Assembly: GCA_028522875.1 (NCBI GenBank)
Contig: GCA_028522875.1_3659.1
Length of the DNA stretch: 64,000 nt
Direction: 5' to 3' (one strand)
DNA from: a phage
In this document: positions 1 through 64,000 of the stretch, piece after piece
Layout: each line of letters opens with the position of its first letter
Position numbering within the stretch: the stretch's first letter is position 1
Notes under the pieces: generated by a model
Told to the model about the DNA's origin: nothing
The model's database searches: none
Seen by the model: the letters and a program-made list of their open reading frames with translations, nothing else
Translations under genes and position numbers: made by a program

Positions 1-108
1 CTTCTTTACAGCGTTTCGGAGGTTATTATACCAAGCTGTTTCTGGGATCAGTTGCACAATAAGCCTGCGTTCAGACTTCATTAAACGTCCGTCTTCCACG
101 TATTCTCC

Positions 109-315
109 TCATTCAAAGAAATGGGTGCGAGGACAAGATCCAGCCTCGCCTTGTTTCACAAGCTCGTAGAGCTCACCTTGACTTGTCTCATAAAGGCAAA
201 TACGTTTACCATTGTCCCGATATACATCGACAAGATACGCTGTTTCACCTGCAAACACAACACCACAGGCCAGACATGCTACCATGAACAAAATTGCCAA
301 CAGAAAATCTTTCAT
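109..315 (-). CDS. small membrane-anchored or lipoprotein-like protein (68 aa) immediately downstream of endolysin
   Basis: ORF with AGGAGGG RBS upstream of ATG; N-terminal hydrophobic stretch LLAILFMVACLACGVVFAG containing Cys, short Cys-containing C-terminal domain; role inferred only from position next to endolysin. Confidence 0.4.
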   Translation of the reverse strand: MKDFLLAILFMVACLACGVVFAGETAYLVDVYRDNGKRICLYETSQGELYELVKQGEAGSCPRTHFFE

Positions 316-378
316 GGTTAAGCCCTCCTAAACATTTTATGAGGTAACAATACCACGTCCGTGTGGTTATGTCAATGA

Positions 379-849
379 TCAATCAAGGACAACACCGCCT
401 GCCTTTTTAAACACCTCGATCAACTTCTCGATCTTCTGTTCATGCTGACCATATCCAGCACCAGGTAACGAAGCCCAGCGGGAACGGCATTTATGGATAG
501 CCTGGTGAATACGACCTTCATCAATATCATCGAGCGCCTTACACTCACGGATCAGTTGCAACGCAATCTTGTCCTGGCTGGCAGGTCCAAAATCTGGTAA
601 TCCTAGCTGTTTCATATAGTGTTTAGCAAACTTCTCCAAAATCTGGTAACGCCCAGCAGCAGAAGAGGTAAGTTTAGCATTTAGCTTAACGTAAACACCT
701 GGATGCTTGCTGTAATCGCTGAACAGATTGCCACCGACTATGACATCGTATCCACGATCCTTGGTAGGTTGTCTACCATTATCTGTGCCTTCTGAATATG
801 CGATCATATCCAAGAAAGCTTTTCGTTGAACATTTTTATCAAGTTTCAT
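379..849 (-). CDS. endolysin, phage lambda R-like lysozyme (lytic transglycosylase type)
   Basis: 156 aa; N-terminal RKAFLDMIAYSEGTD...GYDVIVGG...GRYQILEKF pattern matches lambda R-type lysozymes including the catalytic Glu in SEGTD; GGAGAG RBS. Confidence 0.85.
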   Translation of the reverse strand: MKLDKNVQRKAFLDMIAYSEGTDNGRQPTKDRGYDVIVGGNLFSDYSKHPGVYVKLNAKLTSSAAGRYQILEKFAKHYMKQLGLPDFGPASQDKIALQLIRECKALDDIDEGRIHQAIHKCRSRWASLPGAGYGQHEQKIEKLIEVFKKAGGVVLD

Positions 850-972
850 TTTTCATACTCTCCAGTTTACTCATAACTAACCCGATCAACAACACTACAC
901 AGTGTGGTTATGTAGGTGCCGATTGAAAACCATCATTCAATTGGCTACCGTTACCTACTGAACCTTCCTACA

Positions 973-2256
973 TCATTCAAGCACCTCCCAAGTATCTGGG
1001 TTAACATTTCGGACGCAGATACCGACAGGGAATTGGTAGTTGTTGTCTTCTGTCCTTGCTTGGTATTTGAAGGTGACAAACTTGCCGATCATTTCCTGCA
1101 TCCTGTCATAGCTACGCTCCTCGTGCGTGCCTTTCATCTTCATTTTAACAACAATACCTTCCTTGTCAACGCAGATAAGAACACCTTCATCATTCTTATC
1201 TTTCTCAACGTCAATAACTTTCACCTCTGCGTCGTTGAACTTTTTCCATTTCAATGCTTCAGATGTTCGCTGACCGTACTCGTATTTACCGCAGAAATTA
1301 CGCATGATAGTACCTTCATATCCTTCGGACATGAATATACCAACAGATTCTTCGCAATGATCAACTGTGTACGCAAGCTCTGCGTCAACAACCTTGATAT
1401 GGTCAAGCATCAGAGTGGTAACGGTATCCTCTGCATCCATAAGATCCTTGCAGCGTCCAGACTCTGTTTCTGGATCCCACCACACCTTGTCGCTAGGAAT
1501 ATCAAAAATGTGATACTCCAGATCGTAGCTACAGTACCCACCGTAACGCAAATCATCACGAACAGGCTCAACATCGACAGGAATATCTACCTTGTTGAAG
1601 TTTTTGTATGTTGATAAGCCTGCCTTAATTGCGGCATGACGGCGTTTTTTATCTGCCTCATAGTCTTTATCGATCTCGGCCTGAATCTCTTCCTGTGTGC
1701 GCCACCGTTTAGCAAGAGACACTATTTTCTGCAAAGGAAGACCATGAATGTATAGTTCCCCATCAAGTTGTTTAATCCCAGTGGTAGAATGGAAAGAACG
1801 AAGTTGCTCTAAAAGCTTTCCTTGAATAGGGTAGGACTTATTACCACGGGAAATAAATTTAGGCTCACCATTTTGGAAAACAACAAGCAGACGAAGGCCA
1901 TCTAACTTACGCAAGATCCAGCAGGGTAGTTTAAGTGCCTTGCCACGCTTCAGGTAGTCATGCACCAGCATGGGTAAAAGATCAACACCCTGCTCGCAAT
2001 CTTCCATGTTTTCAACATACCCCAGACGGACTTGTTTTTCCCACTTGCTGATAGCCTCAAGCTCGGCCTGTTGCTCAGCTGTAGTCTCGTTGGCACGACC
2101 TACGTTCTTAGGTGTGCATACCGTCTCTTTGTACTGCAATTTACCGTCAAGCTTGCCAAACTCTACGATAACCTTTTCGCCATCAGTGAATACTTTCCAC
2201 TGTTGGTAGCTGCCATCTTTGTTCAGTGCGTACAGTGTTGTTTTGATTTGATGCAT
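973..2256 (-). CDS. ATP-dependent DNA ligase (covalent nucleotidyltransferase superfamily)
   Basis: 427 aa; motif I KLDG (LRKLDGLRL), motif III LDGELY, motif IV EGTIMR, motif V LKWKK in canonical order. Confidence 0.7.
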   Translation of the reverse strand: MHQIKTTLYALNKDGSYQQWKVFTDGEKVIVEFGKLDGKLQYKETVCTPKNVGRANETTAEQQAELEAISKWEKQVRLGYVENMEDCEQGVDLLPMLVHDYLKRGKALKLPCWILRKLDGLRLLVVFQNGEPKFISRGNKSYPIQGKLLEQLRSFHSTTGIKQLDGELYIHGLPLQKIVSLAKRWRTQEEIQAEIDKDYEADKKRRHAAIKAGLSTYKNFNKVDIPVDVEPVRDDLRYGGYCSYDLEYHIFDIPSDKVWWDPETESGRCKDLMDAEDTVTTLMLDHIKVVDAELAYTVDHCEESVGIFMSEGYEGTIMRNFCGKYEYGQRTSEALKWKKFNDAEVKVIDVEKDKNDEGVLICVDKEGIVVKMKMKGTHEERSYDRMQEMIGKFVTFKYQARTEDNNYQFPVGICVRNVNPDTWEVLE

Positions 2257-2525
2257 TACTCGTCCTCTTCCTTAAAAATTTTAAACATCTCTTCTTTACT
2301 CATTACCAACCAGTCTCCCATAAAGTCAACTAGCCAATCTCCCTGGTACAAGACAAGATTACCAAACGGCTCGATAAGCTCACACATGCGACGAATATCT
2401 CTGGTCCGAACAGGCGACGATGTAAACACACCCGTATCAATCCACCGTTGCAGATCAGATACTGATGAAGAGCTTCCGTCAAACTGGTGTGCTTCTACAG
2501 GTTTAGCAAGATTAAATAACGGCAT
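2256..2525 (-). CDS. hypothetical protein (89 aa)
   Basis: ORF whose stop overlaps the ligase start (coupled arrangement); no recognisable motif. Confidence 0.3.
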   Translation of the reverse strand: MPLFNLAKPVEAHQFDGSSSSVSDLQRWIDTGVFTSSPVRTRDIRRMCELIEPFGNLVLYQGDWLVDFMGDWLVMSKEEMFKIFKEEDE

Positions 2526-2820
2526 TGCAGTCCTCCTTCTGTAGTAGGTCTTTTATAGGATAAACAAGTAAGTGTGGATCGGAATAACGTATAGTCCTAT
2601 TCTGCCACACTATGAACTTTATTACAACCAAATTTACAATATCTTTATCACCATGTAGCCCAACACACACATTTGTCCATATTTTGTGGTTGAAGATCTT
2701 GCTATCGATGTAGATTTTAGTGTCAAACTTATCTTCCATTCTACCTATAAGTTTGATCAGCTCCTTCATCTGGTCGCCAAACACAGCATCTTTTTCAAGA
2801 TCTCTGGAATGCTTGTACAT
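2512..2820 (-). CDS. hypothetical protein (102 aa)
   Basis: ORF in minus-strand gene train; no recognisable motif. Confidence 0.3.
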   Translation of the reverse strand: MYKHSRDLEKDAVFGDQMKELIKLIGRMEDKFDTKIYIDSKIFNHKIWTNVCVGLHGDKDIVNLVVIKFIVWQNRTIRYSDPHLLVYPIKDLLQKEDCNAVI

Positions 2821-2882
2821 AACTAACTACCTCACTGCATACTTTCCATAATAAGTAAAGCCGGGTAATCCCGGCTATGTTG

Positions 2883-3596
2883 TTAAATATACTCTGTTAC
2901 ATCCTTGAAGCTCGAAGGCTTCATGATCTTACCTTTGCTGTCAAGGAATATAATAACTTTATTGCCGTTGTAGAACTCCTCTTTAGCAACGAAACCTTCG
3001 TAGCGACCACCAAAACGACGCTCAAGATCTTTAATCTCCAACTCGATGAGTTGTTCAGCAGGCATATCTGCACTGGCACCGTGTGAATACCGTAGATGGT
3101 TGATCCGTGCAAACTTACTGTCATTAGATTTGAGAACCTTCCGCATCATCCCACACACATCGCCGCGAAGCTGGAACAGCAAAGCTGTTGACAACTCCGC
3201 TAAGCGGTAAGCTGACGCTCTTTGCTTGGATGTGTTTTTCGCAGCGATCAGTGTATCATAGAACTCACCGATCTTGAACTTAAGACCTCGTGGATTATCA
3301 AACAGGTTTGACCACTTTTCGTGATTGTCATTAACAAGATAAGCTGCATAACTTGTGACAACGTGAAGATCGCAGGCCTCTTTTAGCAGGTGATCTCCAC
3401 CATCACCTTTCTCCAGCTCTTCCAAAACCTCATTGAACTCTTCCTCAATGAAGCTAAGCTGTAATTCGAATGGTGTGTATGATTTTTTCACTTTAGCTGC
3501 CACACGGTTCCAGTTTTCCACCCAGTTGGCAGACCAAAGGTAGTTTTCAGGCTGAGACAGTTTTTCCAGGTTGTCGATCAGTTTAGTATTCAGCAT
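2883..3596 (-). CDS. putative MazG-like nucleotide pyrophosphohydrolase domain protein
   Basis: 237 aa; N-terminal acidic helix pattern EEEFNEVLEELEKGD...LLKEACDL resembles the EExxE...E...D metal-binding motif of all-alpha NTP pyrophosphatases; assignment tentative. Confidence 0.35.
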   Translation of the reverse strand: MLNTKLIDNLEKLSQPENYLWSANWVENWNRVAAKVKKSYTPFELQLSFIEEEFNEVLEELEKGDGGDHLLKEACDLHVVTSYAAYLVNDNHEKWSNLFDNPRGLKFKIGEFYDTLIAAKNTSKQRASAYRLAELSTALLFQLRGDVCGMMRKVLKSNDSKFARINHLRYSHGASADMPAEQLIELEIKDLERRFGGRYEGFVAKEEFYNGNKVIIFLDSKGKIMKPSSFKDVTEYI

Positions 3597-3609
3597 TAAA
3601 GGTCTCCTT

Positions 3610-4371
3610 TTAAAGTTCCATAAAGTTTTCTACAGTTTCAATAAATGCTTTATCAGAGAAAGCGTCAACAGCACCGTTAAACCATACAGGGATCCCGCGA
3701 TCCTCATATTGATAAAGGTCGCTACGTGAAATGCCACTTCCATCTGCACTCTGCGAGTCATACTTGTTTACAATCAGCAGTTTTGTGCCTTTACAAGTAG
3801 CAGGAAACAATTCCCAGTTAAAATTAATAACTGTGTTAGAACAACCTACCAGGATCACCATATCATTGCTTGTGAGAGATGTCAACAGTTCATACATGTC
3901 TGTATACTTAGGAGCAACCTCACCGAAGAACACCACATTGGGCTTAACCCAGGTATACTTGCCTGTATCTACCTCCGTGTATCCGATATTTTTAATTACA
4001 TCATTACCTTCAGCATCTTCGTAGGTGATTTCAGGCAAATACCCGTGGACATGTAAAATATCTTCATGTTTTACACCAGCACGCTCCAGCAAATCATCTA
4101 CATTGGTGGTAAGGTTGATCACACGACCAGACCAGCGGGAATACCACTCAGCGATCCGAAGATGTGCAAGGTTAGGATCAACACTGCCCAGAGCTACACG
4201 ACGTGCATTGTAAAAGTCATGCACCTTATAGTAGTTCTTGGCAAAGGTGTGGATGTTGCACACCTCATCGATGCTGAAATTCTCCCACATTGCAGTGCTA
4301 CCAGATCGGAAAGTGGGAATACCAGATTCAGCGCTCAAACCAGCACCGGAGATAATAATCAGTCGTCGCAT
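3610..4371 (-). CDS. Sir2-family (sirtuin-like) NAD-dependent deacylase / ADP-ribosyltransferase homolog
   Basis: 253 aa; GAGLSAESGIPTFRSG (Sir2 GAGISxxSGIPxFR NAD-binding motif), TTNVDDLLERAG, catalytic-His context LHVHG, FFGE, LVGCS; no Zn-ribbon CxxC pairs seen. Confidence 0.65.
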   Translation of the reverse strand: MRRLIIISGAGLSAESGIPTFRSGSTAMWENFSIDEVCNIHTFAKNYYKVHDFYNARRVALGSVDPNLAHLRIAEWYSRWSGRVINLTTNVDDLLERAGVKHEDILHVHGYLPEITYEDAEGNDVIKNIGYTEVDTGKYTWVKPNVVFFGEVAPKYTDMYELLTSLTSNDMVILVGCSNTVINFNWELFPATCKGTKLLIVNKYDSQSADGSGISRSDLYQYEDRGIPVWFNGAVDAFSDKAFIETVENFMEL

Positions 4372-4379
4372 AAGTGTCC

Positions 4380-4730
4380 TCAGTAGATGTTTTGTTTAAT
4401 CTCTATTCCAAACTTCTTGAATGAGTCAGCAGCAAGCATAAATTTACGAGCTGCCGATGGATTAGAAGTATGCACGAAAATAACCACGTTGTCAATAAGT
4501 GGTGGCTTTCCGAATACAAGTTTCTCCTCTAGCGCAGAGAAGCAGTCGTACCCTTCAAGCACTTCACCTAGATCATTGTCAAAATACCACTCAGATACGC
4601 GTCTGTAGAGCTTTCTCTTATCATTAAGAAAATCCATAAACTCAGAAGAATTCTTTAGCCACAGAGCGTCTGGGAGTCCATAATCTGACGGATCTCTAAA
4701 ATCATCAAGCCACACAATCCACTTCTTCAT
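4380..4730 (-). CDS. hypothetical protein (116 aa)
   Basis: ORF with 4-nt overlap with upstream RNA-ligase-like gene (translational coupling); N-terminus MKKWIVWLDDFRDP; no confident family. Confidence 0.3.
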   Translation of the reverse strand: MKKWIVWLDDFRDPSDYGLPDALWLKNSSEFMDFLNDKRKLYRRVSEWYFDNDLGEVLEGYDCFSALEEKLVFGKPPLIDNVVIFVHTSNPSAARKFMLAADSFKKFGIEIKQNIY

Positions 4731-5662
4731 TGCATATAGTCCTCGTTGTGGAAATAGTAGTCCAGTATCTCACGACGCTCCTGCTCTAATAAGCAATTCC
4801 ACACATCTTCTGTATAGTTGCTACGAATAAATTTTACCATACCGTAAAACTCTTCGTCAACACGTTTAAAGATATCATCATCCCAAATCTTCCAAGCTTT
4901 ACCCCTCATTACTGCCTTCCGTGCCAGATAGTATGGAGACTTGATCTTCAGCTGCAGATCATAAGGGTAGTAAGGCTTACGAATCATATACCCTTCACCT
5001 CTTGTTTCTGCAGCTAATTCTTTTGCATAGCTGAACGGAATTTCACGCACAGTGTGAGGACGTTTTGCACCAAGGTATTTGGCAATCCCATCTAAAGCTG
5101 CTTCTGGTAGCATTATTCCAGAATCATTATATCTGCAACCTATCAAATATGCGCCATGATCTTCCTGAACAATATGCGGATCTGAAGGGTGGCAAATTTC
5201 AAACATGAATGTCATGTTTTCATTGCCCATAACCTTCTTGATAAGATCTAAATTACCACATTGCTCCCTGATGGTTTCTTTTGCGAGGTTACAATATGGG
5301 GAATCAAGAGACCCGGTTGTTGAGAACAATAGTTCACCTTTATGAGATGATACCACACCGAGGAATCCGTTCTTTTTCTCTACCGCAGTAACAAGTTTAC
5401 TGTCCGGTAGGTTGGTGGAGTTTTCTCCTAAGTTGAATACTTTTGTGAAAGGCCATGCCACAACATTCCCCTCATTACCAACAACAATACCTCGGCACTC
5501 CAGTAAACGCGGAGACAAATGCCACAGATTGTTGTAGAATACTTTTCTGGCATATTTATAGATCTTTAATCCAAGATCTGGATAATACCGACTGGTTACA
5601 AGACCTTTGTCTACTAGGTCATCTGCATTAAAATACTTCATCATACGTTCCTCATTTGTCAT
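4727..5662 (-). CDS. RNA ligase-like nucleotidyltransferase (putative RNA sealing enzyme)
   Basis: 311 aa; KxNG motif I (EKKNGFLGVV), motif IV EGYMIRKP, motif V LKIKSP; size and context favour RNA ligase over DNA ligase but not proven. Confidence 0.5.
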   Translation of the reverse strand: MTNEERMMKYFNADDLVDKGLVTSRYYPDLGLKIYKYARKVFYNNLWHLSPRLLECRGIVVGNEGNVVAWPFTKVFNLGENSTNLPDSKLVTAVEKKNGFLGVVSSHKGELLFSTTGSLDSPYCNLAKETIREQCGNLDLIKKVMGNENMTFMFEICHPSDPHIVQEDHGAYLIGCRYNDSGIMLPEAALDGIAKYLGAKRPHTVREIPFSYAKELAAETRGEGYMIRKPYYPYDLQLKIKSPYYLARKAVMRGKAWKIWDDDIFKRVDEEFYGMVKFIRSNYTEDVWNCLLEQERREILDYYFHNEDYMQ

Positions 5663-5705
5663 TTTGTCAGTCTATCCTTCCACACAAATAACCTAGTGTC
5701 AACAC

Positions 5706-5734
5706 TTGAAATTAACAAAACAGTTAGGTATACT
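5706..5734 (+). promoter_or_regulatory. sigma70-like promoter (TTGAAA-N17-TATACT) for kinase/phosphoesterase operon
   Basis: -35 TTGAAA at 5706-5711, 17-nt spacer, -10 TATACT at 5729-5734; located in divergent intergenic region. Confidence 0.5.
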
Positions 5735-5762
5735 ATCATTAAAATTAAAACGGAGGATTGCT

Positions 5763-6173
5763 ATGTCTAAAATGCTATATATCGTGCGTGGTCTGCCAGG
5801 GTCTGGCAAATCAACACTGGCAAATGCGCTATCTTTAGAAGGTCTGTATCCACATTTTGAGAATGACATGTTTTGGTATGACGATGACGGCAATTACAAC
5901 TGGGATGCAAGTAAAGTAACACTCGCAGCAAAATGGTGCAAAGATAACGTAGAAGATATGATGCGTATGGGATACGACCGTATCGTGGTAAGTAATACGT
6001 TTACAAAAGAAAAACATGTGCAGGGATATGTTGACATGGCAATCAGTCATGGGTATAGTTATACCGTAATCGTGGTTGAAAACCGCCACGGTAATAAAAG
6101 CATTCATGATGTTCCAGACAAGGTTGTGGATCGTATGGAACGCCAGCTTAAAAACTGCATTAAACTTAAATGA
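5763..6173 (+). CDS. P-loop polynucleotide 5'-kinase-like protein
   Basis: Start chosen at ATG 5763 behind GGAGGA RBS (ORF-track start 5706 lacks RBS); Walker A IVRGLPGSGKSTLA resembles kinase domain of T4 Pnk-type enzymes. Confidence 0.6.
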   Translation: MSKMLYIVRGLPGSGKSTLANALSLEGLYPHFENDMFWYDDDGNYNWDASKVTLAAKWCKDNVEDMMRMGYDRIVVSNTFTKEKHVQGYVDMAISHGYSYTVIVVENRHGNKSIHDVPDKVVDRMERQLKNCIKLK

Positions 6174-6180
6174 GGAATGT

Positions 6181-6735
6181 ATGAAATACTTTGTAACAAG
6201 CGATACGCACTTTCTCCACCAGCGGGTCATGGAGTTTGATTCATGTCAAAAACACAGATCTCAATATGATCACAATCTTGACAGTATGAATGCGGGAATC
6301 ATCACCGAGTGGAACTCCGTTGTGTCACCTGCAGACACTGTGTTCCACCTGGGAGATATTGCGTGCACTAATGATAAGAATATCAACAACTTACTTCCAG
6401 ATATTCTAAATATGTTGAACGGACATATTATTCTTGTTCGTGGCAACCATGACACAAGGACGACTGTCAGAATTATGAAAGAGTTCGGTCATGAGGTTGT
6501 AGATTATTACGAGCTTCGCCACAACAAGAATTTGATCTGTATGAGCCATTACCAGTTTGCAAAGTGGAACAGAAAGCCTCACGGATCAGTCCAACTGTTC
6601 GGTCATGCTCACGGAACCACACAACAGTTGTTTGGCAGGCAGCTTGATGTCGGTTGGGATGTGTGGGGGAGACTCTTACCATTAGAAGAGGCATACCGTA
6701 TTGCAATGAGTTTTGATATTGACAGCAGGGAGTAA
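6181..6735 (+). CDS. calcineurin-like metallophosphoesterase
   Basis: Start at ATG 6181 behind GAGGAA RBS; motifs SDTHF (DxH), GDIA, VRGNHDT (GNHD), GHAHG in canonical order. Confidence 0.65.
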   Translation: MKYFVTSDTHFLHQRVMEFDSCQKHRSQYDHNLDSMNAGIITEWNSVVSPADTVFHLGDIACTNDKNINNLLPDILNMLNGHIILVRGNHDTRTTVRIMKEFGHEVVDYYELRHNKNLICMSHYQFAKWNRKPHGSVQLFGHAHGTTQQLFGRQLDVGWDVWGRLLPLEEAYRIAMSFDIDSRE

Positions 6736-6748
6736 TCCCTGCTATTTT
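6724..6748 (+). terminator. intrinsic terminator (8-bp stem, GTAA loop, T-run)
   Basis: AGCAGGGA-GTAA-TCCCTGCT followed by ATTTT; stop codon of phosphoesterase lies in the loop. Confidence 0.55.
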
Positions 6749-6782
6749 AAAGAAAATTGCCACACAAGGAGAATCAGGAGAT

Positions 6783-7133
6783 ATGAAAGATGGGGATAAG
6801 CTGCTATATCTTAAAGTCCCCCTTGAAATACTATCTATGTCAAAAGTTTTGAATGACACAACTGGGGAGGTTGTTGTTCTTGACTTGTATGACAAGATTG
6901 TATACTGCTACCTGCACAACTGGTATAAGCTTGGAGGAAATTCACGCTTCACACCAAGCACAAGGAAAATTGCAGCAGATGTTGGGATAAAGAAAACAAA
7001 AGCAGCAGCGTGCGTTAAAACTTTAGAATGTGCAGGAGTGGTTGAAACATCCACACAAGGGAGAGGTAAAAGATGCACATTTTCCAAAGTTTTGCCACCA
7101 GAAGAAGTTATTCGAATGTCAACAACTGGTTAG
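6783..7133 (+). CDS. putative helix-turn-helix DNA-binding protein
   Basis: 116 aa; AGGAG RBS; segment STRKIAADVGIKKTKAAACVKTLECAGVVE resembles HTH/winged-helix recognition region; lies directly upstream of palindrome array. Confidence 0.35.
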   Translation: MKDGDKLLYLKVPLEILSMSKVLNDTTGEVVVLDLYDKIVYCYLHNWYKLGGNSRFTPSTRKIAADVGIKKTKAAACVKTLECAGVVETSTQGRGKRCTFSKVLPPEEVIRMSTTG

Positions 7134-7207
7134 ACCAGTAAAAACTTAAATATCTGTACTATAAGGGTTTGTATGTTTTATGTTCACCATGGAACAGAAA
7201 CTATTAA

Positions 7208-7290
7208 CTGTCCGTGATACGGACACCACTGTCCGTCACGCGGACACATCTGCCCGTAATACGGACACTAACTGTCCGTGATACGGACAC
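7208..7290. promoter_or_regulatory. array of four tandem 19-bp palindromic sites (CTGTCCGT-nnn-ACGGACAC) at ~21-bp spacing
   Basis: Copies at 7208-7226, 7229-7247, 7250-7268, 7272-7290; copies 1 and 4 identical, 2 and 3 each with 1-2 substitutions; inverted-repeat arms TGTCCGT/ACGGACA. Confidence 0.6.
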
Positions 7291-7430
7291 ATAAAGAATA
7301 TAACTAAAATAACTAAATAATAAAAAATAAAAGATCTAGTACTTATGGTACTAAGTACATATACTTAACTTATGTAGAATATACTAGATCCTAAGTACCA
7401 TGTTTTAAATTTATTACTTTCTATAGGTAG
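7291..7430. repeat. AT-rich region with direct and inverted repeats (possible DNA unwinding / origin-like element)
   Basis: ATAACTAAA direct repeat, palindrome GTACTAAGTAC, inverted repeats AGATCTAGTAC ... GTACTAGATC; very low GC. Confidence 0.4.
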
Positions 7431-7700
7431 TGTCGGCCCTTCATTGGCACTCGCCTACGAGGGGCGAGATGCCGGGCCTCCATAGTGCACACATGCAGGT
7501 CTGTTAACATGTGTGGGAGCGAAGCGGCGCAGGCCAAAGGCCGAGCACTAATGTGGACCACCGACGAAAGCTTGCCAGCGCCGTAAGGAGTCGGTTGAGA
7601 GCCTCCCGCGCGAGTTTGGATAAAGTTTATGTGTGGAAACGGACAATGAGGCCCCTAAATCGCTCCACAGCCATATAAACTATACCAAGTAAGGCAATCG
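7431..7700. ncRNA. candidate structured non-coding RNA (GC-rich island A)
   Basis: No ORF of 60 aa or more on either strand; abrupt GC rise; nested helices e.g. CGGCCC/GGGCC, TGGCA/TGCC, CTCGCC/GGCGAG (7434-7479) and CACACATG/CATGTGTG (7488-7515); strand and ends unknown. Confidence 0.3.
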
Positions 7701-7772
7701 CACCAGTTTGATAGAAAAGCTCGTTACAAAGCGATACAGCGAGTTTTTCTATAACTTGAAGAGGAGGCAGCT

Positions 7773-8351
7773 ATGAGTCCACGCAAAGATGACCGTGAAA
7801 AGATTGCAAAACGTTATCAGAATGAAGAACAGATGGAGAAAACTTTCAAGTGGAAGCCAGGTTTCCAGCGTAATCATTCTAACGCTCGTGATCGTAAGCA
7901 TCCGGATAAGTGGTTAACACCGCCAAATGATGGCATGCAGGTTGGTGATGAGAAGGAGCTGTCACCTGGAAAAGATGGCAACTACATTCGCACTAAGGAA
8001 GCAGGTCCAAAGGATGACAGCTATCTTGTAGATAAGGTTCTTGATGGTATTGATGTGGATGTTGACACTGCACGAAACCTTTTTCTTGGTTGGTATCGTA
8101 CAGGGTTTTTCGACATCAAGGCTATTCGTCGTGTTTGCGATATTAAAAAGTCTGCCTATGATGATGACTCTCTACATCGCACTCTGAGACAATACTCAGA
8201 GAGATACGGTCATCCAGTCATCACTCTTGACGATATTAACGAAGTGATGTATCATGCAGAGGTTGTTGCAGGTAGATTCGGTGATGCATATCTCGGTATT
8301 CTTTCTGCAAAAGATGAGGTAATGTTAAATAAAATTTACTATGAACGCTGA
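7773..8351 (+). CDS. hypothetical protein (192 aa)
   Basis: ORF with strong GAGGAGG RBS; no recognisable motif. Confidence 0.45.
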   Translation: MSPRKDDREKIAKRYQNEEQMEKTFKWKPGFQRNHSNARDRKHPDKWLTPPNDGMQVGDEKELSPGKDGNYIRTKEAGPKDDSYLVDKVLDGIDVDVDTARNLFLGWYRTGFFDIKAIRRVCDIKKSAYDDDSLHRTLRQYSERYGHPVITLDDINEVMYHAEVVAGRFGDAYLGILSAKDEVMLNKIYYER

Positions 8352-8360
8352 GGAGCGCTT

Positions 8361-8550
8361 AATGAACAACCCGGTAGCAAAGAACTGTAATAAGTTCAAC
8401 AAGTCTGCAATTCACACTGACAGGAAAAAGAGCTGGTCTCCTGACATTGACGAGGAGCTTGAGAGTTACTTTGAAGACCTGGTCACTAATGCAGATGAGG
8501 TTGCGATTAAAGAATACGCAGACAGGAAGGATAAGGCCGGAATCTGTTGA
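8361..8550 (+). CDS. hypothetical protein (about 63 aa)
   Basis: ATG at 8361 preceded by GAGGAG RBS; ORF-track start 8341 overlaps upstream gene. Confidence 0.3.
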
Positions 8551-8626
8551 CAAAAATAGTGTTACCTGATAAGATCTGCAATATGATGTGATGCAATTTT
8601 AACTTACGAGGTCTACAGGTAATGCT

Positions 8627-15076: not shown

Positions 15077-16633
15077 GTGTCCAAAAAGAACCGCAGGAAA
15101 CACAACGCCACAGCCAAAACTGTGAATAAATCTGGGAACGCAGGCGCACCAACTCATAATGTTCGTATGAGTGAGATCGGTTCTGGCGCACTTTCCCAAA
15201 TTATGGCAGAATCGCAATCTATGATGGTTGAGGAATTGCGTTGGCCTCAGCTGATTGCCACAGTGGAGACTATGAAATGTGATTCCACAGTTGCTACTGC
15301 CTTAGATACAAAATATGTTTTCATCACGAAAGCATTCAATGATTTTAAGATCCTTTATAATGTTAAAAGTGAAGACTCTAAGAAAGCTGCCGAGCTTATA
15401 GAGTATTCTTTGCGTAATTTGGCAAACCAACAAACTCTTCGAGATATTGCAAGAAGCGCAGCTACCTTTAACGAGTATGGTTTTTCACTGTTTGAGAAAG
15501 TATACCGCAGAGAAAAAGAAGGTAAATATGCCGGGATGCTCCTTATCGATAAAATTGCATTCCGACCTCAGGCCAGCCTGTCCAGATCAGAGCCGTTTGT
15601 TTTTGATAAGAATAGCAGAACACTGACAGGTATTTATCAGTCACCTAATGCATTTCTAAACACTCAGAATGCACGCTGGGCTGGACCTCTTGCTGCAATG
15701 CCTTCAAAAGGCTTTAATGAGCCTGAAATTTTCATCCCTGCTAAAAAGCTTATGCTCATGACCCTGTCAGGAACAGAATCTAACCCTGCAGGTGTGTCAC
15801 CTATGATAGGTTGCTACAGATCTTTCCGTGAGAAAGTTCTGATTGAAAACCTTGAGGTTGTTGGCTGTTCCAAAGACCTTGGTGGCGTGCTTGAGCTGAA
15901 AATTCCTTCCAATATTTTGAACAAGGCCAGCATTGACCCGAATTCAATGGAAGGGAGAATGGTTGCAGACCTTATGCTTGACGCAGCAAACGCCCATAGT
16001 GGTGAGCAAAGTTTCTTTATACTTCCGTCTGATAGAGATAAGTCTGGTAAAGAGCTTTACTCCATGACCCTGAAGGGGGTTGACGGTATGGGTAAGCAGT
16101 ATTCCACTAAAGATTTGATTGATGCCCGTAAGAAGGCGATTCTTGACCGTTTCGGTGCTGGCTTTATTAACCTCGGTAACGATAACGTTGGATCCTTCTC
16201 TCTGTCCGAGTCAAAACAGTCTATCCATGGTCATTTTGTTCAGCGTGATATAGATATTATCACTGAGGCCTTCAATAAAGATCTTATTCCACAGCTTCTG
16301 GCATTGAATGGTATCATCCTTGAAGATGATGATATGCCTAAACTGAAACCTGGTCTGATTGAAGAAGTGGACATGGAGAGCTTCTCCAAGTTTGTCCAGA
16401 GGATCGGTGCTGTAGGTTACTTGCCAAAAACTCCTGCAGTAATTAATAAGATTCTTGAAGTAGGCGGGTTTGATGAAAGATTTGACGAGGACATGGATCA
16501 GGAAGAGCTGATGAAGCTCTTGGGCCAGGACATCAGTAGGGCTGGTGATGGAATGGCTGCAGGATCCACTGGTAACGGCACTTCTAAGATGTCATCAACC
16601 AGAGATAATTCCATATCCAACATGGAAAATTAA
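15077..16633 (+). CDS. putative portal protein
   Basis: 518 aa; GTG start behind GAGGGG RBS; position directly after terminase and size typical of portal proteins; no motif-level confirmation. Confidence 0.5.
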   Translation: MSKKNRRKHNATAKTVNKSGNAGAPTHNVRMSEIGSGALSQIMAESQSMMVEELRWPQLIATVETMKCDSTVATALDTKYVFITKAFNDFKILYNVKSEDSKKAAELIEYSLRNLANQQTLRDIARSAATFNEYGFSLFEKVYRREKEGKYAGMLLIDKIAFRPQASLSRSEPFVFDKNSRTLTGIYQSPNAFLNTQNARWAGPLAAMPSKGFNEPEIFIPAKKLMLMTLSGTESNPAGVSPMIGCYRSFREKVLIENLEVVGCSKDLGGVLELKIPSNILNKASIDPNSMEGRMVADLMLDAANAHSGEQSFFILPSDRDKSGKELYSMTLKGVDGMGKQYSTKDLIDARKKAILDRFGAGFINLGNDNVGSFSLSESKQSIHGHFVQRDIDIITEAFNKDLIPQLLALNGIILEDDDMPKLKPGLIEEVDMESFSKFVQRIGAVGYLPKTPAVINKILEVGGFDERFDEDMDQEELMKLLGQDISRAGDGMAAGSTGNGTSKMSSTRDNSISNMEN

Positions 16634-16651
16634 AAATTATCAACACAGGGG

Positions 16652-17119
16652 TTGCAAAACCTCCTTTGGCGTGATAAAATAATCCACATGGGGAATAATA
16701 TGCCACAGGAAGAAATGATTTCCTACGAAATCATCTACGAGCCTGACACTAAAGATGCTCACGGTGAGTGGATGAGTAAAGACACCATCAAAAAGGCTAA
16801 AGATAATTGGGACGCAGCATACGCCGCAGGCCTAGTTTCTGAAAACCTTTTCCACTTGACCTCTACAGATGCTTTCACTATTGAAAAGACGTGGATTCAA
16901 GAAGAGTTTGATGTTGTAGTAATTGGTACTGAGCAGGTCATCAAGGCTGGCTCTTGGGTTGCTAAAGTTAAATACAATAATCCTGAATTATGGGAAGCTA
17001 AGAAGGCTGGCATTGTTGGTGGCCTAAGCATTCAGGCAACAGGTAATGTTGATGAAGAGACGGGCGAAATTACCAATGTAAATTTCGGGATCAGTGTTGT
17101 AGAAGAGGGCAATGAATAA
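16652..17119 (+). CDS. head morphogenesis protein (function unknown; start uncertain, alternative ATG 16688/16699)
   Basis: ORF between portal and scaffold; track start is TTG. Confidence 0.3.
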   Translation: MQNLLWRDKIIHMGNNMPQEEMISYEIIYEPDTKDAHGEWMSKDTIKKAKDNWDAAYAAGLVSENLFHLTSTDAFTIEKTWIQEEFDVVVIGTEQVIKAGSWVAKVKYNNPELWEAKKAGIVGGLSIQATGNVDEETGEITNVNFGISVVEEGNE

Positions 17120-18099
17120 TGTCTGAAAAAACAATCACTATTAAAGAGAAGGGTATTGCCCTGTGCCATAAGGCGCAAGGATATAGCGCTAACAATCGGC
17201 CTGTATCTCTTTTAATGAAGAGCGATCTTAAGCCTGAGCAGTTAACAGACGATATTGTTAAGGCACTTCGCCAAGTTACTGTGGAGCTCAGTTTTGAAGA
17301 ATACCTGCGTCGTTTTTTCGATATGTGGTATGACGATGCTAAGGCACTGGCTCACCTGCTTGGGTTCGAGATTGAGGAAGAAGCTTGGGCAAAAGAACAC
17401 CCAGATTGGGAGTGGGCACAGGCTGATGCAGAGGCTTGTGTGCAGTGGTTAGAAGAACGTTGTGATAACGTAACCATTCACAAAGCTGCTAAAGAAGGTA
17501 AAGATTTAAGTATTGTTGACCAATACACTCTGTTGAAAACCCAACAAGTTTTTGAGCAGATGACCGCTGATCTCTTCGATGAAGAAGGGAAACTTATTAA
17601 AGCGGCGCAGGAAACCACAGAAGAAGTTGTTACAGACGCTGTGGACAATGTTGATAAATCCGCAAATACCGAGGAGAATCCGGTGGAAGACGTAACCAAG
17701 TCTCAAGAGTACCTGGACCTGCTGAAACAGTTCGAAGAACTGAAAGCTACCAATGAAAAGGCTGAAGAAATCATCAAGGCTCAGGTAGAAGTTGAAAAAG
17801 CTAAAATGCTGGAAAAAGCTCAGGCGTTAAGCTTCACCACTGAAGAAGACCACGCATCTCTGGTCGAATTCATGCTGGATAAAGCTAACGCTCCTGTTGT
17901 TGAATTGCTGGAAAAAGCTCAAGCTCGTATTGCTGAACTGGAAGCTAAAGTTGAAAAAGCTAAAGAAGAGTTCGCAACCACCGAGCAAGGCAAAGATGGT
18001 GATGTCGTAGTAGATGACATTGCTAAATCTGCTGAAGATATTATTGCTGAAAACGTCGCTAAAGCTCTGGCTCGTGCACGTAAAGAATCTAATAAATAA
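17119..18099 (+). CDS. putative scaffolding protein
   Basis: 326 aa, Glu/Lys/Ala-rich with long predicted coiled coils (KAEEIIKAQVEVEKAKMLEKAQA...ELEAKVEKAKEE); precedes capsid genes; optimal codons. Confidence 0.55.
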   Translation: MSEKTITIKEKGIALCHKAQGYSANNRPVSLLMKSDLKPEQLTDDIVKALRQVTVELSFEEYLRRFFDMWYDDAKALAHLLGFEIEEEAWAKEHPDWEWAQADAEACVQWLEERCDNVTIHKAAKEGKDLSIVDQYTLLKTQQVFEQMTADLFDEEGKLIKAAQETTEEVVTDAVDNVDKSANTEENPVEDVTKSQEYLDLLKQFEELKATNEKAEEIIKAQVEVEKAKMLEKAQALSFTTEEDHASLVEFMLDKANAPVVELLEKAQARIAELEAKVEKAKEEFATTEQGKDGDVVVDDIAKSAEDIIAENVAKALARARKESNK

Positions 18100-18120
18100 T
18101 CTGCTTAATAGGGGAAAATA

Positions 18121-18495
18121 ATGATCACCACTCAATATTCTGATATCGTGCTCGGCAAAGTAGATGCAAGCGATGCAGGTTTCAACTTTAAAGAGATTGA
18201 AATTACCCTTACTGCTGATCACGTTGCTGGCGCAGTAGTTACCAAAACTGGCACTCTGGCTAACAAAGATGGCACAGACACATTTGGTGTTCTGGTTGAC
18301 CGTGCACTTCTGCCGGACTCTGCTGGCAAAGTTAATCTGGCAGAGCCTCTGACTGTGGGTCAGAAATACAAATTAGTCGTTGCTGTTCGTGGCGTTACTT
18401 TCGCTAAAAAACACCTGAAAGTAGCCAGCGGCGAAGCTGCACCTGCTGCAGTTCTGGAAGCTCTCGAAGCCAAAGGCAACAAAGTTCAGGAATAA
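18121..18495 (+). CDS. small capsid-associated protein (possible decoration protein)
   Basis: 124 aa between scaffold and major capsid gene; strongly host-optimal codon usage; no motif. Confidence 0.35.
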   Translation: MITTQYSDIVLGKVDASDAGFNFKEIEITLTADHVAGAVVTKTGTLANKDGTDTFGVLVDRALLPDSAGKVNLAEPLTVGQKYKLVVAVRGVTFAKKHLKVASGEAAPAAVLEALEAKGNKVQE

Positions 18496-18541
18496 TCCTA
18501 GATCTTTGGGAAACAAATTTTAAAGTTATTTGGAGAAAATA

Positions 18542-19546
18542 ATGCGTAAAGATGATTTTGGTATTGTTGATTTAGGTGCTACTCTTGAACTGGTTCCGCG
18601 CCAATATCGCCTGATCACTGGTATGGATCTGTTTGAAACCCATCTCGGCACCTCAACAATCGCACAGATCGAACGTGTTGATGAAGTGGTTGGTGATATC
18701 GCCGCTCGCCGTCGTGGTGGTGAACGTAACTACGTTGATAGCGAACGTGCACAGATCAAAAACCTGAACATCCCGTTCTTCCCGCTGGATAAGGGTATTA
18801 CTGCTGCGGACGTTCAGAACTTTCGTCGCTACTTCACCCCAGATGCACCGAAAACTGTGCAAGACGTGGTTACTCGTGTAGTTCGTCGTATTCGTCTGAG
18901 CCACGAAACCCTGCGTGAAAAAGCTCTTTTTTCTGCAATTCTGGGTAAATCCTATGCACCTGGTGACAAAACTTGCCAGTATGACTATTACACGCTGTGG
19001 GGCGTTTCTCAGAAATCTATCGAAATCGATCCTAAAAATGCAGCACAGGACCCGATGGAAGTAATCGAAGATGCACGTCTGCACATTGCTCTGCAGGCTG
19101 GTGACAACGCTGGTGCTTATAACATCATCGCGCTGTGCTCTCCGAAATTCTTCTCTGCACTGGTTCATCACCCACTGGTAGAGCTGGCCTACACCTACTA
19201 CAGCTCTTCTCAGGAACCGCTGCGTCGTCGTCTGGGTGCAGGTGGCGAACAAAGCATTTACCGTGTGTTTGAACACAAGGGTATGACCTTTATCGAAGAT
19301 ATTTCTGGCAACATTCCGGACGGTGAGGCTCGCCTGATGCCTATGGGTATCGATCAGATGTTCCAGCTGCACTTTGCCCCGGCTGACACTGTGGAAGATG
19401 CAAATACCCCAGCTCAAGAGCTGTATATGTGGTATAAACACTCTGCCTACCTGAGAGAACAGAAAATCGAATCTGAAACCTCTATGCTGGCAGTTAACAC
19501 CCGTCCAGAGCTGGTTGTTAAAGCAACTCTGAAAGGTGGTGACTAA
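18542..19546 (+). CDS. putative major capsid protein
   Basis: about 334 aa from ATG 18542 behind GGAGAA RBS; position after scaffold; highly biased optimal codons (CTG, CGT, GGT, AAC); followed by strong terminator. Confidence 0.6.
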   Translation: MRKDDFGIVDLGATLELVPRQYRLITGMDLFETHLGTSTIAQIERVDEVVGDIAARRRGGERNYVDSERAQIKNLNIPFFPLDKGITAADVQNFRRYFTPDAPKTVQDVVTRVVRRIRLSHETLREKALFSAILGKSYAPGDKTCQYDYYTLWGVSQKSIEIDPKNAAQDPMEVIEDARLHIALQAGDNAGAYNIIALCSPKFFSALVHHPLVELAYTYYSSSQEPLRRRLGAGGEQSIYRVFEHKGMTFIEDISGNIPDGEARLMPMGIDQMFQLHFAPADTVEDANTPAQELYMWYKHSAYLREQKIESETSMLAVNTRPELVVKATLKGGD

Positions 19547-19570
19547 TCACTAAGGTGATTCATCCCATAT

Positions 19571-19599
19571 GGGGAGGGGGTTCTCCCCCTCCCCTTTTT
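19571..19599 (+). terminator. strong intrinsic terminator after capsid gene
   Basis: GGGGAGGGGG-TTCT-CCCCCTCCCC followed by TTTTTATTT. Confidence 0.7.
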
Positions 19600-19627
19600 A
19601 TTTATTAGGGTTTAACAGGAGTGTCCC

Positions 19628-20482
19628 GTGAATAGAGTTGTATATCCAGTCGAGTATGATCCTCTATTAAGAGTTTTCAACAATCAGTTAAGTTTTTATC
19701 AATTTTTAGCACAATACAATCCAGAAATCAATGTTGGTTTATCAGCCCTGCTGCCACCAACAGAGTTCGTTATTGGAAGTGTTCACTATCCATGCAGAAC
19801 GATTGTAGACTTCTTCGAGAAGATTGCAAAACACACAGGCCTGCCAATTGATACTGGTATCTCAACTATCCGTATGGGTGTTATTCTTCTGTTCTTCACA
19901 GAGAACCTTGATGAAAGCACTTTAACACTGCAAAGCGGTGATGTCAATATCACACTCACCCCGTCAGTGTTTAAAGAGGTAGATGCCGCTTTCAAAGTTT
20001 CAGTGGCAGAGGGCCATCTGTGGGACCCTGAAGGGATGCCCAAAAAAGTGACCATAAACGATGAGCAATGCGATGTTGCTTATGCAGAAGATACCCAGAC
20101 TTTCACCATTGAGTGGCCTAAGAAACGTTCTCAGGTTGTAAATCTTGGGCTGACTTCTACAGTAGCCCCAGAACCTGAACCAGAGCCGGAGCCACCTGTA
20201 GGCCCTACTGAACCTGGTGGTGGCAGTGAGGAATCACCAGGCCCGACCGCACAGGAGGGTACGGAAGGTACTGAACAGGATCCTGAGCAGGCACAAGAAT
20301 CAAGATCTTCTCACGGCGATGTTGATGCCATACTGCACCAAGCCGCAGCTCTTAACAACGAAGATGACAAAAGTGGTTCGAAAGATGCACTCCAAACCTT
20401 CGCTAAAGAGCACGGTGTTACCTTAAGTAAGGCAAAAACTTTCCAAAATATGATGAAAGATTTTGAGGCTGCACTGGCATAA
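19628..20482 (+). CDS. virion protein with Pro/Glu-rich linker (284 aa)
   Basis: GTG start behind AGGAG RBS; central PEPEPEPEPPVGPTEPGGG linker separating two domains. Confidence 0.35.
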   Translation: MNRVVYPVEYDPLLRVFNNQLSFYQFLAQYNPEINVGLSALLPPTEFVIGSVHYPCRTIVDFFEKIAKHTGLPIDTGISTIRMGVILLFFTENLDESTLTLQSGDVNITLTPSVFKEVDAAFKVSVAEGHLWDPEGMPKKVTINDEQCDVAYAEDTQTFTIEWPKKRSQVVNLGLTSTVAPEPEPEPEPPVGPTEPGGGSEESPGPTAQEGTEGTEQDPEQAQESRSSHGDVDAILHQAAALNNEDDKSGSKDALQTFAKEHGVTLSKAKTFQNMMKDFEAALA

Positions 20483-20541
20483 TTTTGTTAAGGCCCCTTC
20501 CAAATCAGGAATGGGGCTTTATTTTTACGAGGTATTTTCAA

Positions 20542-21162
20542 ATGGCATGGTATGAAGATGAAGAGATTATCCCGTCACCGCCTAACCATGATGGTGTAGT
20601 CGATACCCCAGAAGAACCACCAAAAGAAGATCCTGTGCCCCCAGAACCTGATCCAGACCAACCTCTTATTGATATTATGAGGTTATTGCTTGGAAATGTT
20701 GATGAGGAAACACTCCCTGATGGGGTAATTAAAACATTCCTTGACATGGAGAAGTTGAAACTAAATTATCCGGCAGACCCTGATAAGCTACCCCTGCTTA
20801 AGTACAATGTGCTTGTGCAGCTTGTGCGGTGGCTGATGATGCAGGAAGTTTCCAGCGGTAATGCAAGTATAACTTCTCGTCTGGAAAAAATAGGTGATGA
20901 GACCATAGAGATTCGTGGTGGATCTTCCTACGCCCAATGGAAAGATTTCCTTGATTGGCTGCTGGCACACCCAGACTATGTAGATTCTGAGCTAGATGCT
21001 TACAGCAGAATGATTATCATTGGTGGTGTTCGTGTAGATGAAGGAATTCGGGTTAAATTTAATGAAAACAGCAACGGGCCGTTCGATGTCCAGGGTATTA
21101 CACCTATCAGTGGTCTAAATAACCAACCTCCTCGCCACCCAAGACGCAAACGCAGTTTTTAA
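20542..21162 (+). CDS. putative head-tail joining protein (206 aa)
   Basis: ATG 20542 chosen because track start 20485 lies inside terminator-like hairpin; acidic Pro-rich N-terminus. Confidence 0.3.
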   Translation: MAWYEDEEIIPSPPNHDGVVDTPEEPPKEDPVPPEPDPDQPLIDIMRLLLGNVDEETLPDGVIKTFLDMEKLKLNYPADPDKLPLLKYNVLVQLVRWLMMQEVSSGNASITSRLEKIGDETIEIRGGSSYAQWKDFLDWLLAHPDYVDSELDAYSRMIIIGGVRVDEGIRVKFNENSNGPFDVQGITPISGLNNQPPRHPRRKRSF

Positions 21163-21168
21163 AAATTG

Positions 21169-21197
21169 TTGCTTTTGATGTATCTTTGTGGTAAAAT
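21169..21197 (+). promoter_or_regulatory. promoter TTGCTT-N17-TAAAAT with TGg extended -10
   Basis: -35 TTGCTT 21169-21174, -10 TAAAAT 21192-21197 preceded by TGG. Confidence 0.45.
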
Positions 21198-21215
21198 ACA
21201 TTAGTGAGGGATATA

Positions 21216-21674
21216 ATGCTAAAGGTTAAATGTCAAACAAGGTTCAACCTAAAGCGTTTAGATCGCTTCTACAAAGAACTTGTGAGACTTGAAAGTAAAA
21301 CAATAACCTACGGCTTTTATGACGAACCTCACCCGTCAGGCTTAAATATGGCAACATTGGCAGCCATTCACAACTTCGGTTGGAACGGGCTTCCTGTTCG
21401 CAATTTCATGGAGACAGCCTTTGCATTTCACAACACTCAACTACAGACCTTGACAGAAAAATTGTTGAGAGCTATGGCTAGAGGATCAAGTGCAGAGGCT
21501 ATTCTTAAGCAGATGGGGGACACAGGGGCCAAAGCTATCCAGTTTGTTATTGAGGCTGGTCAGTTTAGTAATCCTACTGTTAGTGAGCAGTGGGCACAAG
21601 AAAAGGGATTCAACGAGGCTATGCGGCATTACGATGTGCTGCTTGAATCTGCAACCTTTAAAATCGGACAGTAA
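21216..21674 (+). CDS. putative head-tail connector/completion protein
   Basis: ATG 21216 behind GTGAGGG; position between head and tail genes. Confidence 0.3.
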   Translation: MLKVKCQTRFNLKRLDRFYKELVRLESKTITYGFYDEPHPSGLNMATLAAIHNFGWNGLPVRNFMETAFAFHNTQLQTLTEKLLRAMARGSSAEAILKQMGDTGAKAIQFVIEAGQFSNPTVSEQWAQEKGFNEAMRHYDVLLESATFKIGQ

Positions 21675-21689
21675 AAATAAGGGGGTTGA

Positions 21690-22115
21690 GTGGCAGCAGG
21701 TTATAAGCTGATAGGAAAGAACAGACTAATACCTCGTAAAACATTCAAAGGTCGCCACAGAGTGTATAACAAAACAGTTGGCGGTCCTTTTGTCAACGAG
21801 GGGTTAGAGCTTGAGTATGAAGAGTTTGATGTCTTAGAGTGTGTTGTGCAGCCGTTGACAGGAAGGGCAGCTAAAGATTACTCCTCTCAAATAAACCCTG
21901 AAGGTGACAGACAGTACGAGGCTTTTACAGTTTACTCTTCAACCAAGTTGTATAGTCCGAACGAAGGAACATATGCAATGGCTGACCAAATTCAGCTGCC
22001 TGACATCCGTGGTGACTTGAAATGGTTTACCGTTTTAAAATGCGATGCATATGTTACCTCCGGCGGCGGGAGATATAGATTTTTTGTGGTAGAAGAGCCT
22101 GAAGGAGAGAACTGA
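21690..22115 (+). CDS. putative tail completion/neck protein
   Basis: 141 aa; GTG start behind AAGGGGG RBS; position only. Confidence 0.3.
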   Translation: MAAGYKLIGKNRLIPRKTFKGRHRVYNKTVGGPFVNEGLELEYEEFDVLECVVQPLTGRAAKDYSSQINPEGDRQYEAFTVYSSTKLYSPNEGTYAMADQIQLPDIRGDLKWFTVLKCDAYVTSGGGRYRFFVVEEPEGEN

Positions 22116-22666
22116 TGGAAGCTTTCGAAAAAGTTTTTTCTGATCTTGAAACAACCATTGCCAAGCTCGTCAAGGTTGCCACAGGAAGAACTGTAGTTCT
22201 GGCAGAAAGCTCTACCATACCGAAGCCGGAAGGTGAGTTTGTACTTTTACAAACCTTAGCGATCAATCCCGCCACTTGGGAAGATAATGAATTTCAAGAT
22301 GCGGAGGGTAATGCTTACGTCACCCACAGCTACACTGTTACTTATCTATTAACAGCTTATCGTGGCAGGGCATATGCTGCACTTAGCAGAGTATTGCAAG
22401 CAATAAACCTTCCAATGTTTTATGACAAGTATTTCCCTCTGGGATCGTGCTTTGCCTACTCTAACAATTCAACAATCTCACCTCAAAGAGTGCCGTTGAA
22501 TAAGCAGACGTATGAAAATAGAGCCACTGTGATGCTGACATTTAACGTAAGGTTTGTTGAAACAGACATTGGGGCTTTTGAGGATCTTCAGGGAATTAAG
22601 GCTGAAATAACCACACACTTCCCTTCACCCAATTCTGGTAAAGCGGTTACAGACAGTGGTCAGTAA
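22115..22666 (+). CDS. putative tail-associated protein
   Basis: 183 aa; start overlaps upstream stop (ATGA-type coupling); position only. Confidence 0.3.
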   Translation: MEAFEKVFSDLETTIAKLVKVATGRTVVLAESSTIPKPEGEFVLLQTLAINPATWEDNEFQDAEGNAYVTHSYTVTYLLTAYRGRAYAALSRVLQAINLPMFYDKYFPLGSCFAYSNNSTISPQRVPLNKQTYENRATVMLTFNVRFVETDIGAFEDLQGIKAEITTHFPSPNSGKAVTDSGQ

Positions 22667-22681
22667 TCGTTATAATTGTGT

Positions 22682-22698
22682 AGTGTAATGATTACACT
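22682..22698. promoter_or_regulatory. perfect 17-bp palindrome AGTGTAAT-G-ATTACACT upstream of major tail gene
   Basis: 8-bp inverted arms around a central G, about 40 bp upstream of ATG 22739, just downstream of a TATAAT hexamer (22670-22676). Confidence 0.4.
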
Positions 22699-22738
22699 GC
22701 GTGTTTGATATCCGTGCACAGATATTAAGAGGAAACAA

Positions 22739-24115
22739 ATGCCATATTTAGATAAAGTGGTAGATGTTACAGTTAACCTCGGAACCCAGCCTATTGACAC
22801 TGTAGGTTTCGAAACTCCCCTGTTCATCGCTATCCACAATAACTTTACTGAGCGAGCTCGCGTATATGCGGAGCTGGATCAGATGGTGGAAGATGGTTTC
22901 GCACAAGGCTCTGCAGCGTATGAGTTTGCAGCAAAAGCTTTTGGTGGTGTATTCCCTCCACAATACGTTATGATCGGCAGACAGGCCAAAGAAAAGACCA
23001 CTGTAGATTTTAAAGGTATTGCTGCCGCAGCTGATACCGATGTCGTAATGACTATTGCAAAAGGTGACTACAATACTGCCTTGATAGTCCCTATCTCTGG
23101 TGGAACAGGGGCAACTCAGATCGCAGAGGCAATGAAGGAAAAAATTGAGGCTGATGATAGCTTAGACGGTATCACCGTGCAGGCCGACGAAGGTGTTATC
23201 ACCATCACTGGTGATTGTACTGTTGGTTATCATACTGGTAATTATACGATCAAAAACATTGCCAATAGTGAAAAACCTTCTACCGTGATCGACAAGATCA
23301 ACGCTGAGCAGGATAATTGGTACTTCTTGTGCCATGAAGACCACACAGATATTGAGGCATGTGCTAAGTGGGCTCAGGCTAACTACAAACTGCATGTCTA
23401 CTCTACTGCAGAAGATGTTACTGGTAAAGACAGCAACATTGCCACTAAACTGAAAGCTGCAAAATATGACAGTGTTGGTATGTACGATCCTCGCGCCGAC
23501 AAAGACTTCCCAGAGGGCGGTATTATCGGAGCTATGGCATCCAACGATCCGTCTTACGGCGACAGCTTACACTTAAAACAGATACCTGGTGTTCTTGCAC
23601 CATCCCTGACCTTGACCCAGCGCATGGCGATTTGGGAGAACAATATTAACTTCTACAGAACAATCAACGGTGTTGGTGCTTTCTGGGAAGGTAAATGTGC
23701 CTCTGGTCAGTATGCAGATGCTATCCGATTCGCTCACTGGGTTAAGTTTAGATCTGAAGAGTCCATGTTTGGATATATGCACCGCCGATCTAATATGGGC
23801 CTGAGCATGAAGATGTCTGATGATGATCTTCCGGTTATTAAGTCTGTCCTGATGAACAACCCAATCAACACTGGCATTAAGAATGGTGCGATCCTGACAG
23901 GTTTCGACGAAGACAATAATGTATTCTACGACCCGATCATCACAGTTCCTAAACGTGCAGAAATTCCAACTAATCAGTTGGCTGCTCGTGTTCTGGAAGG
24001 TGTGAAAGTAGAACTGGTGTATAATAACGCCCTGCACTTCGTTCGTATCCGGATCAACGTCCTTCTGGACAAAGTTGGTTCTAAATCCACCAATGCTGTT
24101 GCAATGACTGAATAA
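22739..24115 (+). CDS. major tail protein, tail sheath-like (contractile-tail assignment tentative)
   Basis: 458 aa; strong AAGAGGAAA RBS; optimal codon usage; followed by 157-aa tube-size gene, chaperone pair and tape measure. Confidence 0.45.
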   Translation: MPYLDKVVDVTVNLGTQPIDTVGFETPLFIAIHNNFTERARVYAELDQMVEDGFAQGSAAYEFAAKAFGGVFPPQYVMIGRQAKEKTTVDFKGIAAAADTDVVMTIAKGDYNTALIVPISGGTGATQIAEAMKEKIEADDSLDGITVQADEGVITITGDCTVGYHTGNYTIKNIANSEKPSTVIDKINAEQDNWYFLCHEDHTDIEACAKWAQANYKLHVYSTAEDVTGKDSNIATKLKAAKYDSVGMYDPRADKDFPEGGIIGAMASNDPSYGDSLHLKQIPGVLAPSLTLTQRMAIWENNINFYRTINGVGAFWEGKCASGQYADAIRFAHWVKFRSEESMFGYMHRRSNMGLSMKMSDDDLPVIKSVLMNNPINTGIKNGAILTGFDEDNNVFYDPIITVPKRAEIPTNQLAARVLEGVKVELVYNNALHFVRIRINVLLDKVGSKSTNAVAMTE

Positions 24116-24125
24116 GGAAGCCTAG

Positions 24126-24599
24126 ATGGAAACTCAAATTTTAACTCCTTATGCGTATGACCCTAAAAAGGTCAAACTGTATCTGATGCAGCAGCGTGTC
24201 ACTGGCTTCGCTGCTGACACCAAGATTGTTGTTTCAAGAAACGAAGACAACATTTATCCTCACGTCGGTGTGGATGGTGAAATGTCTGCGGCTCTGTCCC
24301 GTAACCAATCTGGTGTTATGACTGTGTCTTTGCAGAACACTTCTGTATGGAACGCTTACCTTTCTGACTGGCAGAAACAGGCATCGATTACTGGCCTGGT
24401 ATTCTTCCCGGTTCTGCTGGAAGGTAGCCAGGGCCCCGGTATTTCCACAGTCGGTTGGATCCAGAAACAGCCTGACCTGACTTACGGAACAGAAGTAGGT
24501 CAACTGGACTGGGATATCGGTATTCTGGATGCATGGCTCAACCGTGATAACATTACTGGTGCTCTCACTGGCCTCGCAGGTCTTGCAGGTATTATCTAA
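24126..24599 (+). CDS. putative tail tube protein
   Basis: 157 aa; AAGGAAG RBS; position between sheath-like gene and chaperone; followed by terminator. Confidence 0.4.
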   Translation: METQILTPYAYDPKKVKLYLMQQRVTGFAADTKIVVSRNEDNIYPHVGVDGEMSAALSRNQSGVMTVSLQNTSVWNAYLSDWQKQASITGLVFFPVLLEGSQGPGISTVGWIQKQPDLTYGTEVGQLDWDIGILDAWLNRDNITGALTGLAGLAGII

Positions 24600-24614
24600 G
24601 GGCACACTTTAGCA

Positions 24615-24649
24615 TAAGCCTCACCTTAGGGTGGGGCTTTTTGCTTTTT
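24615..24649 (+). terminator. intrinsic terminator after tail tube gene
   Basis: AAGCCTCACC-TTAG-GGTGGGGCTT followed by TTTGCTTTTT. Confidence 0.65.
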
Positions 24650-24690
24650 ATGGTTTTGACACACGTTCTTGAATTGCTTGAAAGGTTAAA

Positions 24691-24719
24691 TTGACAATGC
24701 ACCATAATCATGGTAAAAT
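24691..24719 (+). promoter_or_regulatory. promoter TTGACA-N17-TAAAAT with TGg extended -10, inside tail module
   Basis: -35 TTGACA 24691-24696, -10 TAAAAT 24714-24719 preceded by TGG; 44 nt upstream of chaperone ATG. Confidence 0.5.
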
Positions 24720-24762
24720 ACACAAATATGGTGCACAACATGACTAATAAGGATGCTATAAA

Positions 24763-25236
24763 ATGGCTATAAACTTTAGACCTACAACAGAGATTGATCT
24801 AGCAGGGCACAACTTTGTGATCACCCACTGGGGACCGATGAAAGCAATGAAAAACATGCCTAAAATCGGTAAGATTGTGGCTGTTCCGCTAGGTGCTATT
24901 GGTGGATCTATTATCTCTGGTGGTCAGAATATGGCAGAGGTCCTTCCTACTGCTCTGGCTTACCTGTTCCAAGAACTTGATGATAGCTCTATTGAAGAGT
25001 TATTTAAAATCTTGTTCGAAGATATTACCGTAGATGGTGTGGATAAGCTTAACCCAGATGTTGTGTTTGCAGGGCATCTGCTGGAGATGATTAAGCTGGC
25101 AGGTAAGGTTCTGGAGGTTAACTACGGCTGTTTTTTCACACAAGACGGTTTAGGAAGCCTTCTGGAGATGTTACAGCAGATGGGTATGATTCAGCAGGTG
25201 AACAACCTGGATCAGACTCCGGAAGAGCAGGAATAA
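24763..25236 (+). CDS. tail assembly chaperone (G-like)
   Basis: 157 aa acidic protein directly upstream of tape measure; contains slippery heptamer near 3' end. Confidence 0.6.
   Translation: MAINFRPTTEIDLAGHNFVITHWGPMKAMKNMPKIGKIVAVPLGAIGGSIISGGQNMAEVLPTALAYLFQELDDSSIEELFKILFEDITVDGVDKLNPDVVFAGHLLEMIKLAGKVLEVNYGCFFTQDGLGSLLEMLQQMGMIQQVNNLDQTPEEQE
25131..25137 (+). other. -1 programmed ribosomal frameshift slippery site T_TTT_TTC
   Basis: Heptamer in X_XXY_YYZ register of the chaperone frame (codons TGT TTT TTC); the -1 frame is open from 25122 to stop at 25496. Confidence 0.6.
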
Positions 25237-25496
25237 GCAAGGTTGTTGTGAGGGCCAGTGAGTGGGCAGCCAAGAACAGTTCACTCAACTGGTTCGACTT
25301 TCTTTGGTGCAGAGTGCTCAAGAATTTCAAAGGGGAAAATTTTGAATCGCTAAATCTTGCAGATATGGCGTATTTCCTGAAGCTCTGTGAGTATCTTGAT
25401 ATCGAAGAATTCCTAGATACCGTCCAAAACAGGGAAATGGAGCGGGAGCAGAAGGCTGCCGCAGCTGCTGCGAAAGCTAAGCGCAGGAGAGGATAA
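25137..25496 (+). CDS. frameshift extension of tail assembly chaperone (GT-like C-terminal part)
   Basis: -1 frame ORF overlapping 3' end of chaperone gene and continuing 260 nt beyond its stop; classic G/GT arrangement upstream of tape measure. Confidence 0.5.
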   Translation, partial: HTRRFRKPSGDVTADGYDSAGEQPGSDSGRAGISKVVVRASEWAAKNSSLNWFDFLWCRVLKNFKGENFESLNLADMAYFLKLCEYLDIEEFLDTVQNREMEREQKAAAAAAKAKRRRG

Positions 25497-25501
25497 TCTA
25501 A

Positions 25502-25538
25502 GGGCCGGATTCCTTTTCTGGGATCTGGCCCTTTTTAT
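25502..25538 (+). terminator. hairpin/terminator-like element between chaperone and tape-measure genes
   Basis: GGGCCGGAT...ATCTGGCCC 9-bp stem (one G-U) followed by TTTTTATT. Confidence 0.45.
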
Positions 25539-25550
25539 TATGAGGAAACC

Positions 25551-27887
25551 ATGGCTACAAACAAAATAGTTGCCACAACAGTCAACAAGATTGGCTTTGA
25601 GATAGAGAACTCCTCCTACAAAAAAGCTGTAGAGAAAATTCGCAGTATTGGGAGGGAGTTCAGGAAACTGGGCGAGGATTTTAACTCAGCCAACCCCATG
25701 AGTAGATGGCAGGCGGTGGCTGTTAAAACCCAGCAAACAATGCAGAGGGTTGCCAGACAGCAATCTCAGGCAAATGCTAAACTGCACAGAGAGAGCGTAG
25801 CACAGGCCAAGAAAGAGGCTGCAGTAAGGGCTGCAATAGAACGTAGGGAGAATGCGAGACGTAAACAAGCTGTAGGTAATCTTACCGCTAAAAATCCAGA
25901 AATGGCTAGGATGCGTAAGTTCTACCAGCAGCAAGCTAAAGAGGCCAAAAAGGCTGCCAAATCTGCACCAGTGTCTTACGGTGGTTATAAGGCACCTAAG
26001 GCAAGAGTTTTGGCTAATGCCAAATCTTTCAAATATATCCCCGGTAACCCTAATATGGGTGGTGTGGCTTCCGACCCTAACCTTGTGAAAGCTCAGACAG
26101 CCGCTATGAATCGTTATCATAGACAGCTAAGAAGAGACAGTAAAGCTGGTATGGATAACAGGCTTATGTCGGATCGTGAGGCAAGGAGAACCCACCTCTA
26201 CAACTCCGCGATAAGACTTTCTGCCAAGTATGGGGCCGGATTCCGTGGAAGCTTGCCAGGATACTCAGAGTTAGAGTCCAGATTTGCTCGCGGGGAGATG
26301 AAGAAGTCAACCTTTAACGCCCACCTGTCAGCGCTGCAGTCTGGGTTTAAAAGCGCCACCAGTCAAACGCTTACACTAGGCGATGCCATGAGAGACCTAC
26401 GTAGATCTGTTATTAATGCAACAGCTGCGTATACGGCTTTTTCTGGATTTACTGCTGTTAACAGATCCGGTCACATGATGGAGGGTGCAAGTGCTGCTCT
26501 TACTGCTGTTACTGGAGATCCAAACAAAGCCAACAGTGAGGTTGCGTTTGTCCAGCAAGAGGCTATGCGTCTTGGTTTTGATCTCAAATCTGGTCTTCAA
26601 GGTTACGCCCAGATGGCGGTAAACGCCAAAAACCAGATGACAAATCAGGAGGTTCATGAGCTGTTCTCTGCATACTCCCAGTATGCTGCTGCTTATGGTG
26701 CTGATGAGGTAAAATATCAGCGCGGTATCATGGCAATACAACAAATGCTAGGCAAGGGACAAGTAATGTCCGAAGAACTGAAGCAACAACTTGCTGAAGC
26801 ATTGCCTGGTGCATACGAACCTTTTATCAAGGCCACCAAAGAGGCTTTTGGTCTTTCTGAGCTCTCCATGGATCAGTTCATGGACATGATGAAGAAAGGT
26901 GAGGTTAAGACAGCCAAGATCATGAAGTATGTGGCTAAGTACATGAACGAGGCATCTGCAGCTGGTTATGAAAGAATGCAGAAGTCTAACGTGCTGGCAG
27001 AAAACAGACTGAAAACCTTCATCGAACTGTCTCGTCAGAAACTGTTCACCCGTTGGGCAGATGAATTGACAGAGTTCTACTACACCCTAATCCGCACAGG
27101 TGAGACTCTGCAATTTGTGTGGGATGCCTCTGGTGATTTTGTTAGCGGGTTTGTGAGGGGTCTTAACTGGGTAGTTGGTGAACTAAACAACACTATAGTT
27201 AAGATCCGCATGTTTTTCCTTGAATGGGGAATTAAATGGGGATTCATAACAGCTAAGACGAAGGAATATTCTGAAGAGCTTCATGACACCTTTAGCTATG
27301 CTAAATGGGCAGGGTTTGCTGCTGCCATCATGCTGGTCGTCAACGCTCTAACAAAAGGTTTTGTCATGGCATCCATGCTTGTAAAAACCTTTAAATTCCT
27401 TAACTCTCTAAGAGGTGCAGCTGGAGCAGCAGGTGCCGCTACTGCAGAAGGATCTGGTGGTGGCGCTCCGGCAGGAAAAGGTGGGGGTGGCCTCAAGACA
27501 CCTGGTGGCAAAGTTGGTCTGCTCGGTAAGCTGGGCATTATCGGTACAATACTAAGCGCCGGGGAATTATTTAATGACCGTTACAACCCACTAAGTGAAA
27601 GAAATCAGCAGCTGGATACTATCAGCGATATGATTCGCAAAGATATCATATCGGGAGGTAACGGGTTTGTTAATCCTTTGGACACCTTACCAGGTGGGAC
27701 TCTTCCGTTGCCAGGTGGCCCCGGTTTTGCTTCTCAATTAAGAACTATGGAAATGCTACCTTTAGAGATCAGTGATGGGAAAATCACGATTTCAATAGAT
27801 GAGGGTGAGTTTAACAAAATATTTGATGCAAAACTTGAGTGGGAGAACAATAAAGATATCAACTTCATGTCTACCGACCTTTGGTAA
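25551..27887 (+). CDS. tail tape measure protein
   Basis: 778 aa; position after G/GT chaperone; long helical/coiled-coil-like N-terminal half, hydrophobic segments, Gly-rich stretch GAAGAAGAATAEGSGGGAPAGKGGGG. Confidence 0.75.
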   Translation: MATNKIVATTVNKIGFEIENSSYKKAVEKIRSIGREFRKLGEDFNSANPMSRWQAVAVKTQQTMQRVARQQSQANAKLHRESVAQAKKEAAVRAAIERRENARRKQAVGNLTAKNPEMARMRKFYQQQAKEAKKAAKSAPVSYGGYKAPKARVLANAKSFKYIPGNPNMGGVASDPNLVKAQTAAMNRYHRQLRRDSKAGMDNRLMSDREARRTHLYNSAIRLSAKYGAGFRGSLPGYSELESRFARGEMKKSTFNAHLSALQSGFKSATSQTLTLGDAMRDLRRSVINATAAYTAFSGFTAVNRSGHMMEGASAALTAVTGDPNKANSEVAFVQQEAMRLGFDLKSGLQGYAQMAVNAKNQMTNQEVHELFSAYSQYAAAYGADEVKYQRGIMAIQQMLGKGQVMSEELKQQLAEALPGAYEPFIKATKEAFGLSELSMDQFMDMMKKGEVKTAKIMKYVAKYMNEASAAGYERMQKSNVLAENRLKTFIELSRQKLFTRWADELTEFYYTLIRTGETLQFVWDASGDFVSGFVRGLNWVVGELNNTIVKIRMFFLEWGIKWGFITAKTKEYSEELHDTFSYAKWAGFAAAIMLVVNALTKGFVMASMLVKTFKFLNSLRGAAGAAGAATAEGSGGGAPAGKGGGGLKTPGGKVGLLGKLGIIGTILSAGELFNDRYNPLSERNQQLDTISDMIRKDIISGGNGFVNPLDTLPGGTLPLPGGPGFASQLRTMEMLPLEISDGKITISIDEGEFNKIFDAKLEWENNKDINFMSTDLW

Positions 27888-27898
27888 TAAACTGTGCA

Positions 27899-27922
27899 GG
27901 GGGCTCCGGCCCCCTTTATTTT
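27899..27922 (+). terminator. intrinsic terminator after tape measure gene
   Basis: GGGGGC-TCCG-GCCCCC followed by TTTATTTT. Confidence 0.65.
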
Positions 27923-27991
27923 ATCGGTGTTGTAAAAACAGCTATTTTATGATACAATATCTAGATGGTATCGGAGTGTCCTGGAGAGGTT

Positions 27992-28876
27992 ATGCCAAGC
28001 AATATAGTTGATGAAAAAGACCTGTACAAGCCTCAAGAGGTTAAATCTCCAAAGGCTGAAAAGGCAGAGCAGCAAACTGAAAGCGATGTAAAGTACACTA
28101 TGTTTGTCAGTGGTCTTAACTATGGTGGTCGCAATACGGAGATGAAGGGTAAAAACTTTACTAACGATCTTGCCATTATCTTCGATCAGGTTGAGAACTA
28201 TTCTTTCAAACATTCTGTTGATAAAACTGGTTTTGCAGTGGAAGATAAATCTACCATGTCAGACCACGCTGTAATTAAAGATGGTGTATTTTCTTTTACT
28301 GGTAGGGTAAATACATCCCCACATATAATTTATGAGCAAAACTACATTGATAGGAATACTGACTCTAAAAACCCTGCAGCATCTATGCGACCAGGCGCTG
28401 CATTGGAGGCTTTGACTGAGATTATCAATAAGCGACAGTTGGTTTCTTTGGTTACCGAGGAGAGACTCCTTGAGAACTACATCATAACCAGTCTTTCTGC
28501 CAACAAGTCTGTTGGTGAAGGCGCTGCAATGGTGTTTGATGTAGAACTTACAGAGTTCCGCACATTCTACTTGAATAAGGTTGTTAATGCAACTGTATAC
28601 AGCAATCCTAAAAAAGTTGGGAAGACCCAGCAAAAAGGTGCTGTCAACGATTGCAAGAATGGTAGTAATGTAGGTAACAAGAGAGATACAGGGGCATTTG
28701 CAGACACTGCATCCACAAATGCTGCAGAAGAGTGGCAGCCATACAAGTCTATGATGTGGACAGATGAAAACGGTGTTACCCAGTCCGCTGCCGATTGGTA
28801 CTATCAGGAATATGGAAGACCTTCCACTATAGTTCCGTCAGAGCAGGGAAACTACGACAAAGTTAACGGAAAATAA
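27992..28876 (+). CDS. putative distal tail/baseplate protein
   Basis: about 295 aa from ATG 27992 behind GGAGAGG; first gene after tape measure. Confidence 0.35.
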   Translation: MPSNIVDEKDLYKPQEVKSPKAEKAEQQTESDVKYTMFVSGLNYGGRNTEMKGKNFTNDLAIIFDQVENYSFKHSVDKTGFAVEDKSTMSDHAVIKDGVFSFTGRVNTSPHIIYEQNYIDRNTDSKNPAASMRPGAALEALTEIINKRQLVSLVTEERLLENYIITSLSANKSVGEGAAMVFDVELTEFRTFYLNKVVNATVYSNPKKVGKTQQKGAVNDCKNGSNVGNKRDTGAFADTASTNAAEEWQPYKSMMWTDENGVTQSAADWYYQEYGRPSTIVPSEQGNYDKVNGK

Positions 28877-28887
28877 GGGGAACAGTA

Positions 28888-29268
28888 ATGGAGATTAAAG
28901 ATTGGTGTGTAATCACTTTTGTGTGGGACATTGATGGCTTTCCTGATCAAACCATGCGTGTTGTTTTAGATAACGAAACGTATGAAATGCGTATGCAGTG
29001 GAATGAAAGAGATGAGTCCTGGTGGCTATCCCTTGGTCCGGTAGGGGATAGTCCTCTAGTAACCAGAAAAGTAACAGCTTGTCAAGATATTTTAGACGGA
29101 CTGCATTACAGAGATGATTTACCGAAAGGTAGACTGATGGCGCTGTCGTTTAAAGACGATCAATATTGGGGCAGGGTGGGAAGATATAACCTTGGGGCGA
29201 GATCTGAGCTACAGCTTGTATACGGCACCCCGGTTGATCTTTACAAGGAACAGCAAGGGTTAGAATAA
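28888..29268 (+). CDS. putative baseplate/tail protein (126 aa)
   Basis: ORF with AAGGGGAA RBS in tail module; no motif. Confidence 0.3.
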   Translation: MEIKDWCVITFVWDIDGFPDQTMRVVLDNETYEMRMQWNERDESWWLSLGPVGDSPLVTRKVTACQDILDGLHYRDDLPKGRLMALSFKDDQYWGRVGRYNLGARSELQLVYGTPVDLYKEQQGLE

Positions 29269-30272
29269 TGGCAGAGTACAGACGTAGAACATGGCGATTA
29301 TTGTTTGGTCGTCCTGTAGAACATGGCGGCAAATCAAAAACCAATATCTCAAAATCTGTTGAAAAGAAAGGGGAGAGTGATTCCGGAGTTTATGAAGTTA
29401 GCTCGGACACTGGTGCTGCCAATATGGAGTTTGACATACAAAAGGACAATACCAAAGAGCCAAACAAAGGTTATGTGACAGTTTACAACCTGTCTGACGA
29501 TACAGTTAACTATTTGGATATGCATCAGGCTGATGCCCTTGCAGTTATGTTTGAAGCTGGCTATGATAATGAGAACCAGTTGATATTCTCCGGAACTGTG
29601 GAGTTTGTTGAAGACAGATGGGAAGGTCCGACCAGAAAAACTAAGTTCATCTTTGGGGATGGCACTGAGAACATCATTAAGTGCCAAAGCACAAGATCTT
29701 ATCAGAAAGGCACACCTCTGAACTCTGTGCTTAATGACCTACTGAAGGATATGAACTTGCCAAAGGGTAGGGTTGTTGGTTTTGGAAACCAGACTTTGCA
29801 ATACTCTATGGCTTTCTCTGGAAACACTGCAGAGAACCTCCGCAGGTTTGCAAGGCTGACCAACTCAACATTTAGCGTTCAGGATGGGGCTTTGTATTGG
29901 ACCAAGGTTGGAAAAAGGTTCAAGGACTCTGTGTTTGAAATAAGTGCAGAGTCTGGGATGCACGGATCTCCTACCCCTAAAAACCCAGAACCTGCTAAAA
30001 AACGAAAAGCTAAAGCTGCTGCCAAAGGTGGTTCGACATCTAAAAAGAAAAAGAAAAACCCGAGAGAGGATGTTGGCCTTACTGTAACCACATGCCTTAA
30101 CGGAGCTATCCTCCCAGAGTCCACTATTTATCTTAAAAGCAAGCAATATACAGGCTTCTATAAGGTGATCACGGTACATCATAAGGGCACCATAGAAGGT
30201 GGTGATTACACTACAGAGCTTGGCCTTGGGGAAACAGTGGGTGGAGTTGTTGACAAGACTGAGGAGGTATAA
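29268..30272 (+). CDS. putative baseplate hub/tail protein (334 aa)
   Basis: Overlapping start/stop with neighbours; Lys-rich patch KKRKAKAAAKGGSTSKKKKKNP. Confidence 0.3.
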   Translation: MAEYRRRTWRLLFGRPVEHGGKSKTNISKSVEKKGESDSGVYEVSSDTGAANMEFDIQKDNTKEPNKGYVTVYNLSDDTVNYLDMHQADALAVMFEAGYDNENQLIFSGTVEFVEDRWEGPTRKTKFIFGDGTENIIKCQSTRSYQKGTPLNSVLNDLLKDMNLPKGRVVGFGNQTLQYSMAFSGNTAENLRRFARLTNSTFSVQDGALYWTKVGKRFKDSVFEISAESGMHGSPTPKNPEPAKKRKAKAAAKGGSTSKKKKKNPREDVGLTVTTCLNGAILPESTIYLKSKQYTGFYKVITVHHKGTIEGGDYTTELGLGETVGGVVDKTEEV

Positions 30273-30949
30273 TGGCAATAAATAGGAAAGATGCTGCTGT
30301 AAGATCTTTTATGGAAAAAATAATGAGGGACTACCACACCAGTATCAGGGCCAGGGTTGTCAGTGTAGACTACAGTATACCTTCTGCATCCGTGCAGCCA
30401 ATAGCTGAAACTACGTTTGATGACGGGGATGTAGAGAGATACCCTCTTATCTATGACGTTCCAATTCAGGTGATGTCTGCAAACAGCGGAAAGGCAAGGT
30501 TAACACTTCCTATTAAGGCTGGAGATGTTGTAGGATTACAGTTTTCAGAGAGAAATGAAAACAATAACGACGATCAACAAACTCACGGCCTGTTTCCTGG
30601 GTGGGCAATCACCTCTGTTCATTCAGACTCAAACGCTTTACAGATCGATCCTGATAACGTAGAGTTATGGAATGATAGGGTTTATTTTAAACTGACACCT
30701 TCTGGCGATTTTGAGCTTCAAACACCTGGTGGGACATTACGGTGTGACAGCAGCGGGGAGTTCTCTTTCACTAACGGTGCTGCCAATTTGCGAGCTGCTG
30801 TGGATGGAAATATCAGAATGAATGGTGCCACAATAGACCCATCTGGTAGAATTATAACTGCTGCTGGTGTGGATTTGGATTCATTCTATGCAGAATATAA
30901 AGGTCATACCCACTCTTGCCCTGATGGCGAGACAAGTGGACCGCACTAA
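30272..30949 (+). CDS. putative baseplate spike/central protein (225 aa)
   Basis: GGAGG RBS; position in baseplate block. Confidence 0.3.
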   Translation: MAINRKDAAVRSFMEKIMRDYHTSIRARVVSVDYSIPSASVQPIAETTFDDGDVERYPLIYDVPIQVMSANSGKARLTLPIKAGDVVGLQFSERNENNNDDQQTHGLFPGWAITSVHSDSNALQIDPDNVELWNDRVYFKLTPSGDFELQTPGGTLRCDSSGEFSFTNGAANLRAAVDGNIRMNGATIDPSGRIITAAGVDLDSFYAEYKGHTHSCPDGETSGPH

Positions 30950-30961
30950 TAGAGGGCTTTC

Positions 30962-31678
30962 ATGGCTACGCTTTATAGTGATATATTGATGGACCCACAG
31001 ACAGGCGATTTGGCGATAGACAAAGGTCTTGAGTTGATAGATTCAAACCAGGTAAGTCTGCGCCAGCGCTTGTGGATGAGGTTTAATACGTGGAAGGGGA
31101 GCTGGTACTTTGACGAGTTGTTTGGCTTCCCTTATATGGACTTTCTCAGTAAGAAGGTCATGAAGACTGTTCTTGATAACAAGATTATGGAAGTGGCAAG
31201 ACAAGAGCCGGATGTGCTAAACATCATAAACTTCCAGTCTACCATGGATCGAAGATCGAGAACATACCAAGCGTTCTTTGAGGTTGTTACCAAAGAGAAC
31301 GAGATTGTAAGGCTGGCTTTCGTAGGTCTTGATCAGTTTACCTACCCACAGCCTGATTCTGGGACAACCTCTCTCTGCGATGATGAAGGTTGGATTAAGT
31401 GGGCTAATAAACTGTACTACCTGATCAACTTCAGATTGCCTAGAACCGGAGATGCCACATGGTGGAACCAGTATGCTGGTCCTGAGATGGAAAACCCGAT
31501 CCCTGTAGGCTCTCTGTTGACTCAGGATAAAGATCTGCTGATGACTGAGGCAGAACAAACCATTAACCGCAACACCTGGACGCTTGCTCCAGATGAGCGC
31601 GAATACTCTGGTGTTATTGCTACCTCCAATGATGAGGCTATTGCCAACCAGTCTGGTCGTGCTATTGATGTTAACTAA
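30962..31678 (+). CDS. putative baseplate wedge protein (238 aa)
   Basis: AGAGGG RBS; position in baseplate block. Confidence 0.3.
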   Translation: MATLYSDILMDPQTGDLAIDKGLELIDSNQVSLRQRLWMRFNTWKGSWYFDELFGFPYMDFLSKKVMKTVLDNKIMEVARQEPDVLNIINFQSTMDRRSRTYQAFFEVVTKENEIVRLAFVGLDQFTYPQPDSGTTSLCDDEGWIKWANKLYYLINFRLPRTGDATWWNQYAGPEMENPIPVGSLLTQDKDLLMTEAEQTINRNTWTLAPDEREYSGVIATSNDEAIANQSGRAIDVN

Positions 31679-31687
31679 GGAGAAATC

Positions 31688-32356
31688 ATGGCTGTAGCTT
31701 ATCCTACAATACCAATTCCAGATCTTGAAGATGCAGAAACAGTCCTGAGTGATGACTTCTTGGTTGTCAACCAGACTGATGGGACAAGAAAGGCTAAGAT
31801 TGACGATGTTGTCAACGATCTTAGCATCACTAAGATAGTCTATTTCACAGAAGGTGGTTATCTTAAGAGTAAGAAGGACTTTGCTTATGATCCAGAAACT
31901 AAGCGCTACTACACGTGGAACGGGGATTATCCTAAAATAATCCTCCCAGACTCCACTGTAGAGGGTGCTGGAGGTGTGTCTGCAAATGCCTGGTCTGTTT
32001 TTGGTGAGCTTGCTGCAACTTCTTCTGGCAGAATAGTTGATTACGGATCTATCGGCGGTCAGCTTGATATGGATCTTGAAGTTGCGGATACTTTTAAGGT
32101 TCGACTAACTTCAAATACCACAATCTCTTTTGAAAATCAAACAGAAGGTCTTGAAGGGGTGGCGAGAACTATAACCGTATGCATTACTCAGACCTCTGGC
32201 GGCAACAAAGTCTATTGGCCTGGTAATGTTAAATGGTCCTACGGAAGAGATCCTATCCTAACATTTACAGCTGGTGCAACAGATATTTTCAAGTTGGAAA
32301 CCTACGACAACGGGTTAACTTGGTACGGGGCACTGATTATCGCAGGAGCTATCTAA
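31688..32356 (+). CDS. tail fibre/spike N-terminal anchor-domain protein (222 aa)
   Basis: N-terminal about 100 aa clearly homologous to N-terminus of the 1481-aa fibre at 34991 (DDxLVVxQxDxTRxxKIxDVV...EGGxL...DFAY); AGGAG RBS. Confidence 0.45.
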   Translation: MAVAYPTIPIPDLEDAETVLSDDFLVVNQTDGTRKAKIDDVVNDLSITKIVYFTEGGYLKSKKDFAYDPETKRYYTWNGDYPKIILPDSTVEGAGGVSANAWSVFGELAATSSGRIVDYGSIGGQLDMDLEVADTFKVRLTSNTTISFENQTEGLEGVARTITVCITQTSGGNKVYWPGNVKWSYGRDPILTFTAGATDIFKLETYDNGLTWYGALIIAGAI

Positions 32357-32357
32357 G

Positions 32358-34955
32358 ATGCGTATTCAACATAACATTGATAACGTATTTCAGATGATTG
32401 AGGGGCACAGGAAGTGCCTCGATAACAACACAGGTATTACCAACACCCCTACACAAAATAAGCTAGTAAACCCTGATGGTCTTATAGCTGCAGGGTGGGC
32501 AGGTAATAAGATAAATAATGATTGGGCGATGCATGAGTCCCAAGCTGTGTTGATTCTGGGATACATTGAAGCATACAGGGCATCGAAAAGCGATTTCTAT
32601 CTGGATAGGGCAAAAGATGCTTGGGAAGCTTACAATAGCCATCTTCTAGGTGCATATGCAGTAGAAAGTAAAATGCAAAGATTGTCCCACTACCCTCTAT
32701 CTACAGATGGGGTTCCATCACATGGTGGGTTTAAAGATGTGGTGGTGTCTTTTACCAATGGTAGAGGAAAAATCCCAGCTGGATCTCCGACATGGGGGGA
32801 ATACCTGGACAAGGCATTCCAAGCGTATAACGGCGTGTTAGGAAGAAACACTGTAGACTCTGATGTTTACGGTGGCACAGATGATAACCCAGATTGGACA
32901 ACATCCGGATTAAGTTGGTGGGTTGAGTGGTATATAGCATGGGATGGTAATCGCTATTGGGCTAACGGTAGCATAGCTGATAGTGGTCATACGTCTGTAG
33001 AGTTTGGCACAATCCAATTACAAGACAAGGGTGTTACAGGCAACCACAAAGTGACCTATTGTGTAAGATTACCTCAAGAGCAGGGTGGATCGGTGATCCC
33101 TGCTGGATCCCCTGTAATTGTGAATCCTATAAACGTGGTTGCAGACAATCAAGCCCCAGAGTTGGATGGGGAAGAAATGTGGTGTGACGCTTGTTATCAA
33201 CTCTACACCTTGACAGGTGAGGAAAAGTATTACACCGCGTTTAAACAGTCTTACAACAAGTTGCTTAATTTCAGTGATATAAACGCTTACGACAAACTGT
33301 TTAGAAAGACCACGTTGATTAAGGCACCATTTACAGATGGTACTTGTCTTGTTGCAGGAACAGTTCCTGTCACGAGCAGAGACAGTGACGGGTATATCAA
33401 TTTTAGAATGAACGCACGCCAGCCTTGCGAAATAATTCAAAAAGGTACCACCTACAAAATAGGCAGAGATGCTGAAATTGTCATGAATTTCGGAGGGGAG
33501 GGGGTTCTGTTCCAGCCACATTTCATCCTTAATGATGGCAACAATAACAAAAAACAGTACAGGATAGGTGTCCCTTTTGGAGGTGCAGAGGTAACAGAAA
33601 TAGTTGCCAAGGTTACTGATTTCGTAGAGGTAGTTGGTAAAGACGGTAATCCGTACCTCTTACCTAAAGAGGAAAACATTGCCGTGAGCGGTGGTGCCAG
33701 TGTTAGTATGCAGTACGATACTGACATTTACAACCACTCTGACAACTTCACCCGTTGTAATATAGCAAGAGGCAAAGTAACTTTCAATTTTGGAAGAGAG
33801 ATTTCTTTAAACTCAGTAACTTATCGATCAGATGATGAGATGGTAAGGGTCAAATTTCTTGACAAAGATAGGTGGTTATGGTATGCTGATCTATATGCCA
33901 CCAATGGACAATGGATAACAGAAACTCTTACTCTAGGAGATTTCAAACTAGATCCGACACAACCTCATCACACTGAAGAAGAGATTAAACCTTTCTTTGC
34001 TAATCCTAAGGGACTCACCTCTGTAGATTTCAGCCTAAGCGACAGACAGATAGGTAATGGCTTGTTTGATCTATATTGCGTCAACACACTGCCGCAATTC
34101 TATATTGCAGATAGGGATGCTTATCTAATCTGGTTTAGCGTATGGATGGCAAGCAAGACAGAATCAACCGCTAAGGTTGGTGATTGCTATGTCAGAAACT
34201 ACAAGCAAGGTGCATACAGGCACACTCCTGGTGTGTTCCCTGCCGGAAAGGTGATAGATAAGGAAAACTATATCTTAGAGGAAAGGCCAAATTGGCCCTA
34301 CCCAGGCATGCAATACCCAGCAGTCTACTGCATGGGTGCAGAAAACATAGATCGCCATAGATTGTCAAATACAATAGGCTTTCTGTATGACGCTCAAGTC
34401 TGGTATAATAATACATTTAAGACAGAGGGTCCAGTTGCCTCACGTTATGTATGGCAAAGAGGTAATGAAGGGTTGACTGGTTGGTGGGAGATGGTAGATA
34501 ACTCTAAGCTCCAGTCAAGATCTTTTGTTGCTGCGTGCCGCACAATCTATGAGCTCAAGAAACATAAAGAACCTGTTGATGAAAGATTATTCCTGTTCTG
34601 CCAGAAATGGGCATGGTTCCTCAACAGATTCCAGTCATCTCATTCAGGAAATCTACCTACAGACTTTAACACCTCTGGGGGATATTCTTATCAAGATAGA
34701 GGCGACAGGATGTGGGTGGTAGGTGAATGGCTTGCAGGTTGCTGCTGGCTAGGTCTGTGCGGGTATTCAGAGACAATACCCCAAATAGATATTGTTGTAG
34801 AGGCCTGTGTGAAGCTACTGCAAAAGCACCACTTCATTAATAGGGATAATGTTTTAAACGGCTGCTGGGCAGTTTCTGATCCGGTTGGCTATCACTCTGG
34901 CGAAATCCTTCGCGGTCTGGGCCTTTATGCTCAATACCGTGGATTGTACCTTTAA
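32358..34955 (+). CDS. large tail-associated protein with (alpha/alpha)6-barrel glycosidase-like regions; possible polysaccharide depolymerase
   Basis: 865 aa; starts 1 nt after stop of anchor-domain gene; enzyme-fold assignment from weak sequence patterns only. Confidence 0.3.
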   Translation: MRIQHNIDNVFQMIEGHRKCLDNNTGITNTPTQNKLVNPDGLIAAGWAGNKINNDWAMHESQAVLILGYIEAYRASKSDFYLDRAKDAWEAYNSHLLGAYAVESKMQRLSHYPLSTDGVPSHGGFKDVVVSFTNGRGKIPAGSPTWGEYLDKAFQAYNGVLGRNTVDSDVYGGTDDNPDWTTSGLSWWVEWYIAWDGNRYWANGSIADSGHTSVEFGTIQLQDKGVTGNHKVTYCVRLPQEQGGSVIPAGSPVIVNPINVVADNQAPELDGEEMWCDACYQLYTLTGEEKYYTAFKQSYNKLLNFSDINAYDKLFRKTTLIKAPFTDGTCLVAGTVPVTSRDSDGYINFRMNARQPCEIIQKGTTYKIGRDAEIVMNFGGEGVLFQPHFILNDGNNNKKQYRIGVPFGGAEVTEIVAKVTDFVEVVGKDGNPYLLPKEENIAVSGGASVSMQYDTDIYNHSDNFTRCNIARGKVTFNFGREISLNSVTYRSDDEMVRVKFLDKDRWLWYADLYATNGQWITETLTLGDFKLDPTQPHHTEEEIKPFFANPKGLTSVDFSLSDRQIGNGLFDLYCVNTLPQFYIADRDAYLIWFSVWMASKTESTAKVGDCYVRNYKQGAYRHTPGVFPAGKVIDKENYILEERPNWPYPGMQYPAVYCMGAENIDRHRLSNTIGFLYDAQVWYNNTFKTEGPVASRYVWQRGNEGLTGWWEMVDNSKLQSRSFVAACRTIYELKKHKEPVDERLFLFCQKWAWFLNRFQSSHSGNLPTDFNTSGGYSYQDRGDRMWVVGEWLAGCCWLGLCGYSETIPQIDIVVEACVKLLQKHHFINRDNVLNGCWAVSDPVGYHSGEILRGLGLYAQYRGLYL

Positions 34956-34990
34956 CATAGGGGGCTGTTTGCCCCCTTTCAGGAGAAAGA

Positions 34991-37900
34991 ATGGCTGATA
35001 TTAAAGTTGTCAGAATTGAATCTCTTCCTGCCACTACCGCAGTGACAGAGGATGATTACCTGGTTGTTCAACAACCAGACCTGACTCGTCGTGTAAAAAT
35101 TGGCGATGTTGTCCATGTGGATGGGACTGTTTCTCATGTAATCTCCTTTAAGGAAGGTGGTAAGTTAAACGGCCCAATGGATTTTGCCTACTTCGAAGAG
35201 GAAGACCTCTACCTGCGTTGGAAAGGCGAATTTCCGCACACCGTTCCTGCACTATCTTCACCGTACTCCGATGGTGGGATTACTGATGCTGCATGGATGG
35301 TATATACAGATCCATCATTAAGAGAGGAGCTGGAATCAACTATTGGCGCATCCATGATTATGACAGCTGAAGGTCAGTCTGTCCAGGATGTAATGGATGT
35401 TACAGTTAAGACCGCCAACGATGCTAAAGCACTTGCACAGCGGGTAGATTTTGGTACCGTGCACACTGTAGGCGATGTTATTCACCTTGTCAATTTTGTT
35501 GGCCCTGCAGTTATTGAAGAGGGAAGAACTACTAACTACCCTTCCGTAGCAGCTGGTGAAAAATTCCTGAACGGTGTGGTATCTCGTCGTGATACTACAA
35601 CTGTTGATGGTATTTTCCGTGGCGCTACCTCCGGAGCTATGTATACCATTGCAGTAACCAACGGTGTAGCAACAACAAAAAGAATAGCACTTCGTGATGA
35701 ATTTAAACGCCTAGAGGCAAACAACCCAACAAGAACCGTTATTCGTGCTGGTGATGATGTAAACACAGCCGGGTACTTGCAGCTTGATGCAACAGGTCGT
35801 TGGGGCATGTGGAACCAACAGACATCTTCATGGCAACCTCTTGCTATAGAGCAAGGTGGTACAGGTGCCAGAGATGCCGCAGGTGCACGTATTAATTTAG
35901 GAGCTTTTTATAAACAACGTGCAGCCCTTGAGGCAAATTTCAATATTAACAATTTGACTGGCAATCAGGATGGTGTATACTACCAGCCCATGACTGCCAA
36001 TGCCACCGAGGCAAATGGTTACCCAGCAGGTTCTGGTGCTGGTCACCTGATTGTTTGGCAGAACAATGCTAACGGCGGTGCAGGTTGTCGTCAGGAATAC
36101 TATCCATTCTCTAACGTAGATGTTTGGTATTTGAGAACCTATCAGGCCAACACAAATCAGTGGACTGCATGGCAGCCGATGGTCAGACCTCGTAACGATG
36201 ATACCTTCAGATCTCATATCGGCCTTGGTAAAAACAACTCACCAGCCTTCGGGCACCTTTACTTAGCTCAATACTCTGGAGATGTTAAATCTGCCTCAGG
36301 TATTCTCCATGGAGATAAATATAATACTGATGGTGTTCTTGAGCATGGTTATAGGATCTACTCTGAGGTAAGAAACGACAATAAGGCTTGGTTGACAATC
36401 CACCTGCACAAAGGTGCAAAAGGATCTGAAACCCATAGATATTTAGGTTTCCGCGAAGACGGCGTGCTAGACTGCCCTAAATATATGCAGGTTGGGGATC
36501 TTACTGGTCAGCTGACAAACTGGGGACTCGGAGAGTGGATCCGTAGTTCAGGAGCAGAAAGAGGCTTCTGGGGATCCAAGAAAGCCGCCAAGATGGTCAT
36601 CTGGGATGGTGGGATGGATGAATCCGGTAACGGCACTCTGGAATGGGGTGTTTATAACAACCGGAAGGCCAAGTGGGAACCTTTACCGCAAGCCGCAGGT
36701 GGTACTGGAGCTACAACTTTGGCAGAGGCTCAGAATCTGTTTAGAGTTCCTATAGCTGCAGGCGTAAAAGATTTCTTAACGCTGCCAAGAACCGCAGGGA
36801 TGGAAGATGGGAAATACTACCCGATTATAGTTAGAACAGATCCGTATTATGCTCCAACTACTGGCACCGATATTACCATAGTTACTAGGTCGTCATCTGG
36901 TGGTGACCCCATGAACTGTGCTACCTTACAGTGTCATTATAGAACTGGTGGGTGGACAGATAGAGGGGACTCTTTCTACGGAGTAGTAAATTTCTACCAG
37001 AATGAAAAAGCAATTCTTGGGATGGTTGCTCCAACAAGGGGTAAACAAGAATATGTTGCTTTCTATGCAGAGGCGCGTGCTTTCCCTGTCAGCATATACG
37101 CAAGTAGAAATGTTTTAGAGGTGTTTACCAAAGAACAAGACTACCAGGTTGGTTCTGTAACAAACAATCAGGACGGTGTTAAGTTTTGTGCTCCGTTAGA
37201 GTCAGCAGACTTAAATCTTGCGATAAAGGGTGATAATGTAACTAATACCAGACCTCTTGCGGAGTTTAAAGGAACATCAGGTTTTTACACAGGCGGTGGT
37301 ACTCAGTGGCACTACATCGGCACACCTGAACGCTATGCGGTGATGAGTAAAATGACCATGCCTAAAGTTGAGCTATGGGCAGATGGTATCGACTACCTAT
37401 GCCCTGGTAGTCAGACCACAAGGAAAGCACTGTTCTCTAATGCTGGATTCCAGGCAGCATCTGAAGGTACAGAGGACTTAATTAACAACACATTTACTTC
37501 CAAATGCGGCAAGGGTGCAGGTCTGAAAGGCCAGTCAGAGTTCAGGTCTACCCCAGAGGCTGGACAGGTAATTGTCAGAGATGTTGTTGGTTCCGCACAT
37601 AAGTTCTTTAACTTCAACAAAGACGGCACATTCTACCCTCCTGGCGGTTATGTTTGCCAGACAGGTGCGGATTGGAACAATCAGTTTGGTAACACAAACC
37701 CGTCAAAAATAATGGCTGGTAATGTTAACGGACCTGAAGGTTCCATGGTTGTAGCAGGGTTGTCGGTTGGTTTTTCTGGAAATTATGCATTCCAGATGGC
37801 TGGTCGTCTTGATCAGTTATACACCAGGTCTATTGAGGGTGGTAATCATAGAGCGTGGAACAAGGTAATCCAACACCGTGGTCAAGGCTTGGGTAATAGC

Positions 37901-39436
37901 AATCTTAATGATTACAAAGCTGATCGTGAAGGTATTTATCATCAAGAGGCAAACTCTAACGCCACAGCCGAAAGAAATTACCCGCCTGGGCAGCAGATGG
38001 CTGGTACATTGATTGTACTCAGAAACTCTGCTAACGAGGGCACGGGCTGTATTCAGATCTACAAGATGTACCTTGGTGGAACATGGGAAAGGTATTATAA
38101 TAACACTGGTAGTGGAATGGCTTGGAGTCCTTGGAAGAGAACAAGCTTCCCGGAAAGCACAACCGCCCCAGTTATGCCTGATCTTTGGTTACCTTTGACC
38201 TCCAACTTAAAACCTGCACTTGGCGAGGGTGAGATGGTATTCTCCAGACCATCTACAGCAACATACTTTTCTAAACGTGGTGTGATGGTTACTGCCCAGA
38301 ACGATCAGCCTAGGTTTGAAAGAGATGGTCTGCTTATCGAAGGGCAAAGGACAAACCTGATGCTTAACAGTGAAGACCCGAGTAAATGGGGAGCCAGTCA
38401 ACAGATTACTGTTGGTGGTACTGTAACAAACACTAACGGCACAAAAGGTGCAAGATTTACAGTAAACACTGCATCCGGTGTGGAAACAACAGCGTTAAAC
38501 CTTGCTACAGTTCCAGCCACCAGAGGTGCCGATGTAACAGGTGCTGAGAAATTCTGTACTGGGTCTATTATTGCAAGGGGAGGTAAAGCGAACCAGAGAT
38601 TACGTGTAAGATTCGACATGTATGACGGATCCACCACAGTATTCCAAGGTGACGCTTATGTTAACCTGTCAACACTTGAAGTTAAAACAACAGGTGGTGC
38701 AGCTGGGGGAATTAAAGTAAAAGCTGAGAGATGGCAAACAGCTGGACCTGCTTGGGTAAGGATTGCCGCTACGTTTGAGGCAGTGGCCTCTGACAAGAAT
38801 ATCGGGTGCCAGTTCCAGATTTCTCCACCTGAAGGTGCTCAGCATGTTGTAGGAGATTGGGTTGATGTTGCAATACCTCAATTTGAGCTAGGTTCTTGCG
38901 AGTCCTCGTTTATTCCCACAGGGTCTTCACCTGTAACTAGAGCGGCAGATCTTTGCAAATTTCCGATGACTGATAACTTAGCACCTAGACCGTTCACTAT
39001 TGCCGCTACTGTGGATGCTAACTGGAGAGGTTGGGGAAAAGCTCCTAACGCAGCCCCTAGGGTTATAGACACAGAAGGACACCAGTCGGGCGCACCTTTT
39101 ATCCTCGGGTTTGGTTCTGCAACAAATATTGCAGAGGATGGGTATCCATATTGTGATATAGGAGGATCTAACCGTAGGGTGTATGAGATGTGTAAGGTAC
39201 GTAAGTTAAGAATGGGGTTCAGAATAAAAGATGATGGTAAAACATGTTCTTTTGCTAATGGATTGATTAGCTCTGAAACGCAATCTTCTTGGGAGTTTCT
39301 TGCAGGAGGGGCTTTTATCAGGATAGGTGGTCAAACAGCATCTGGTGAAAGACACCTGTTCGGGCACATTAAGGATATCAAGCTTTGGAACTCGTCTTTG
39401 ACCGATACGCAACTTATGATGGAGAATATTGAATAA
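34991..39436 (+). CDS. long tail fibre protein (1481 aa)
   Basis: Size; N-terminal anchor domain shared with 31688 ORF; Gly/Thr/Asn-rich beta-rich composition; GGAGAAAG RBS. Confidence 0.55.
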   Translation: MADIKVVRIESLPATTAVTEDDYLVVQQPDLTRRVKIGDVVHVDGTVSHVISFKEGGKLNGPMDFAYFEEEDLYLRWKGEFPHTVPALSSPYSDGGITDAAWMVYTDPSLREELESTIGASMIMTAEGQSVQDVMDVTVKTANDAKALAQRVDFGTVHTVGDVIHLVNFVGPAVIEEGRTTNYPSVAAGEKFLNGVVSRRDTTTVDGIFRGATSGAMYTIAVTNGVATTKRIALRDEFKRLEANNPTRTVIRAGDDVNTAGYLQLDATGRWGMWNQQTSSWQPLAIEQGGTGARDAAGARINLGAFYKQRAALEANFNINNLTGNQDGVYYQPMTANATEANGYPAGSGAGHLIVWQNNANGGAGCRQEYYPFSNVDVWYLRTYQANTNQWTAWQPMVRPRNDDTFRSHIGLGKNNSPAFGHLYLAQYSGDVKSASGILHGDKYNTDGVLEHGYRIYSEVRNDNKAWLTIHLHKGAKGSETHRYLGFREDGVLDCPKYMQVGDLTGQLTNWGLGEWIRSSGAERGFWGSKKAAKMVIWDGGMDESGNGTLEWGVYNNRKAKWEPLPQAAGGTGATTLAEAQNLFRVPIAAGVKDFLTLPRTAGMEDGKYYPIIVRTDPYYAPTTGTDITIVTRSSSGGDPMNCATLQCHYRTGGWTDRGDSFYGVVNFYQNEKAILGMVAPTRGKQEYVAFYAEARAFPVSIYASRNVLEVFTKEQDYQVGSVTNNQDGVKFCAPLESADLNLAIKGDNVTNTRPLAEFKGTSGFYTGGGTQWHYIGTPERYAVMSKMTMPKVELWADGIDYLCPGSQTTRKALFSNAGFQAASEGTEDLINNTFTSKCGKGAGLKGQSEFRSTPEAGQVIVRDVVGSAHKFFNFNKDGTFYPPGGYVCQTGADWNNQFGNTNPSKIMAGNVNGPEGSMVVAGLSVGFSGNYAFQMAGRLDQLYTRSIEGGNHRAWNKVIQHRGQGLGNSNLNDYKADREGIYHQEANSNATAERNYPPGQQMAGTLIVLRNSANEGTGCIQIYKMYLGGTWERYYNNTGSGMAWSPWKRTSFPESTTAPVMPDLWLPLTSNLKPALGEGEMVFSRPSTATYFSKRGVMVTAQNDQPRFERDGLLIEGQRTNLMLNSEDPSKWGASQQITVGGTVTNTNGTKGARFTVNTASGVETTALNLATVPATRGADVTGAEKFCTGSIIARGGKANQRLRVRFDMYDGSTTVFQGDAYVNLSTLEVKTTGGAAGGIKVKAERWQTAGPAWVRIAATFEAVASDKNIGCQFQISPPEGAQHVVGDWVDVAIPQFELGSCESSFIPTGSSPVTRAADLCKFPMTDNLAPRPFTIAATVDANWRGWGKAPNAAPRVIDTEGHQSGAPFILGFGSATNIAEDGYPYCDIGGSNRRVYEMCKVRKLRMGFRIKDDGKTCSFANGLISSETQSSWEFLAGGAFIRIGGQTASGERHLFGHIKDIKLWNSSLTDTQLMMENIE

Positions 39437-39768
39437 TGAAAGAGCTTACGCTGGGCTTTAAGGGAAGAAGTGAGTTTGAAGATCTCATGGAGGAGATCGG
39501 GTTTGCCACTGATGAGGATTTGCAACAAAAGGTCTTTGTAGAGGTTGTTGGTTTTATTTATAAAGAGACCGATCAAACTTATGAGGAAGAAGATGAGTTT
39601 GGTAACGCAGTATCATATCCTGTCGTTGTTCGTAGTGATATGTTCTATGTAGACCTTCTTATCCTGGACCAATCTGCCGTCGATGTTGTGACCAAATGGG
39701 GTACAGTTATCGAAGATCCTGGAAGACCTAATAGGTTCTCAACCCCCGCAGTAACACTGGAGGAATAA
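39436..39768 (+). CDS. small acidic protein, possible fibre assembly factor (110 aa)
   Basis: Start overlaps stop of fibre gene (ATGA); acidic; followed by terminator. Confidence 0.3.
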   Translation: MKELTLGFKGRSEFEDLMEEIGFATDEDLQQKVFVEVVGFIYKETDQTYEEEDEFGNAVSYPVVVRSDMFYVDLLILDQSAVDVVTKWGTVIEDPGRPNRFSTPAVTLEE

Positions 39769-39778
39769 ATAATAACCT

Positions 39779-39806
39779 AACCCCCGCATAGCGGGGGTTT
39801 TTTGTT
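39779..39806 (+). terminator. intrinsic terminator
   Basis: ACCCCCGC-ATA-GCGGGGGT followed by TTTTTGTTT. Confidence 0.7.
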
Positions 39807-39810
39807 TATA

Positions 39811-39839
39811 TTGCGTATTACCTTAAAATTTGATAAAAT
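39811..39839 (+). promoter_or_regulatory. promoter TTGCGT-N17-TAAAAT with TGa extended -10
   Basis: -35 TTGCGT 39811-39816, -10 TAAAAT 39834-39839 preceded by TGA; immediately after terminator. Confidence 0.45.
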
Positions 39840-39870
39840 AGTGAAAAGAATTATTAAACTGGGGGTTAAA

Positions 39871-40461
39871 ATGTTTATATGGGAAAGGCCACGATATCTC
39901 CCTGATATAAGGCTTGAACTTCTTGCAGATATAGTTAGGTTCAAAAGTCCATTCGGAGGAAAGGTACAGGAAGTTGTTTATGCAACACCTAACTGGAAAG
40001 GAACCCTTACTGTTGCCAATATCAGCGCCTCTCAGCTTATTGAGCTTAGAAATTTTATAGATAGTGTATATAAAGATGGGAACATATTCCTCATAAAAAC
40101 ATATGGTCACTCTGTAACAGCCAAAGAACCTATTGCTCTTGGACCAACAGGTAACGATGATTATTTGAAAACAGTTGGTTGGGAACCCAATACAGATATA
40201 GCTAGAGCTGGGGATAAAATATCTGTCAATGATGAGTTAAAGGTTGTAACATCTAATGTAAGAAGTGATGGCGTTGGTGCTGCGGTGATTAATATTCAAC
40301 CTAGGTTGAGAAACCCGATTAAATCAGGAGATACAATGAAGATCCTTACAGAGTCTCCTAAAGGAAGATTCCATATCAGGGATATTTACAAGATAAAGCA
40401 AAAAGTTGATCAGATGGTCACAGGGGACAACATAATCATCAATTTCTTTGAGGATTTTTAA
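39871..40461 (+). CDS. putative baseplate/tail tip protein (196 aa)
   Basis: ATG 39871 behind GGGGG; track TTG start 39802 lies in terminator. Confidence 0.35.
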   Translation: MFIWERPRYLPDIRLELLADIVRFKSPFGGKVQEVVYATPNWKGTLTVANISASQLIELRNFIDSVYKDGNIFLIKTYGHSVTAKEPIALGPTGNDDYLKTVGWEPNTDIARAGDKISVNDELKVVTSNVRSDGVGAAVINIQPRLRNPIKSGDTMKILTESPKGRFHIRDIYKIKQKVDQMVTGDNIIINFFEDF

Positions 40462-40462
40462 T

Positions 40463-41014
40463 ATGATTAGAGCACCATTTGATAACTTATTTTTAGAAAA
40501 ACTTGAGCAGGATCGTGTTGAGGTTATTATAGCAGCAAAACTAGAGCTGTCAACAGGGACTGTAAGATTGTGCTCAGGCACTGGCACAGTAATGATTGCT
40601 GGTCAATTGTTTGTTGGGATAGGTGGATCTGCAACAATAAGCGCTGTTACAGAAAAGGATGCTACAAACTTCGGATCCGTAGTAGCAACACTTAACGGAT
40701 TTGACCCCAAATTTGTTGGGGATTTGCTAAAAACAGAATATGCAGGATGCCGGGCCACATTGTATATAACAGCAATGGAAAATGGTCTACCTGTGACTAC
40801 AAATGGGCTGTTTGATGGCGTTATTACCGACATGGCGATCCACACAGGTGAAAATAGTGCACTATCTATCTCCATATCTTCTATCTTCAACAGTTGGCTA
40901 AAAGGTTTCCCCGCAAGATACACAGAGGAAAGCCACAGATCCAACAATGATAACGATAGATTTTTTAAATACGTTGACCAGGTTGCTAGTCGTCCAATTA
41001 TCTGGGAGGTTTAA
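40463..41014 (+). CDS. putative tail tip assembly protein (184 aa)
   Basis: ATG 40463 behind GAGGA RBS. Confidence 0.35.
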   Translation: MIRAPFDNLFLEKLEQDRVEVIIAAKLELSTGTVRLCSGTGTVMIAGQLFVGIGGSATISAVTEKDATNFGSVVATLNGFDPKFVGDLLKTEYAGCRATLYITAMENGLPVTTNGLFDGVITDMAIHTGENSALSISISSIFNSWLKGFPARYTEESHRSNNDNDRFFKYVDQVASRPIIWEV

Positions 41015-41440
41015 ATGAAGGCAAAACCACGGTGTGTGGATTGGCAAACCAAACTTTTAGAAGTTATTAACGAAGAGTCTGATAAGGTATTTGAGTGGGG
41101 AATTAGCGATTGCTGCACTTTTGCAGCTAAGTGTATTGATGCACAGTACGGTACAAACTTTATCATGGAGTTTGAGGGAGAATATAAGACAGAAATTGAA
41201 AGCAGGAGATTGTGCATTAGGAAATTTGGGACAACTTACTTGCCATCAATTTTTGATAATTTTTTGGAAAGAAGGGATTCAAAAAAGCAGGTTCAGAGGG
41301 GAGATGTTGTAATATTTACTGGTAAAAATGGACCTACAGCCGGAATTTGGTGGGGAGGAATGGTGGTATCTAAAGGTAAGAAAGGCCTTGTATGGATAGA
41401 CTTTTCCGATATTGAAGTTTTAGATGTTTGGGGGTTATAA
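41015..41440 (+). CDS. small tail protein with Cys-containing motif (141 aa)
   Basis: GGGAGG RBS; WGISDCCTFAAKCI segment; position before large fibre-like gene. Confidence 0.3.
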   Translation: MKAKPRCVDWQTKLLEVINEESDKVFEWGISDCCTFAAKCIDAQYGTNFIMEFEGEYKTEIESRRLCIRKFGTTYLPSIFDNFLERRDSKKQVQRGDVVIFTGKNGPTAGIWWGGMVVSKGKKGLVWIDFSDIEVLDVWGL

Positions 41441-41442
41441 TA

Positions 41443-44400
41443 ATGCCTATTGCGTTGGTGGACTCCATCGTATCCTCTGCAAGGTCTTCAAGTTACGACT
41501 GGAATGCTTCAAAAGCTGCTCTTGCTGACAGTTTAAACACGGTGACAACAAGAACGCTTGATAAGATTTTTGAAGGTAACAGAGCTTACCGTGGTCAACA
41601 AGAAAGAAAGCAACTATTAAGATCATCTGCCGCCCCTTGCACTGTGGTGTACGGAGAAACAAGATCCTCCGGTCTGCTATCTTTTGTTGAGCAAGATAGC
41701 AGCAAAACACTGCATACAGCAATTGTTCTTGCAAGTCATCCGTTGGAAAGTGTAACAGATATTCTTATTGATGGCAATCCAATCTCTAAGTACGGAGATC
41801 TTGTAAGCTATGAGATTCACAATGACCCTAAGGTAGCAGATCAGTACATGAGGCAGCATTGCCCGTCTTGGTCTGTAGACATGATAGGCAGAGGACTGTG
41901 CTGGATCAGGGTTAGTTTTAAATTTGACCCAAACAAATTTCCATTCGGCCTTCCTAATGTTACAGTTCTTAAAAAGGGTAAAAAGGTTTACGATCCTCGA
42001 ACAGGGAAAAATGTATACTCAAACAACGCAGCTTTGATTATCCTTGACTATCTGAGAGTTTACCTTAAATGCCCTGATAGTACTATAAACTGGGAATCGT
42101 TTAAAGAGGCCGCAAATATCTGTGACGAGATGGTGCAGAATGCTGACGGGACCAGCGAAAGAAGGTACACCATAAACGGAGAGTTTGACATGGATGAACC
42201 CCCAGCAAACATAATGACAGAAATGCTGAAAGCTTGCGGTGGTGATCTTTGTTATGTTGCTGGTAAGTACGGCCTTTTAGTTGGTGCATATTATGGACCT
42301 GCAAGATACAGGCTTGGAGAAGAATGCGTTTCAGGTGAGGTTAAGATATACCCTGAAGCGTCTTTCGATAAAAGATCTAATACAATCACGGGTAGATTCA
42401 TAAGCCCTGCAAAAGGGTATTCTGAGACAGACTTTCCTTCTGTTTTTGTCCCAGAGTGGGTGGAAAAGGACAAAGAGAGAAAAGTAGTAGATATCGATTA
42501 CAGGTTCGTAACAAGTCCGTATCAGGCCCAAAGAATTTCTGCAATCTTCTTAAGACGTGCCAGAGCTGGTAGGATTATCGAAGTTACGTGCAATATGAGA
42601 GGGTTCAAGTTTAAACCTGGTCATTATGTAACCATAGATCTGCCAAGTATTGGTGTTGTTGGTCAAGAGATGAGGGTGCTTGAGTGGGAATTTACAAAGA
42701 AAGGTGGCGTTAAGGTAAAACTACGCCAAGATGCTAAGGAGTGGAATGACGCAACAGGTCAACTCCCAGATTCTGGTGACATAGATATTCCGGTCTCTCC
42801 GTCAGGTGTTGCACAACCTCAAAATTTTAGATACTCTGTACTACAGGCTGGAGAGCTAACTCACGGCGTTTTAGCTTGGGACAACGTTGGTGCTTACGCT
42901 TATAACATTGTTCAGGTTAAGAAGAATGGTGAAATAGTCTGGACAGCACAGACTGTCGAGCAGTTTGTGAGGGTTGAGGGTCTTACCCAGGGGTCATACA
43001 CAGCCACGGTGGTAGCAACATCGTACAAAGGTGGGGTTTCTCCTGAAGCTTATTGCGAGTTCAATATTCAGGCACCAGAACCACCTGCATCTGTAGAGGT
43101 TAAGCAGGGGTATTTTGCAATCACACTTATACCTCACAGCAGAGACCTGGCGAGTGTTAGTACTCAGTACGATTTCTGGACTTCAGGCACAACACGGCTT
43201 GCAAGTACAGCCAACAATATTGTTGAGACACAAGCAACTCGAATGGGTATAGGATCCACTTGGACCTCGGAGGGTTTGCAAAACGATAAAACCTATTACT
43301 GGTATATCAGGACAACAAATGCTTTTGGTTCATCTGCTTTTGTGGAGTGTGCAGCCCACTGTTACACATCCATAGAAGATCTTATGCCACAGATCGATGC
43401 TGAGTTCAAAAAGACAGAGACTTACAAAGAGCTTACCGCCAATCTCGATAATGCAGTCAAGGAAATGGATAAAAATGTTGGTGCAGTCAATGACCGTGTT
43501 ACTAGCATTTTTGAAGAGCTTGGTGATACAATAGAGGGTGTTGTCAGAGAGACGACAGAAAAATTTACAGGGGTTAATGGAGAAATTTCTGCCCTTAACA
43601 GTAAGCTGGTAGCAGCTCAGCAATCCTTTGACGATAAACTTGCAGCAGAGTCTGGTAGGCTTGGGTCACTAATCGAGACAACAAATAGATCAACCGTTGA
43701 TCTTGTTAATCGTAAAACTCAAGCATTGAGTGAGCAAATAACTGCAACTCAAGGTACTCTGCGGGAAGAGTTGAAGAACACTGAGAGCAAACTTAACTCC
43801 TCTATTCAAGAAACCAACAAGGCAACAACCGATCTGCTAAATAAGACTACGGAAGCTATTAAGCAGGATCTGGTGGCGGCTACAGGGAAGATTACCAAGC
43901 TGGAAGATGATGTGCAGAAAGAGGTTGCCAATCTGCAAGCATCTATTCAAGAAACTAATAGTACAACAGTTGATCTTGTTAATAATACAGCCACAGCGAT
44001 CCGTCAAGAACTTACCTCTGCAAAACAAGAAATTGTTGACGAAATGGGTAATATTGATGAGCTTAGGGCTACAGTATCTAATACCTCTAAAGCTGTAACA
44101 ACACTTGAGGGTAAAATAGATGCTCAGTGGGGAGCTAAGATTCAGGTTGACAGTCATGGTAATAAATATGTTGCAGGTATCCAGCTGGGCATGGAGGGGT
44201 CTGGGGGACAAGTTCAATCATACTTCATGGTTAGTGCAAACAACTTTGCGGTATACAACCCCGGAAACGGAACAGCAACCCTTGCTTTCGCAATCAAGAA
44301 CAACCAAGCGTTCTTGAAAGACGCTTTTATAGAGAATGGCACGATCTCCTCTGCCAAGATTGCACAAGAAATTTCGTCAAACAACTACGATGGCAACGGG

Positions 44401-45042
44401 TACCATAAATACGGTTGGTATATTAACAAGAACGGGCATGCCCAATTTATGGATGTGTGGGTGAAAGGCAACATTAACGCCAGTTCTGGTAACTTCACAG
44501 GGGCAGTTAACGCCACTAGTGGTACCTTCCGTGGAGATGTTTATGCCAATAATGGTAGCTTTAGAGGCACCATAGATGCAACCGGAGGTACATTCCGTGG
44601 TCGTGTAGAAGCTTCTGTTATCCGTGCTAACCAGTTTGAAGGTGCAATTGTTGCACACAGGACTTACGGAGATTGTGCTCCAGTATATAACTCCCAGCAG
44701 AGGGTTTGCCGTTGGAGGTGGAGATACGTAGATAACGTTTCAGGTCAAGGTAAGAACGTAACATTCTTCTTTAAACTGAACGGTACTCGTGCCAACTCCC
44801 AACTAAATGCGTGGATAGCTGGTCATCAACTCCTTGCTGGCAAGAAGTACGGAAACGACAATGATGGCATGTGTGCAGTTGGGATAACAGGTCTAGGTGA
44901 ACAGACTATAGACATTATTATTGAAATCTACACCCCGTGGTCAACGTCAAACGTGACAGGTATTACAATATCCTGTCCTACTGTGGTTGTTAGTCGTTCT
45001 AACTCCAGCTTCCAGGGACCTTGGAACGAGTCTCACGACTAA
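41443..45042 (+). CDS. large tail fibre / host-specificity-like protein (about 1199 aa) with internal repeats
   Basis: Three tandem about 42-aa repeats (IETTNRSTVDLVNRKTQALSEQI / IQETNKATTDLLNKTTEAIKQDL / IQETNSTTVDLVNNTATAIRQEL), beta-sandwich-like region, C-terminal short G-x-F-x-G repeats (SGNFTGAVNATSGTFRGDVYANNGSFRGTIDATGGTFRG). Confidence 0.5.
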   Translation: MPIALVDSIVSSARSSSYDWNASKAALADSLNTVTTRTLDKIFEGNRAYRGQQERKQLLRSSAAPCTVVYGETRSSGLLSFVEQDSSKTLHTAIVLASHPLESVTDILIDGNPISKYGDLVSYEIHNDPKVADQYMRQHCPSWSVDMIGRGLCWIRVSFKFDPNKFPFGLPNVTVLKKGKKVYDPRTGKNVYSNNAALIILDYLRVYLKCPDSTINWESFKEAANICDEMVQNADGTSERRYTINGEFDMDEPPANIMTEMLKACGGDLCYVAGKYGLLVGAYYGPARYRLGEECVSGEVKIYPEASFDKRSNTITGRFISPAKGYSETDFPSVFVPEWVEKDKERKVVDIDYRFVTSPYQAQRISAIFLRRARAGRIIEVTCNMRGFKFKPGHYVTIDLPSIGVVGQEMRVLEWEFTKKGGVKVKLRQDAKEWNDATGQLPDSGDIDIPVSPSGVAQPQNFRYSVLQAGELTHGVLAWDNVGAYAYNIVQVKKNGEIVWTAQTVEQFVRVEGLTQGSYTATVVATSYKGGVSPEAYCEFNIQAPEPPASVEVKQGYFAITLIPHSRDLASVSTQYDFWTSGTTRLASTANNIVETQATRMGIGSTWTSEGLQNDKTYYWYIRTTNAFGSSAFVECAAHCYTSIEDLMPQIDAEFKKTETYKELTANLDNAVKEMDKNVGAVNDRVTSIFEELGDTIEGVVRETTEKFTGVNGEISALNSKLVAAQQSFDDKLAAESGRLGSLIETTNRSTVDLVNRKTQALSEQITATQGTLREELKNTESKLNSSIQETNKATTDLLNKTTEAIKQDLVAATGKITKLEDDVQKEVANLQASIQETNSTTVDLVNNTATAIRQELTSAKQEIVDEMGNIDELRATVSNTSKAVTTLEGKIDAQWGAKIQVDSHGNKYVAGIQLGMEGSGGQVQSYFMVSANNFAVYNPGNGTATLAFAIKNNQAFLKDAFIENGTISSAKIAQEISSNNYDGNGYHKYGWYINKNGHAQFMDVWVKGNINASSGNFTGAVNATSGTFRGDVYANNGSFRGTIDATGGTFRGRVEASVIRANQFEGAIVAHRTYGDCAPVYNSQQRVCRWRWRYVDNVSGQGKNVTFFFKLNGTRANSQLNAWIAGHQLLAGKKYGNDNDGMCAVGITGLGEQTIDIIIEIYTPWSTSNVTGITISCPTVVVSRSNSSFQGPWNESHD

Positions 45043-45046
45043 CCTT

Positions 45047-45075
45047 TAAAGCCCCGCTTCGGCGGGGTTTATTTT
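45047..45075 (+). terminator. intrinsic terminator with TTCG tetraloop
   Basis: AAAGCCCCGC-TTCG-GCGGGGTTT followed by ATTTTTAT. Confidence 0.7.
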
Positions 45076-45085
45076 TATGCTCAGA

Positions 45086-45114
45086 TTGACTATTGTTACA
45101 AAATTTGGTAAAAT
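45086..45114 (+). promoter_or_regulatory. promoter TTGACT-N17-TAAAAT with TGg extended -10
   Basis: -35 TTGACT 45086-45091, -10 TAAAAT 45109-45114 preceded by TGG. Confidence 0.5.
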
Positions 45115-45147
45115 ACCTTGTAGAGATTTTCATACCGGAGGAGTGAC

Positions 45148-46638
45148 GTGGCTAAGTATGGATTGACAGAGGCTGGTTTCGTTATACCAACCCTAAATGA
45201 CCTAATCGTTGAAACTAAGCAAAGCCTGATCCGTGCTTTTGGCGAAAACTTCAACGTACAGAGTAACTCCGTTGCAGATAAGCTGACCACTATCTTCAAC
45301 GAGCGAGAGTATCAACTTATTCTTATGGCAGCATCTGTATACGCATCACAGACGCTGTATGGGGCAGAAGGTATTTACCTAGACGAACTTCTTGGAAGAC
45401 AAGGTATTTACCGAAGAGGCCGTTCTAAATCATCAGGTACCTGCCAGTTGACGATCAACACAACTGTGCCGTACAATATGATTTATGATTCCAAAACTTA
45501 TACGCTGGATAGTGGCAACTTTGTTCTTAGCAATGATGTGCAAGTGGCAGGGAATCTTATTGCCCACAGAATAAATGCTCCAGACCTAAGGATTGGTAAA
45601 TACAACTTTCAAATTACCAACCAGACAGATGGAAGTATCAAAACAAAAAGTTTGGTTTTAACAGATAAGGCTCTGGACTCTTCTGATCTGCCAAGCTTTT
45701 ACGGAGAGATTAAGCAATTCATTGTCGATAATACAACCCTGTTGAACGACGATTTGATTCAGATCGATATGTTGACAGGAACGTTGTGGATAGGGTACAA
45801 TTCGAATCTTGATCAAGTTGGACTTAATAGTAGGGTAGATTTCAGAGTATCCCCGATTGTAGGGGAAAGAACCATCACCCTGGATGTTATCGCTAACGAG
45901 GCTGGTGAGCTGTCAAGAGAGGCAGAAACCGTGACAACAATGTCACCTACTCCCAGTGGATTTATCAAGCTTACCAACCGCGAAAGATTCAACGAGGGCA
46001 GGGATGTTGAGAAAGATTCCGAGTATCGCTTAAGAGCTTCCAGCACTAAACAGTTAACATCGAAGGCTACCCGTCCTGCAATCCTTAGCGCGGTAAGCGA
46101 GGTGAAAGGTGTTGAGAAAGTGAGAGTGTTCTCCAACAACACCGATAAAACTGATGCTAAAGGTATACCTCCTTACAAGTTCCAAGTGGTTGTGTTTGGT
46201 GGTGCAACGGAGGACATTTGCCAAGCACTTTACCAAACTATAGCCTGTACGAACAGAACTTATGGTAATATTTTCTACGATGTAACTACATCTGACGGTC
46301 AAACTGAAAGAATTTATTATTCCAAGGCAAATACCTACCGCCTGGATGTAAGAATTACCTACTCAGGTGCTGCGCTTTCCACAACCGAAAAAGATGCCAT
46401 TGTAGAGGCTCTTTTGCAGGTTGTTAACGGACTGGATGTTGCAGATACGTTGTACAATATCCAATTGGTTGGTGCTGCATCTGCTGCTGTGTCGATAGGT
46501 AGATTTAATAGACTGGTAATTCAAGTTAAACCTGTGGGGGCTTCTGATGAAGCTTACACTGCAAACGATATTGTTGCAAACATGACCGAGGTGTTTGACC
46601 TCGATGAAAGTAATATAACTTTCCAACAAACTATTTAA
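45148..46638 (+). CDS. putative baseplate wedge protein (baseplate J-like)
   Basis: 496 aa; GTG start behind GGAGGAG; N-terminal pattern GAEGIYLDELLGRQGIYRRGRSKSSG reminiscent of baseplate J family; weak. Confidence 0.4.
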   Translation: MAKYGLTEAGFVIPTLNDLIVETKQSLIRAFGENFNVQSNSVADKLTTIFNEREYQLILMAASVYASQTLYGAEGIYLDELLGRQGIYRRGRSKSSGTCQLTINTTVPYNMIYDSKTYTLDSGNFVLSNDVQVAGNLIAHRINAPDLRIGKYNFQITNQTDGSIKTKSLVLTDKALDSSDLPSFYGEIKQFIVDNTTLLNDDLIQIDMLTGTLWIGYNSNLDQVGLNSRVDFRVSPIVGERTITLDVIANEAGELSREAETVTTMSPTPSGFIKLTNRERFNEGRDVEKDSEYRLRASSTKQLTSKATRPAILSAVSEVKGVEKVRVFSNNTDKTDAKGIPPYKFQVVVFGGATEDICQALYQTIACTNRTYGNIFYDVTTSDGQTERIYYSKANTYRLDVRITYSGAALSTTEKDAIVEALLQVVNGLDVADTLYNIQLVGAASAAVSIGRFNRLVIQVKPVGASDEAYTANDIVANMTEVFDLDESNITFQQTI

Positions 46639-46649
46639 GGCGGCGAGAT

Positions 46650-47336
46650 ATGGCAGAGATTAAGTCGGATGTTAACCACATCCACACTCTGCCAGATTTT
46701 GTTCAGGGAGGTCTTGACTACCTGCCTGGAGATTTTCTGGCTGAGAAGGTTAATTTAGTCACATTCTTAACCGTGTACCTTAAAAGGTTGGAGGATGTTG
46801 ATAAGATGCTGGTAGGTTTGGCTGAAGGAAGATTGCTTAATAATGCCAGCGGAAGATACCTTGACGAAGTTGGTAATCAACTCGGTATTCTTAGGAATGG
46901 ACTTTCAGATGCTGATTTTCGTGCCACACTAATTATTCAGCAGGCCGCAGCATCAAGGGGCGGGACTCGCGAAGATGTCATCTCCACCTTGCGACAATTG
47001 TTCGGAAGAAACAATTTCGATACGTGGAAAGGAGACAACTTCAGGTTTGACATAAATATTAGAAAAACTTGCTTTGACATATTGCAGTCTATTGATCAGA
47101 TCTTAGACATGCTACCACTGCCTTGTCATTTGCGTCTTACAGAATCGCAAGGGCAAGCTTTTGGTTTTGAAGGTGACTCTACAGCTCTTGGCTTCGGATC
47201 AGTGTGGGAAGAAAACCAATCCGGAGTTGGTGGGCTGGCTACTTTGCTGTATGTTCCTGACGTAAGACCTGATTGGGACACCACAACCATTTATTGTGAA
47301 AGTATTACAGTAAACGCAACTAGACAGGAGGGTTAA
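46650..47336 (+). CDS. putative baseplate protein (228 aa)
   Basis: Position after J-like gene; overlapping stop/start with next gene. Confidence 0.35.
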   Translation: MAEIKSDVNHIHTLPDFVQGGLDYLPGDFLAEKVNLVTFLTVYLKRLEDVDKMLVGLAEGRLLNNASGRYLDEVGNQLGILRNGLSDADFRATLIIQQAAASRGGTREDVISTLRQLFGRNNFDTWKGDNFRFDINIRKTCFDILQSIDQILDMLPLPCHLRLTESQGQAFGFEGDSTALGFGSVWEENQSGVGGLATLLYVPDVRPDWDTTTIYCESITVNATRQEG

Positions 47337-49408
47337 TGGCAACAGCTGTTTTTAAACCTTACCGTGATTACTCTACAATGGCTGCACGGTTTCATTACCG
47401 CACAGTTCAGGATACTGCCGTTCCTGGTAGGGATTATGATCATGTTGAGGGCGATATAACTATCCCAGTTGGGGCAACCAGTATTGAAATCCCAGTGGAA
47501 ATTGTTGACAAATTACCCAACAGGTTACCAAGAAGCTTCTTTATGGAGTTTTCATCAAAATCTCAAGGGGTGATGATTGGGACACAAAGGGCGAAATGTA
47601 CAATAGTTTCAGATGAGAATCTTGACAGAATATCTTGGGATACTGTCGAGGAGAGAATGTTTCACCCAAGATATTGGGTTACAACCACTCAGCAGACTGA
47701 AAGTACCTGTATTGTTGCAGATGACAACTGTTGTATTAACCGTTTAGTGTCAAGAACATATGGAGGTATGGCTGGGTGCATTTGGGAAACAGTTGACAAG
47801 TATGACCATTTCGGTATTGGGTTTGATGATCACTATGAGATGAGAAACACCAAGCTTTGGTTCAGAATGTCAATAACCAATGCCAGCAACTTCTCCACTC
47901 CTGAAAAGATGATTATGACTGTAGACCTTGTTGATGGTACAATCATCTATGTTCCTTTAGCTCAATATGCTGTCAGCATCTCAGAGGATAAGAATGTTGC
48001 AGAGATTCATATTGATTTCGAGGACTGCGTCGGGATGGATCAGAACAACAACATGATGGGTGTTGATCCTCGACAGGTGAGAAGAATTTTAATACCGCTC
48101 ATGCCTAAAGACTGGGTAAGTAATAGCACAGACCCGAGAACGGAAAATGTAGAGTGTGAGTTGCGCCTAGATCTGCTTCAGCCAGACACGGGCTGGAAAA
48201 TGATGCAACTTAACAATATTCAGGTTAAAGAGCACGACGTTGGGATCTGCACCGCATATGACGATATGTGGAACGTATCTCCTTTAAGGGTGTTGAACAA
48301 TATCAAGCGTCTGGGCTATACCGGAACCATAAACCATTATGTTGGTATGAGTCATTATTATGACTACACATGGTCAGGAACCCAATGGTCTATAAACAGA
48401 ACAGGGGCGCTAAACGCTGCAGCTTATAAATGGCATGATGATTTTATGTACAATGCCAAACGACATAACTTCGACGTTATGCAGTCTGTAAGTTTTGAGC
48501 TTTACAGCGATGCCTGCCCGTTGGAATGGACCCAAAGAGACTGGAATGATAACTACGCTAAAACAGGATATACACCTTGTAGCTACCTCCTGTCTCCAAC
48601 CATTGAAGAGGGTATGAATTTCCTTACTGCAGTATTTAAGAATTTTGCATCAGCCGCTATGAGAAACAACCTGCCAGTGATTATGCAGGTTGGTGAACCG
48701 TGGTGGTGGTTCAATACCGATACTCGTAGACCTTGTATTTATGATTACCCTACAAAACAGGCGTTTTATGATGAGACAGGCGAGTATGCCTTAGATATTG
48801 GGACTATTGACGATCCTAAAACTGGCGGTGTTTACGACAAGTATGTAGCATTTTGTCGTGGTAAGCTTGGCGCTCGTATTGCGGCTATTTCAAAGGCAAT
48901 AAAGGCACACGCTGCATCAGCTCAGATGACAGCTCTGCTGTTTTTCCCAACCATTATGGAAACCGAGCTTACGCAAAAGCTGAACCTTGCTGACCAATAT
49001 AAAAAAGAAGCAGGTGCTCTTGATTTCTTCTGCACTGAGTGTTACGATTGGGTGATGCAGGGAGGTATTGAAAAGGCAAAAGAGTCTGTAAACATACCTA
49101 TCGTTAAGTTAGGTTGGCAACCGTCTGAAATACAATACCTTGCAGGGTTCGTTCCTAGTAAAGAGCTTGCTCCGGTATATGGATACGACCCAACCAGGAA
49201 TTACCAAGAATTTTTATGGAGATGTATTTGCGGAAACATGGCAACTATAGAGTATAGATACCCTGAGGTAAAACAGTATGTGTGGGCATACCCGCAAGTA
49301 ATGTCTGACAGCATCACTGTTACCGCTAGAGATTCTACCGTGCTTCATATGGGGCAGGTTGCTCTGAAAGGGTATGTAGAGGATGTTGTCCCGCCAGACT
49401 TCTCATAA
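47336..49408 (+). CDS. putative tail fibre/baseplate-attached protein (690 aa)
   Basis: CAGGAGGG RBS; Cys/Trp-rich; position. Confidence 0.35.
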   Translation: MATAVFKPYRDYSTMAARFHYRTVQDTAVPGRDYDHVEGDITIPVGATSIEIPVEIVDKLPNRLPRSFFMEFSSKSQGVMIGTQRAKCTIVSDENLDRISWDTVEERMFHPRYWVTTTQQTESTCIVADDNCCINRLVSRTYGGMAGCIWETVDKYDHFGIGFDDHYEMRNTKLWFRMSITNASNFSTPEKMIMTVDLVDGTIIYVPLAQYAVSISEDKNVAEIHIDFEDCVGMDQNNNMMGVDPRQVRRILIPLMPKDWVSNSTDPRTENVECELRLDLLQPDTGWKMMQLNNIQVKEHDVGICTAYDDMWNVSPLRVLNNIKRLGYTGTINHYVGMSHYYDYTWSGTQWSINRTGALNAAAYKWHDDFMYNAKRHNFDVMQSVSFELYSDACPLEWTQRDWNDNYAKTGYTPCSYLLSPTIEEGMNFLTAVFKNFASAAMRNNLPVIMQVGEPWWWFNTDTRRPCIYDYPTKQAFYDETGEYALDIGTIDDPKTGGVYDKYVAFCRGKLGARIAAISKAIKAHAASAQMTALLFFPTIMETELTQKLNLADQYKKEAGALDFFCTECYDWVMQGGIEKAKESVNIPIVKLGWQPSEIQYLAGFVPSKELAPVYGYDPTRNYQEFLWRCICGNMATIEYRYPEVKQYVWAYPQVMSDSITVTARDSTVLHMGQVALKGYVEDVVPPDFS

Positions 49409-49420
49409 TCAGGAGATAAA

Positions 49421-50461
49421 ATGTCAAAACCTAGTTTTCCATTAGAGATTTGGGCAGAGGAGGATCAGGTTCTGCCTAACACCCACAGACAGAACAGGCT
49501 ACGCCCGATTGATGATTTGTGGAGAAAAGGTTGGGATCTTGGTCAAAAGCCCTCATGTGAAGAACTTAACTATATTTTCAATATGCTCGGAACTTGGGCA
49601 AAATACATTGCTGACGAGCAGATCCCCGCTCAAGAAGGCCGTTATCTGGTACGTGATAATAACTTGAGTGATCTTTTGAACATTCCTGTTGCCCGTAGAA
49701 ACCTTGGGATTATTACTAAGGAAGAAGCAGACGCCAGGTATGTAAAAGTTACAGGTGATACAATGACAGGCCCGTTGGGTTTGCAACGTATCAACTTTAA
49801 AGCTGCCGAGACAGATAAGGCTTGGATAGAGACAACTATTGGCCCAGATAAGACAACTCTCGACTTTGGGCTAAGTGATAATACTGGGTCGTTTGATGAT
49901 GGTGGTACATCTACAGTAGATGCGTTTCGTTGGAGATTCCAGCCAACTCAGCCGGATATTAATCCAGAGTTCACTTTGATGTACCTTAACGCGATCACGG
50001 CTAACCGTGCGCTGTTGAAAGTGGTCGGCAATGTTGAAGTTGTCGATAACATGAGGTGCAATAACCTTACTATCAGCAATACAGCAACATTCACCAACTG
50101 TAATGTGGCTAGTCAGTTGACGACTGGGTCAGTGTATGTTAATGGAGGTGCAAGTTGTGACAGTATGGTTGTAAGAAGTCAGCACTGTGTTGTCGGTAAC
50201 AGAAATGTGGTGCGCTCTGTGAATGGAGTGACGGCTAACGGTAACGGTGATGTAACAATCACTATCCCGCAGACAGGTGTGCAAGACATCAGAATCGGTG
50301 CAAGACTTGTTGACGGCGTTTCCGAATCTCCAATTCGCAACGGCTACGTTGTCACAGGCTGGCATTTCGGTGACAAAAAAGAGATGCGTGGTTCAACCTA
50401 CTGGGCAGGACCTTTACAAAAACTTGTAAACGGTCAATGGATCACTGTTAATTATGCATAG
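49421..50461 (+). CDS. tail fibre protein, paralog A (346 aa)
   Basis: KVTGDTMTGPL fibre motif; N- and C-termini (…YWAGPLQKLVNGQWITVNYA) homologous to ORF 51476. Confidence 0.55.
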   Translation: MSKPSFPLEIWAEEDQVLPNTHRQNRLRPIDDLWRKGWDLGQKPSCEELNYIFNMLGTWAKYIADEQIPAQEGRYLVRDNNLSDLLNIPVARRNLGIITKEEADARYVKVTGDTMTGPLGLQRINFKAAETDKAWIETTIGPDKTTLDFGLSDNTGSFDDGGTSTVDAFRWRFQPTQPDINPEFTLMYLNAITANRALLKVVGNVEVVDNMRCNNLTISNTATFTNCNVASQLTTGSVYVNGGASCDSMVVRSQHCVVGNRNVVRSVNGVTANGNGDVTITIPQTGVQDIRIGARLVDGVSESPIRNGYVVTGWHFGDKKEMRGSTYWAGPLQKLVNGQWITVNYA

Positions 50462-50475
50462 ATCGGAGGACTAGC

Positions 50476-51060
50476 ATGAAAATACTTCAAGAGTTTAAAC
50501 TTTACCAACCGGGATCTGGCGAATACCACTCCAACAAGGAAACCAAGGAGCTGACCCCTCAAGAGGTTGAGGATTACACCGCATACACTGGGTATTTTTT
50601 ACGTAATGATGATGGCGATTGGTATGTGCAGTCACGAACATTACGACAAGAAAATCCGGGTTGTATCTTCCTACTTGTTGACGAGAAGGGAATTCTTAAG
50701 ACATCTACAGAAGAACCTGATGCCTTATGGCCTGCTCCAGGTCTTCGTGTGGTTATCGCCAAAAAAGAAGAGGTACCAGAAAACATTATGCTTCACCACG
50801 ACGCTTTGCGTTTAGTTGGTGATGAATTTGTCACAGATAATGAATTCTTTGTTCAACAGGCAGAGGGTGTCATAGAGACAGAACTTGCTTGGGCTACTGC
50901 TAGAATTGGTGCCTATCAAGACATGATTGACCTTGAATATGATCTTACTGATGACCAGAAACGTAACATCAGAGATTTGAAAATGTACAGGGTAAAACTT
51001 CTTGAAATAGATACATCTAAAGCCCCTGACATTTTCTTCCCGGAGCGACCTACCCTCTAA
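50476..51060 (+). CDS. possible tail fibre assembly/accessory protein (194 aa)
   Basis: Sits between paralogous fibre genes; GGAGGA RBS; no motif. Confidence 0.3.
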   Translation: MKILQEFKLYQPGSGEYHSNKETKELTPQEVEDYTAYTGYFLRNDDGDWYVQSRTLRQENPGCIFLLVDEKGILKTSTEEPDALWPAPGLRVVIAKKEEVPENIMLHHDALRLVGDEFVTDNEFFVQQAEGVIETELAWATARIGAYQDMIDLEYDLTDDQKRNIRDLKMYRVKLLEIDTSKAPDIFFPERPTL

Positions 51061-51071
51061 GAGGAGGTGTT

Positions 51072-51386
51072 GTGGAGTTGGATTTGGCGGCATTGTACGG
51101 TATCTGCATGGGTACCGTTGTCCCGATCTGTGTATGGGCTTTCAACCAGTGGCACACCAAATGGAAAGGCATTTCCAAGAGGTTAGATGAACTGGAGAAA
51201 GACCTCATCTTAGTGAAAAACAGTATGGTTACAAAAGATAAACTTGATTCCGTTATCGAGACCCGGTTAAGCAAGCTAGAGGCCGATATTAACGACCTTA
51301 AGCAGGATGTCAGGACAGATGTCTCCGGTATCCGAGCTGATGTACAAAAGATTTTGCACATGCTCGTAGAGCATAGTAAAAGGTAA
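51072..51386 (+). CDS. single-TMD coiled-coil membrane protein (104 aa); holin/lysis-regulator candidate
   Basis: GTG start behind AAGAGGAGG; N-terminal TM helix LAALYGICMGTVVPICVWAF then charged helical region. Confidence 0.3.
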   Translation: MELDLAALYGICMGTVVPICVWAFNQWHTKWKGISKRLDELEKDLILVKNSMVTKDKLDSVIETRLSKLEADINDLKQDVRTDVSGIRADVQKILHMLVEHSKR

Positions 51387-51416
51387 ACAAAGGTCAGAAC
51401 GGAAAGGACTCCGTTC

Positions 51417-51444
51417 TTGCATTTTGTTCTCTAAAGTGTTAAAA
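51417..51444 (+). promoter_or_regulatory. promoter TTGCAT-N16-TAAAAT with TGt extended -10, overlapping upstream hairpin
   Basis: Hairpin GAACGGA-AAGGAC-TCCGTTC (51397-51416) followed by -35 TTGCAT 51417-51422, -10 TAAAAT 51439-51444. Confidence 0.45.
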
Positions 51445-51475
51445 TAGTCCTAAGGAATTTTCTCAGGAGAACGCG

Positions 51476-52519
51476 ATGACTAAACCAGTTATCCCTCTTG
51501 ATATTTGGGCCAATCAGGATGTTGTGCTTGAAAATACGGGAGAGTTGAATAAGTCTCAACCAAAAAAAGAAGAGAGATTGAAAGGTTGGGATATGACACA
51601 AAGAGTGGCATGTGAAGTTGTTAACTTTGAACTTCACATGCTTTCTGCGTGGTTAAAGCATCTAACAGAAGATGTTGTCCCAGGATGGGATAATAGATTC
51701 TTAAGGGTCACTAATAATCTAGCAGACGTTCCAGACAAAGCTGCTGCACGTCAAGTTCTCAATGTATACTCGCCTGAAGAAATGGACGATTTGTATGTTG
51801 ACAAGTCTGGAGACATAATGACTCAGACTCAAACTTTAGGCCTTCAAAGAATCGAGTTTGCATCTGCGTCAACAGACAATGCGGCAATATATACCACCAT
51901 AACCTCAGACAAGACGATGATGGATTTCTGGATTATGGACAACATCGGTGGTGCTGACGGCACAGATCTTGATGATCCTTCTCACCAAATAGACGGGTTC
52001 CGTTGGAGATTTCAGCCTTCTGGTGGGCAGCCTGTGTTTTCGGCTATGAAGCTCAATGCTATAACTGCCAACCGTGCAAGACTGGCTATCCAAGGAAATC
52101 TTGAATGCAACGATGCAAAAAGTTCCTCTGCAAATGCCAATGCAGTTACTATACCAAGAGCCACTGTTAATGGACAACAATCCTGCGGAAGCGCTCAAAT
52201 AGGTGGAAGAGTTGATTGTAACGATGAAACCGTCAGGGGCCAATATGCAACAGTTGGTGGAAGAAACGTGGTCCGCAGGGTAAATGGTAACGGCGCAGAC
52301 AGTAGTGGTAACCTTACTATTCCTATGCCTAGCAGAGGGGTTGATGATGTAAGGATAGCAAACCGTTTCAAAACCACCTACAGAGAGTCAAGAGTCTACC
52401 CTGGACATGTGATGTGCTCTGGTAACTACGCTTATAAACACCCTTATCAAGGTGACTACTGGACAGGTGCTATCCAAAAACTTGTAAATGGTCAATGGAT
52501 CACTATATCTTATGCTTAA
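51476..52519 (+). CDS. tail fibre protein, paralog B (347 aa)
   Basis: Homologous to ORF 49421 at N-terminus (PLDIWANQD...RLKGWD), middle (DGFRWRFQP...LNAITANRA) and C-terminus (YWTGAIQKLVNGQWITISYA); central region divergent. Confidence 0.55.
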   Translation: MTKPVIPLDIWANQDVVLENTGELNKSQPKKEERLKGWDMTQRVACEVVNFELHMLSAWLKHLTEDVVPGWDNRFLRVTNNLADVPDKAAARQVLNVYSPEEMDDLYVDKSGDIMTQTQTLGLQRIEFASASTDNAAIYTTITSDKTMMDFWIMDNIGGADGTDLDDPSHQIDGFRWRFQPSGGQPVFSAMKLNAITANRARLAIQGNLECNDAKSSSANANAVTIPRATVNGQQSCGSAQIGGRVDCNDETVRGQYATVGGRNVVRRVNGNGADSSGNLTIPMPSRGVDDVRIANRFKTTYRESRVYPGHVMCSGNYAYKHPYQGDYWTGAIQKLVNGQWITISYA

Positions 52520-52530
52520 AAAGAGGGTAA

Positions 52531-52797
52531 ATGAAACTAACTCAGTTTTTATGGGGACTGGTTGCGGCATCTGATGACCCTACGAAAGTATCCCAATCTA
52601 AGCTATGGTCGAACATAGGCATGGCGGTGATGACTGGGGTGTTTATTCATATGGGGTATAATGATACGCTTCCTGAATGGTATGCGTGGATATATGCACC
52701 TTCAGTAGCCTGCCCCCAGCTTATTAGCAAATTCATCTCGCTCCGGTGGGGTTGCCAGCACCCTGACCACGTTAAAAACGAAGAGCAAAAAGCTTAA
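52531..52797 (+). CDS. small hydrophobic protein (88 aa); holin candidate
   Basis: Two to three hydrophobic segments (FLWGLVAA, NIGMAVMTGVFIHMGY, WYAWIYAPSVA); AAGAGGG RBS. Confidence 0.25.
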   Translation: MKLTQFLWGLVAASDDPTKVSQSKLWSNIGMAVMTGVFIHMGYNDTLPEWYAWIYAPSVACPQLISKFISLRWGCQHPDHVKNEEQKA

Positions 52798-52806
52798 GGA
52801 GAAATC

Positions 52807-54552
52807 ATGGCGCAAGACATGACAAGCTTTGAGCAGGCGGTAGATCAAGTAATTGTTGATTCTGAACGTTTGCACCTGATTGTCAACGGTAACGCTGTGG
52901 ATGAAGTTGTCGTAGAGGATGGGACCACCATCCCTACGGTACGAAAAGCCATGCTTGACACCCTTTATTTTAAAACGCCGCCGATCCCTTGGGCGTATGG
53001 TGCATCCACAACAGTTTTTAACCAGCTATATGAGTTTAAAGGGGACACAGGCCCTCAGTGGTGGTACGCTCCCGCAGCATCAAAATCTAACCCGGTTAGA
53101 ATGCCAGCAGATCCTTCACAATCTCCAAACTGGAGATTATATACCGACTCTGCAGTAATGGCAAAATACTACGCAAAACTTAACAGCCCAAGGTTCGAAG
53201 GTGACCCGCGAGTACCTACGCCTCCAATGGACGATAAGTCTGAGTCTATAGCAAACACAGAGTTTGTTGTTGACTATGTAGATAGCATATTTGAAGCTAT
53301 GGAGGGGATGAAGGTTACTGTAGGGTCTTTGGTGGTAAAAGGTCTTACAGAACTTGCTAACACCATAGTTGGTGGCACCCTTACCTTACATGGACCTGTT
53401 AATGGGGCAGATTCTACTGCACGCTTTAGGAATCTAATCCTCACGGCAAATACTTCTACACTTACTTTTGCGTGGAGCGATCCTAAGCATGCAGACTGGA
53501 GAAGTACAGAGCTGCAACCTCATGAAGTGTCCACCCACAGGGTTATAGCTGACACTATAACTTCTGGGAAACCAGTGGCTAATAATAACGATGTGCATTT
53601 TGATGGTCTGGGTAATAACTTTTTTGACTACGTGTACATTCGTGGTAATGCCATGAAGGCAGCAACCGAACCGACATTGCAGGTCGATGGGACCACCAGG
53701 GTTAAGAACCTTGAGGTGACAGGTACCGTTACAGGGATAACATACTCTGTCGATGGCACCATGATCTACCCTAGCTATATTGAAAGCACGGGTGATGCAC
53801 TGATAAATGGCGATTTGGAGGTTGGCGGGTCTGTAGTTATTCGAGGTACAGCCTCTATCCAAAATATATCTCTGAATACTCTAAGAGTCAATGAGCGTGC
53901 AACTTTTGAAGGAGAAGGGCTTACAGCCAATAAAGGTACAATTACCGAGCTGACCGCCACCACTTTAACTGCAACAACTGCAAACTCTGAAAACTGCAAC
54001 ATTACCAGAAACTTGCAGGTAAATGGAGATGTCAGTTTAAACGCCTCAGGGACTGGCACCACCTACCTTCACAATCTTGAAATATCCGGCACAGTGACCG
54101 GGTGGCTGCCAGACTTCTCTAATGTCAACTTTGTCTGTAATGGCATTAACTCCAGTGGTAAGATAACCACCTCTCAAGAAATTGAGGCTGGTAAAACCAT
54201 CACTGCCCCTACTTTCCACGCAGGGAAGGTAGATTTCGATTTAGAGGAGGTTGACGCGTCCAGTGGGACATGGACACCTAACGGGCAGGCCAGTATGTAT
54301 GTTGTCCACGCTAAAGGGGATTTTACAATAGGGCAGTGGCCTGGAACATCAGCGGAAGATAAACCTTATCCATTCACTGCAGTTATCTATGTAATTCAGG
54401 ATGCTGTAGGTCACAACGTGACTCTGCACGATAAGTATGCTATCCTGTCGGCAACACCTGTTATTAACAACAAGGCTAACAGTGTTACCTTGCTGCAATT
54501 GACGTATTGTGGTGTTGGTGATATCGTAGACGTAGTAATTGCACAACGTTAA
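52807..54552 (+). CDS. tail fibre/spike protein (581 aa)
   Basis: AAGGAGAAA RBS; beta-rich Thr/Gly/Asn-rich repeats (TELTATTLTATTANSENCNITRNLQVNGD). Confidence 0.45.
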   Translation: MAQDMTSFEQAVDQVIVDSERLHLIVNGNAVDEVVVEDGTTIPTVRKAMLDTLYFKTPPIPWAYGASTTVFNQLYEFKGDTGPQWWYAPAASKSNPVRMPADPSQSPNWRLYTDSAVMAKYYAKLNSPRFEGDPRVPTPPMDDKSESIANTEFVVDYVDSIFEAMEGMKVTVGSLVVKGLTELANTIVGGTLTLHGPVNGADSTARFRNLILTANTSTLTFAWSDPKHADWRSTELQPHEVSTHRVIADTITSGKPVANNNDVHFDGLGNNFFDYVYIRGNAMKAATEPTLQVDGTTRVKNLEVTGTVTGITYSVDGTMIYPSYIESTGDALINGDLEVGGSVVIRGTASIQNISLNTLRVNERATFEGEGLTANKGTITELTATTLTATTANSENCNITRNLQVNGDVSLNASGTGTTYLHNLEISGTVTGWLPDFSNVNFVCNGINSSGKITTSQEIEAGKTITAPTFHAGKVDFDLEEVDASSGTWTPNGQASMYVVHAKGDFTIGQWPGTSAEDKPYPFTAVIYVIQDAVGHNVTLHDKYAILSATPVINNKANSVTLLQLTYCGVGDIVDVVIAQR

Positions 54553-54560
54553 TATATCTA

Positions 54561-54586
54561 ACCGCTCCTGACGGGGCGGTTTTCTT
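54561..54586 (+). terminator. intrinsic terminator
   Basis: ACCGCTCC-TGAC-GGGGCGGT followed by TTTTC. Confidence 0.55.
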
Positions 54587-54600
54587 ATCTGGAGAACACA

Positions 54601-57600
54601 ATGCTTCCAATCCCTTTGCTAAAACTTGGTCGTCATTTCCTCGATAAGAGGGGTGGAATTAAGGAACTTGCTGTTCTGTCATACCCAATAGACAACAGTG
54701 ACGGTACAAGCACTGCAGTATCCTATGTAAACAGCTTAGCTATACTTTTTGACGATGGTCAACTTAATATTACGGGCTATAACAAGTTCGGGGAGTGTCG
54801 CACTGGGGATCGTAACCCTATAAACTACCCGAGCGAAACAGCATGGAATGTTGATCATGTGTGGAGAGCAGACCGTGCGTTTGTGATCCGGACTTTTGAT
54901 AATCAGTTTTTCTACATCGGCTGCACTGCAGGTCTTATCGGATCCACTGCGGCGGGTGGTAATGATGTTTGTGTCAGAGAGTGGACACCTTTGCCGGAAC
55001 AGATCGTAACAGGGTTGCATTTGGACACCCATCCTGAGAGACTTGTTGAAGTAATGGGTGGCATAAACAATACAGTGTGGGTAATTGCTGCACCAGAGGC
55101 TGATGGTATGCTTCACCTGTACGGCTCTGGCAATAATACTTACGGCTCTCTTCATGTTGACAAAAATCAACACGCTACTCCAGTTAAGATTGGTGAATCA
55201 TCTGAAAGTCCAGAGACAGGTCCTTGGAAAAATCCAAGAATTAATTGTGAAGTTCATGACAACTCGGTTATTTTTGGTGGTCCTAACGGATTCTGGATTG
55301 CAGGTTACGATTTCTTAAGAAATAACAGCAAAAACACACCAGTTTATCCAGCCGAGCATGTGACTCTTGACCAGTTTAAAGGCATCCCAGTGGGCGAGAC
55401 ATGGAAAGGGTTCATGTGTGGACCTAATGGTGCAATTATAGCCACAGAAAGGATGCACAAACCTGATGACCAACAACTTGTTAATGTGTTTTATGGTCAG
55501 GATGTTTGGGGTGACGACACGTGGAGAAGCCTTAACATCACCTATACCCATGAAGTAATTATGGCTCGCGGGTACGGGACTAGTGGAATTTTCTTCAATA
55601 ATGGTACAAAACAGTACCGTGGTTTCTCCAGAAACCTGTGTAACGATATTGGTGCTCAATCTGCTAATAATAATCCTAGGGCCAATTTTATTCATTACAG
55701 AGCGCTGGCAACAGCTAAGTTTGTTGAACAGACAGAGCCAGTAAGCTGGACAGAAAGCGTTTATTTTCAAGGGATCCACAGGGAAGGTTTCTTAGGCACA
55801 TTCTGTGTGGTAAATGGAAAGCTTTGGTGGTCAGGTATCCCAAGGGGCAGTTTTTCAGGCTCTAATAACCTGTTCGGCGGCAGACTTAACAGCCAAGGGT
55901 TCACAGAGATTCCTGAGAATTGGTATAAAAATGTTCCGGTAGATAGCTGGAGTATCGAAGACATCTTTGATGTCAATGGTGTAAGCAGTGTTAGCAATAT
56001 ATACATTGGCGACACTGTCAAAATGAAGTTGAAACCTCAACCGGAGGGTGCTACGTTCATTATTGACAAGATTGAGCTCGTGAACGCTGCAGGTACTGTT
56101 GTTACAGATGCAAACTATCAGTTCTCTACTAACTGGAACCATGGCGGTGCTAACGAGATTGTGGTTACCCAGCATAACCGTAACATCAACAGACGCGGTC
56201 TGTATTCTGTCAAGATCACCTATCATGATAAACATGGCGCTGGAAGAACCCACACCACACGAAACTTAAACTGGAACATTATAGTTCCTGCATATCCGTC
56301 AGACGGCAAATGGCACACTGTTGGCAGGAAGAAACAGTTCCATGTAAACGATACTGTATACTTTGGGCTTAACGGCTCTCAGCCTGCTCCAGAAAGCGAT
56401 ACAGCATATATGGTTAGGCTTCACAGGCAAGATGCCGGATCTACCACGTATGATGTGACCCAGGAGATCTACGACCAGAGACGCAGTATCTATGACAATC
56501 TTGTGAAAACACAAGCCTTGTGGGAGTTCAACCCTAACGGCAAAGGCGGGAAGATGCTGCAGGTTAACGAGCAGAACGGAACATCGTTAACAGTGCACGA
56601 GCATGCTGATCCATGGCCTGATCCTGGTAAGCCTCACCCAGGTGCTCGCACACTGAAAGTTGTTAGCCACAACGCAGGGTATTTCGGGATACGTTGGGAA
56701 GCTACAGTAAAATATGTTGATGGAACAACAAACAATATAGGTATTACTCTGGGTGGTACCAGTGAAGATAGTTCTCTGAAAATTGCCTACACCCCTAGAG
56801 GCATCTCTATTGACAATATGGATATAGTTCGTAACGGTTACGGTGATGTAAACATCAAAGTTACCCTCGGTGAACATCTTGGTGGAGAAAGGATCATCAT
56901 GTATGCCTTTGACCATGATCCTCGCACCAATGGAACCTATGCAAATCAGGCGTGGAGTTACCTGATAAATGCACCTGAGCCAAATACTAAAGAGTTTTAT
57001 TATGGTATGAAGCGCGATGTGTGCAAGAAAACAGGAACACATGACTGGATCGCTATCTGCGTTAAAGATGAGCGGACAGCTTGGGACGAGCCTGTTAACA
57101 GATGGTTCATAGGAATCCCAACCAGAAGTGATAAATATGTCACAGAATATATTGTGTGCATGGGCGGCACCAACCTGAACCTGTGTTGGAACGAAGATGC
57201 AAACAAATATTCCGATTATGACTATATGAGAGATATCTCTTGTAATCAGTGGTTTAACCAGACTACAGGTTACCCTCCGCGTCAGGCGAGAGTAAACCCT
57301 GCAATCTTCACAGATACGCAGGTTTTCTTGACAAAACAGGCCAACGAGGTTCAGACCTTCAAGAACAAATACGACCCTAACAAGTGGTTTTATAACTGTT
57401 ATGGCGCATTTTTCTGGGGTCCGGGGGAACTACCTAACGGGGGATCTTGCTTCGAGGCTGCAACCTATGGCAGCGACTATATTATGGGGCAAGTCAAGAA
57501 ATACAAAATGATCCCTGGTCCTGAAACCCTGGGTAATGCTGTTGACCCGTATATAGTCTTCTCGTCTGTCCATGCAAATATGAACGGAGAGAAGTATCCG

Positions 57601-60237
57601 TTCGACGTTCCGGTAGCCAATAGATACAGACGTGTCGTGATGATCATTAAGTGCGACCTGATAGGTAAGCAAGTTCCTGCTGAAAACGGAACATCAACAC
57701 ACCCGTTTGAAATTGCTCTGCACTACCAATTTGCAGATTCGCCTTTTGCAGGGGATAAGAGAATATCTGATACAGATGCACAGCGTTGTAAGAAGGTATT
57801 GTTAGGTGCTGGATGGTGGTGGTATGAGTTTGACTTGACAGACAAACTCACAGACAACACAAAAACTCTTACAGGTATTCGTCTGGACCTTGGTGAAAAC
57901 ATGCACAAAAGTGTCTGCGATGGCACCTATGGTGATCCTACAGTACACTTGAAATATGTTTCTCTTGAGCATCCGGAGGAAACTGTTATTGGCCCCAAAC
58001 TGAGACTGTTTGGCAGCTGGATTGCTAAAGACAGAGTAGGAATGGGTAAAAAGGTAAGAGGATTCCTGATGGATGCGGGGACAGAAGACATGCTGGTTAA
58101 TGCAGTGTGGCCTACTCTAGAGGGAACCGACTACAACAATGCTGCAAGATCTGTCAACTGGTTTAACATCCACAGAGCCATGTGGACTACCAACTGCTAT
58201 TTGTGGAGAGAGCTTAACGATAATGCCTTCGGCTTCAGCAATGGCAGAAGGATGGCTATCATTTGCTGGACAACACTGCAACGTTGCTATGACCACAACT
58301 ATGAAATAGGTGGTAGAGCGTGGAAAGACACCAGGGATAGAATTGTGTACAACTTTGCAGACGACAACGGTGGTGGAGCGTATAACTTCGGCACAAGCAG
58401 ACTTATCCACTTAAACGGATCCTCGGCCTACAAGAAAGAAGGTTACTCTGGATCCATGATTGAGTGGGGTCTGGTAAAAGATGCTCGCGTATTGATGGGC
58501 CAACAACTTGCTGCTGCAATAGGTCCTAACGCAGTGCAATCTGTTAAACCAGCGTGGTTCGATATTCCATTGTGGTCATCCGGCACACCAGGGACTGCTG
58601 CAATCAATCCTACCACGGGAGATCTGGAAATCTCTTGGGAAGACTTGAAGCAGGTTGGGGGCTGGGATAAGACAGGGTATCAGGTGCAGTGGTGGAAATC
58701 TGACGGATCGTTAGCAGCTGATGAGTTTGTTAAGGACAATTTCTACACCATGTCTTCTGCAAAAGCACAGCAATTGTTTGGTCAGGCCACTCCGTCAACG
58801 ATCACCATGTCTATGTGTTGTAAAGACAACAGGACTGGAGCTCTGGGACCAAGGGTTGCTAAAGTTTTCTCAGGTATCAAATGGAATCTACCTGTTCAAA
58901 GTGTTTCATGGAAGCAAATAGGTGATAACAGGCTGCTGGTTACTCCTGCTTGCCAGTTCAACGCAACTCTTAACGTTGTTCCGGTTGTTGCAGCAAACTC
59001 AGCCAAAGCTTCTGACTTCTCTGTGTCTAACACTGCCATGGCAGATGTGAGAAAGATTGACACACTGAATGCAAGAATCACCTGTAAAAACACTTATGGC
59101 ACCTTCCAGGTTATCAACAACTTCACAGATGCCGATTCTAAGGTGGTGAGAACCGCAAGCCAGACCTTGCGTTTAGGGACTTTGGCTTATGCAGCATTGA
59201 TCACTGAGCAGTCATCTACCCTTCAGGGTGGTGGCGTAGGCAAGTCTATTACAACACCTGTTTGGAAGCCTAACGAGTGGGTTGTGTTTGATTTGACTGT
59301 TGACTTCTCCAGTGATAATAACTGGACGTGGGTAAGGGATTGCTTGTCTCAGTTAATGGGTGGTCCAAGCTCTATCAGGGATAGCCACGACTCTACCGAT
59401 CCTGGCGTGTTCCAAGTGGGTAAAACTCACCCAGAGACCGGGGCTACATTGCCTGACAGGAAGTATGCTTTGGTTTGCATCTCCCACGGCAAGGCCGATG
59501 TCACATTCTCAGGGACACATACTTATAACGGAACCTACAACTTCTCAAGAAAATACAGCCTCAAGGCTGGGAATATTGTAGATGAGGTTGGGGTGTTGTA
59601 TAACCCTGGCAATGGCATAGGTATTGTTGGCGGTAAACTGCAGATGCAGGAACCCTCTATCACCCCTTCCAACGTAACAGGGATCAGAAAGACTTGGGAA
59701 AGTAGTAATACTGGCATAGCAACCGTTGATGCTAACACAGGACTGGTAACATTTAAAGCGCCCGGTAATGTCAACATAACGTTTGTAGTTACGGATGATG
59801 CAGGCCGCAAGACGTCTTCAACATCTTTCACTGTCAAACAGATGACACCACAGTGGAGAATGTGGATAGGCAGAGCAACAAACGGGGCATACCCAAATCC
59901 GGCAGGGACTTCAGGAATGAAGACTTTCTCTGCAAGCAGACCGATGGAGTATGGCAGCGGTCCTAAAGTAGGGCAAATGGTGTACTTCGGCGCATATATT
60001 CCTGAAATTATAGGGCTTCCGAGAAATCAGATCCAGTTGCTGTTCGGATCTGGAGTTGACGAGCTTGCTACTTTCGGGTATAGCGATAACATCGAGGCTG
60101 CAAGAAGTTCCGGATGGGTAGGGTTCAGACTGCAGTTGGCAGTAGAAGGCAGGGTCATGGGGTTTGGCTCCATAGGTGCCATGCTTCCTGGTGATCAGCA
60201 GTATGATCTTGAAGCTTATGCAACTTTCTCTCGTTAA
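54601..60237 (+). CDS. giant virion-associated adhesin-like protein (1878 aa) with C-terminal Big2-like Ig domain
   Basis: Single uninterrupted ORF with GGAGAA RBS; repeated GxNxxG(x)L/Y beta-propeller-like segments near N-terminus; Big2-like segment GIRKTWESSNTGIATVDANTGLVTFKAPGNVNITFVVTDDAGRK. Confidence 0.5.
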   Translation: MLPIPLLKLGRHFLDKRGGIKELAVLSYPIDNSDGTSTAVSYVNSLAILFDDGQLNITGYNKFGECRTGDRNPINYPSETAWNVDHVWRADRAFVIRTFDNQFFYIGCTAGLIGSTAAGGNDVCVREWTPLPEQIVTGLHLDTHPERLVEVMGGINNTVWVIAAPEADGMLHLYGSGNNTYGSLHVDKNQHATPVKIGESSESPETGPWKNPRINCEVHDNSVIFGGPNGFWIAGYDFLRNNSKNTPVYPAEHVTLDQFKGIPVGETWKGFMCGPNGAIIATERMHKPDDQQLVNVFYGQDVWGDDTWRSLNITYTHEVIMARGYGTSGIFFNNGTKQYRGFSRNLCNDIGAQSANNNPRANFIHYRALATAKFVEQTEPVSWTESVYFQGIHREGFLGTFCVVNGKLWWSGIPRGSFSGSNNLFGGRLNSQGFTEIPENWYKNVPVDSWSIEDIFDVNGVSSVSNIYIGDTVKMKLKPQPEGATFIIDKIELVNAAGTVVTDANYQFSTNWNHGGANEIVVTQHNRNINRRGLYSVKITYHDKHGAGRTHTTRNLNWNIIVPAYPSDGKWHTVGRKKQFHVNDTVYFGLNGSQPAPESDTAYMVRLHRQDAGSTTYDVTQEIYDQRRSIYDNLVKTQALWEFNPNGKGGKMLQVNEQNGTSLTVHEHADPWPDPGKPHPGARTLKVVSHNAGYFGIRWEATVKYVDGTTNNIGITLGGTSEDSSLKIAYTPRGISIDNMDIVRNGYGDVNIKVTLGEHLGGERIIMYAFDHDPRTNGTYANQAWSYLINAPEPNTKEFYYGMKRDVCKKTGTHDWIAICVKDERTAWDEPVNRWFIGIPTRSDKYVTEYIVCMGGTNLNLCWNEDANKYSDYDYMRDISCNQWFNQTTGYPPRQARVNPAIFTDTQVFLTKQANEVQTFKNKYDPNKWFYNCYGAFFWGPGELPNGGSCFEAATYGSDYIMGQVKKYKMIPGPETLGNAVDPYIVFSSVHANMNGEKYPFDVPVANRYRRVVMIIKCDLIGKQVPAENGTSTHPFEIALHYQFADSPFAGDKRISDTDAQRCKKVLLGAGWWWYEFDLTDKLTDNTKTLTGIRLDLGENMHKSVCDGTYGDPTVHLKYVSLEHPEETVIGPKLRLFGSWIAKDRVGMGKKVRGFLMDAGTEDMLVNAVWPTLEGTDYNNAARSVNWFNIHRAMWTTNCYLWRELNDNAFGFSNGRRMAIICWTTLQRCYDHNYEIGGRAWKDTRDRIVYNFADDNGGGAYNFGTSRLIHLNGSSAYKKEGYSGSMIEWGLVKDARVLMGQQLAAAIGPNAVQSVKPAWFDIPLWSSGTPGTAAINPTTGDLEISWEDLKQVGGWDKTGYQVQWWKSDGSLAADEFVKDNFYTMSSAKAQQLFGQATPSTITMSMCCKDNRTGALGPRVAKVFSGIKWNLPVQSVSWKQIGDNRLLVTPACQFNATLNVVPVVAANSAKASDFSVSNTAMADVRKIDTLNARITCKNTYGTFQVINNFTDADSKVVRTASQTLRLGTLAYAALITEQSSTLQGGGVGKSITTPVWKPNEWVVFDLTVDFSSDNNWTWVRDCLSQLMGGPSSIRDSHDSTDPGVFQVGKTHPETGATLPDRKYALVCISHGKADVTFSGTHTYNGTYNFSRKYSLKAGNIVDEVGVLYNPGNGIGIVGGKLQMQEPSITPSNVTGIRKTWESSNTGIATVDANTGLVTFKAPGNVNITFVVTDDAGRKTSSTSFTVKQMTPQWRMWIGRATNGAYPNPAGTSGMKTFSASRPMEYGSGPKVGQMVYFGAYIPEIIGLPRNQIQLLFGSGVDELATFGYSDNIEAARSSGWVGFRLQLAVEGRVMGFGSIGAMLPGDQQYDLEAYATFSR

Positions 60238-60245
60238 CGGGGGGT

Positions 60246-60280
60246 AAATAAAAAGGGGCCAAACGGCCCCTTTCTTTTTA
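60246..60280. terminator. bidirectional intrinsic terminator between convergent gene blocks
   Basis: AAAGGGGCC-AAAC-GGCCCCTTT flanked by A-run upstream and T-run downstream. Confidence 0.7.
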
Positions 60281-60283
60281 TAA

Positions 60284-60484
60284 TTAATAATATTCCCAAC
60301 ACGACCCATCTTCAGACGGCTGGACGCGTTTACCTTTGTGGTCAACGTAGATATAGCCGCAACCTTCGCAGATAACAGGTGCTGCATAACCTTCCTTCCA
60401 CTGATCTTCTGTGATTAGTCCTTCCAGATCTCCGCAATCGTGACCAAACAACTCTTCAGAACAGTCTTTACAAAAATCAGCCAT
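60284..60484 (-). CDS. small zinc-ribbon-like protein (66 aa)
   Basis: CKDC...CGD...CEGC Cys spacing; GAGGA RBS; start 4 nt after upstream stop. Confidence 0.35.
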   Translation of the reverse strand: MADFCKDCSEELFGHDCGDLEGLITEDQWKEGYAAPVICEGCGYIYVDHKGKRVQPSEDGSCWEYY

Positions 60485-60487
60485 TTA

Positions 60488-60895
60488 TCAGTCCTCGCAT
60501 TTAATAAATTTTTCTACAGACCCGCCAAGAACAGCTTGTTGCTTGAGGGCGCTTTCTTCATCGTAGTGAATAGATTTATGTTCCGTGCCTCCAAACTTAC
60601 CTGTGTGGAAGGTATGCACCCAAATCTCTTTGGGGAGTGAGTTACCCTCTTCCTTCACCAACTCCCACATTCCCCACAAATGATCCGTAATATCACGGAT
60701 AAAATATCCCTCACCGAGGTTTGTATTAACACTGTAGGCAGATTTATGATCCCCGCAAGTATAACGGACGGCAGTGTATTCCTTGCCTGCTGTAAAATGG
60801 GTATCCATGATTATAGCTGTTATAGAGCTGGGGTCTCGAAAGCCTAAGAATTTTAGCTTAACAATTTCGACTTTTATATTTGTAAGATTATCCAT
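60488..60895 (-). CDS. hypothetical protein with His-rich putative metal site (135 aa)
   Basis: Preceded by minus-strand promoter; HTFHTGKFGGTEHKSIHYDEE segment. Confidence 0.35.
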   Translation of the reverse strand: MDNLTNIKVEIVKLKFLGFRDPSSITAIIMDTHFTAGKEYTAVRYTCGDHKSAYSVNTNLGEGYFIRDITDHLWGMWELVKEEGNSLPKEIWVHTFHTGKFGGTEHKSIHYDEESALKQQAVLGGSVEKFIKCED

Positions 60896-60924
60896 GACAG
60901 TCTCCTCTGCTTGGTTGGTGGGAT

Positions 60925-60953
60925 AATCATATAAAAATTCTGCGTTGATGTCA
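60925..60953 (-). promoter_or_regulatory. sigma70-like promoter on minus strand (TTGACA-N17-TATGAT)
   Basis: Minus-strand -35 TTGACA at 60948-60953 and -10 TATGAT at 60925-60930; upstream of ATG at 60895. Confidence 0.55.
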
Positions 60954-61058
60954 AGCTTAATTTTAAGCGATTTAAGAGGGTGTTTGTTTCAGGAAGGCAA
61001 TCACATAGGGTGGGGCAATTTATGAAGGCACAGGCCTCGTTTGAGGCCTTAAATTCTA

Positions 61059-61439
61059 TTATGACACTTTGACATAGCGCTCTGACAAAGCTGGGAAGCC
61101 AAAAGTAGTGCCTATACTACCATAGGCTATCCACCATTGAAGTTCATCGTGACACCATTTTCCGATCAGGAAGGTGCTGGGATAGCGGGTCAGTATTTTG
61201 GCATAAGCTTTAGGATCTGCATCTTCTGGGATAATGATGCTTGGAACATCTTTGTTATGACCACAGCAGCAGTTTAGAGTTTTCAATCCTGCCGCCCATA
61301 GACTCATGATAGGTTTAGCCATGCACTTATCAAGGCACACACGTTTTTTGCCGTCACGGAGCTTTTTAGGCACATCAACGATAACATTTGGATGCTTGGC
61401 ACCTTTCACTTTCCAATTATATGATTTACACTTGCACAT
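61059..61439 (-). CDS. Cys-rich hypothetical protein (126 aa)
   Basis: Multiple Cys (MCKCKS..., LNCCCGHNKD); no confident family. Confidence 0.3.
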   Translation of the reverse strand: MCKCKSYNWKVKGAKHPNVIVDVPKKLRDGKKRVCLDKCMAKPIMSLWAAGLKTLNCCCGHNKDVPSIIIPEDADPKAYAKILTRYPSTFLIGKWCHDELQWWIAYGSIGTTFGFPALSERYVKVS

Positions 61440-61491
61440 TTAGTCAGTCTCCATCTAGAAAGCCATACTATTACGTTTTTGAGGCATACCT

Positions 61492-61662
61492 TACTTAAAG
61501 TCTTTGTCACCTATCACGATTGCACGAATCCACTCATTGTGATGTTTAATGGCGGTAAGGTGTAACATAATGCAGTGATTGTCATTGCTAAACACGGTGC
61601 GGTAAGCTTTAGCAGCACCATGATATAACTTCCACATCAGGTAATGATATCTTCGTTTCATG
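61492..61662 (-). CDS. small hypothetical protein (56 aa, below ORF-track cutoff)
   Basis: ATG overlaps stop of upstream HAD gene in ATGA arrangement; basic protein MKRRYHYLMWKLYHG... Confidence 0.25.
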
Positions 61663-62137
61663 GCTCTTTCTCCGGCTCAGGGTCTGGGTAATCTTCAATA
61701 ATAAAGGGCCATCCGTTCCGCTTAGCATCAGACTTGTACTCAATCTCCTTCATTGCAAACTCTAACTGATTTTTAGCCGGAATACATGCCGGAGAATCAT
61801 CAATCCAGATATCTGGGTAGATATCAAACTGCGCCAGGTAGGCTGCCTTCTGAACACCGCCAGTATAAAACACCCCAACATCAAGCTCCTTGCGCCAATA
61901 TTCAATGTCCACGTTGTCTTGAGTGATGAACCGAGAAGTCACAAGGTAGACTGTCCACCTCTCCTTCTTCAGATCCCTGATCAGGCGGGAGAAGATGAAA
62001 GGGCTCGCATTAAACGTTCCATCAAAGTCAATGGCAATGATGTGTGTGCCGTGGCGAGTCTCATATGGATTGCTCGTGGTAAGATTGCTGTAGTTAAAAG
62101 GAACTTCTTCCCCGCAGTAGCTGTAGTCCATATTCAC
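61658..62137 (-). CDS. HAD-superfamily phosphatase (putative nucleotidase / polynucleotide 3'-phosphatase)
   Basis: 159 aa; HAD motif I IIAIDFDGT; size typical of small phage HAD phosphatases. Confidence 0.5.
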   Translation of the reverse strand: MNMDYSYCGEEVPFNYSNLTTSNPYETRHGTHIIAIDFDGTFNASPFIFSRLIRDLKKERWTVYLVTSRFITQDNVDIEYWRKELDVGVFYTGGVQKAAYLAQFDIYPDIWIDDSPACIPAKNQLEFAMKEIEYKSDAKRNGWPFIIEDYPDPEPEKEP

Positions 62138-62409
62138 ACCTTCTCGTTGATAAATTTACGGGCGGTTTGGTGAGTTGTTTCTGCTGTCTTCAGAATGATA
62201 TTAATCTTATTGTCAAGATCATTCATCTCTGCAGTTAATTCAGGAATCTCTCCAGCATGCATAGTGAAATCATACATAGACATGCCCAGAATCTCATTGA
62301 TGCGGCGGTTGCATTCTGCAGCACGCTGGTTCATTTTCCAAGCTAACACCAAAGCCTCCTGCGTAGCCTCTAGTGCAAAATCTAATACGTCGGCCTCTTC
62401 TTTCGTCAT
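62134..62409 (-). CDS. hypothetical protein (91 aa)
   Basis: Helical; 4-nt overlap with downstream gene. Confidence 0.3.
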   Translation of the reverse strand: MTKEEADVLDFALEATQEALVLAWKMNQRAAECNRRINEILGMSMYDFTMHAGEIPELTAEMNDLDNKINIILKTAETTHQTARKFINEKV

Positions 62410-62466
62410 CTCAGTCTCTCCTGTTGTATTGTTGGTAGGTGTATGAATACCTTATAACTCACCTTT

Positions 62467-63033
62467 TTATTCAAACTGCAATAGTAAGTCCACCACCGCG
62501 CTAGGTCTGTCAACAAATTCCCCAGGTCCACATGCCCACAGAGGGTATCCGTCCACATACCTCCAAATCCAACCTGCAGTGTGTAGCTCAAGCAGGGCAG
62601 TACCGTCCTTACTGTCAACCACTCTTTCCCACAGTGTTGGGCAGCGAAGCTTGAGAATCGGATCACCTCCCTTATACCCGTCCATGTAGATACCCATTGC
62701 AAAGTTCAGCATCATCTTTTTGTGCACTGATCTCTTACTGAGGGTGCTCATCACTTCCTCTTTGTGAATGTTTGTAAGCTTCTCTTTGGCTACCCGCAGA
62801 TCGTTGCAACCATTGTTCAGCAGATCTTCCAGACACTTGATCCGGAGGTCGTGAATGTCTTTGTCGTGTACCGTTGGCACAGGGTCGTAGCGGTATAGCA
62901 CTGTTGATACAAGGTTGCTCGGGTGTGGGTCTGACAGCAACCCATAACCCCAATACTCTTCTGTATCTGAAAGGACAAGACACCCAATGTCTCTGTCAAG
63001 CTTTCCTGTGTTGTAAGCCACATTGACCGCCAT
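62467..63033 (-). CDS. hypothetical protein (188 aa)
   Basis: ORF in minus-strand gene train; no motif. Confidence 0.35.
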   Translation of the reverse strand: MAVNVAYNTGKLDRDIGCLVLSDTEEYWGYGLLSDPHPSNLVSTVLYRYDPVPTVHDKDIHDLRIKCLEDLLNNGCNDLRVAKEKLTNIHKEEVMSTLSKRSVHKKMMLNFAMGIYMDGYKGGDPILKLRCPTLWERVVDSKDGTALLELHTAGWIWRYVDGYPLWACGPGEFVDRPSAVVDLLLQFE

Positions 63034-63035
63034 GA

Positions 63036-63281
63036 CTATAGCTCCACTAGCAAAGTGCTTTCAAAGTGCCGTTCATGCAGACCGTTGTAAGGGACCACTT
63101 CCACAACACCATCACGGACATACGGGGCCATCATAGTGGTATAATCTCCAAACGGGTTGGTATTGTCACTAACCACAACCACCTTCTGCCCTTCCTTGGC
63201 AGAGTGCCAAATAGATCTGCACTTCATCAGGTGTTCTAGAGCTCCAGGTAAAATTTTGTTACGTTCTTTACGGGTCTTCAT
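63036..63281 (-). CDS. hypothetical protein (81 aa)
   Basis: Tightly packed with neighbours. Confidence 0.3.
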   Translation of the reverse strand: MKTRKERNKILPGALEHLMKCRSIWHSAKEGQKVVVVSDNTNPFGDYTTMMAPYVRDGVVEVVPYNGLHERHFESTLLVEL

Positions 63282-63727
63282 AACAGGTATAGCTCCTTAT
63301 GAAAGTGGTCTTTTAATTTCTCACTGAGAAACTTCTTGATACCTTCCTCTAAAGTGTTTTCGATGTAGTCCAGCTTAACTGCTTCGATGGACATATCATA
63401 GATCGCCAGCTCTAAGCTGTCAAGTCCCATCATAGCATGAACCATAAGATTTTCATCTTCAGATACATTCAGTGGACTTCCTATAACATCTGTAGGTAGG
63501 ATAGTTTCCCAATTATTCTGGGGGGTAGTTCTCCCACCATCCACTTTACGGCGCAGTTCGAAGGTGTTCTTAGTGTAGAACACTTCATAAGAAACGATAC
63601 GACTATCGCTTTCATAATAAACGAAGTTCAGGTAGGAGCCTAGCCGCAGTCGGCAAACTTCTACCCCAAACCATTGTTTCTTATAAGAATTCAGGCTAAT
63701 GCTGTCGCATTCACGTTTGCTCAACAC
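63278..63727 (-). CDS. hypothetical protein (149 aa)
   Basis: 4-nt overlap with downstream gene. Confidence 0.3.
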   Translation of the reverse strand: MLSKRECDSISLNSYKKQWFGVEVCRLRLGSYLNFVYYESDSRIVSYEVFYTKNTFELRRKVDGGRTTPQNNWETILPTDVIGSPLNVSEDENLMVHAMMGLDSLELAIYDMSIEAVKLDYIENTLEEGIKKFLSEKLKDHFHKELYLL

Positions 63728-63743
63728 GGCTATCTCCTTTTTG

Positions 63744-63977
63744 TTAATCTTCGTAAATCAGGATTTCTGCTTTAGGTTTTCGTGCTTTCAGGTCCAGCTC
63801 TATCCAGTGCACCATAGCTGTTTCAAGAAAAACAGCTTGGATGCATCCGTCCTCAGCGTGCCCCACCAACATAACGAGATCTTCACCTTCGTCATCTGCA
63901 TCACGAACATAAAGAATCTCTCCAGATTCAAAGTCTTTCACAACCTGATTGCTAGATAATTTACGAATTTTTGCCAT
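63744..63977 (-). CDS. hypothetical acidic protein (77 aa)
   Basis: ORF near window end; AGGGTT RBS-like; no motif. Confidence 0.3.
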   Translation of the reverse strand: MAKIRKLSSNQVVKDFESGEILYVRDADDEGEDLVMLVGHAEDGCIQAVFLETAMVHWIELDLKARKPKAEILIYED

Positions 63978-64000
63978 ATCAGAAACCCTCTAAAAAGCTC

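Follow-up and report, generated by a model that had tools for sequence, protein, structure and literature searches.

What a sirtuin does in a bacteriophage, and why its gene should stand among genes for the healing and sealing of RNA ends, is the question raised by positions 2883-4730 of the 64,000-nucleotide stretch of phage DNA (contig GCA_028522875.1_3659.1, the window). The window comes from an rV5-like E. coli phage (Vequintavirus) and is 99% identical to published Vequintaviruses such as phage LL12. A preliminary description made from the letters alone had recognized three ORFs at this place and had read them as a Sir2-like protein next to a MazG-like gene and a gene without assignable family, close to RNA-repair genes. 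The three ORFs, of 237, 253 and 116 aa, are indeed present, all on the minus strand, and both the MazG-like neighbour and the RNA-repair setting were correctly identified. Together with the genes beside them they form a six-gene set (sirtuin, RNA ligase, cREC, kinase, MazG-family protein and phosphoesterase) that lies within 2883-6735 and is also found in 12 further viral loci. The features of the region are as follows:

973-2256, minus strand: ATP-dependent DNA ligase, 427 aa (PF01068, PF14743, synteny)
2256-2525, minus strand: small conserved ORF, 89 aa (phrog_14585 at 1.6e-62, an annotation without function)
2512-2820, minus strand: small conserved ORF, 102 aa (phrog_7684 at 2.8e-48, an annotation without function)
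2859-2876, minus strand: GC-rich hairpin after the MazG-like stop codon (7 bp stem, 6 GC pairs)
2883-3596, minus strand: MazG-superfamily protein, 237 aa (ORF list)
3610-4371, minus strand: zinc-less Sir2 (sirtuin), 253 aa (PF02146, phrog_2162)
4380-4730, minus strand: cREC protein, 116 aa (PF20274, phrog_1479)
4727-5662, minus strand: T4 Rnl1-type RNA ligase, 311 aa, first gene of the operon (PF09511, phrog_562)
5763-6173, plus strand: P-loop kinase (AAA_33, polynucleotide-kinase-like), 136 aa, divergent (PF13671, phrog_2071, phrog_505)
6181-6735, plus strand: calcineurin-like metallophosphoesterase, 184 aa, divergent (PF12850, PF00149, phrog_547)
9649-10461, plus strand: tRNA gene cluster Arg-TCT, Tyr-GTA, Ser-TGA, Thr-TGT, Met-CAT, Pro-TGG (ARAGORN, Rfam)

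The minus-strand operon runs in the order Rnl1 RNA ligase, cREC, Sir2 and MazG-like protein, and these four genes are tightly translationally coupled. The stop codon of the ligase gene and the start codon of the cREC gene overlap by 4 nt (ATGA), 8 nt separate cREC from Sir2, and 13 nt separate Sir2 from the MazG-like gene; the overlap that had been ascribed to the 116-aa gene and Sir2 therefore belongs to the 116-aa gene and the ligase gene upstream of it. Each coupled gene has a Shine-Dalgarno sequence, and that of Sir2, GAGGA, runs across the cREC stop codon. The hairpin at 2859-2876 may be the end of this transcription unit or an element stabilizing its RNA, a suggestion made by its position only, because terminator-like sites are no commoner in the region than in shuffled sequence. 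Since promoter and terminator consensus scans of the region gave no excess over shuffled controls, we make no promoter claims. The start of the divergent kinase gene is that of the FFH2 annotation (5763); an in-frame TTG at 5706 would lengthen the protein. The phage tRNA genes, some 4 kb distant from the genes for repair, are given as context only.

The 253-aa protein matches the Pfam SIR2 profile PF02146 with 98.7 bits (cut-off 24; E 5e-28) over 178 of its 180 positions, and phrog_2162 at 1e-108. The Sir2 signature pointed out in the preliminary description, GAGLSAESGIPTFR at residues 9-22, HG at 109-110 and FFGE at 148-151, is invariant or nearly so in 121 homologues. Structure prediction and a structural-neighbour search, proposed there as a check, bore out a Sir2-like Rossmann fold: the AF2 model (pLDDT 89) consists of a Rossmann-type NAD-binding fold and a small domain, its top Foldseek match is CobB (6rxq, 7e-19, TM 0.75/0.83), and the best 50 of its 285 PDB matches at E <= 0.001 are all sirtuins. 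By sequence, a search of the PDB returned CobB (1s5p) at 1.7e-21 and SIRT5 at 4.7e-21. Invariant throughout the clade are GAG..S.G..FR, FYNxRR, TNVD, H109-G110, KP..FFGE, GxSN and N202; the catalytic H109, together with G9-A10-G11, S16, F21-R22, N90 and D92, is kept in 120-121 of the 121 homologues. The Y-x-x-R motif is an anion-binding motif whose role was established from SIRT5; its phage form, F53-Y54-N-x-R57-R58, is invariant in the clade and identical to the FYNARR of CobB. The phage protein thus has in common with CobB and SIRT5 the Rossmann and small-domain fold and the elements GAGxSxxSGIxTFR, FYNARR, N-x-D, HG, FGE and GxS, and it belongs to a phage-specific clade that arose from CobB/SIRT5-like sirtuins of class III.

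Unlike CobB and SIRT5, the phage proteins lack the zinc cysteines, carry Thr in place of the Gln of TQN and have lost the Pro of V-Y-P. The absence of zinc-ribbon cysteines, already remarked on in the preliminary description, extends to the whole clade: in the segment from HG to KP (29-37 residues) 71 of the 121 sequences have no Cys, 48 have one and two have two, compared with four in the aligned stretch of E. coli CobB. Despite the missing Cys4, the model keeps the three-stranded sheet. TQNID of CobB is replaced by TTNVD (T89) in 121 of 121 homologues, and V-Y-P by V181-I182-N/D183-F184, the Pro being absent in all but one. The conserved V-Y-P stretch borders the site at which E. coli CobB binds acetyl-lysine (PMC5107563). 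Two NCBIfam models for CobB/class III sirtuins scored far below their cut-offs, NF040867 with 105.2 bits (cut-off 320) and NF001753 with 123.6 bits (cut-off 243). Loss of the zinc cysteines and of two canonical deacylase positions, the Gln of TQN and the Pro of V-Y-P, is thus a property of the clade.

The 116-aa neighbour, for which no family had been assigned, is a cREC protein: a profile search matched it to Pfam PF20274 cREC_REC, the cyclic-phosphate processing receiver domain, with 52.4 bits (cut-off 27; E 9e-14), and to phrog_1479 at 5e-33. A direct sequence search of the PDB with this protein yielded nothing meaningful (best E 0.48). In nine homologues, including jumbo-phage copies, the invariant residues are D9, D10, R12, D13, D51, D53, G60, Y61, H87, N90 and P91, and D9-D10, D51/D53 and V-H-(S/T)-x-N-P are invariant across the rV5-like, Mydo-like and jumbo-phage copies. 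A survey of phage ADP-ribose systems assigns to cREC the putative activity of processing 1''-2'' cyclic ADPr phosphate (PMC9503650). The cREC identity of this gene is the strongest single clue to function.

The RNA ligase matches PF09511 RNA_lig_T4_1 (55.5 bits) and phrog_562 (1.2e-65); a direct PDB sequence search with the ligase returned no match, and the profile of its family finds T4 Rnl1 (2c5u) at 8.9e-10 with the lysine of the K-x-N/D-G motif aligned. A 2'-phosphate-dependent ligase of the Trl1 type, which would need a Tpt1-like step, was considered but gained no support, as T4 Rnl1 was the only ligase matched by the profile and fungal enzymes of the Trl1 type were not among its matches. 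The kinase matches PF13671 (3.6e-10), phrog_2071 (5.5e-58) and phrog_505, 'polynucleotide kinase' (2e-9), and the metallophosphoesterase matches phrog_547 (1.9e-52) and PDB entry 1xm7 (4.7e-11).

Homologues of the sirtuin occur in 976 phage records, those listed being mostly annotated as Sir2 deacetylase. The same clade stands beside RNA-end-processing enzymes in three different phage lineages. In the rV5/Mydo type, Sir2 accompanies the metallophosphoesterase, Rnl1, cREC and the kinase; in the T5 type (29 loci) it is followed directly by HAD_SAK_2 (PF18143, 'Swiss Army Knife RNA repair', 4e-20); and in the jumbo type the order is 2H, Sir2, a 122-aa protein, Nudix, cREC and PIN-PhoH. About 30 of 81 Sir2 loci have no recognizable RNA-repair neighbour. 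The reciprocal search also bears on the linkage. In phi92-like contigs (L092-L095) a cassette of cREC, metallophosphoesterase, Rnl1, kinase, DNA ligase and MazG-like protein is complete but lacks Sir2, whose gene sits about 30 kb off on the same contig (L034 = L092), and no Sir2 gene occurs within 8 kb in the 19 more distant cREC loci (L096-L114). Sir2 and the cassette can be separated, and the reciprocal search weakens the link between the two.

These observations lead us to propose, following Iyer et al. (2022), at a probability of roughly 0.4 and from sequence and gene context, that the operon is part of a phage cassette for RNA end healing and sealing in which the sirtuin would remove an RNA phosphate using NAD+. 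A host anticodon nuclease or toxin would cut tRNA, leaving a 2',3'-cyclic phosphate and a 5'-OH; the cyclic phosphate would be opened by cREC, the metallophosphoesterase or both, and the 5' end phosphorylated by the kinase. The sirtuin would then move ADP-ribose from NAD+ onto the leftover 2' (or terminal) phosphate, freeing nicotinamide, and the phosphate would leave as an ADP-ribose phosphate or cyclic-phosphate by-product, a Tpt1/KptA chemistry performed on a different fold, before Rnl1 finally sealed the break. Sirtuins likewise act by attack on C1'' of NAD+, followed by a 1'',2''-cyclic intermediate. Both the two-step chemistry of Tpt1 and a variant acting as terminal 2'/3'-phosphomonoesterase have been described (PMC6097658, PMC6573784). 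A more specific form of this proposal, possible but doubtful in our estimation, holds that the zinc-less sirtuin is a nucleic-acid-directed, convergent non-ART analogue of Tpt1/KptA working on the 2' or terminal phosphates of nuclease-damaged tRNA, and that cREC would be a cyclic phosphodiesterase with a receiver fold, the first of its kind, whose target would be either the RNA end or the by-product, ADP-ribose cyclic phosphate. Besides the synteny counts given above, other considerations weigh against the RNA-repair proposal. The kinase, metallophosphoesterase and T4-type Rnl1 make up a full heal-and-seal set, and T4 Rnl1 does not need a 2'-phosphate, so that a 2'-phosphate intermediate is not required. 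In addition, the retained Y-x-x-R motif and FGE loop would be compatible with a deacylase and to that extent count against RNA repair.

An alternative is a CobB-like NAD+-dependent lysine deacylase that would strip acetyl or succinyl groups from proteins of the host or the phage (acetyl-CoA synthetase, for example) and so retune metabolism; the adjacency to RNA repair would then be shared early-gene synteny. CobB and SIRT5 are the nearest relatives in sequence and structure, the catalytic His, the FGE loop and the class III FYNARR are the same as in CobB, and the distant position of Sir2 in phi92-like phages fits as well. Skliros et al. (2016) proposed such a role for the homologue of KVP40-like phages, but on modelling and transcript levels only (PMC5107563). 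We nevertheless consider a deacylase unlikely, if a serious contender: the zinc cysteines, the TQN Gln and the V-Y-P Pro are gone clade-wide, NCBIfam deacylase models all score far under their cut-offs, and the clade recurs beside RNA-end enzymes in three unrelated phage lineages. More generally, modification of host proteins by Sir2, as had been suggested, found no specific support in this analysis. A further reading is a macromolecular ADP-ribosyltransferase (compare SirTM and, functionally, T4 Alt/Mod) that would modify host proteins, or DNA or RNA 5'-phosphate ends, so as to take them over or shield them. Deacylase activity tends to be absent from zinc-less sirtuins, Tpt1 enzymes are able to cap 5'-phosphate ends with ADP-ribose, and a DNA ligase gene stands directly downstream of Sir2 in Mydo-like loci and L063; against this, the sequence gives no specific target and no Macro, ARG or NADAR partner for reversal is found nearby (see also PMC9503650), which makes the transferase very unlikely.

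Counter-defence had been raised in the preliminary description by analogy with host NAD-depleting Sir2 effectors. That analogy failed, whereas counter-defence remains plausible by another route, the repair of nuclease-cut tRNA. The effectors (ThsA, DSR1/2, Sir2-HerA, pAgo-Sir2) share with the phage protein the Sir2 superfamily fold and NAD+ as substrate, and they likewise have no zinc ribbon. The phage protein, unlike them, is of the classical SIR2 PF02146 lineage with housekeeping class III sirtuins (CobB, SIRT5) as closest relatives, has no sensor domain, partner gene or corresponding architecture, and matches no PADLOC family at E <= 0.01. None of the six cassette proteins has a relevant PADLOC match, and the defence-Sir2 reading was rejected. 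A defence-type NADase carried for superinfection exclusion, for which the general precedent of Sir2 NADase effectors is the sole support, would also have to be reconciled with a gene that is fixed in lineages of strictly lytic phages (976 records) and is exceedingly improbable. The sirtuin could instead act on soluble NAD+- or ADP-ribose-derived molecules and, with cREC (and 2H and Nudix in jumbo phages), make or destroy immune signals or toxic ADPr metabolites, countering Thoeris, CBASS or other NAD-linked immunity. The 2H neighbour in jumbo loci matches Pfam Acb1 (anti-CBASS) at 1.6e-16 and is followed by a Nudt16-type Nudix protein, but the same 2H protein matches PF13563 and the Acb1 match may reflect the shared 2H fold only. 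In the window itself Sir2 has as immediate partners no enzymes that degrade signals but an RNA ligase and a polynucleotide-kinase-like protein, and we know of no sirtuin that degrades nucleotide immune signals or ADPr metabolites. On balance, action on soluble molecules is quite unlikely, even though the 2022 survey argues that soluble ADPr derivatives are the main targets of the ADPr-processing domains of phages (PMC9503650).

Several known systems stand close to this locus. The neighbourhood was described in Escherichia phage V5 by Iyer, Burroughs, Anantharaman and Aravind (2022, Viruses 14:1977, section 3.7.3; PMC9503650), who predicted from comparative analysis that the phage sirtuin strips RNA 2'-phosphates like Tpt1/KptA. 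Their type-2 'sirtuin-centred NAD+-utilising RNA-repair system' of medium-sized phages (phage V5, Proteus phage Mydo) is made up of the same genes and belongs to the same phage group, with no essential difference from the present one; both the neighbourhood and the prediction are therefore already known (PMC9503650). The likeness to Tpt1/KptA, proposed only, lies in the RNA-repair role and in the chemistry, where a phosphate oxygen attacks C1'' of NAD+, nicotinamide leaves and the ADP-ribose cyclic phosphate departs (PMC6097658). The folds are unrelated: Tpt1/KptA has an ART-fold PTS_2-RNA domain, unlike the sirtuin Rossmann fold of the phage protein, whose activity is hypothetical. With the T4 Pnkp and Rnl1 pathway the locus has in common a phage-encoded Rnl1-type ligase, a P-loop 5' kinase and tRNA genes nearby; unlike T4 Pnkp, the kinase is a stand-alone 136-aa domain, and healing of the 3' end would fall to a separate metallophosphoesterase, cREC and possibly Sir2. 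The Sir2/CobB protein of KVP40-like Vibrio phages is a homologous zinc-less sirtuin (K575 and QD01, 45-50% identity over ~76-79% of the query), but its genome context differs, NAD+ salvage genes being carried by those phages. For this protein, loss of the zinc ligands, with salt bridges instead, was noted by Skliros et al. (2016), who also listed homologues in T5 and JD001 (PMC5107563).

The papers that we found on phage sirtuins are of comparative genomics or modelling, none of them experimental. As the idea of a nucleic-acid-directed sirtuin has been in print since 2022, novelty would lie in proof and not in proposal, and as a finding from a genome scan the locus adds little, Sir2 being annotated in the phage genomes listed and the neighbourhood analysed in print. 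The main additions made here are the cREC identity of the neighbour, the departure from deacylases at three positions and the separability of Sir2 from the cassette; beyond the published account (PMC9503650) stand retention of Y-x-x-R without Cys4, the TQN Gln or the V-Y-P Pro, the coupling of the genes, a dUTPase-like fold for the MazG protein and the detached Sir2 of phi92-like phages. If RNA repair by the sirtuin were true, RNA phosphate ends would be a new class of sirtuin substrate, and phages would have a second, NAD+-consuming route to reverse tRNA cleavage by host anticodon nucleases. Such a route would bear on the host range of phages and on how therapeutic phages are designed, rV5-, T5- and Mydo-like phages being common therapy candidates.

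Of all members of the proposed Sir2 system, the MazG-like protein has the weakest claim to belong. It is an all-alpha NTP pyrophosphohydrolase of the MazG superfamily with a fold closest to dimeric dUTPases and a C-terminal beta-hairpin bearing an invariant GKIMKP motif. The 237-aa window protein itself gave no Pfam or NCBIfam match and nothing meaningful in a direct PDB sequence search (best E 2.2); its homologous family matches superfamily profiles and has the E-x-x-E ... E-x-x-D metal motif and a four-helix core. The MazG-like protein may be the dUTPase-type nucleotide-pool enzyme of the phage or a degrader of ADP-ribose by-products, a part that would fall to the Nudix protein in jumbo phages. 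DNA ligase accompanies the cassette in all rV5-, Mydo- and phi92-like loci, and the MazG-like protein was downgraded as a partner of Sir2 because its synteny tracks the DNA ligase and the cassette even without Sir2. Between the DNA ligase and MazG-like genes of the window sit the two small minus-strand ORFs (2256-2820), which are also found in related loci.

The Sir2 gene lies in an operon of co-oriented genes that begins with an RNA ligase; the first four entries below are ORF calls.

2883-3596, minus strand, MazG-like protein (237 aa)
3610-4371, minus strand, Sir2 (253 aa)
4380-4730, minus strand, cREC (116 aa)
4727-5662, minus strand, RNA ligase (311 aa), opening the co-oriented run
5763-6173, P-loop kinase (136 aa), across a 100-nt divergent intergenic region from the 311-aa gene
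6181-6735, metallophosphoesterase (184 aa), on the same side of that region as the kinase
9649-10461, cluster of six phage tRNA genes

The stop codon of the ligase gene and the start codon of the cREC gene share an ATGA overlap, an 8-base spacer holding GAGGA separates the cREC stop from the Sir2 ATG, and a 13-base spacer with AAGGAG separates the Sir2 stop from the ATG of the 237-aa gene. A GC-rich hairpin with a 7-bp stem (2859-2876) comes immediately after the stop codon of the 237-aa gene; since terminator-like sites overall are no more numerous than in shuffled sequence, it is suggestive by position only. Two small ORFs of unassigned function, 89 aa (phrog_14585) and 102 aa (phrog_7684), lie at 2256-2820 between the MazG-like and DNA ligase genes and are kept in related loci. 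Taken at its longest, the kinase ORF begins at a TTG (5706), which precedes the annotated ATG by 57 nt and falls within the divergent promoter region; the more probable start is the ATG at 5763, which has a GGAGG Shine-Dalgarno sequence.

Over the 1848-bp interval 2883-4730, identity to Escherichia phage LL12 is 99.1%, and many further Vequintaviruses (rV5-like phages) reach 98-99%. In the records of these phages the genes are annotated as 'Sir2 NAD-dependent deacetylase', 'nucleotide pyrophosphohydrolase', 'hypothetical protein' and 'RNA ligase'. An earlier analysis of precisely this neighbourhood, in 'Escherichia phage V5', gave the same functional prediction (PMC9503650, section 3.7.3). The finding is therefore already known, and what is added is modest: the naming of the 116-aa gene, the placement of the MazG-like fold, the detachability of Sir2 from the RNA-repair cassette, and the clade-wide loss of three canonical deacylase positions with Y-x-x-R kept. 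With the Sir2 protein as tblastn query, homologues were found in 976 of 50,697 phage records, including T5-like, Mydo-like, phi92-like, KVP40-like and jumbo phages, and 946 homologous clusters were found in the protein database (E <= 1e-5). Between 18 and 25 'Campylobacter phage' records, 16 with C. jejuni as host, match 2883-4730 at high identity; one of them, C14 (MG065653), encodes a Sir2 with 99.6% amino-acid identity. As the window is E. coli Vequintavirus DNA of about 43% GC, these host labels look doubtful.

The Sir2 assignment made in the preliminary description, including the absence of zinc-ribbon cysteines, was confirmed (Pfam SIR2, 98.7 bits). Among solved structures, the nearest in sequence is E. 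coli CobB (1.7e-21), ahead of human SIRT5 (4.7e-21) and Sir2-Af1 (1.3e-19); all three are class III sirtuins. An AlphaFold model built with 40 homologues (pLDDT 89, pTM 0.87) is of Sir2 type and superposes best on CobB (Foldseek 7e-19, TM 0.75/0.83). The NAD-binding and catalytic residues are kept: GAG..S.G..FR, FYNxRR, TNVD, H109-G110, KP..FFGE, GxSN and N202 are invariant in 121 clade members, and the Y-x-x-R motif of CobB is identical to that within FYNxRR. Three hallmarks of deacylases are lost across the clade. The four zinc cysteines are gone, the segment holding no cysteine in 71 of the 121 phage sirtuins, one in 48 and two in 2, and the model keeps a three-stranded sheet at the zinc-ribbon position; the Gln of TQNID is Thr in all 121; and the Pro of GTS..V-Y-P is lost, with V-I-N/D-F in 120. 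Loss of zinc ligands was noted earlier for sirtuins of KVP40-like phages (PMC5107563). Scores against all CobB and deacylase NCBIfam models fall far under the curated cut-offs, and no PADLOC defence model matched. Together, the kinship to CobB and SIRT5, the residue losses and the lack of a PADLOC match identify Sir2 as a diverged, phage-specific branch of the housekeeping class III sirtuins. A CobB-like protein deacylase, to which the kinship and fold would point and from which the lost positions set the clade apart, is a somewhat unlikely reading. The proposed analogy to NAD-depleting defence effectors fails on the PADLOC result and the CobB/SIRT5 relationship, and a defence-type NADase is highly improbable.

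The 116-aa protein, earlier considered to have no assignable family, scores 52.4 bits (cut-off 27) against Pfam PF20274 cREC_REC, the 'cyclic-phosphate processing receiver domain'. Its receiver-like acidic residues (D9-D10, D51/D53), together with R12, D13, G60, Y61 and V-H-(S/T)-x-N-P, are invariant in rV5-like, Mydo-like and jumbo phage copies. The 237-aa protein had no direct sequence match in Pfam, NCBIfam or PDB. It is a member of phrog_671 ('nucleotide pyrophosphohydrolase'), and a profile search yielded 67 homologous clusters; PRA-PH (PF01503) was matched by 30 of 34 aligned members and MazG by 7. Invariant positions are E52, E53, E56 and D76, which form an E-x-x-E ... D metal motif, as well as N158, K161 and a GKIMKP at the C terminus. 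The AlphaFold model (pLDDT 91.7) has an all-alpha core with a C-terminal beta-hairpin, its closest fold being that of dimeric dUTPases. Because this indirect evidence is consistent, the 'MazG-like' label holds at the superfamily level. For this protein, by-product clearance is no more likely than a dUTPase-type role in the nucleotide pool; FFH2, an annotated related phage, encodes ThyX and has no annotated dUTPase in its genome up to about 50 kb and from about 61.6 kb onwards. The 311-aa protein matches Pfam RNA_lig_T4_1, and its family profile matches T4 Rnl1 structures (2c5u, 8.9e-10, catalytic lysine motif aligned) and no fungal Trl1-type ligase. The kinase is of the AAA_33/polynucleotide-kinase-like type and the phosphoesterase is calcineurin-like.

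To compare gene context, 80 viral loci with this sirtuin clade were fetched and scanned by iterated profiles of each neighbour. Three recurring contexts were found, corresponding to the three types of PMC9503650, section 3.7.3: (i) about 14 loci of rV5-like, Mydo-like and related phages of 146-153 kb, with metallophosphoesterase, Rnl1, cREC, kinase, Sir2, DNA ligase and MazG-like genes in varying order; (ii) T5-like phages, T5 included (29 loci), with Sir2 followed by HAD_SAK_2 (PF18143, 4e-20); and (iii) jumbo phages (4 loci), with the order 2H > Sir2 > 122 aa > Nudix > cREC > PIN-PhoH. In about 30 loci, most of which hold a more distant Sir2, no RNA-repair neighbour was recognised. In T5 (L003:9651-10481) and 31 T5-like loci, the Sir2/HAD_SAK_2 pair has two DUF7415 (PF24187) genes in tandem behind it, and a PIN-PhoH-like gene stands about 3.7 kb upstream on the opposite strand. 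In one jumbo phage locus (L060), which in addition encodes cREC, a Nudix of the Nudt16 type and a PIN-PhoH fusion, the 2H phosphoesterase directly upstream of Sir2 (7509-7955) matches Pfam Acb1, an anti-CBASS protein (1.6e-16), as well as 2_5_RNA_ligase2. A reciprocal search starting from cREC revealed phi92-like contigs (L092-L095) with the cREC-MPE-Rnl1-kinase-DNA ligase-MazG-like cassette whole and free of Sir2, indicating that the MazG-like gene tracks DNA ligase and the cassette. Sir2 is carried on the same contig at a distance of about 30 kb (L034 being the L092 contig), and it was absent within 8 kb of the 19 more distant cREC loci (L096-L114). Sir2 thus behaves as a movable accessory to the cassette. 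The phi92-like Sir2 copies (L033-L035) stand among genes of unassigned function (DUF7275/DUF7277) and a probable methyltransferase.

These data are best accommodated by the already published model in which Sir2, acting as Tpt1/KptA does, would use NAD+ to clean up the RNA ends that metal-independent nucleases leave behind, a reading that we hold tentatively at a probability of about 0.4. The analysis establishes the domain identities, the build of the operon, the retention of catalytic residues, the departure of the clade from deacylase hallmarks and the recurrence of its gene context; the substrate and the order of the pathway are inferred: cREC, 2H, HAD or metallophosphoesterase would open the cyclic phosphate, the sirtuin would carry out its NAD+-dependent, Tpt1/KptA-like step, the kinase would phosphorylate the 5' end and Rnl1 would seal the break. 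Certain Tpt1 enzymes additionally strip off terminal 2'/3' phosphates (PMC6573784). Against this reading, repair needs no more than kinase, phosphoesterase and T4-type Rnl1, Sir2 can occur apart from the cassette, and a literature search found no experimental work on phage sirtuins. Processing of soluble NAD/ADPr immune signals, favoured by the Acb1 match of the jumbo phage 2H neighbour, is unlikely, and ADP-ribosylation of macromolecules is quite improbable. Whether a sirtuin acts on RNA is an attractive biochemical question, though not a new one.

Outside the window, in FFH2 (L083, 85622-88543 of the FFH2 record), the large-subunit gene of anaerobic ribonucleotide reductase is annotated as two pieces, ORF105a and ORF105b, interrupted by an HNH endonuclease gene, and several more HNH genes likewise lie within or beside replication genes. 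In the window, the gene annotated 'replication initiation protein' (6783-7133) is followed by an ORF-poor gap (7134-7772). Some 70 nt past the gene, four tandem 21-22-nt repeats at 7205-7290, each holding the palindrome TGTCCGT-NNN-ACGGACA, resemble an iteron or operator array, possibly a replication origin. At 10118-10216, between tRNA-Ser and tRNA-Thr, ARAGORN places a 'tRNA-???' of 99 nt whose anticodon has 4 bases; the Rfam tRNA model scores below gathering there, and nothing is annotated in the corresponding gap of FFH2. The segment may be tRNA-like, in a degenerate or unusual form.

What the first reader, a model, noticed from the sequence alone, without database searches (positions are those of the whole stretch)
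4727..6735. Candidate tRNA healing-and-sealing module: RNA-ligase-like gene divergent from a Pnk-like kinase and a metallophosphoesterase, next to the tRNA cluster
A KxNG/EGxxxK ligase-like ORF on the minus strand faces a plus-strand operon encoding a P-loop kinase (IVRGLPGSGKST, like the T4 Pnk kinase domain) and a calcineurin-type phosphoesterase (DxH, GDxx, GNHD, GHxH). In T4, Pnkp plus Rnl1 repair tRNAs cut by host anticodon nucleases. Here the 3'-phosphatase role would be filled by a metallophosphoesterase rather than a HAD domain, as in bacterial Pnkp, but as separate phage polypeptides. The operon has its own TTGAAA-N17-TATACT promoter and a tight terminator.
Basis: partly seen in the sequence, partly recalled or inferred. 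Interest (0 to 1): 0.7.

Follow-up and report, generated by a model that had tools for sequence, protein, structure and literature searches.

The report
Phage RNA break-repair gene cluster
This stretch of an rV5-like E. coli phage encodes an RNA ligase, a small RNA-end kinase and a metal-dependent phosphoesterase that most likely re-join RNAs (probably tRNAs) cut by bacterial defence nucleases; the genes are real and tightly linked in many phages, but the cluster is already annotated and was already predicted to be an RNA-repair system, so it is sound rather than new.

Summary
Window 4727-6735 holds a T4 Rnl1-family RNA ligase on the minus strand. It faces a plus-strand pair: a 136-aa Pnk-like P-loop kinase and a 184-aa binuclear metallophosphoesterase (MPE). 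All catalytic motifs are intact.

The window is 98-99% identical to rV5-like Vequintavirus phages. Public records already name these genes RNA ligase, polynucleotide kinase and phosphoesterase. Iyer et al. 2022 (PMC9503650) already described this phage-V5 neighbourhood as a predicted RNA-end clean-up and ligation system.

My addition is a reciprocal synteny analysis.
- Of 80 diverged viral loci with this ligase, 72 carry the kinase and 62 the MPE, and 12 have kinase-ligase fusions. Sir2 and cREC are confined to the rV5 group.
- The kinase-MPE pair also accompanies Rnl2-type ligases.

So ligase, kinase and MPE form the conserved healing-and-sealing core.

The MPE belongs to the uncharacterised aq_1665 (1XM7) subfamily, not the bacterial Pnkp/lambda-phosphatase type. 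The ligase lacks T4's tRNA-specificity domain. No activity has been tested.

Verdict: real and mechanistically plausible, but already known as a prediction. Interest is modest.

The parts
4727..5662 (-). Rnl1-family ATP-dependent RNA ligase. The ORF is 311 aa; the likely start is M7 at 5644, giving 305 aa.
   Evidence: PF09511 E 9e-15 and phrog_562 E 1e-65. hhalign against T4 Rnl1 gives probability 97.4% and E 1e-11 over the whole nucleotidyltransferase domain. K96, E155, E223/G224 and K239/K241 are invariant in 44 homologues. The AF2 model has pLDDT 90, and its top PDB matches are Trl1-LIG and T4 Rnl1.
5706..5734 (+). Sigma-70-like promoter candidate (TTGAAA-N17-TATACT) for the kinase-MPE pair.
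   Evidence: Scanner match of 10/12. The region is enriched in such matches, so function is not shown.
5763..6173 (+). Stand-alone 136-aa P-loop kinase of the Pnk/AAA_33 type, the predicted RNA 5'-OH kinase.
   Evidence: AAA_33 E 2e-10 and phrog_505 'polynucleotide kinase' E 1e-9. hhalign against the T4 Pnk kinase domain gives probability 95.9% and E 5e-9, with D35 aligned to T4 D35. The full-length PDB matches of the profile are T4 Pnk, CthPnk, Pnkp1 and PSTK; the top-scoring hit, RazKIN, aligns confidently only over the P-loop. The kinase is fused to the ligase in 12 loci.
6181..6735 (+). 184-aa binuclear metallophosphoesterase of the aq_1665-like subfamily, the predicted 2',3'-cyclic-phosphate / 3'-phosphate end-healing enzyme.
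   Evidence: Metallophos_2/Metallophos hits and phrog_547 E 2e-51. The invariant residues D8, H10, D59, N89, H90, H123, H142 and H144 form a complete metal site. The profile hits PDB 1xm7 at E 6e-28. The AF2 model has pLDDT 95. The MPE lies within 10 kb of the ligase in 62 of 80 loci and within 8 kb of the kinase in 58 of 79 loci.
6724..6743 (+). Hairpin overlapping the MPE stop codon, followed by AUUUUAAAG; a possible weak intrinsic terminator.
   Evidence: Energy -14.6 kcal/mol, z = -4.15. The terminator scanner did not call it because the U tract is short.
4380..4730 (-). cREC (cyclic-phosphate-processing receiver-like) protein of 116 aa. Its start overlaps the ligase stop by 4 bases.
   Evidence: PF20274 E 9e-14 and phrog_1479 E 5e-33. 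The family was predicted to open cyclic phosphates (PMC7824862, PMC9503650). In rV5-group relatives it lies between the ligase and the kinase.
3610..4371 (-). Sir2-family protein of 253 aa with no Zn-binding cysteine pairs. It is an accessory gene confined to the rV5 group.
   Evidence: PF02146 E 5e-28 and phrog_2162 E 1e-108. Iyer et al. 2022 proposed it as a KptA/Tpt1-like remover of 2'-phosphate. It is present in only 11 of 80 ligase loci.
2883..3596 (-). MazG-like nucleotide pyrophosphohydrolase, the last gene of the minus-strand unit.
   Evidence: phrog_671 E 6e-22. It is listed as part of the V5-type neighbourhood in PMC9503650. It is present in 13 of 80 loci.
2859..2876 (.). GC-rich palindromic hairpin just downstream of the MazG-like gene; terminator-like on both strands.
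   Evidence: Called by the terminator scanner on both strands.
9649..10461 (+). Phage tRNA cluster, given as context. It holds Arg-UCU, Tyr, Ser, an aberrant Lys-UUU-like gene, Thr, Met/Ile-CAU and Pro.
   Evidence: ARAGORN, Rfam and the GenBank annotation of Bas49. tRNA genes lie within 10 kb of the ligase in 42 of 80 related loci.

Best explanation
This is a phage RNA healing-and-sealing system split into separate small proteins. Host or toxin ribonucleases that work without metals leave a 2',3'-cyclic phosphate and a 5'-OH.

Proposed steps:
1. The 136-aa kinase transfers a phosphate from an NTP to the 5'-OH.
2. The metallophosphoesterase removes the cyclic phosphate or 3'-phosphate to give a 3'-OH. 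In the rV5 group, cREC may help by opening the cycle.
3. The Rnl1-family ligase adenylylates itself on Lys96, activates the 5'-phosphate and seals the break.

The most likely substrates are tRNA anticodon loops cut by anticodon nucleases, so the module would act as a counter-defence, as T4 Pnkp plus Rnl1 do against PrrC.

Shown here: family membership, intact catalytic residues, gene linkage and gene fusions. Inferred: every enzymatic activity, the division of labour at the 3' end, tRNA as the substrate, and the counter-defence role.
For: Family and residues:
- The ligase is in PF09511 and phrog_562.
- It aligns with T4 Rnl1 over residues 47-249. From my recollection of Wang et al. 2003 (not checked here), the essential T4 residues are R54, K75, F77, K99, G102, E159, E227, G228, K240 and K242. 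All have identical counterparts, and these are invariant in 44 homologues.
- Its fold matches the tRNA ligases Trl1-LIG and T4 Rnl1 at E about 1e-12.
- The kinase aligns with the T4 Pnk kinase domain (probability 95.9%), with the P-loop and Asp35 conserved. I take Asp35 to be the catalytic base from recollection.
- The full-length PDB profile hits of the kinase are RNA or polynucleotide kinases: Pnkp1, T4 Pnk, CthPnk and PSTK. The top-scoring hit, RazKIN, aligns confidently only over the P-loop. RazKIN's activity is documented in PMC11571804.
- The MPE has a complete binuclear metal site.
- There is a precedent for an MPE healing RNA 3' ends: the CthPnkp phosphatase domain and lambda phosphatase hydrolyse 2',3'-cyclic phosphates (PMC2190708, abstract seen).

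Linkage:
- Ligase-anchored: of 80 viral loci with 35-89% ligase identity, 72 have the kinase and 62 the MPE within 10 kb. Of 44 non-redundant clusters, 38 have the kinase, 38 the MPE and 34 both.
- Twelve loci encode kinase-ligase fusion proteins. phrog_8238 likewise matches the kinase at its N end and the ligase at its C end.
- Kinase-anchored: of 79 loci, 58 have the MPE, 21 an Rnl1-type ligase and 23 an Rnl2-type ligase. The healing pair therefore travels with two different RNA ligase families.
- MPE-anchored: of 80 loci, 51 have an RNA ligase and 57 an AAA_33 kinase.
- tRNA genes lie within 10 kb in 42 of 80 ligase loci.

An independent published prediction covers this same neighbourhood in phage V5 (PMC9503650).
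Against: - No activity has been measured for any of these proteins, and I found no experimental paper on them.
- The MPE's closest relatives are of unknown function (1xm7) or act on other substrates (Mre11, LpxH, GpdQ). It is not close to the Pnkp/lambda-phosphatase clade.
- More distant members of the MPE family sit in phage replication regions with no kinase or ligase nearby.
- In one 136-kb relative, the kinase and the MPE lie about 80 kb apart with no ligase near either.
- The ligase lacks a match to T4 Rnl1's C-terminal domain. T4's K119 is an invariant Thr here.
- The kinase lacks a counterpart of T4 Arg38.
- The presence of cREC and Sir2 suggests the 3'-end chemistry may differ from the simple T4 scheme.
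Confidence: 0.65

Rival explanations
1. A Trl1/Tpt1-like route, as proposed by Iyer et al. 2022. cREC opens the cyclic phosphate to a 2'-phosphate with a 3'-OH. The kinase phosphorylates the 5' end. The ligase seals a junction that still carries the 2'-phosphate. Sir2 then transfers that phosphate to NAD+, as KptA/Tpt1 does. The MPE and the MazG-like enzyme clean up the ADP-ribose cyclic-phosphate by-product rather than the RNA end.
For: - cREC, Sir2 and the MazG-like gene follow the ligase directly on the minus strand, with a terminator-like hairpin just downstream.
- In rV5-group relatives cREC lies between the ligase and the kinase.
- The predicted ligase fold matches fungal Trl1-LIG as well as it matches T4 Rnl1.
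- The proposal is published for this neighbourhood.
Against: - Sir2 and cREC occur in only 11 and 10 of 80 ligase loci (4 and 3 of 44 clusters), while the kinase and the MPE occur in 72 and 62. The conserved system therefore works without Sir2 or cREC.
- The MPE is linked to the ligase and kinase in lineages that have no sirtuin, so it cannot be merely an ADP-ribose clean-up enzyme there.
- No sirtuin has been shown to remove RNA 2'-phosphate.
- cREC is experimentally uncharacterised.
Confidence: 0.2
2. The kinase and the MPE process DNA ends or free nucleotides, and are not RNA-end healers. Examples would be healing 5'-OH/3'-phosphate DNA breaks for the nearby ATP-dependent DNA ligase, or degrading cyclic-nucleotide immune signals.
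For: - An ATP-dependent DNA ligase lies 2.5 kb away (973-2256) and is found within 10 kb in 29 of 80 ligase loci.
- Polynucleotide kinases of this type can also phosphorylate DNA; MciKIN does so (PMC11571804).
- MPE relatives include the DNA nucleases Mre11 and P. putida MPE, and the cyclic-nucleotide phosphodiesterase Rv0805.
- NCBIfam gives a weak hit to the ligase-associated PdeM (E 2.5e-4).
Against: - The consistent partners are RNA ligases of two families, Rnl1 and Rnl2, not the DNA ligase. The DNA ligase was found in only 5 of 79 kinase-anchored loci, though only the window's own DNA ligase was used as the query, so divergent DNA ligases could have been missed.
- The kinase is physically fused to the RNA ligase in 12 loci.
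- The PdeM hit is far below its cut-off (20.5 against 150 bits).
Confidence: 0.08
3. The ligase serves mainly as a tail-fibre attachment factor, which is the second activity of T4 gp63 and the basis of the GenBank name. Alternatively, the set matures the phage's own RNAs, such as the aberrant tRNA-Lys-like gene, rather than repairing damage.
For: - Many records call the gene 'RNA ligase and tail attachment protein'.
- A tRNA cluster with one structurally aberrant tRNA lies 2.9 kb away.
Against: - The tail-attachment name is carried over from T4 by homology alone.
- Conserved linkage and fusion to end-processing enzymes has no rationale for a morphogenetic role.
- The aberrant tRNA folds as a complete cloverleaf whose extra arm is in the variable region, not in the anticodon loop.
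- I found no sign of a splicing endonuclease among the proteins scanned.
Confidence: 0.05

Closest known systems
T4 Pnkp (PseT) plus Rnl1 (gp63) tRNA repair pathway that counters the PrrC anticodon nuclease
   Same: - The ligase is in the same family (PF09511), and the residues I recall as essential in the T4 nucleotidyltransferase domain are nearly all conserved, with near-identical spacing.
- The kinase has the same P-loop fold, with the P-loop and Asp35 aligned.
- The overall logic is the same: a 5' kinase, a 3' phosphoesterase and a ligase encoded by a large lytic coliphage.
   Different: - The kinase is a stand-alone 136-aa protein with no HAD (DxDxT) phosphatase domain. No T4-type phosphatase is found anywhere in the 64-kb window.
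- The 3' end-healing candidate is a metallophosphoesterase.
- The ligase is about 65 aa shorter and lacks a match to T4's C-terminal domain (255-374). It scores far below the NCBIfam equivalog cut-off (37.6 against 242 bits).
- T4 K119 is Thr here, and T4 Pnk R38 is Trp/Phe here.
Bacterial Pnkp/Hen1 RNA repair (Clostridium thermocellum Pnkp: kinase, metallophosphoesterase and ligase domains in one polypeptide)
   Same: - The same three chemistries are present, including a binuclear metallophosphoesterase as the 3' healer.
- The kinase profile hits the CthPnk and Pnkp1 kinase domains.
- CthPnkp's MPE domain is a proven 2',3'-cyclic phosphodiesterase and phosphatase (PMC2190708).
   Different: - There are three separate proteins, and in this phage they sit on two strands.
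- The MPE belongs to the aq_1665 (1xm7) subfamily. It lacks the GDxxDR arginine and shows no detectable closeness to the lambda-phosphatase/Pnkp clade.
- The ligase is Rnl1-type, not the Pnkp-type ligase domain.
- No methyltransferase or Hen1 is annotated beside the genes in the Bas49 record; I ran no Hen1-specific search.
Sirtuin-centred phage RNA-repair neighbourhood 'type 2' of Iyer, Burroughs, Anantharaman and Aravind 2022 (Viruses 14:1977), prototyped by Escherichia phage V5 and Proteus phage Mydo
   Same: - It is the same locus. The window is 98% identical to phage V5.
- It contains every listed component: sirtuin, T4-like tRNA ligase, cREC, nucleotide kinase, MazG-like protein and calcineurin-like phosphoesterase.
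   Different: - That paper centres the system on the sirtuin and calls the phosphoesterase occasional.
- The synteny counts here show the reverse. Kinase and MPE are the conserved partners of the ligase across diverged phages, while Sir2, cREC and MazG are a lineage-specific addition.
Fungal and Mucorales tRNA splicing enzymes (Trl1 LIG-KIN-CPD; stand-alone MciKIN/RazKIN kinases)
   Same: - The predicted ligase fold matches Trl1-LIG as well as it matches T4 Rnl1.
- A stand-alone RNA 5'-OH kinase (RazKIN, 9d8a) is the best-scoring PDB hit of the kinase profile.
- Mucorales show that split ligase and kinase proteins can form a working pathway.
   Different: - No 2H cyclic phosphodiesterase or Tpt1 was identified.
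- The RazKIN match is confident only over the P-loop.
- Whether the ligase needs a 2'-phosphate, and whether the kinase prefers GTP, is unknown.

Membership tests
Rnl1 (T4 RnlA-type) RNA ligase, Pfam PF09511 | Profile match above the curated Pfam threshold | tested here: met
   55.5 bits against a cut-off of 28.3, E 9e-15, covering profile positions 1-227 of 227. phrog_562 E 1e-65.
Rnl1 (T4 RnlA-type) RNA ligase, Pfam PF09511 | Nucleotidyltransferase motifs I (KxxG lysine nucleophile), III, IV and V, plus the Rnl1-specific upstream residues (T4 R54, K75, F77) | tested here: met
   hhalign and BLASTP against T4 Rnl1 give these pairs: R57=R54, K74=K75, F76=F77, K96=K99, G99=G102, E155=E159, E223/G224=E227/G228, K239/K241=K240/K242. 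All are invariant in 44 homologues. That these T4 residues are essential is from my recollection of Wang et al. 2003, not checked here.
Rnl1 (T4 RnlA-type) RNA ligase, Pfam PF09511 | T4 Lys119 equivalent | tested here: not met
   It aligns with Thr116 of an invariant TTG motif.
Rnl1 (T4 RnlA-type) RNA ligase, Pfam PF09511 | C-terminal domain (T4 residues 255-374), which I recall confers tRNA specificity, and equivalog status to T4 RnlA | tested here: not met
   The hhalign alignment stops at T4 residue 249. Only about 65 residues follow motif V, and they are predicted as five short helices. TIGR02308 scores 37.6 bits against an equivalog cut-off of 242.
Rnl1 (T4 RnlA-type) RNA ligase, Pfam PF09511 | ATP-dependent self-adenylylation and sealing of 3'-OH/5'-phosphate RNA ends | not testable with these tools
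   This needs a biochemical assay.
T4-type polynucleotide 5'-kinase (Pnk kinase domain, AAA_33) | P-loop GxxGxGK(S/T) and a catalytic Asp about 20 residues downstream (T4 D35) | tested here: met
   G10-T18 and D35 are invariant in 43 homologues. D35 aligns with T4 D35 (hhalign probability 95.9%, E 5e-9). That D35 is the catalytic base is from recollection.
T4-type polynucleotide 5'-kinase (Pnk kinase domain, AAA_33) | Substrate-phosphate-binding Arg38 and lid Arg126 of T4 Pnk | tested here: inconclusive
   T4 R38 aligns with Trp38 (Phe in most homologues). The invariant R108 of the ENRHG motif aligns with T4 R122, and the non-conserved K112 aligns with R126. The alignment is loose in this region.
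T4-type polynucleotide 5'-kinase (Pnk kinase domain, AAA_33) | C-terminal HAD (DxDxT) 3'-phosphatase domain fused to the kinase | tested here: not met
   The protein is only 136 aa. phmmer with the T4 Pnkp phosphatase domain finds nothing in the window or in the 80 ligase loci.
Bacterial Pnkp (kinase-MPE-ligase) RNA repair enzyme | Binuclear metallophosphoesterase with all metal ligands | tested here: met
   D8, H10, D59, N89, H90, H123, H142 and H144 are invariant in 43 homologues.
Bacterial Pnkp (kinase-MPE-ligase) RNA repair enzyme | MPE of the lambda-phosphatase-like clade (GDxxDR motif), with all three domains in one polypeptide | tested here: not met
   There is no Asp-Arg after the GD motif. 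PDB profile and fold searches return 1xm7, GpdQ, YfcE, Mre11 and LpxH, and no lambda-phosphatase or Pnkp phosphatase. The proteins are separate.
Bacterial Pnkp (kinase-MPE-ligase) RNA repair enzyme | Hen1 2'-O-methyltransferase partner | not tested
   No methyltransferase is annotated beside the genes in Bas49. The small neighbouring ORFs were not profiled for Hen1.
V5-type sirtuin/cREC RNA-repair neighbourhood (Iyer et al. 2022) | Co-located sirtuin, T4-like ligase, cREC, nucleotide kinase and MazG-like protein, with or without a calcineurin-like phosphoesterase, in a V5-like phage | tested here: met
   All six are present within 2883-6735. The window is 98.0% identical to phage V5 and 99.3% to LL12. 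The definition is quoted.
Trl1/Tpt1-type 2'-phosphate pathway | 2H cyclic phosphodiesterase, a ligase that requires a 2'-phosphate, and a Tpt1/KptA phosphotransferase | not testable with these tools
   No 2H or KptA domain appeared among the proteins scanned. cREC and Sir2 are only proposed analogues. The fold search cannot separate T4-like from Trl1-like ligases.

The most novel reading that the evidence does not exclude
The aq_1665-type metallophosphoesterase would be a previously unrecognised class of RNA 3'-end-healing enzyme. With the minimal 136-aa kinase it would form a portable two-gene healing cassette. Hundreds of phages (621 cultured-phage records carry the kinase) would combine this cassette with either Rnl1- or Rnl2-type ligases.

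In the rV5 lineage the cassette would be extended by cREC and a zinc-less sirtuin that removes RNA 2'-phosphate using NAD+. That would be a new sirtuin chemistry and a phage analogue of Tpt1.
Probability: 0.3. Interest if true: 0.55.

Novelty: already known. Interest (0 to 1): 0.3.

Why it matters
tRNA-cutting defences are now known to be widespread. Examples are PrrC, RloC, PARIS, retron Eco7 and Cas13 collateral cleavage. How phages other than T4 survive them is mostly explained by phage-encoded tRNAs.

This locus suggests that many unrelated phages of Escherichia, Pseudomonas, Vibrio, Klebsiella and Acinetobacter also carry an enzymatic repair route built from parts different from T4's. If verified, four things would follow.
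- The large aq_1665-like phosphoesterase family would gain a function.
- A minimal RNA kinase would be defined.
- The published idea that cREC and a sirtuin work on RNA ends could be tested.
- Compact new enzymes for RNA end manipulation would become available.

Because rV5-like phages are in the BASEL collection (Bas49 and relatives), the genetics is directly doable. For this scan, though, the finding is a correct reading of something already annotated and already predicted, not a discovery.

Tried and rejected
- Single-sequence searches of the ligase and kinase against PDB sequences found nothing useful. Profiles and hhalign were needed.
A closer subset, A4, worked.
- Literature searches for experiments on rV5/Vequintavirinae RNA ligase, kinase or anticodon-nuclease sensitivity found none.
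- Hits to the OLD and PARIS papers were only methods sections. The gut-phage paper PMC8008677 was irrelevant.
- I considered whether the aberrant tRNA (10118-10216) has an intron that would need a ligase. I rejected this. The extra 30 nt form an arm in the variable region, the anticodon loop is intact, and nothing points to a splicing endonuclease.
- I considered whether the fold search could tell a T4-like ligase from a Trl1-like (2'-phosphate-requiring) one. It cannot, because the scores are equal.
- I looked for what replaces the MPE in kinase-ligase fusion loci. Pfam finds no phosphoesterase among the neighbours. An unannotated 230-240-aa ORF sits upstream.
- Distant MPE homologues were checked for RNA-repair neighbours and had none.

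Full report
**What is there**

The window is an rV5-like Vequintavirus genome segment. Positions 3600-7200 are 99.3% identical to Escherichia phage LL12 and 98.0% to phage V5, and 118 phage records cover at least 80% of that stretch.

At the reported coordinates there are three genes.
- An RNA-ligase ORF on the minus strand, 4727-5662. The likely start is Met7 at 5644, behind a GAGGAA ribosome-binding site. This is the start used in the Bas49/EmilHeitz GenBank record.
- A 136-aa P-loop kinase on the plus strand, 5763-6173.
- After a 7-base gap, a 184-aa metallophosphoesterase (MPE), 6181-6735.

Public records already name these genes 'RNA ligase (1 and tail attachment protein)', 'polynucleotide kinase' or 'ATPase', and 'phosphoesterase'.

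**Regulatory signals**

TTGAAA-N17-TATACT at 5706-5734 is found by the promoter scanner with 10 of 12 matches. The region has 32 such matches against 18.4 +/- 4.5 in shuffles, so this single site means little.

The hairpin overlapping the MPE stop codon (6724-6743) is significantly stable, at -14.6 kcal/mol with z = -4.15. It is followed by only four U and was not called as a terminator.

A GC-rich hairpin at 2859-2876, just downstream of the MazG-like gene, scores as terminator-like on both strands.

**Family assignment: ligase**

- The ligase matches Pfam RNA_lig_T4_1 (55.5 bits, cut-off 28.3) and PHROG 562 (E 1e-65).
- Against T4 Rnl1 itself, taken from NC_000866, BLASTP gives 25% identity over residues 9-182.
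- A 44-sequence profile aligns with T4 residues 47-249 at 97.4% probability.
- The residues I recall as essential in T4 Rnl1 (Wang et al. 2003, not checked here) are R54, K75, F77, K99, G102, E159, E227/G228 and K240/K242. All have identical counterparts that are invariant in the family. The exception is K119, which is an invariant Thr here.
- The alignment ends at motif V. The T4 C-terminal domain is not matched. I recall that this domain confers tRNA specificity (Wang et al. 2007, not checked here).
- The remaining 65 or so residues are predicted as five short helices (AF2 pLDDT 90).
- The model's best PDB matches are fungal Trl1-LIG, T4 Rnl1 and then the Rnl3 enzymes, all at E about 1e-12 and TM about 0.6. 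This places it firmly among tRNA-type ligases but cannot tell a T4-like from a 2'-phosphate-requiring mechanism.
- It is not an equivalog of T4 RnlA by NCBIfam (37.6 against 242 bits).

**Family assignment: kinase**

- The kinase matches AAA_33 and PHROG 505 'polynucleotide kinase'.
- It belongs to a very large family of stand-alone proteins of about 130 aa. More than 7,900 metagenomic relatives were found, and 621 cultured-phage records carry it.
- The family has an invariant P-loop, Asp35, an SNTF motif and an ENRHG motif.
- Its profile aligns with the T4 Pnk kinase domain (probability 95.9%, E 5e-9), placing Asp35 on T4 Asp35, which I recall is the catalytic base.
- T4 Arg38 has no counterpart, and the lid arginine assignment is ambiguous.
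- The full-length PDB matches of the profile are Pnkp1, T4 Pnk, Clostridium thermocellum Pnk and the tRNA kinase PSTK. The top-scoring hit, the Mucorales RNA 5'-OH kinase RazKIN, aligns confidently only over the P-loop (RazKIN is described in PMC11571804).

**Family assignment: MPE**

- The MPE has the complete binuclear-metal ligand set: D8, H10, D59, N89, H90, H123, H142 and H144, invariant in 43 homologues.
- Its only close relative of known structure is Aquifex aq_1665 (1XM7), a protein of unknown function. The profile E-value is 6e-28 and the fold-search E-value is 7e-8.
- The next matches are GpdQ, YfcE, Mre11, LpxH and the P. putida MPE nuclease.
- Neither lambda phosphatase nor a Pnkp phosphatase domain appears. 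The resemblance to bacterial Pnkp is therefore only at superfamily level.
- That superfamily does contain proven RNA 2',3'-cyclic phosphodiesterases (PMC2190708).

The ligase stop overlaps the start of a 116-aa cREC gene (PF20274, E 9e-14). It is followed on the same strand by a Sir2 protein (PF02146, E 5e-28, no zinc-binding cysteine pairs) and a MazG-like pyrophosphohydrolase (phrog_671).

cREC was named 'cyclic-phosphate processing Rec' and predicted to open 2',3'-cyclic phosphates (PMC7824862).

Iyer et al. [quoted passage not shown] The RNA-repair reading of this very locus is therefore already published, but only as a computational prediction. I found no experimental work on it.

**New evidence from gene neighbourhoods**

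*Starting from the ligase* (80 IMG/VR loci, 35-89% identity, 10 kb either side):
- Kinase in 72, MPE in 62, DNA ligase in 29, MazG-like in 13, Sir2 in 11, cREC in 10.
- After collapsing to 44 clusters at 70% ligase identity: kinase 38, MPE 38, both 34, Sir2 4, cREC 3.
- The usual arrangement is co-directional and within 1.5 kb. The divergent orientation in the window is a local inversion shared with its closest relative, L004.
- Twelve loci encode a single protein of about 430 aa, with this kinase fused to the N-terminus of the ligase. phrog_8238 shows the same fusion pattern.

*Starting from the kinase* (79 loci, 8 kb either side):
- MPE in 58, of which 41 lie within 1.5 kb.
- Rnl1-type ligase in 21, Rnl2-type ligase in 23, neither MPE nor ligase in 13.

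*Starting from the MPE* (80 loci):
- An RNA ligase in 51.
- An AAA_33-type kinase in 57. This counts a second kinase subfamily of about 153 aa that sits just downstream of the ligase.
- Neither in 14.

Independent look-ups from kinase homologues on 265-283-kb contigs again show kinase-MPE and kinase-Rnl1 adjacency.

The conserved unit is therefore an RNA ligase, a 5' kinase and the MPE. The kinase-MPE pair travels with two different RNA ligase families, which is what one expects of an end-healing cassette. Sir2, cREC and MazG are additions specific to the rV5 lineage.

**Limits**

- Distant MPE homologues (about 30-35% identity) sit alone in phage replication regions.
- In one 136-kb relative, the kinase and the MPE are about 80 kb apart with no ligase near either (L089, L176).
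- The loci are phylogenetically non-independent, and many contigs are truncated.
- tRNA genes lie within 10 kb of the ligase in 42 of 80 loci. This is suggestive, but no formal baseline was computed.
- No second ligase, kinase, MPE or T4-type HAD phosphatase exists elsewhere in the window.

**Mechanism**

The best-supported account (confidence about 0.65) has three steps.
1. The kinase converts 5'-OH to 5'-phosphate.
2. The MPE converts the 2',3'-cyclic phosphate or 3'-phosphate to a 3'-OH. In rV5-like phages cREC possibly opens the cycle first.
3. The Rnl1-type ligase seals the break through a Lys96-AMP intermediate.

The likely purpose is to reverse cleavage of tRNA or other RNA by host anticodon nucleases and toxin RNases.

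Homology, catalytic residues, linkage and fusion are shown. All activities, the substrate and the biological role are inferred.

The main rival (about 0.2) is the published Trl1/Tpt1-like route through a 2'-phosphate, with Sir2 as the phosphotransferase. It may operate alongside the core route in the rV5 lineage, but it cannot be the general mechanism because most ligase-kinase-MPE loci lack Sir2 and cREC. DNA-end or nucleotide processing (about 0.08) and tail-fibre attachment or phage RNA maturation (about 0.05) are poorly supported.

**Novelty and score**

The genes are annotated, and the locus has been interpreted as RNA repair in the literature, so I rate it 'already known'. Relative to experimentally characterised systems it is a distinct variant, with three differences:
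- a stand-alone minimal kinase;
- an aq_1665-type MPE instead of a HAD or lambda-phosphatase-type domain;
- a short Rnl1 without the T4 C-terminal domain.

It remains biochemically untested. Interest is 0.3. It is a correct and well-supported reading, and it would be useful as an experimental target, but it would not surprise a specialist.

Noticed in passing
window 10118-10216 (+): This is an aberrant tRNA gene. The anticodon loop reads UUUUUAA (Lys UUU), but the variable region is about 30 nt long and has its own 5-bp hairpin. ARAGORN calls it undetermined with a four-base anticodon 'atcc'. Rfam's tRNA model scores it 31 bits, just above the 29-bit threshold. The Bas49 GenBank record calls it tRNA-Lys. 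It folds as a cloverleaf plus an extra arm (z = -3.8). tRNA-Lys(UUU) is the PrrC target, so a nuclease-resistant or decoy tRNA is conceivable.
   Followed up: partly
L013:1267-1354 (-): A second unrelated phage contig carries the ligase-kinase-MPE triad and also an 88-nt tRNA with a long variable arm (type-II-like) and a UUU anticodon.
   Followed up: no
L042-L046, L048, L051, L053-L055, L057 (e.g. L053:9527-10822): These loci have kinase-ligase fusion ORFs of about 430 aa and no MPE within 10 kb. An ORF of 230-240 aa with no Pfam match lies just upstream (L053:8365-9084, L042:8280-8990) and might be a replacement phosphoesterase. L042 also has an Rnl2-type ligase with a PHA02142 OB domain.
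   Followed up: partly
L205, L214, L220, L235 (e.g. L220:7444-7917 and 9623-10108): In many MPE-Rnl1 loci the kinase is a different AAA_33 subfamily of about 153 aa with an SRPGK motif. A dual-specificity/PTP-type phosphatase (Tc-R-P, PTP-SAK 'Swiss Army Knife') sits upstream of the MPE, and sometimes an HD_4 protein is inserted. These look like richer end-processing sets.
   Followed up: partly
L089 and L176 (contig IMGVR_UViG_3300045988_163358, 136 kb): In this relative, the kinase and the MPE (54% identical to the window's) lie about 80 kb apart with no RNA ligase near either. It is a counter-example to the otherwise strong linkage.
   Followed up: no
window 3610-4371 (-): The Sir2 protein keeps the NAD-binding and catalytic motifs (GAGLSAESGIPTFR, TTNVD, HVHG). 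It has no CxxC pairs, so it lacks the usual zinc module.
   Followed up: no
window 3600-7200 against the phage database: Eighteen to 23 records named 'Campylobacter phage' (for example C15, A12a, A116) are about 98% identical to E. coli rV5-like phages. They are probably host mislabelling or contamination.
   Followed up: no
window 10299-10373 (+): ARAGORN calls the CAT-anticodon tRNA Met. The Bas49 record annotates it as tRNA-Ile reading ATA, which would require lysidine modification.
   Followed up: no
window 973-2256 (-): An ATP-dependent DNA ligase lies 2.5 kb from the RNA ligase and is found within 10 kb of it in 29 of 80 related loci. The two ligases tend to be neighbours.
   Followed up: partly
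literature: PMC4933390: Infection of Pseudomonas aeruginosa by phage PAK_P3 strongly induces the host rtcAB RNA-repair operon. Its relatives PAK_P1 and C11 carry the kinase. This is circumstantial evidence that cyclic-phosphate RNA damage occurs in such infections.
   Followed up: no

Follow-up and report, generated by a model that had tools for sequence, protein, structure and literature searches.

[quoted passage not shown] We favour this reading because the sites are unique and phased, no duplex in the genome is less stable than the AT-rich tract, the protein encoded beside it resembles proven replication initiators, and the layout recurs, with other site sequences, in further genera of the Vequintavirinae. 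rV5-like phages are common candidates for biocontrol and therapy against E. coli O157 and are standard in phage collections, and their origin has never been located; a candidate origin paired with a 116-aa candidate initiator provides a testable handle on the way in which replication begins in a large virulent myovirus that encodes its replisome. The origin is partly anticipated by database labels, but was neither described nor tested earlier, and our literature search found no description of a Vequintavirus origin.

The window, the whole 64-kb stretch of DNA that was analysed, derives from an rV5-like E. coli phage that is 99.9% identical to phage Murica. Its positions 6700-7800 are 99.9% identical to Escherichia phage Murica and 98% identical to rV5, and match 119 phage records, every one of them from the genus Vequintavirus. 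The window runs antiparallel to the Murica record, from which the remainder of the ~135-kb genome was assembled for genome-wide tests (L010, L019, L020). As a side observation, 18 records labelled as Campylobacter phages (MG0656xx; C2, A147, C12 and others) are 95-98% identical to E. coli rV5-like phages at this locus; mislabelling or contamination probably explains them. The features discussed below are as follows.

6719-6748, plus strand: sigma-70-like promoter, TTGACA-18-TATTTT, TG-extended, 10/12 match; precedes the initiator-like gene
6783-7133, plus strand: gene for a winged-helix protein of 116 aa (rV5 gp075), proposed origin-binding initiator with a RepA_N/PLE-RepA-like N-terminal domain only; from sequence and predicted fold
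7208-7226, no strand assigned: iteron 1, CTGTCCGTGATACGGACAC; read directly from the sequence
7229-7247, no strand assigned: iteron 2, CTGTCCGTCACGCGGACAC; one arm mismatch
7250-7268, no strand assigned: iteron 3, CTGCCCGTAATACGGACAC; one arm mismatch
7272-7290, no strand assigned: iteron 4, CTGTCCGTGATACGGACAC; abuts the AT-rich tract
7291-7425, no strand assigned: AT-rich tract, proposed DNA-unwinding element; 135 bp, 20-22% GC
7435-7478, plus strand: GC-rich hairpin 1; 16 predicted pairs, two of them kept through double changes (GC to UA) in the plasmid-like element L125
7508-7614, plus strand: core domain of the GC-rich element; three G.U pairs in the closing helix UGUGUGGG/CCCGCGCG, inner helix ACCGAC/GUCGGU

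The iterons and the adjoining AT-rich tract

The array consists of four 19-bp units whose starts lie 21, 21 and 22 bp apart, so that the four copies at 21-22 bp periodicity described in an earlier note on this DNA are exact in position and spacing. Each unit has inverted arms of 6-7 bp between non-palindromic flanks (C...C) that repeat directly, which makes the units semi-palindromic direct repeats; iterons 1 and 4 are identical including their flanks, and iterons 2 and 3 differ at one arm position each. The array accordingly holds the three or more directly repeated sites in helical phase by which iteron origins are recognised. Within the window, TGTCCGT-N3-ACGGACA occurs at up to two mismatches in exactly these four places, compared with a mean of 0.08 sites in dinucleotide shuffles of the window, none of which (0/100) reached four, and the genome-wide search for further copies that the earlier note had called for returned no other site at up to one mismatch in the rest of the ~135-kb Murica genome. 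The 19-bp site with its three-base spacer holds as four copies but needed refinement: the innermost arm pair varies among copies and phages (T-A, T.G, C-G, C.A), which leaves TGTCCG-N5-CGGACA as the conserved core; the centres of its half-sites are 11 bp, or one helical turn, apart. A search for extra half-sites gave nothing above background, and conservation is lacking for the one at 7639.

When nine vequintaviruses, 5-16% divergent in their coding DNA, are aligned, the array and the AT-rich tract are almost invariant, whereas the 20 bp directly upstream of iteron 1 differ freely among the phages. Phage V18 is short of a single 21-bp unit, the one that spans iterons 2-3. As judged from this alignment, the pattern is that of a cis-acting DNA element under strong selection. 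Two records of the BASEL collection mark an unexplained ‘repeat_region’ over the array, and the record of phage A141 begins within a few bases of the array start, probably at an assembly break caused by the repeats. Scanning IMG/VR with the exact site gave 104 isolated matches, roughly the number expected by chance for a 14-base pattern, with no second phased array among the 80 matches listed. Separately, an unrelated and GC-richer phage contig (IMGVR_UViG_3300042691_021677; L100 2303-3421) carries three exact copies of TGTCCGT-N3-ACGGACA within longer TTGTCCGTGCCACGGACAAGGAACC palindromes. These copies are dispersed over 1.1 kb, the two that were inspected abut ORF boundaries, and the palindromes look like terminator or regulatory hairpins.

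The very AT-rich DNA that the earlier note had seen after the sites, with its inverted and direct repeats, is indeed there, and it adjoins the iterons as the unwinding element of an iteron origin does. When nearest-neighbour duplex energies were computed across all ~135 kb, no segment proved less stable than 7291-7425, whether the window size was 50, 100 or 130 bp. It contains interleaved inverted repeats (7333-7341 with 7382-7390, and 7345-7355 with 7391-7401), short direct repeats, and GATC at 7333 and 7387, both invariant in the nine phages. On the minus strand, 7324-7336 reads GATCTTTTATTTT, an exact copy of the oriC 13-mer consensus GATCTnTTnTTTT and the sole exact match in the window; since the number of 13-mers at one mismatch is at chance level, we treat this match as a minor point. 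Sites for host factors, which occur in many but not all iteron origins, were not apparent: between 7100 and 7800 we found only two DnaA-like boxes, each with one mismatch, which equals the background of the window (2.9 per kb), and no IHF consensus.

A second large non-coding region, at about 102.3-104.8 kb of Murica (L010 31264-33817), contains the second least stable duplex of the genome. It has an 18-bp perfect inverted repeat with copies 117 bp apart, GCAACTAT palindromes with GATC, and TGTGTGGG and CTGTTTACGCT motifs that resemble those adjoining the GC-rich element described below. Possibly it is a second origin, the real origin, or a hub of early promoters, and its existence lowers our confidence in the locus at 7.2-7.4 kb (about 63.8-64.0 kb in Murica and about 65.2 kb in rV5) as the sole origin.

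The adjacent gene, its relatives and other readings of the sites

The small HTH-like ORF (6783-7133) that had been pointed out upstream of the sites proved to be a genuine conserved gene encoding a winged helix-turn-helix protein. It ends 75 bp before iteron 1, and the array lies past its stop codon. Records label the product variously as ‘putative transcriptional regulator’ (many of them), as ‘DNA-binding protein’ and, in RefSeq, as ‘replication initiation protein’. Its best match by both sequence and predicted fold is the N-terminal DNA-binding domain of PLE RepA (4RO3), at 27% identity. The fold, modelled on a 37-sequence alignment (a prediction from the single sequence, at a pLDDT of 39, was discarded), is a winged helix of the RepA_N/DnaD-NTD type; the model ends one helix past the wing, and the protein has no C-terminal domain. 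The listed fold matches include both initiators and regulators, with the nearest solved relatives being replication initiators and not repressors, and sequence profiles of gp075 also match winged helices of the MarR/GntR/CodY type. The DNA-binding domain of staphylococcal RepA, another proven initiator, is also among the most similar; its similarity in sequence is not significant (E about 0.8). In Pfam, gp075 falls just below the cut-offs for DUF6945 (27.4/28 bits), a family for which we found no description in the literature, and HTH_36 (24.5/25 bits), and it matches neither RepA_N (PF06970), at E<=1, nor Phage_rep_O.

Searches for close homologues yielded five clusters, with tblastn finding Vequintavirus only, and a search of 1.8 billion representatives added eight weak matches, three of them repetitive and spurious. 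Distant relatives were reached by synteny, with a neighbouring phosphoesterase gene as anchor, and by profile search, which gathered 39 proteins in four subfamilies. A Seunavirus protein annotated as ‘replication initiation protein’ is 38% identical to gp075 over 48 residues (pairwise E 5e-7); the match to the homologue of the Klebsiella phage KP12 type is weaker. In every locus examined, the homologous gene lies at or near a divergent strand switch and beside a long intergenic stretch. The Seunavirus type has two GCCTAnnCTCAAATTGA repeats 23 bp apart, and the KP12 type has three TATTCC-N6-GGAATA palindromes, of which the adjacent pair is spaced at 24 bp; in both types the repeats abut an AT-rich tract with three to four GATC. 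The matching tract is the least stable 100 bp of three loci (L011, L012 and L018) and the second least stable of a fourth (L017). Across these sequences, sites and proteins change together while the architecture stays, and the gene for the putative cognate initiator adjoins the repeats elsewhere as it adjoins the iterons here.

The layout is not universal: where the syntenic switch point lies in the phi92-like phage PD06 there is an AT/GATC tract, but neither a detectable gp075 homologue nor clear iterons. At two loci that encode homologues of 182-195 aa (L014, L015), the repeat finder gave no convincing phased array. Longer homologues, of 182-217 aa, carry C-terminal extensions. Four of those in alignment A5 (P0011, P0014, P0019 and P0021; 194-217 aa) end in an acidic ...DAPF or ...EPF resembling the tail of SSB, and P0013 ends in ...DEAIL. 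These acidic tips hint at how the relatives recruit replication proteins, and the comparison suggests that recruitment may be a separable function, lost or moved elsewhere in the rV5 lineage.

Gene orientation switches divergently nearby, from the minus strand (left of 5662) to the plus strand (from 5706 onward), and the cumulative GC skew of the window reaches its minimum at this switch, at 5-6 kb and 1.5 kb from the array. This is weak evidence for an origin, since phage skew tracks the direction of transcription. The authors of the rV5 genome paper, who used skew analysis in search of an origin, likewise obtained only strand-switch points, one of which falls here (66,675-66,725 in rV5), and they neither named an origin nor commented on the repeats (PMC3606486). 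The promoter at 6719-6748 is the annotated P76 of rV5 and overlaps a small hairpin that is annotated as a terminator in Murica; no promoter is annotated in rV5 between P76 and P75, which lies ~1.8 kb downstream.

The earlier note had left the choice between an origin and a cooperative operator. We consider it unlikely, though it is the main rival reading, that the sites are operators only, with gp075 a cooperative transcription regulator of its own level or of read-through to the downstream genes and tRNA cluster, and with an AT-rich tract that is ordinary intergenic or promoter DNA. Palindromes at 11-bp half-site spacing are typical of operators, and both the regulator label in many records and the matches to MarR/GntR/CodY-type winged helices would agree with such a role. 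Nevertheless, our scan found no sigma-70-like promoter over 7205-7290 on either strand (phage-specific promoter types lie outside its scope), and the sole candidate nearby (minus strand, 7186-7158) has a -35 that varies among relatives. A pure operator is weakened by the absence of such a promoter overlapping the array and by the position of the array past the stop codon of the gene; it also leaves unexplained why the least stable tract of the genome is near-invariant with conserved GATC, and it sits poorly with initiators being the nearest solved relatives of gp075. In the genera with Seunavirus- and KP12-type proteins, the sites are at the 5’ end of the gene and overlap what is likely its own promoter; by inspection, those of the Klebsiella-phage type locus L018 lie on and to either side of a TTGACA-N17-TACATT promoter that serves the homologous gene. 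The same arrangement would be expected of a plain autorepressor, but initiators commonly autoregulate through their iterons, and this overlap therefore does not distinguish between the two models. It does mean that the protein probably autoregulates as well, and an autoregulatory role of gp075-type proteins in addition to initiation is plausible on this comparison. The iteron array with an unwinding element remains the reading that we favour.

A packaging site of the pac or cosB kind, bound by a small winged-helix terminase subunit, appears very improbable. There are precedents for it: lambda cosB has phased repeats bound by a small winged-helix protein, and P1 pac has GATC-rich repeats. Genes for the large terminase subunit (TerL, starting at 11565) and the portal (15077) also follow downstream of the array on the same strand, and no small terminase gene was recognised beside TerL, where spanin genes are found instead. 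Against this, the gp075 gene is 4.4 kb from TerL, behind five small ORFs, seven tRNA genes and the spanins; its homologues sit among genes of nucleotide metabolism and replication (in L015, 1.4 kb from the PolA gene); and its predicted fold is of the RepA_N/DnaD-NTD type, with no terminase small subunit among the listed fold matches. A strongly unstable AT-rich tract is, to our knowledge, not a feature of pac sites and would be unexpected there. Two further observations were made in this part of the window. The TerL gene is in at least three pieces (11565-11993, 12907-13197 and 14483-14974), with an endonuclease VII-like gene (12209-12799) and an HNH endonuclease gene (13311-14006) between them, which suggests two mobile introns or inteins in 11565-14974. 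Inside the tRNA cluster, at 10118-10216, ARAGORN predicts a tRNA-like gene of 99 nt whose anticodon has four bases (atcc); GenBank records label it tRNA-OTHER, and the Rfam tRNA model does not report it at its gathering score.

Finally, we give very little credence to a role of the units as RNA, namely as four tandem 7-bp hairpins in the 3’ UTR of the gp075 mRNA that serve stabilisation, pausing or termination, or protein binding: each unit is able to fold into a stem of 7-8 bp closed by a loop of 3 nt, the array is probably transcribed, as the absence of an annotated promoter between P76 and P75 implies, and the unrelated contig L100 uses the palindrome as dispersed intergenic hairpins, but it is the sequence of the arms and not their pairing that is conserved (copy 3 has a C.A mismatch, and phages FV3 and SYGMH1 have further mismatches with the outer pairs uncompensated), the strict 21-22-bp phasing and identical unit flanks fit recognition of double-stranded DNA, and no T-run follows any hairpin, a terminator scan having found none.

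A GC-rich structured element and satellite-like plasmids

Directly after the AT-rich tract comes a block (7430-7620) of 60-63% GC in a genome of 42% GC, which is nearly invariant within the genus and absent from other genera. When E. coli replicons were searched, partial homologues of this block turned up in circular ‘plasmids’ 13.2-13.7 kb in size (L125, NZ_CP020521.1, plasmid unnamed4 of strain 190; L126, NZ_CP043822.1; L253; L254; L255), of which the 39.6-kb record NZ_CP043822.1 is a head-to-tail trimer of such a unit. Between phage and plasmid, one helix of the core has three of its six pairs changed on both sides (AU to GC, CG to UA and AU to CG), which with the two in hairpin 1 makes five compensatory changes overall. 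In the core, 99% of cells are paired, compared with 32-47% in slid controls, and the covariance model (R1) finds exactly one match per phage genome and per plasmid monomer, at 106-125 bits. The covariation appears only in comparison with the plasmid-like elements, as the alignment within the genus contains no compensatory changes, and folding of the single sequence did no better than shuffles (z -0.8 and -1.8). No Rfam family matched at its gathering score in the window, the best at E<=10 being rli43 (24 bits vs 100). Two other sets of matches were set aside: a 17-mer scan of genome_contigs gave chance-level matches in unrelated bacteria only, and five of six IMG/VR matches of the element were unconfirmed by the covariance model.

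On this comparative evidence, the GC-rich block is a real structured element, either RNA or single-stranded DNA, that lies beside origin-like regions in both replicons, and it is a candidate for a new structured RNA or a single-strand initiation signal. The conserved G.U pairs favour the plus strand and, together with probable transcription of the element, also fit RNA. From its position alone, hairpin 1 may be linked to the origin. Farther on, a 13-bp stem-loop with GCTCGTTACAAAGCGATACAG (7711-7752) stands just before the first downstream gene, which starts at 7773, and does not vary within the genus. Phi92-like PD06 (L013 about 980-1010), a phage of a different subfamily, has an almost identical motif, GCTCGTTACAGAGCCATACAG, ahead of its first rightward gene.

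The 13-kb elements share more than this block with the phage. They encode a major capsid protein and a tape measure protein of the phage's PHROG (phrog_5255), and their baseplate and Neck1-like proteins are 50% and 45% identical, respectively, to proteins of the window. Their long non-coding region has the same order as that of the phage, namely iterons, AT-rich tract and GC-rich element, with at least five semi-palindromic iterons whose sequences differ between elements, and with GATC in or beside the AT-rich tract in most of them. They also encode a winged-helix protein of 303 aa whose acidic tail, ...IPY, resembles that of SSB. It matches the initiator PHROGs 428 and 391 weakly, and its tie to the gp075 family is not firm, hhalign giving a probability of 77% over 44 columns; we claim homology for the winged helix only. 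Judging from gene content and layout, these elements are probably undescribed satellites of vequintaviruses, for which we found no description in the literature. We would tentatively entertain, as a possibility more doubtful than the origin itself, that the origin has three parts: the iterons, the unwinding element and a 110-190-nt GC-rich cis signal that is undescribed, with this third part (hairpins for priming or primosome assembly, or an origin-linked ncRNA) held in common with the satellites so that the same priming or control machinery can act on both. The GC-rich element and the satellite-like plasmids are more novel than the iteron origin itself; if the relationship is true, the covarying element shared with plasmids that carry rV5-type tail genes would open a new helper-satellite system in E. 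coli.

Proposed initiation and comparison with known systems

Based on these features we can present a model for initiation, in which binding by gp075, melting, helicase entry and the start of replication at this locus are all inferred steps. Dimers of gp075 would occupy the four semi-palindromic iterons, which are two helical turns apart and hence on one face of the DNA, and would oligomerise there. The resulting nucleoprotein array would strain the adjoining 135-bp AT-rich tract, which would then melt and admit the phage replisome. The phage encodes a PolA-type polymerase, a primase/helicase and a Pif1-like SF1B helicase, and the entering helicase could be either the DnaB/primase-type protein or the SF1B helicase, with the PolA-type polymerase following. 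Forks would move outward in both directions, co-directional with the two diverging transcription units, and transcription from the promoter at 6719-6748, which would run through the array, may aid opening as it does at oriLambda. Recruitment is the least certain step: because gp075 is a DNA-binding domain only, the helicase would have to be recruited through another surface of the protein or another factor. If the proposal is true, initiators of the RepA_N/PLE-RepA type, which have until now been described chiefly in Gram-positive plasmids and a single Vibrio satellite, would extend in stripped-down form to a whole subfamily of enterobacterial phages.

One close parallel is the origin of PLE, the Vibrio cholerae satellite. 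There, as in the window, directly repeated iterons that contain inverted repeats occupy non-coding DNA close to the initiator gene (Barth et al. 2020, PMC7145576). PLE RepA was assigned to RepA_N by structure, with no evident similarity in primary sequence; the iterons of RepA_N initiators are described as semi-palindromic direct repeats; and PLE replication depends on the phage replisome, including an SF1B helicase (PMC7145576). rV5-like phages also encode a Pif1-like SF1B helicase. PLE RepA continues into a C-terminal domain, whereas gp075, with its 116 aa, ends with the DNA-binding domain, and PLE is a satellite whereas the window belongs to the genome of a 135-kb virulent myovirus. Within the RepA_N class as a whole, the locus has the semi-palindromic iterons and the predicted DnaD-NTD fold, but gp075 falls outside the Pfam RepA_N family and has no C-terminal domain. 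The staphylococcal members (pSK41, pTZ2162; PDB 4pql, 4pt7, 4pta, 5kbj) are proteins of Gram-positive plasmids and carry a host-specific C-terminal domain.

oriLambda resembles the window in iteron count, unit length and layout: its four 19-bp iterons are imperfect inverted repeats bound by O dimers beside an AT-rich tract that is unwound, and the origin is traversed by transcription (PMC7466680). Its position, however, is within the O gene, whereas the array of the window follows a stop codon; the C-terminal domain of lambda O recruits P-DnaB, and gp075 has no such domain; and lambda replicates with the replisome of its host, whereas rV5-like phages bring replisome genes themselves. With neither a Phage_rep_O domain nor an origin within its gene, gp075 does not belong to the lambda O type. 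The AT-rich GATC tract beside initiator sites and the one exact GATCTnTTnTTTT 13-mer recall oriC and P1 oriR, but the window has only this single 13-mer, two GATC and no DnaA boxes above background.

Single-strand initiation hairpins are found beside the origins of several replicons, as in the G-site of R1, ssiA/ssiB of RSF1010 and oric of phage G4. By description, the GC-rich multi-hairpin element of the window, a few hundred bp beside the iterons and the proposed unwinding element, may be like these signals, and its structure would lie on the lagging-strand template of a fork leaving the origin.

What the first reader, a model, noticed from the sequence alone, without database searches (positions are those of the whole stretch)
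7431..7700. GC-rich, ORF-free structured island A: candidate stable non-coding RNA
About 270 bp with no ORF of 60 aa or more on either strand, a sharp GC increase relative to flanks, and several nested perfect helices (a 15-bp interrupted hairpin at 7434-7479, an 8-bp CACACATG/CATGTGTG hairpin, GGCC-AAA-GGCC). Phage tRNA regions are known to hold small stable RNAs of unknown function (for example T4 species 1/2 RNAs); this could be a new one or a ribozyme-like element.
Basis: partly seen in the sequence, partly recalled or inferred. Interest (0 to 1): 0.6.

Follow-up and report, generated by a model that had tools for sequence, protein, structure and literature searches.

The report
New structured RNA beside phage origin
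The GC-rich island is a real, non-coding, folded element of about 275 bases with no known family; it is shared by rV5-like E. coli phages and by small phage-like plasmids that look like their satellites, and in both it sits next to a replication-origin-like repeat array.

Summary
Window 7431-7706 is GC-rich (0.53-0.55 against 0.36 upstream), has no ORF of 60 aa or more, and contains the hairpins described. Folding energy of the single sequence is not unusual (z about -1.3), so the case rests on comparison.

The window is an rV5-like phage (Vequintavirus), and 119 relatives carry the element. A diverged relative keeps it from about 7431 although its upstream initiator and repeat module is unrelated.

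About ten 13-kb circular E. coli "plasmids" also carry it. They encode capsid, tape-measure and baseplate proteins, some 48-55% identical to phage proteins.

Between phages and plasmids, four helices keep pairing through changes on both sides. About 25 G.U pairs place the fold on the + strand.

No Rfam, tRNA or tmRNA model matches. The annotated "ORF78" shows no coding constraint (pN/pS 0.82).

The element always lies beside iteron-like repeats next to a small replication-initiator-like protein. My best reading is a new structured RNA forming the constant arm of a swappable origin module, through which putative satellites use the helper's replication machinery. That function is inferred. A protein-binding trans-acting RNA is nearly as likely.

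The parts
7435..7478 (+). Hairpin H1: outer stem GGCCC/GGGCC, inner stem GGCACUCGCC/GGCGAG(A)UGCC, 15 bp in all.
   Evidence: 99% of cells are paired across 8 distinct sequences. Two pairs change on both sides (G-C to U-A) in plasmid NZ_CP020521. Among the plasmids examined, only this one has H1.
7488..7515 (+). Hairpin H2, CACACAUG/CAUGUGUG. This is a variable-length arm; most relatives have an 18-nt longer apical extension with AACAG/CUGUU.
   Evidence: The 18-nt indel leaves a hairpin in both forms. An A-to-G change in three phages gives G.U. Its 3' arm overlaps the 5' strand of P1, so the two are partly exclusive.
7511..7611 (+). Core domain closed by helix P1, GUGUGGGAG (7511-7519) with CUCCCGCGC (7603-7611). 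It begins with the UGUGUGGG motif.
   Evidence: P1 can form in every homologue. The IMG/VR phage pairs GGAAG with CUUCC. Plasmid variants pair GUGUGUGGGG/UUCCGCGCGC and GUGUGGG/CUCGCGC. The 2-5 G.U pairs would be A.C mismatches on the other strand. Covariance model R1 of this domain finds exactly one copy in the window and one per plasmid unit.
7532..7542 (+). Small hairpin P3, GGCC-AAA-GGCC, flanked by the pairs GC/GC (7528-7529 with 7545-7546).
   Evidence: The equivalent position holds GUGC-GAA/GAUA-GCAC in type-B plasmids, and possibly AUGC-GUCA-GCAU in type-A plasmids. Homology of the type-A version is uncertain.
7560..7595 (+). Helix P2, ACCGAC/GUCGGU, enclosing a 24-nt loop GAAAGCUUGCCAGCGCCGUAAGGA (7566-7589).
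   Evidence: 100% paired in 23 sequences. Three of six pairs change on both sides (GCUGCC/GGCAGC in plasmids), and two phages show a G.U intermediate. A third version, GUCCGGAU/AUCCGGAC with a different 18-nt loop, occurs in four plasmids. The loop is identical except at one position in all phages and six plasmids.
7612..7706 (+). 3' domain. Helix X pairs GUGUGG (7631-7636) with CUAUAC (7680-7685). The conserved motif CCCCUAAAU is at 7652-7660. An alternative longer helix pairs 7624-7636 with 7665-7681. Homology with the plasmids ends at about 7703-7706.
   Evidence: X is replaced by CACUCACA/UGUGAGUG and variants in plasmids, and by GUGC/GCAC in the IMG/VR phage. A-to-G changes opposite U keep the alternative helix in several phages. 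Which of the two helices forms is unresolved.
7711..7752 (+). Conserved hairpin AUAGAAAAGCUCG ... CGAGUUUUUCUAU with a U run: a possible terminator or attenuator before the RBS (7760) and the gene at 7773.
   Evidence: 13-nt arms, 92% complementary. Nearly invariant in 19 phages. The consensus terminator scan does not call it. The plasmids lack it.
7205..7290 (.). Context: four 21-22-bp spaced palindromic repeats TGTCCGTnnnACGGACA (iteron- or operator-like).
   Evidence: 4 matches against 0.08 expected, and none elsewhere in the window.
7291..7430 (.). Context: AT-rich spacer (GC about 0.25-0.36) with an inverted repeat at 7345-7355/7391-7401, directly abutting the element.
6783..7133 (+). Context: 116-aa HTH protein of the 'replication initiation protein' type.
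   Evidence: PHROG 12838 at E = 5e-80. Pfam HTH_36 (24.5 bits against a cut-off of 25) and DUF6945 (27.4 bits against 28), both just below their curated cut-offs.

Best explanation
Window 7431-7706 encodes a previously undescribed, non-coding, multi-helix element that folds on the + strand and is most probably made as RNA.

Its anatomy, 5' to 3':
- A 5' hairpin (H1).
- A variable arm (H2).
- A core closed by helix P1. The core presents a near-invariant 24-nt loop on helix P2.
- A 3' domain closed by helix X.

It is one family with elements in about ten 13-kb phage-like E. coli plasmids, which are putative satellites of rV5-like phages.

In every replicon it lies just downstream of an iteron-like repeat array belonging to a small O/HTH_36-type initiator. 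The initiator and repeats differ between replicons while the element stays the same.

Inferred mechanism, not shown: the element is the constant arm of the origin module. It would be a transcript, or less likely the displaced DNA strand, that recruits or primes the phage-encoded replisome (gp4-like primase-helicase plus Pol A). The satellites, which encode no recognisable replisome genes in the annotation or profile searches, would carry a copy to draw on the helper's replication machinery.
For: Shown:
- 119 Vequintavirus records carry the element at 84-100% identity.
- In the diverged IMG/VR phage, conservation starts abruptly at about 7431. Upstream, that phage has a different HTH initiator-like gene and five unrelated 20-nt palindromic repeats.
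- Homologues exist in the plasmids NZ_CP020521, CP148565, NZ_CP035869, CP134895, NZ_CP178698, NZ_CP043822 (a trimer), NZ_AP045055, NZ_JBUCKS010000006 and NZ_CP074841, and in two metagenome contigs.
- Pairing is kept through double changes in H1, P2 (three sequence versions), P1 and X.
- Setting aside two H1 rows that the script mis-parsed, the typed helices hold 112 Watson-Crick, 25 G.U and 1 mismatched pair on the + strand. The same helices give 25 mismatches on the - strand.
- C(UUCG)G-capped short stems occur in the plasmid cassettes.
- ORF78 is not under coding constraint: pN/pS is 0.82, variable sites by codon position are 13/20/18, and the IMG/VR phage has a premature stop.
- No Rfam hit and no tRNA or tmRNA.
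- Origin context in the window: four palindromic repeats plus an AT-rich tract beside an initiator-type HTH gene.
- Origin context in the plasmids: seven 19-nt iterons at 23-bp spacing, three AT-rich 36-nt repeats, and a 303-aa protein with weak O-like initiator hits.
- The cumulative GC-skew minimum of the window lies about 1.5 kb away. The rV5 paper reports a skew change at the same place and a gp4-like primase-helicase plus Pol A (PMC3606486).
- The plasmids share baseplate, neck and tape-measure homologues with the phage at 48-55% aa identity (tape-measure fragments lower), whereas pieces of the element are 84-85% identical at the nucleotide level.
Against: - No transcript, promoter or replication origin has been demonstrated. 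No consensus sigma-70 promoter lies directly upstream.
- The single-sequence fold is not significant.
- Covariation rests on few independent lineages: essentially phage, plasmid type A and plasmid type B. The shuffle control for H1 is only 12/500.
- In one plasmid the element lies about 550 nt from the iterons, not next to them.
- GC-skew minima also track the direction of transcription.
- Proximity to an origin-like array may only reflect a regulatory hub.
- The satellite status of the plasmids is itself an inference.
- Other Vequintavirinae genera (PVP-SE1, Klebsiella VLCpiM5b) have initiator-like genes, but the element was not found in the 12.5-kb stretches examined.
Confidence: 0.42

Rival explanations
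1. A trans-acting, stable, protein-binding RNA (a decoy or sponge, for example against a host defence or an RNA-binding regulator, or a mediator of helper-satellite crosstalk). It would act through the near-invariant P2 loop and the repeated UGUGUGGG motif, and its place beside the origin-like array would be incidental.
For: - The 24-nt loop is near-invariant and displayed on a covarying stem.
- The plasmids carry arrays of 1-3 extra three-hairpin cassettes, each followed by UGUGUGGG, a layout reminiscent of multi-site sponge RNAs.
- A second loop type exists, as if there were two partner specificities.
- A conserved hairpin with a U run could end a discrete transcript.
- RNA-repair genes (RnlA-like ligase, kinase-like ATPase, phosphoesterase) lie just upstream.
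Against: - No partner is known.
- No complementary target for the loop was found in the window or in the plasmid beyond chance.
- No promoter was identified.
- This reading does not explain why the element stays next to three unrelated initiator and iteron sets.
Confidence: 0.3
2. A cis-acting leader RNA (processive antiterminator of the put/EAR type, or an attenuator or riboswitch) that controls read-through of the hairpin at 7711-7752 into the downstream genes.
For: The phage layout is structured RNA, then a hairpin with a U run, then an RBS and gene, all on one strand. The hairpin is more conserved than the element itself.
Against: - The plasmid homologues lack this hairpin and have unrelated downstream genes.
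- In the plasmids, strong sigma-70-like promoters lie between the element and the first gene, so those transcripts would not carry it.
- No riboswitch or leader family matches.
- The downstream 192-aa protein has no recognisable function.
Confidence: 0.12
3. A DNA-level signal rather than an RNA. It could be folded single-stranded DNA acting as a priming or helicase-loading site (ssi type), or double-stranded inverted repeats bound by dimeric proteins (a pac site or operators) that satellites copy from their helper.
For: - Satellites typically copy cis-acting DNA sites of their helpers (established for P4 cos and PICI cos/pac; my own knowledge).
- The element abuts an AT-rich, presumably easily melted tract.
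- Symmetric changes in inverted repeats could also arise by co-evolution with a dimeric protein.
Against: - There are many short stems of 3-8 bp with 3-4-nt loops, including C(UUCG)G. There is also a bulged stem.
- 25 G.U pairs tolerated on one strand only fit RNA folding better than duplex DNA recognition.
- Stem sequences change while the enclosed loop stays fixed, the reverse of what an operator half-site model predicts.
Confidence: 0.1
4. It encodes the small basic protein annotated as rV5 ORF78 (7511-7678; 55-56 aa).
For: The frame is open in 18 of 19 phage sequences. The two indels inside it are multiples of three.
Against: - pN/pS is 0.82, like the other two frames, and second codon positions vary most.
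- The IMG/VR phage has a premature stop.
- The start is GTG, with no Shine-Dalgarno sequence.
- No Pfam or PHROG family matches.
- The compensatory stem changes are non-synonymous on both sides.
- The conserved block begins 80 nt upstream of the ORF.
Confidence: 0.03

Closest known systems
Origin-linked structured nucleic acids: ColE1 RNA II primer, T4 oriF/oriG and T7 origin transcripts (R-loop priming), and the ssiA/ssiB hairpins of RSF1010 oriV
   Same: It is a multi-hairpin element placed directly beside the repeat and AT-rich part of an origin-like region. It is G-rich on the folded strand (GC skew +0.08 to +0.12). The phage has a T7 gp4-like primase-helicase.
   Different: There is no sequence or model similarity. 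No antisense RNA I-like partner or RNase H site can be identified. Here an iteron-binding initiator is also present. Origin function is untested.
Large or medium structured phage RNAs of unknown function (GOLLD, ROOL; T4 species 1 and 2 RNAs)
   Same: It is phage-borne, ornate, non-coding, of unknown function, and in the same genome region as tRNA genes.
   Different: It is much smaller than GOLLD or ROOL, and no Rfam match was found. It is not adjacent to the tRNAs (1.9 kb and five genes away). It is shared with tRNA-less plasmids.
Regulatory RNAs of satellites and phage-plasmids (P4 CI RNA, P1/P7 c4, N15 CB; Rfam C4 family) and the PLE/ICP1 non-coding RNAs
   Same: It is a non-coding RNA candidate in a helper and satellite setting. 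Like PLE, the plasmids have a roughly 3-kb non-coding region with the origin next to a MarR-like gene (PMC7567579).
   Different: There is no match to the C4 family. No complementary target sequences were found. Here the same element is present in both helper-type phage and satellite.
Multi-repeat protein-sequestering or antitoxin RNAs (CsrB/RsmZ; type III antitoxins such as ToxI)
   Same: The plasmid versions are arrays of short structured units separated by a recurring 8-nt motif.
   Different: The units differ in sequence and are not near-identical tandem repeats. There are no GGA-loop motifs. No ToxN-like toxin gene lies downstream. The phage copy is not a repeat array.

Membership tests
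Any Rfam 15 family (4227 models, including riboswitches, ribozymes, 6S, RNase P, SRP, C4 antisense, RNAI, GOLLD, ROOL) | Score at or above the family gathering threshold. | tested here: not met
   At gathering thresholds only tRNAs matched in the window. At E up to 10 over 7100-9700, the only hit touching the island is rli43, 24 bits against a threshold of 100. It mostly covers the AT-rich tract and is spurious.
tRNA / tmRNA / tRNA-like | Cloverleaf or tmRNA architecture detectable by ARAGORN. | tested here: not met
   ARAGORN reports 7 genes, all at 9649-10461.
T4-type small stable RNAs of the tRNA cluster (species 1/2) | Embedded in, and co-processed with, the tRNA gene cluster. | tested here: not met
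   The element ends at 7706 and the first tRNA starts at 9649, with five ORFs between. The plasmid homologues have no tRNA genes. Sequence similarity to the T4 RNAs was not tested because no model was available.
Protein-coding gene (rV5 ORF78) | Purifying selection on the reading frame, and an intact frame in homologues. | tested here: not met
   pN/pS is 0.82. Variable columns by codon position are 13/20/18. The IMG/VR phage has a stop codon.
Structured RNA (generic) | Base pairs maintained by compensatory changes in homologues. | tested here: met
   - H1: 2 double changes, 99% paired.
- P2: 3 of 6 pairs with double changes, 100% paired, and 0 of 500 shuffles reach the covariation score.
- P2 exists in three sequence versions, and P1 and X have variants.

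Only about three independent lineages contribute, so the statistics are thin.
Structured RNA (generic) | A discrete transcript with a defined promoter and terminator. | not testable with these tools
   No consensus promoter lies directly upstream. A conserved hairpin with a U run lies at 7711-7752. No expression data are available.
Iteron-type (lambda-like) replication origin, as context | Clustered direct or palindromic repeats at helical spacing, an adjacent AT-rich tract, and a cognate initiator gene alongside. | tested here: met
   - Window: 4 repeats at 21-22-bp spacing, an AT-rich tract, and an HTH gene of the PHROG 'replication initiation protein' family.
- IMG/VR phage: 5 different repeats plus a different HTH gene.
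- Plasmid: 7 iterons at 23-bp spacing plus an O-like protein.

Origin activity itself is not testable here.
ColE1 RNA II-type primer | An antisense RNA I partner and RNase H-processed hybrid formation at the origin. | tested here: inconclusive
   No RNAI or RNA II-like Rfam match. Hybrid formation and processing cannot be tested computationally.
Type III toxin-antitoxin antitoxin RNA | Near-identical tandem repeats followed by a terminator and a ToxN/AbiQ-type toxin gene. | tested here: not met
   The island has no tandem repeat. The downstream 192-aa protein has no Pfam hit. The plasmid downstream genes are unrelated.
Riboswitch / gene-specific leader | The same class of downstream gene in all members. 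| tested here: not met
   The phage has the PHROG 12226 protein downstream. The plasmids have 49- and 69-aa ORFs and an O-like initiator, with no similarity between the two sets.

The most novel reading that the evidence does not exclude
The element would be an origin RNA whose P2 loop is the handle by which a phage-encoded replisome is recruited or primed. Small extrachromosomal satellites of virulent rV5-like phages would carry their own copy, in two loop 'specificity' types and with expandable hairpin cassettes, to capture their helper's replication machinery. This would be RNA-mediated hijacking of a helper replisome, and it would reveal a previously unrecognised family of plasmid-borne satellites of a lytic myovirus.
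Probability: 0.22. Interest if true: 0.88.

Novelty: new variant of a known kind. Interest (0 to 1): 0.66.

Why it matters
If this reading is right, three things follow.

1. It adds a covariation-supported RNA family to the short list of structured phage RNAs. Unlike GOLLD or ROOL, this one comes with a testable context, namely an origin-like module and a helper-satellite pair in E. coli. rV5-like phages (for example BASEL Bas55-59) and K-12 hosts are tractable.
2. It flags about ten 13-kb 'non-mobilizable plasmids' in clinical and animal E. coli as likely satellites of virulent Vequintavirus phages, which are widely used in biocontrol. That matters for phage therapy and for understanding how such plasmids spread.
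3. The origin of replication of rV5-like phages has not been defined (PMC3606486). The iteron, AT-rich tract and element module gives a concrete candidate.

Tried and rejected
- **Rfam**, at gathering and permissive thresholds: nothing found.
- **ARAGORN:** nothing in the island.
- **Single-sequence folding significance:** not significant on either strand.
- **RNAalifold on phages alone:** too little variation. The covariation term was about 0, and its proposed pairing inside P2 is broken in the plasmids, so I rejected it in favour of P2.
- **Host-derived fragment:** no E. coli chromosome matches, only small plasmids.
- **Exact-pattern scans of IMG/VR, GTDB genomes and JGI/ENA metagenomes.** These returned only one IMG/VR phage, rV5-like phage contigs, two satellite contigs and one chance hit inside a GC-rich gene (L023). 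A gapped pattern gave 5 genome hits, as expected by chance. The covariance model confirmed none of them at the pattern site.
- **Other Vequintavirinae genera, reached by synteny** (PVP-SE1, Klebsiella VLCpiM5b): no element in the stretches fetched.
- **A trans target complementary to the invariant loop:** only chance-level 9-11-mers.
- **A small ORF starting after the AAGGAG in the loop:** not conserved in the plasmids (by inspection).
- **Mimicry of E. coli CRISPR repeats:** considered from memory because of the CUGCC/GGCAG stem and the GCCAGCG string. I dropped it because the stem sequence is not conserved between phage and plasmids.
- **Type-B core in any sequenced phage:** none.
- **Literature:** no paper found on an rV5 non-coding RNA or on rV5 satellites.

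Full report
**What the window is, and where the finding sits.** The window is 100% identical here to Escherichia phage Murica, and 84-99% identical to 119 records of the genus Vequintavirus (rV5-like myoviruses). The finding lies in a 640-bp gap between two + strand genes. The upstream gene is a 116-aa helix-turn-helix protein (6783-7133). The downstream gene is a 192-aa protein of unknown function (7773-8351). The gap has five parts in this order:

- Four palindromic repeats TGTCCGTnnnACGGACA at 21-22-bp spacing (7205-7290). There are 4 matches against 0.08 expected, and none elsewhere in the window.
- An AT-rich tract (7291-7430).
- The GC-rich island (7431-7706).
- A conserved hairpin with a U run (7711-7752).
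- The ribosome-binding site of the next gene.

**The observation.** It is accurate. GC content, the absence of ORFs of 60 aa or more, and the three named hairpins are all there. On its own, however, the sequence does not fold better than shuffled versions (z = -1.28 on +, -1.72 on -). The hairpins by themselves would therefore not be evidence. No Rfam family, tRNA or tmRNA matches.

**Conservation among phages.** Within Vequintavirus the island varies somewhat more (typically 88-90% identical) than the 701-bp region around it (about 93.5%). It carries an 18-nt indel in the second hairpin.

The informative case is a diverged relative from IMG/VR (L004). Its downstream protein is 83% identical. 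Upstream it has a different HTH protein and five unrelated 20-nt palindromic repeats. Alignment with the window starts abruptly at about 7431 and runs through the island. The island is therefore a unit with its own 5' boundary, and it is kept while the module next to it is exchanged.

**Homologues outside phages.** A sensitive search of 5,426 complete E. coli genomes found no chromosomal match. It found matches on small circular plasmids of 13.2-13.7 kb, one of them assembled as a 39.6-kb head-to-tail trimer. Two metagenome contigs of 13.9 and 15.5 kb are the same kind of element.

These plasmids encode the following:

- A major capsid protein, a tape-measure protein, a baseplate protein and a neck/tail-completion protein.
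- Two HTH proteins.
- A 303-aa protein with weak similarity to lambda O-like initiators.

Their baseplate and neck proteins are 48-55% identical to proteins encoded at window 28121-28678 and 21303-21644. They also have a non-coding region of about 2.9 kb. It holds seven 19-nt iterons at 23-bp spacing, three AT-rich 36-nt repeats and the homologue of the island.

I read them as probable satellites of rV5-like phages. That is an inference from gene content. I found no paper describing them.

**Structure.** Comparing phage and plasmid copies gives the evidence that single-sequence folding could not.

- **H1:** two G-C pairs become U-A in plasmid NZ_CP020521, and all other pairs are kept (99% paired).
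- **P2 (7560-7565 with 7590-7595):** ACCGAC/GUCGGU in phages becomes GCUGCC/GGCAGC in six plasmids. Two phages show a G.U intermediate. All 138 cells are paired, and no shuffle reaches the covariation score. Four further plasmids have a third version, GUCCGGAU/AUCCGGAC.
- **P1 (7511-7519 with 7603-7611):** this helix closes the core and is kept in all members, with wobble and indel variants. The IMG/VR phage compensates a C-to-U change with GGAAG.
- **X (7631-7636 with 7680-7685):** this helix closes the 3' domain. Plasmids replace it with CACUCACA/UGUGAGUG and relatives, and the IMG/VR phage with GUGC/GCAC. A longer alternative helix in the phages competes with X, and I could not decide between them.

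I set aside two H1 rows that my script mis-parsed. The remaining typed helices then hold 112 Watson-Crick, 25 G.U and 1 mismatched pair on the + strand. On the - strand the 25 G.U pairs would be A.C mismatches. The folded strand is therefore the + strand, the same sense as the flanking genes.

The many 3-8-bp stems with 3-4-nt loops, including C(UUCG)G in the plasmid copies, favour RNA over DNA. This is a judgement, not a measurement.

A covariance model of the core finds one copy in the 64-kb window and one per plasmid unit.

**The loop and the cassettes.** P2 displays a 24-nt loop, GAAAGCUUGCCAGCGCCGNAAGGA. It is identical apart from one position in every phage and in six plasmids. The four plasmids with the third P2 version carry a different 18-nt loop instead. 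No sequenced phage has that type.

The plasmid copies also contain one to three extra units of about 45-55 nt. Each unit is three short hairpins followed by UGUGUGGG, the motif that also opens the phage core at 7510-7517. These units covary among themselves, for example UUAGCU/AGCUAA against UUAGCC/GGCUAA. I have no explanation for this modularity.

**Not a protein.** Several records annotate a 55-56-aa ORF here (rV5 ORF78).

- The frame is open in 18 of 19 phages, and the two indels inside it are multiples of three.
- pN/pS is 0.82, as in the other frames, and second codon positions vary most (13/20/18).
- The IMG/VR phage has an early stop.
- There is no Shine-Dalgarno sequence and no family match.
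- The stem compensations are non-synonymous on both sides.

**What it may do.** The one constant neighbour is an origin-like array.

- The upstream protein falls in a PHROG family annotated as replication initiation protein (E = 5e-80). It also scores just under the cut-offs of Pfam HTH_36 and DUF6945.
- Three unrelated initiator and repeat sets are each followed by the same element: the window type, the IMG/VR type and the plasmid types.
- The cumulative GC-skew minimum of the window is about 1.5 kb away. The rV5 paper saw a skew change at the same place, left the origin undefined, and reports a T7 gp4-like primase-helicase and a Pol A polymerase (PMC3606486).
- No plasmid gene is annotated as, or matched by Pfam/PHROG profiles for, a replisome component.

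The simplest account of 'variable initiator plus repeats, constant element, copy on the satellite' is that the element is the part of the origin module that deals with the conserved phage replisome. It could act as a primer or R-loop transcript, or as a recruiting RNA. Less likely, it acts as folded displaced DNA, like the ssi sites of RSF1010.

I hold this at about 0.4. Every functional step is inferred.

**Rival readings.**

- **A trans-acting protein-binding RNA (about 0.3).** This fits the displayed loop, the two loop types and the cassette arrays. It does not explain the linkage to origins, and no target was found.
- **A cis-acting antiterminator or attenuator for the 7711-7752 hairpin (about 0.12).** This fits the phage layout. 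It fails in the plasmids, where the hairpin and downstream genes differ and strong promoters lie after the element.

**Comparison with known systems, and novelty.** It works, at most, like origin-linked structured nucleic acids or like satellite and phage regulatory RNAs. It is a member of none that I could test (see the membership table). It is restricted, as far as the collections show, to Vequintavirus and the E. coli plasmids.

I rate it a new family of a broadly known kind, a structured phage non-coding element. Its unusual features are sharing between a virulent phage and putative plasmid satellites, swappable loop types and expandable hairpin cassettes.

Noticed in passing
window 7205-7430 (with gene 6783-7133): There are four palindromic repeats at 21-22-bp spacing, then a 140-bp AT-rich tract, beside an HTH_36/'replication initiation protein' gene. 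This is a lambda-like origin layout. The origin of rV5-like phages has not been defined (PMC3606486).
   Followed up: partly
L028 (NZ_CP020521.1, whole record); also L029-L033 and L041-L043: These are circular E. coli 'non-mobilizable plasmids' of about 13.2-13.7 kb. They encode a capsid protein, a tape measure, a baseplate protein, a neck protein and an O-like initiator. They have 48-55% aa identity to rV5-like proteins and a 2.9-kb non-coding region. They are probably an undescribed family of satellites. NZ_CP043822.1 is a head-to-tail trimer.
   Followed up: partly
L021 rev. 4615-4960; L033 1300-1470; L029 1535-1600; L032 1230-1340: The plasmid copies of the element hold a variable number of 45-55-nt cassettes. 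Each cassette is three short hairpins followed by UGUGUGGG. Paralogous cassettes covary with one another.
   Followed up: partly
L032 1338-1440; L041, L042, L043: A second core type has the P2 stem GUCCGGAU/AUCCGGAC and a different 18-nt loop. It occurs in four plasmids and in no sequenced phage.
   Followed up: partly
L019 977-988 and 1417-1428: A 12-nt direct repeat, TAGAATTGATTT, brackets the element in plasmid NZ_CP020521. It could be a trace of insertion or a pair of binding sites.
   Followed up: no
window 8895-9175: This is a second GC-rich, ORF-free island of about 280 nt, after a sigma-70-like promoter (TTTACA-17-TATCAT, 8860-8888). The fold z-score is -2.07. It has no Rfam match. The L004 ORF map suggests it is conserved in the IMG/VR phage, though I did not align it. 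It is absent from the plasmids.
   Followed up: partly
window 10118-10216: This is a 99-nt tRNA-like gene that ARAGORN reports as 'tRNA-???' with a 4-base anticodon. Related records annotate it as tRNA-OTHER or tRNA-Lys(TTT).
   Followed up: no
window 7488-7515 and 7526-7529: The window (Murica), rV5 and MaxTheCat lack 18 nt of the H2 arm. The deletion lies between two GTGCA repeats. The window alone lacks the ATA present in all other phages at 7529/7530.
   Followed up: yes
phage collection hits: Eighteen GenBank records named 'Campylobacter phage' (MG0656xx, host C. jejuni) are 89-99% identical to E. coli rV5-like phages across this locus. The host labels are probably wrong, or the records reflect contaminating coliphages.
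   Followed up: no
window 4727-6735: An RNA-repair-type gene set lies just upstream, at the point where transcription diverges and the GC skew turns. It comprises a T4 RnlA-like RNA ligase, a P-loop kinase-like ATPase and a metallophosphoesterase.
   Followed up: no
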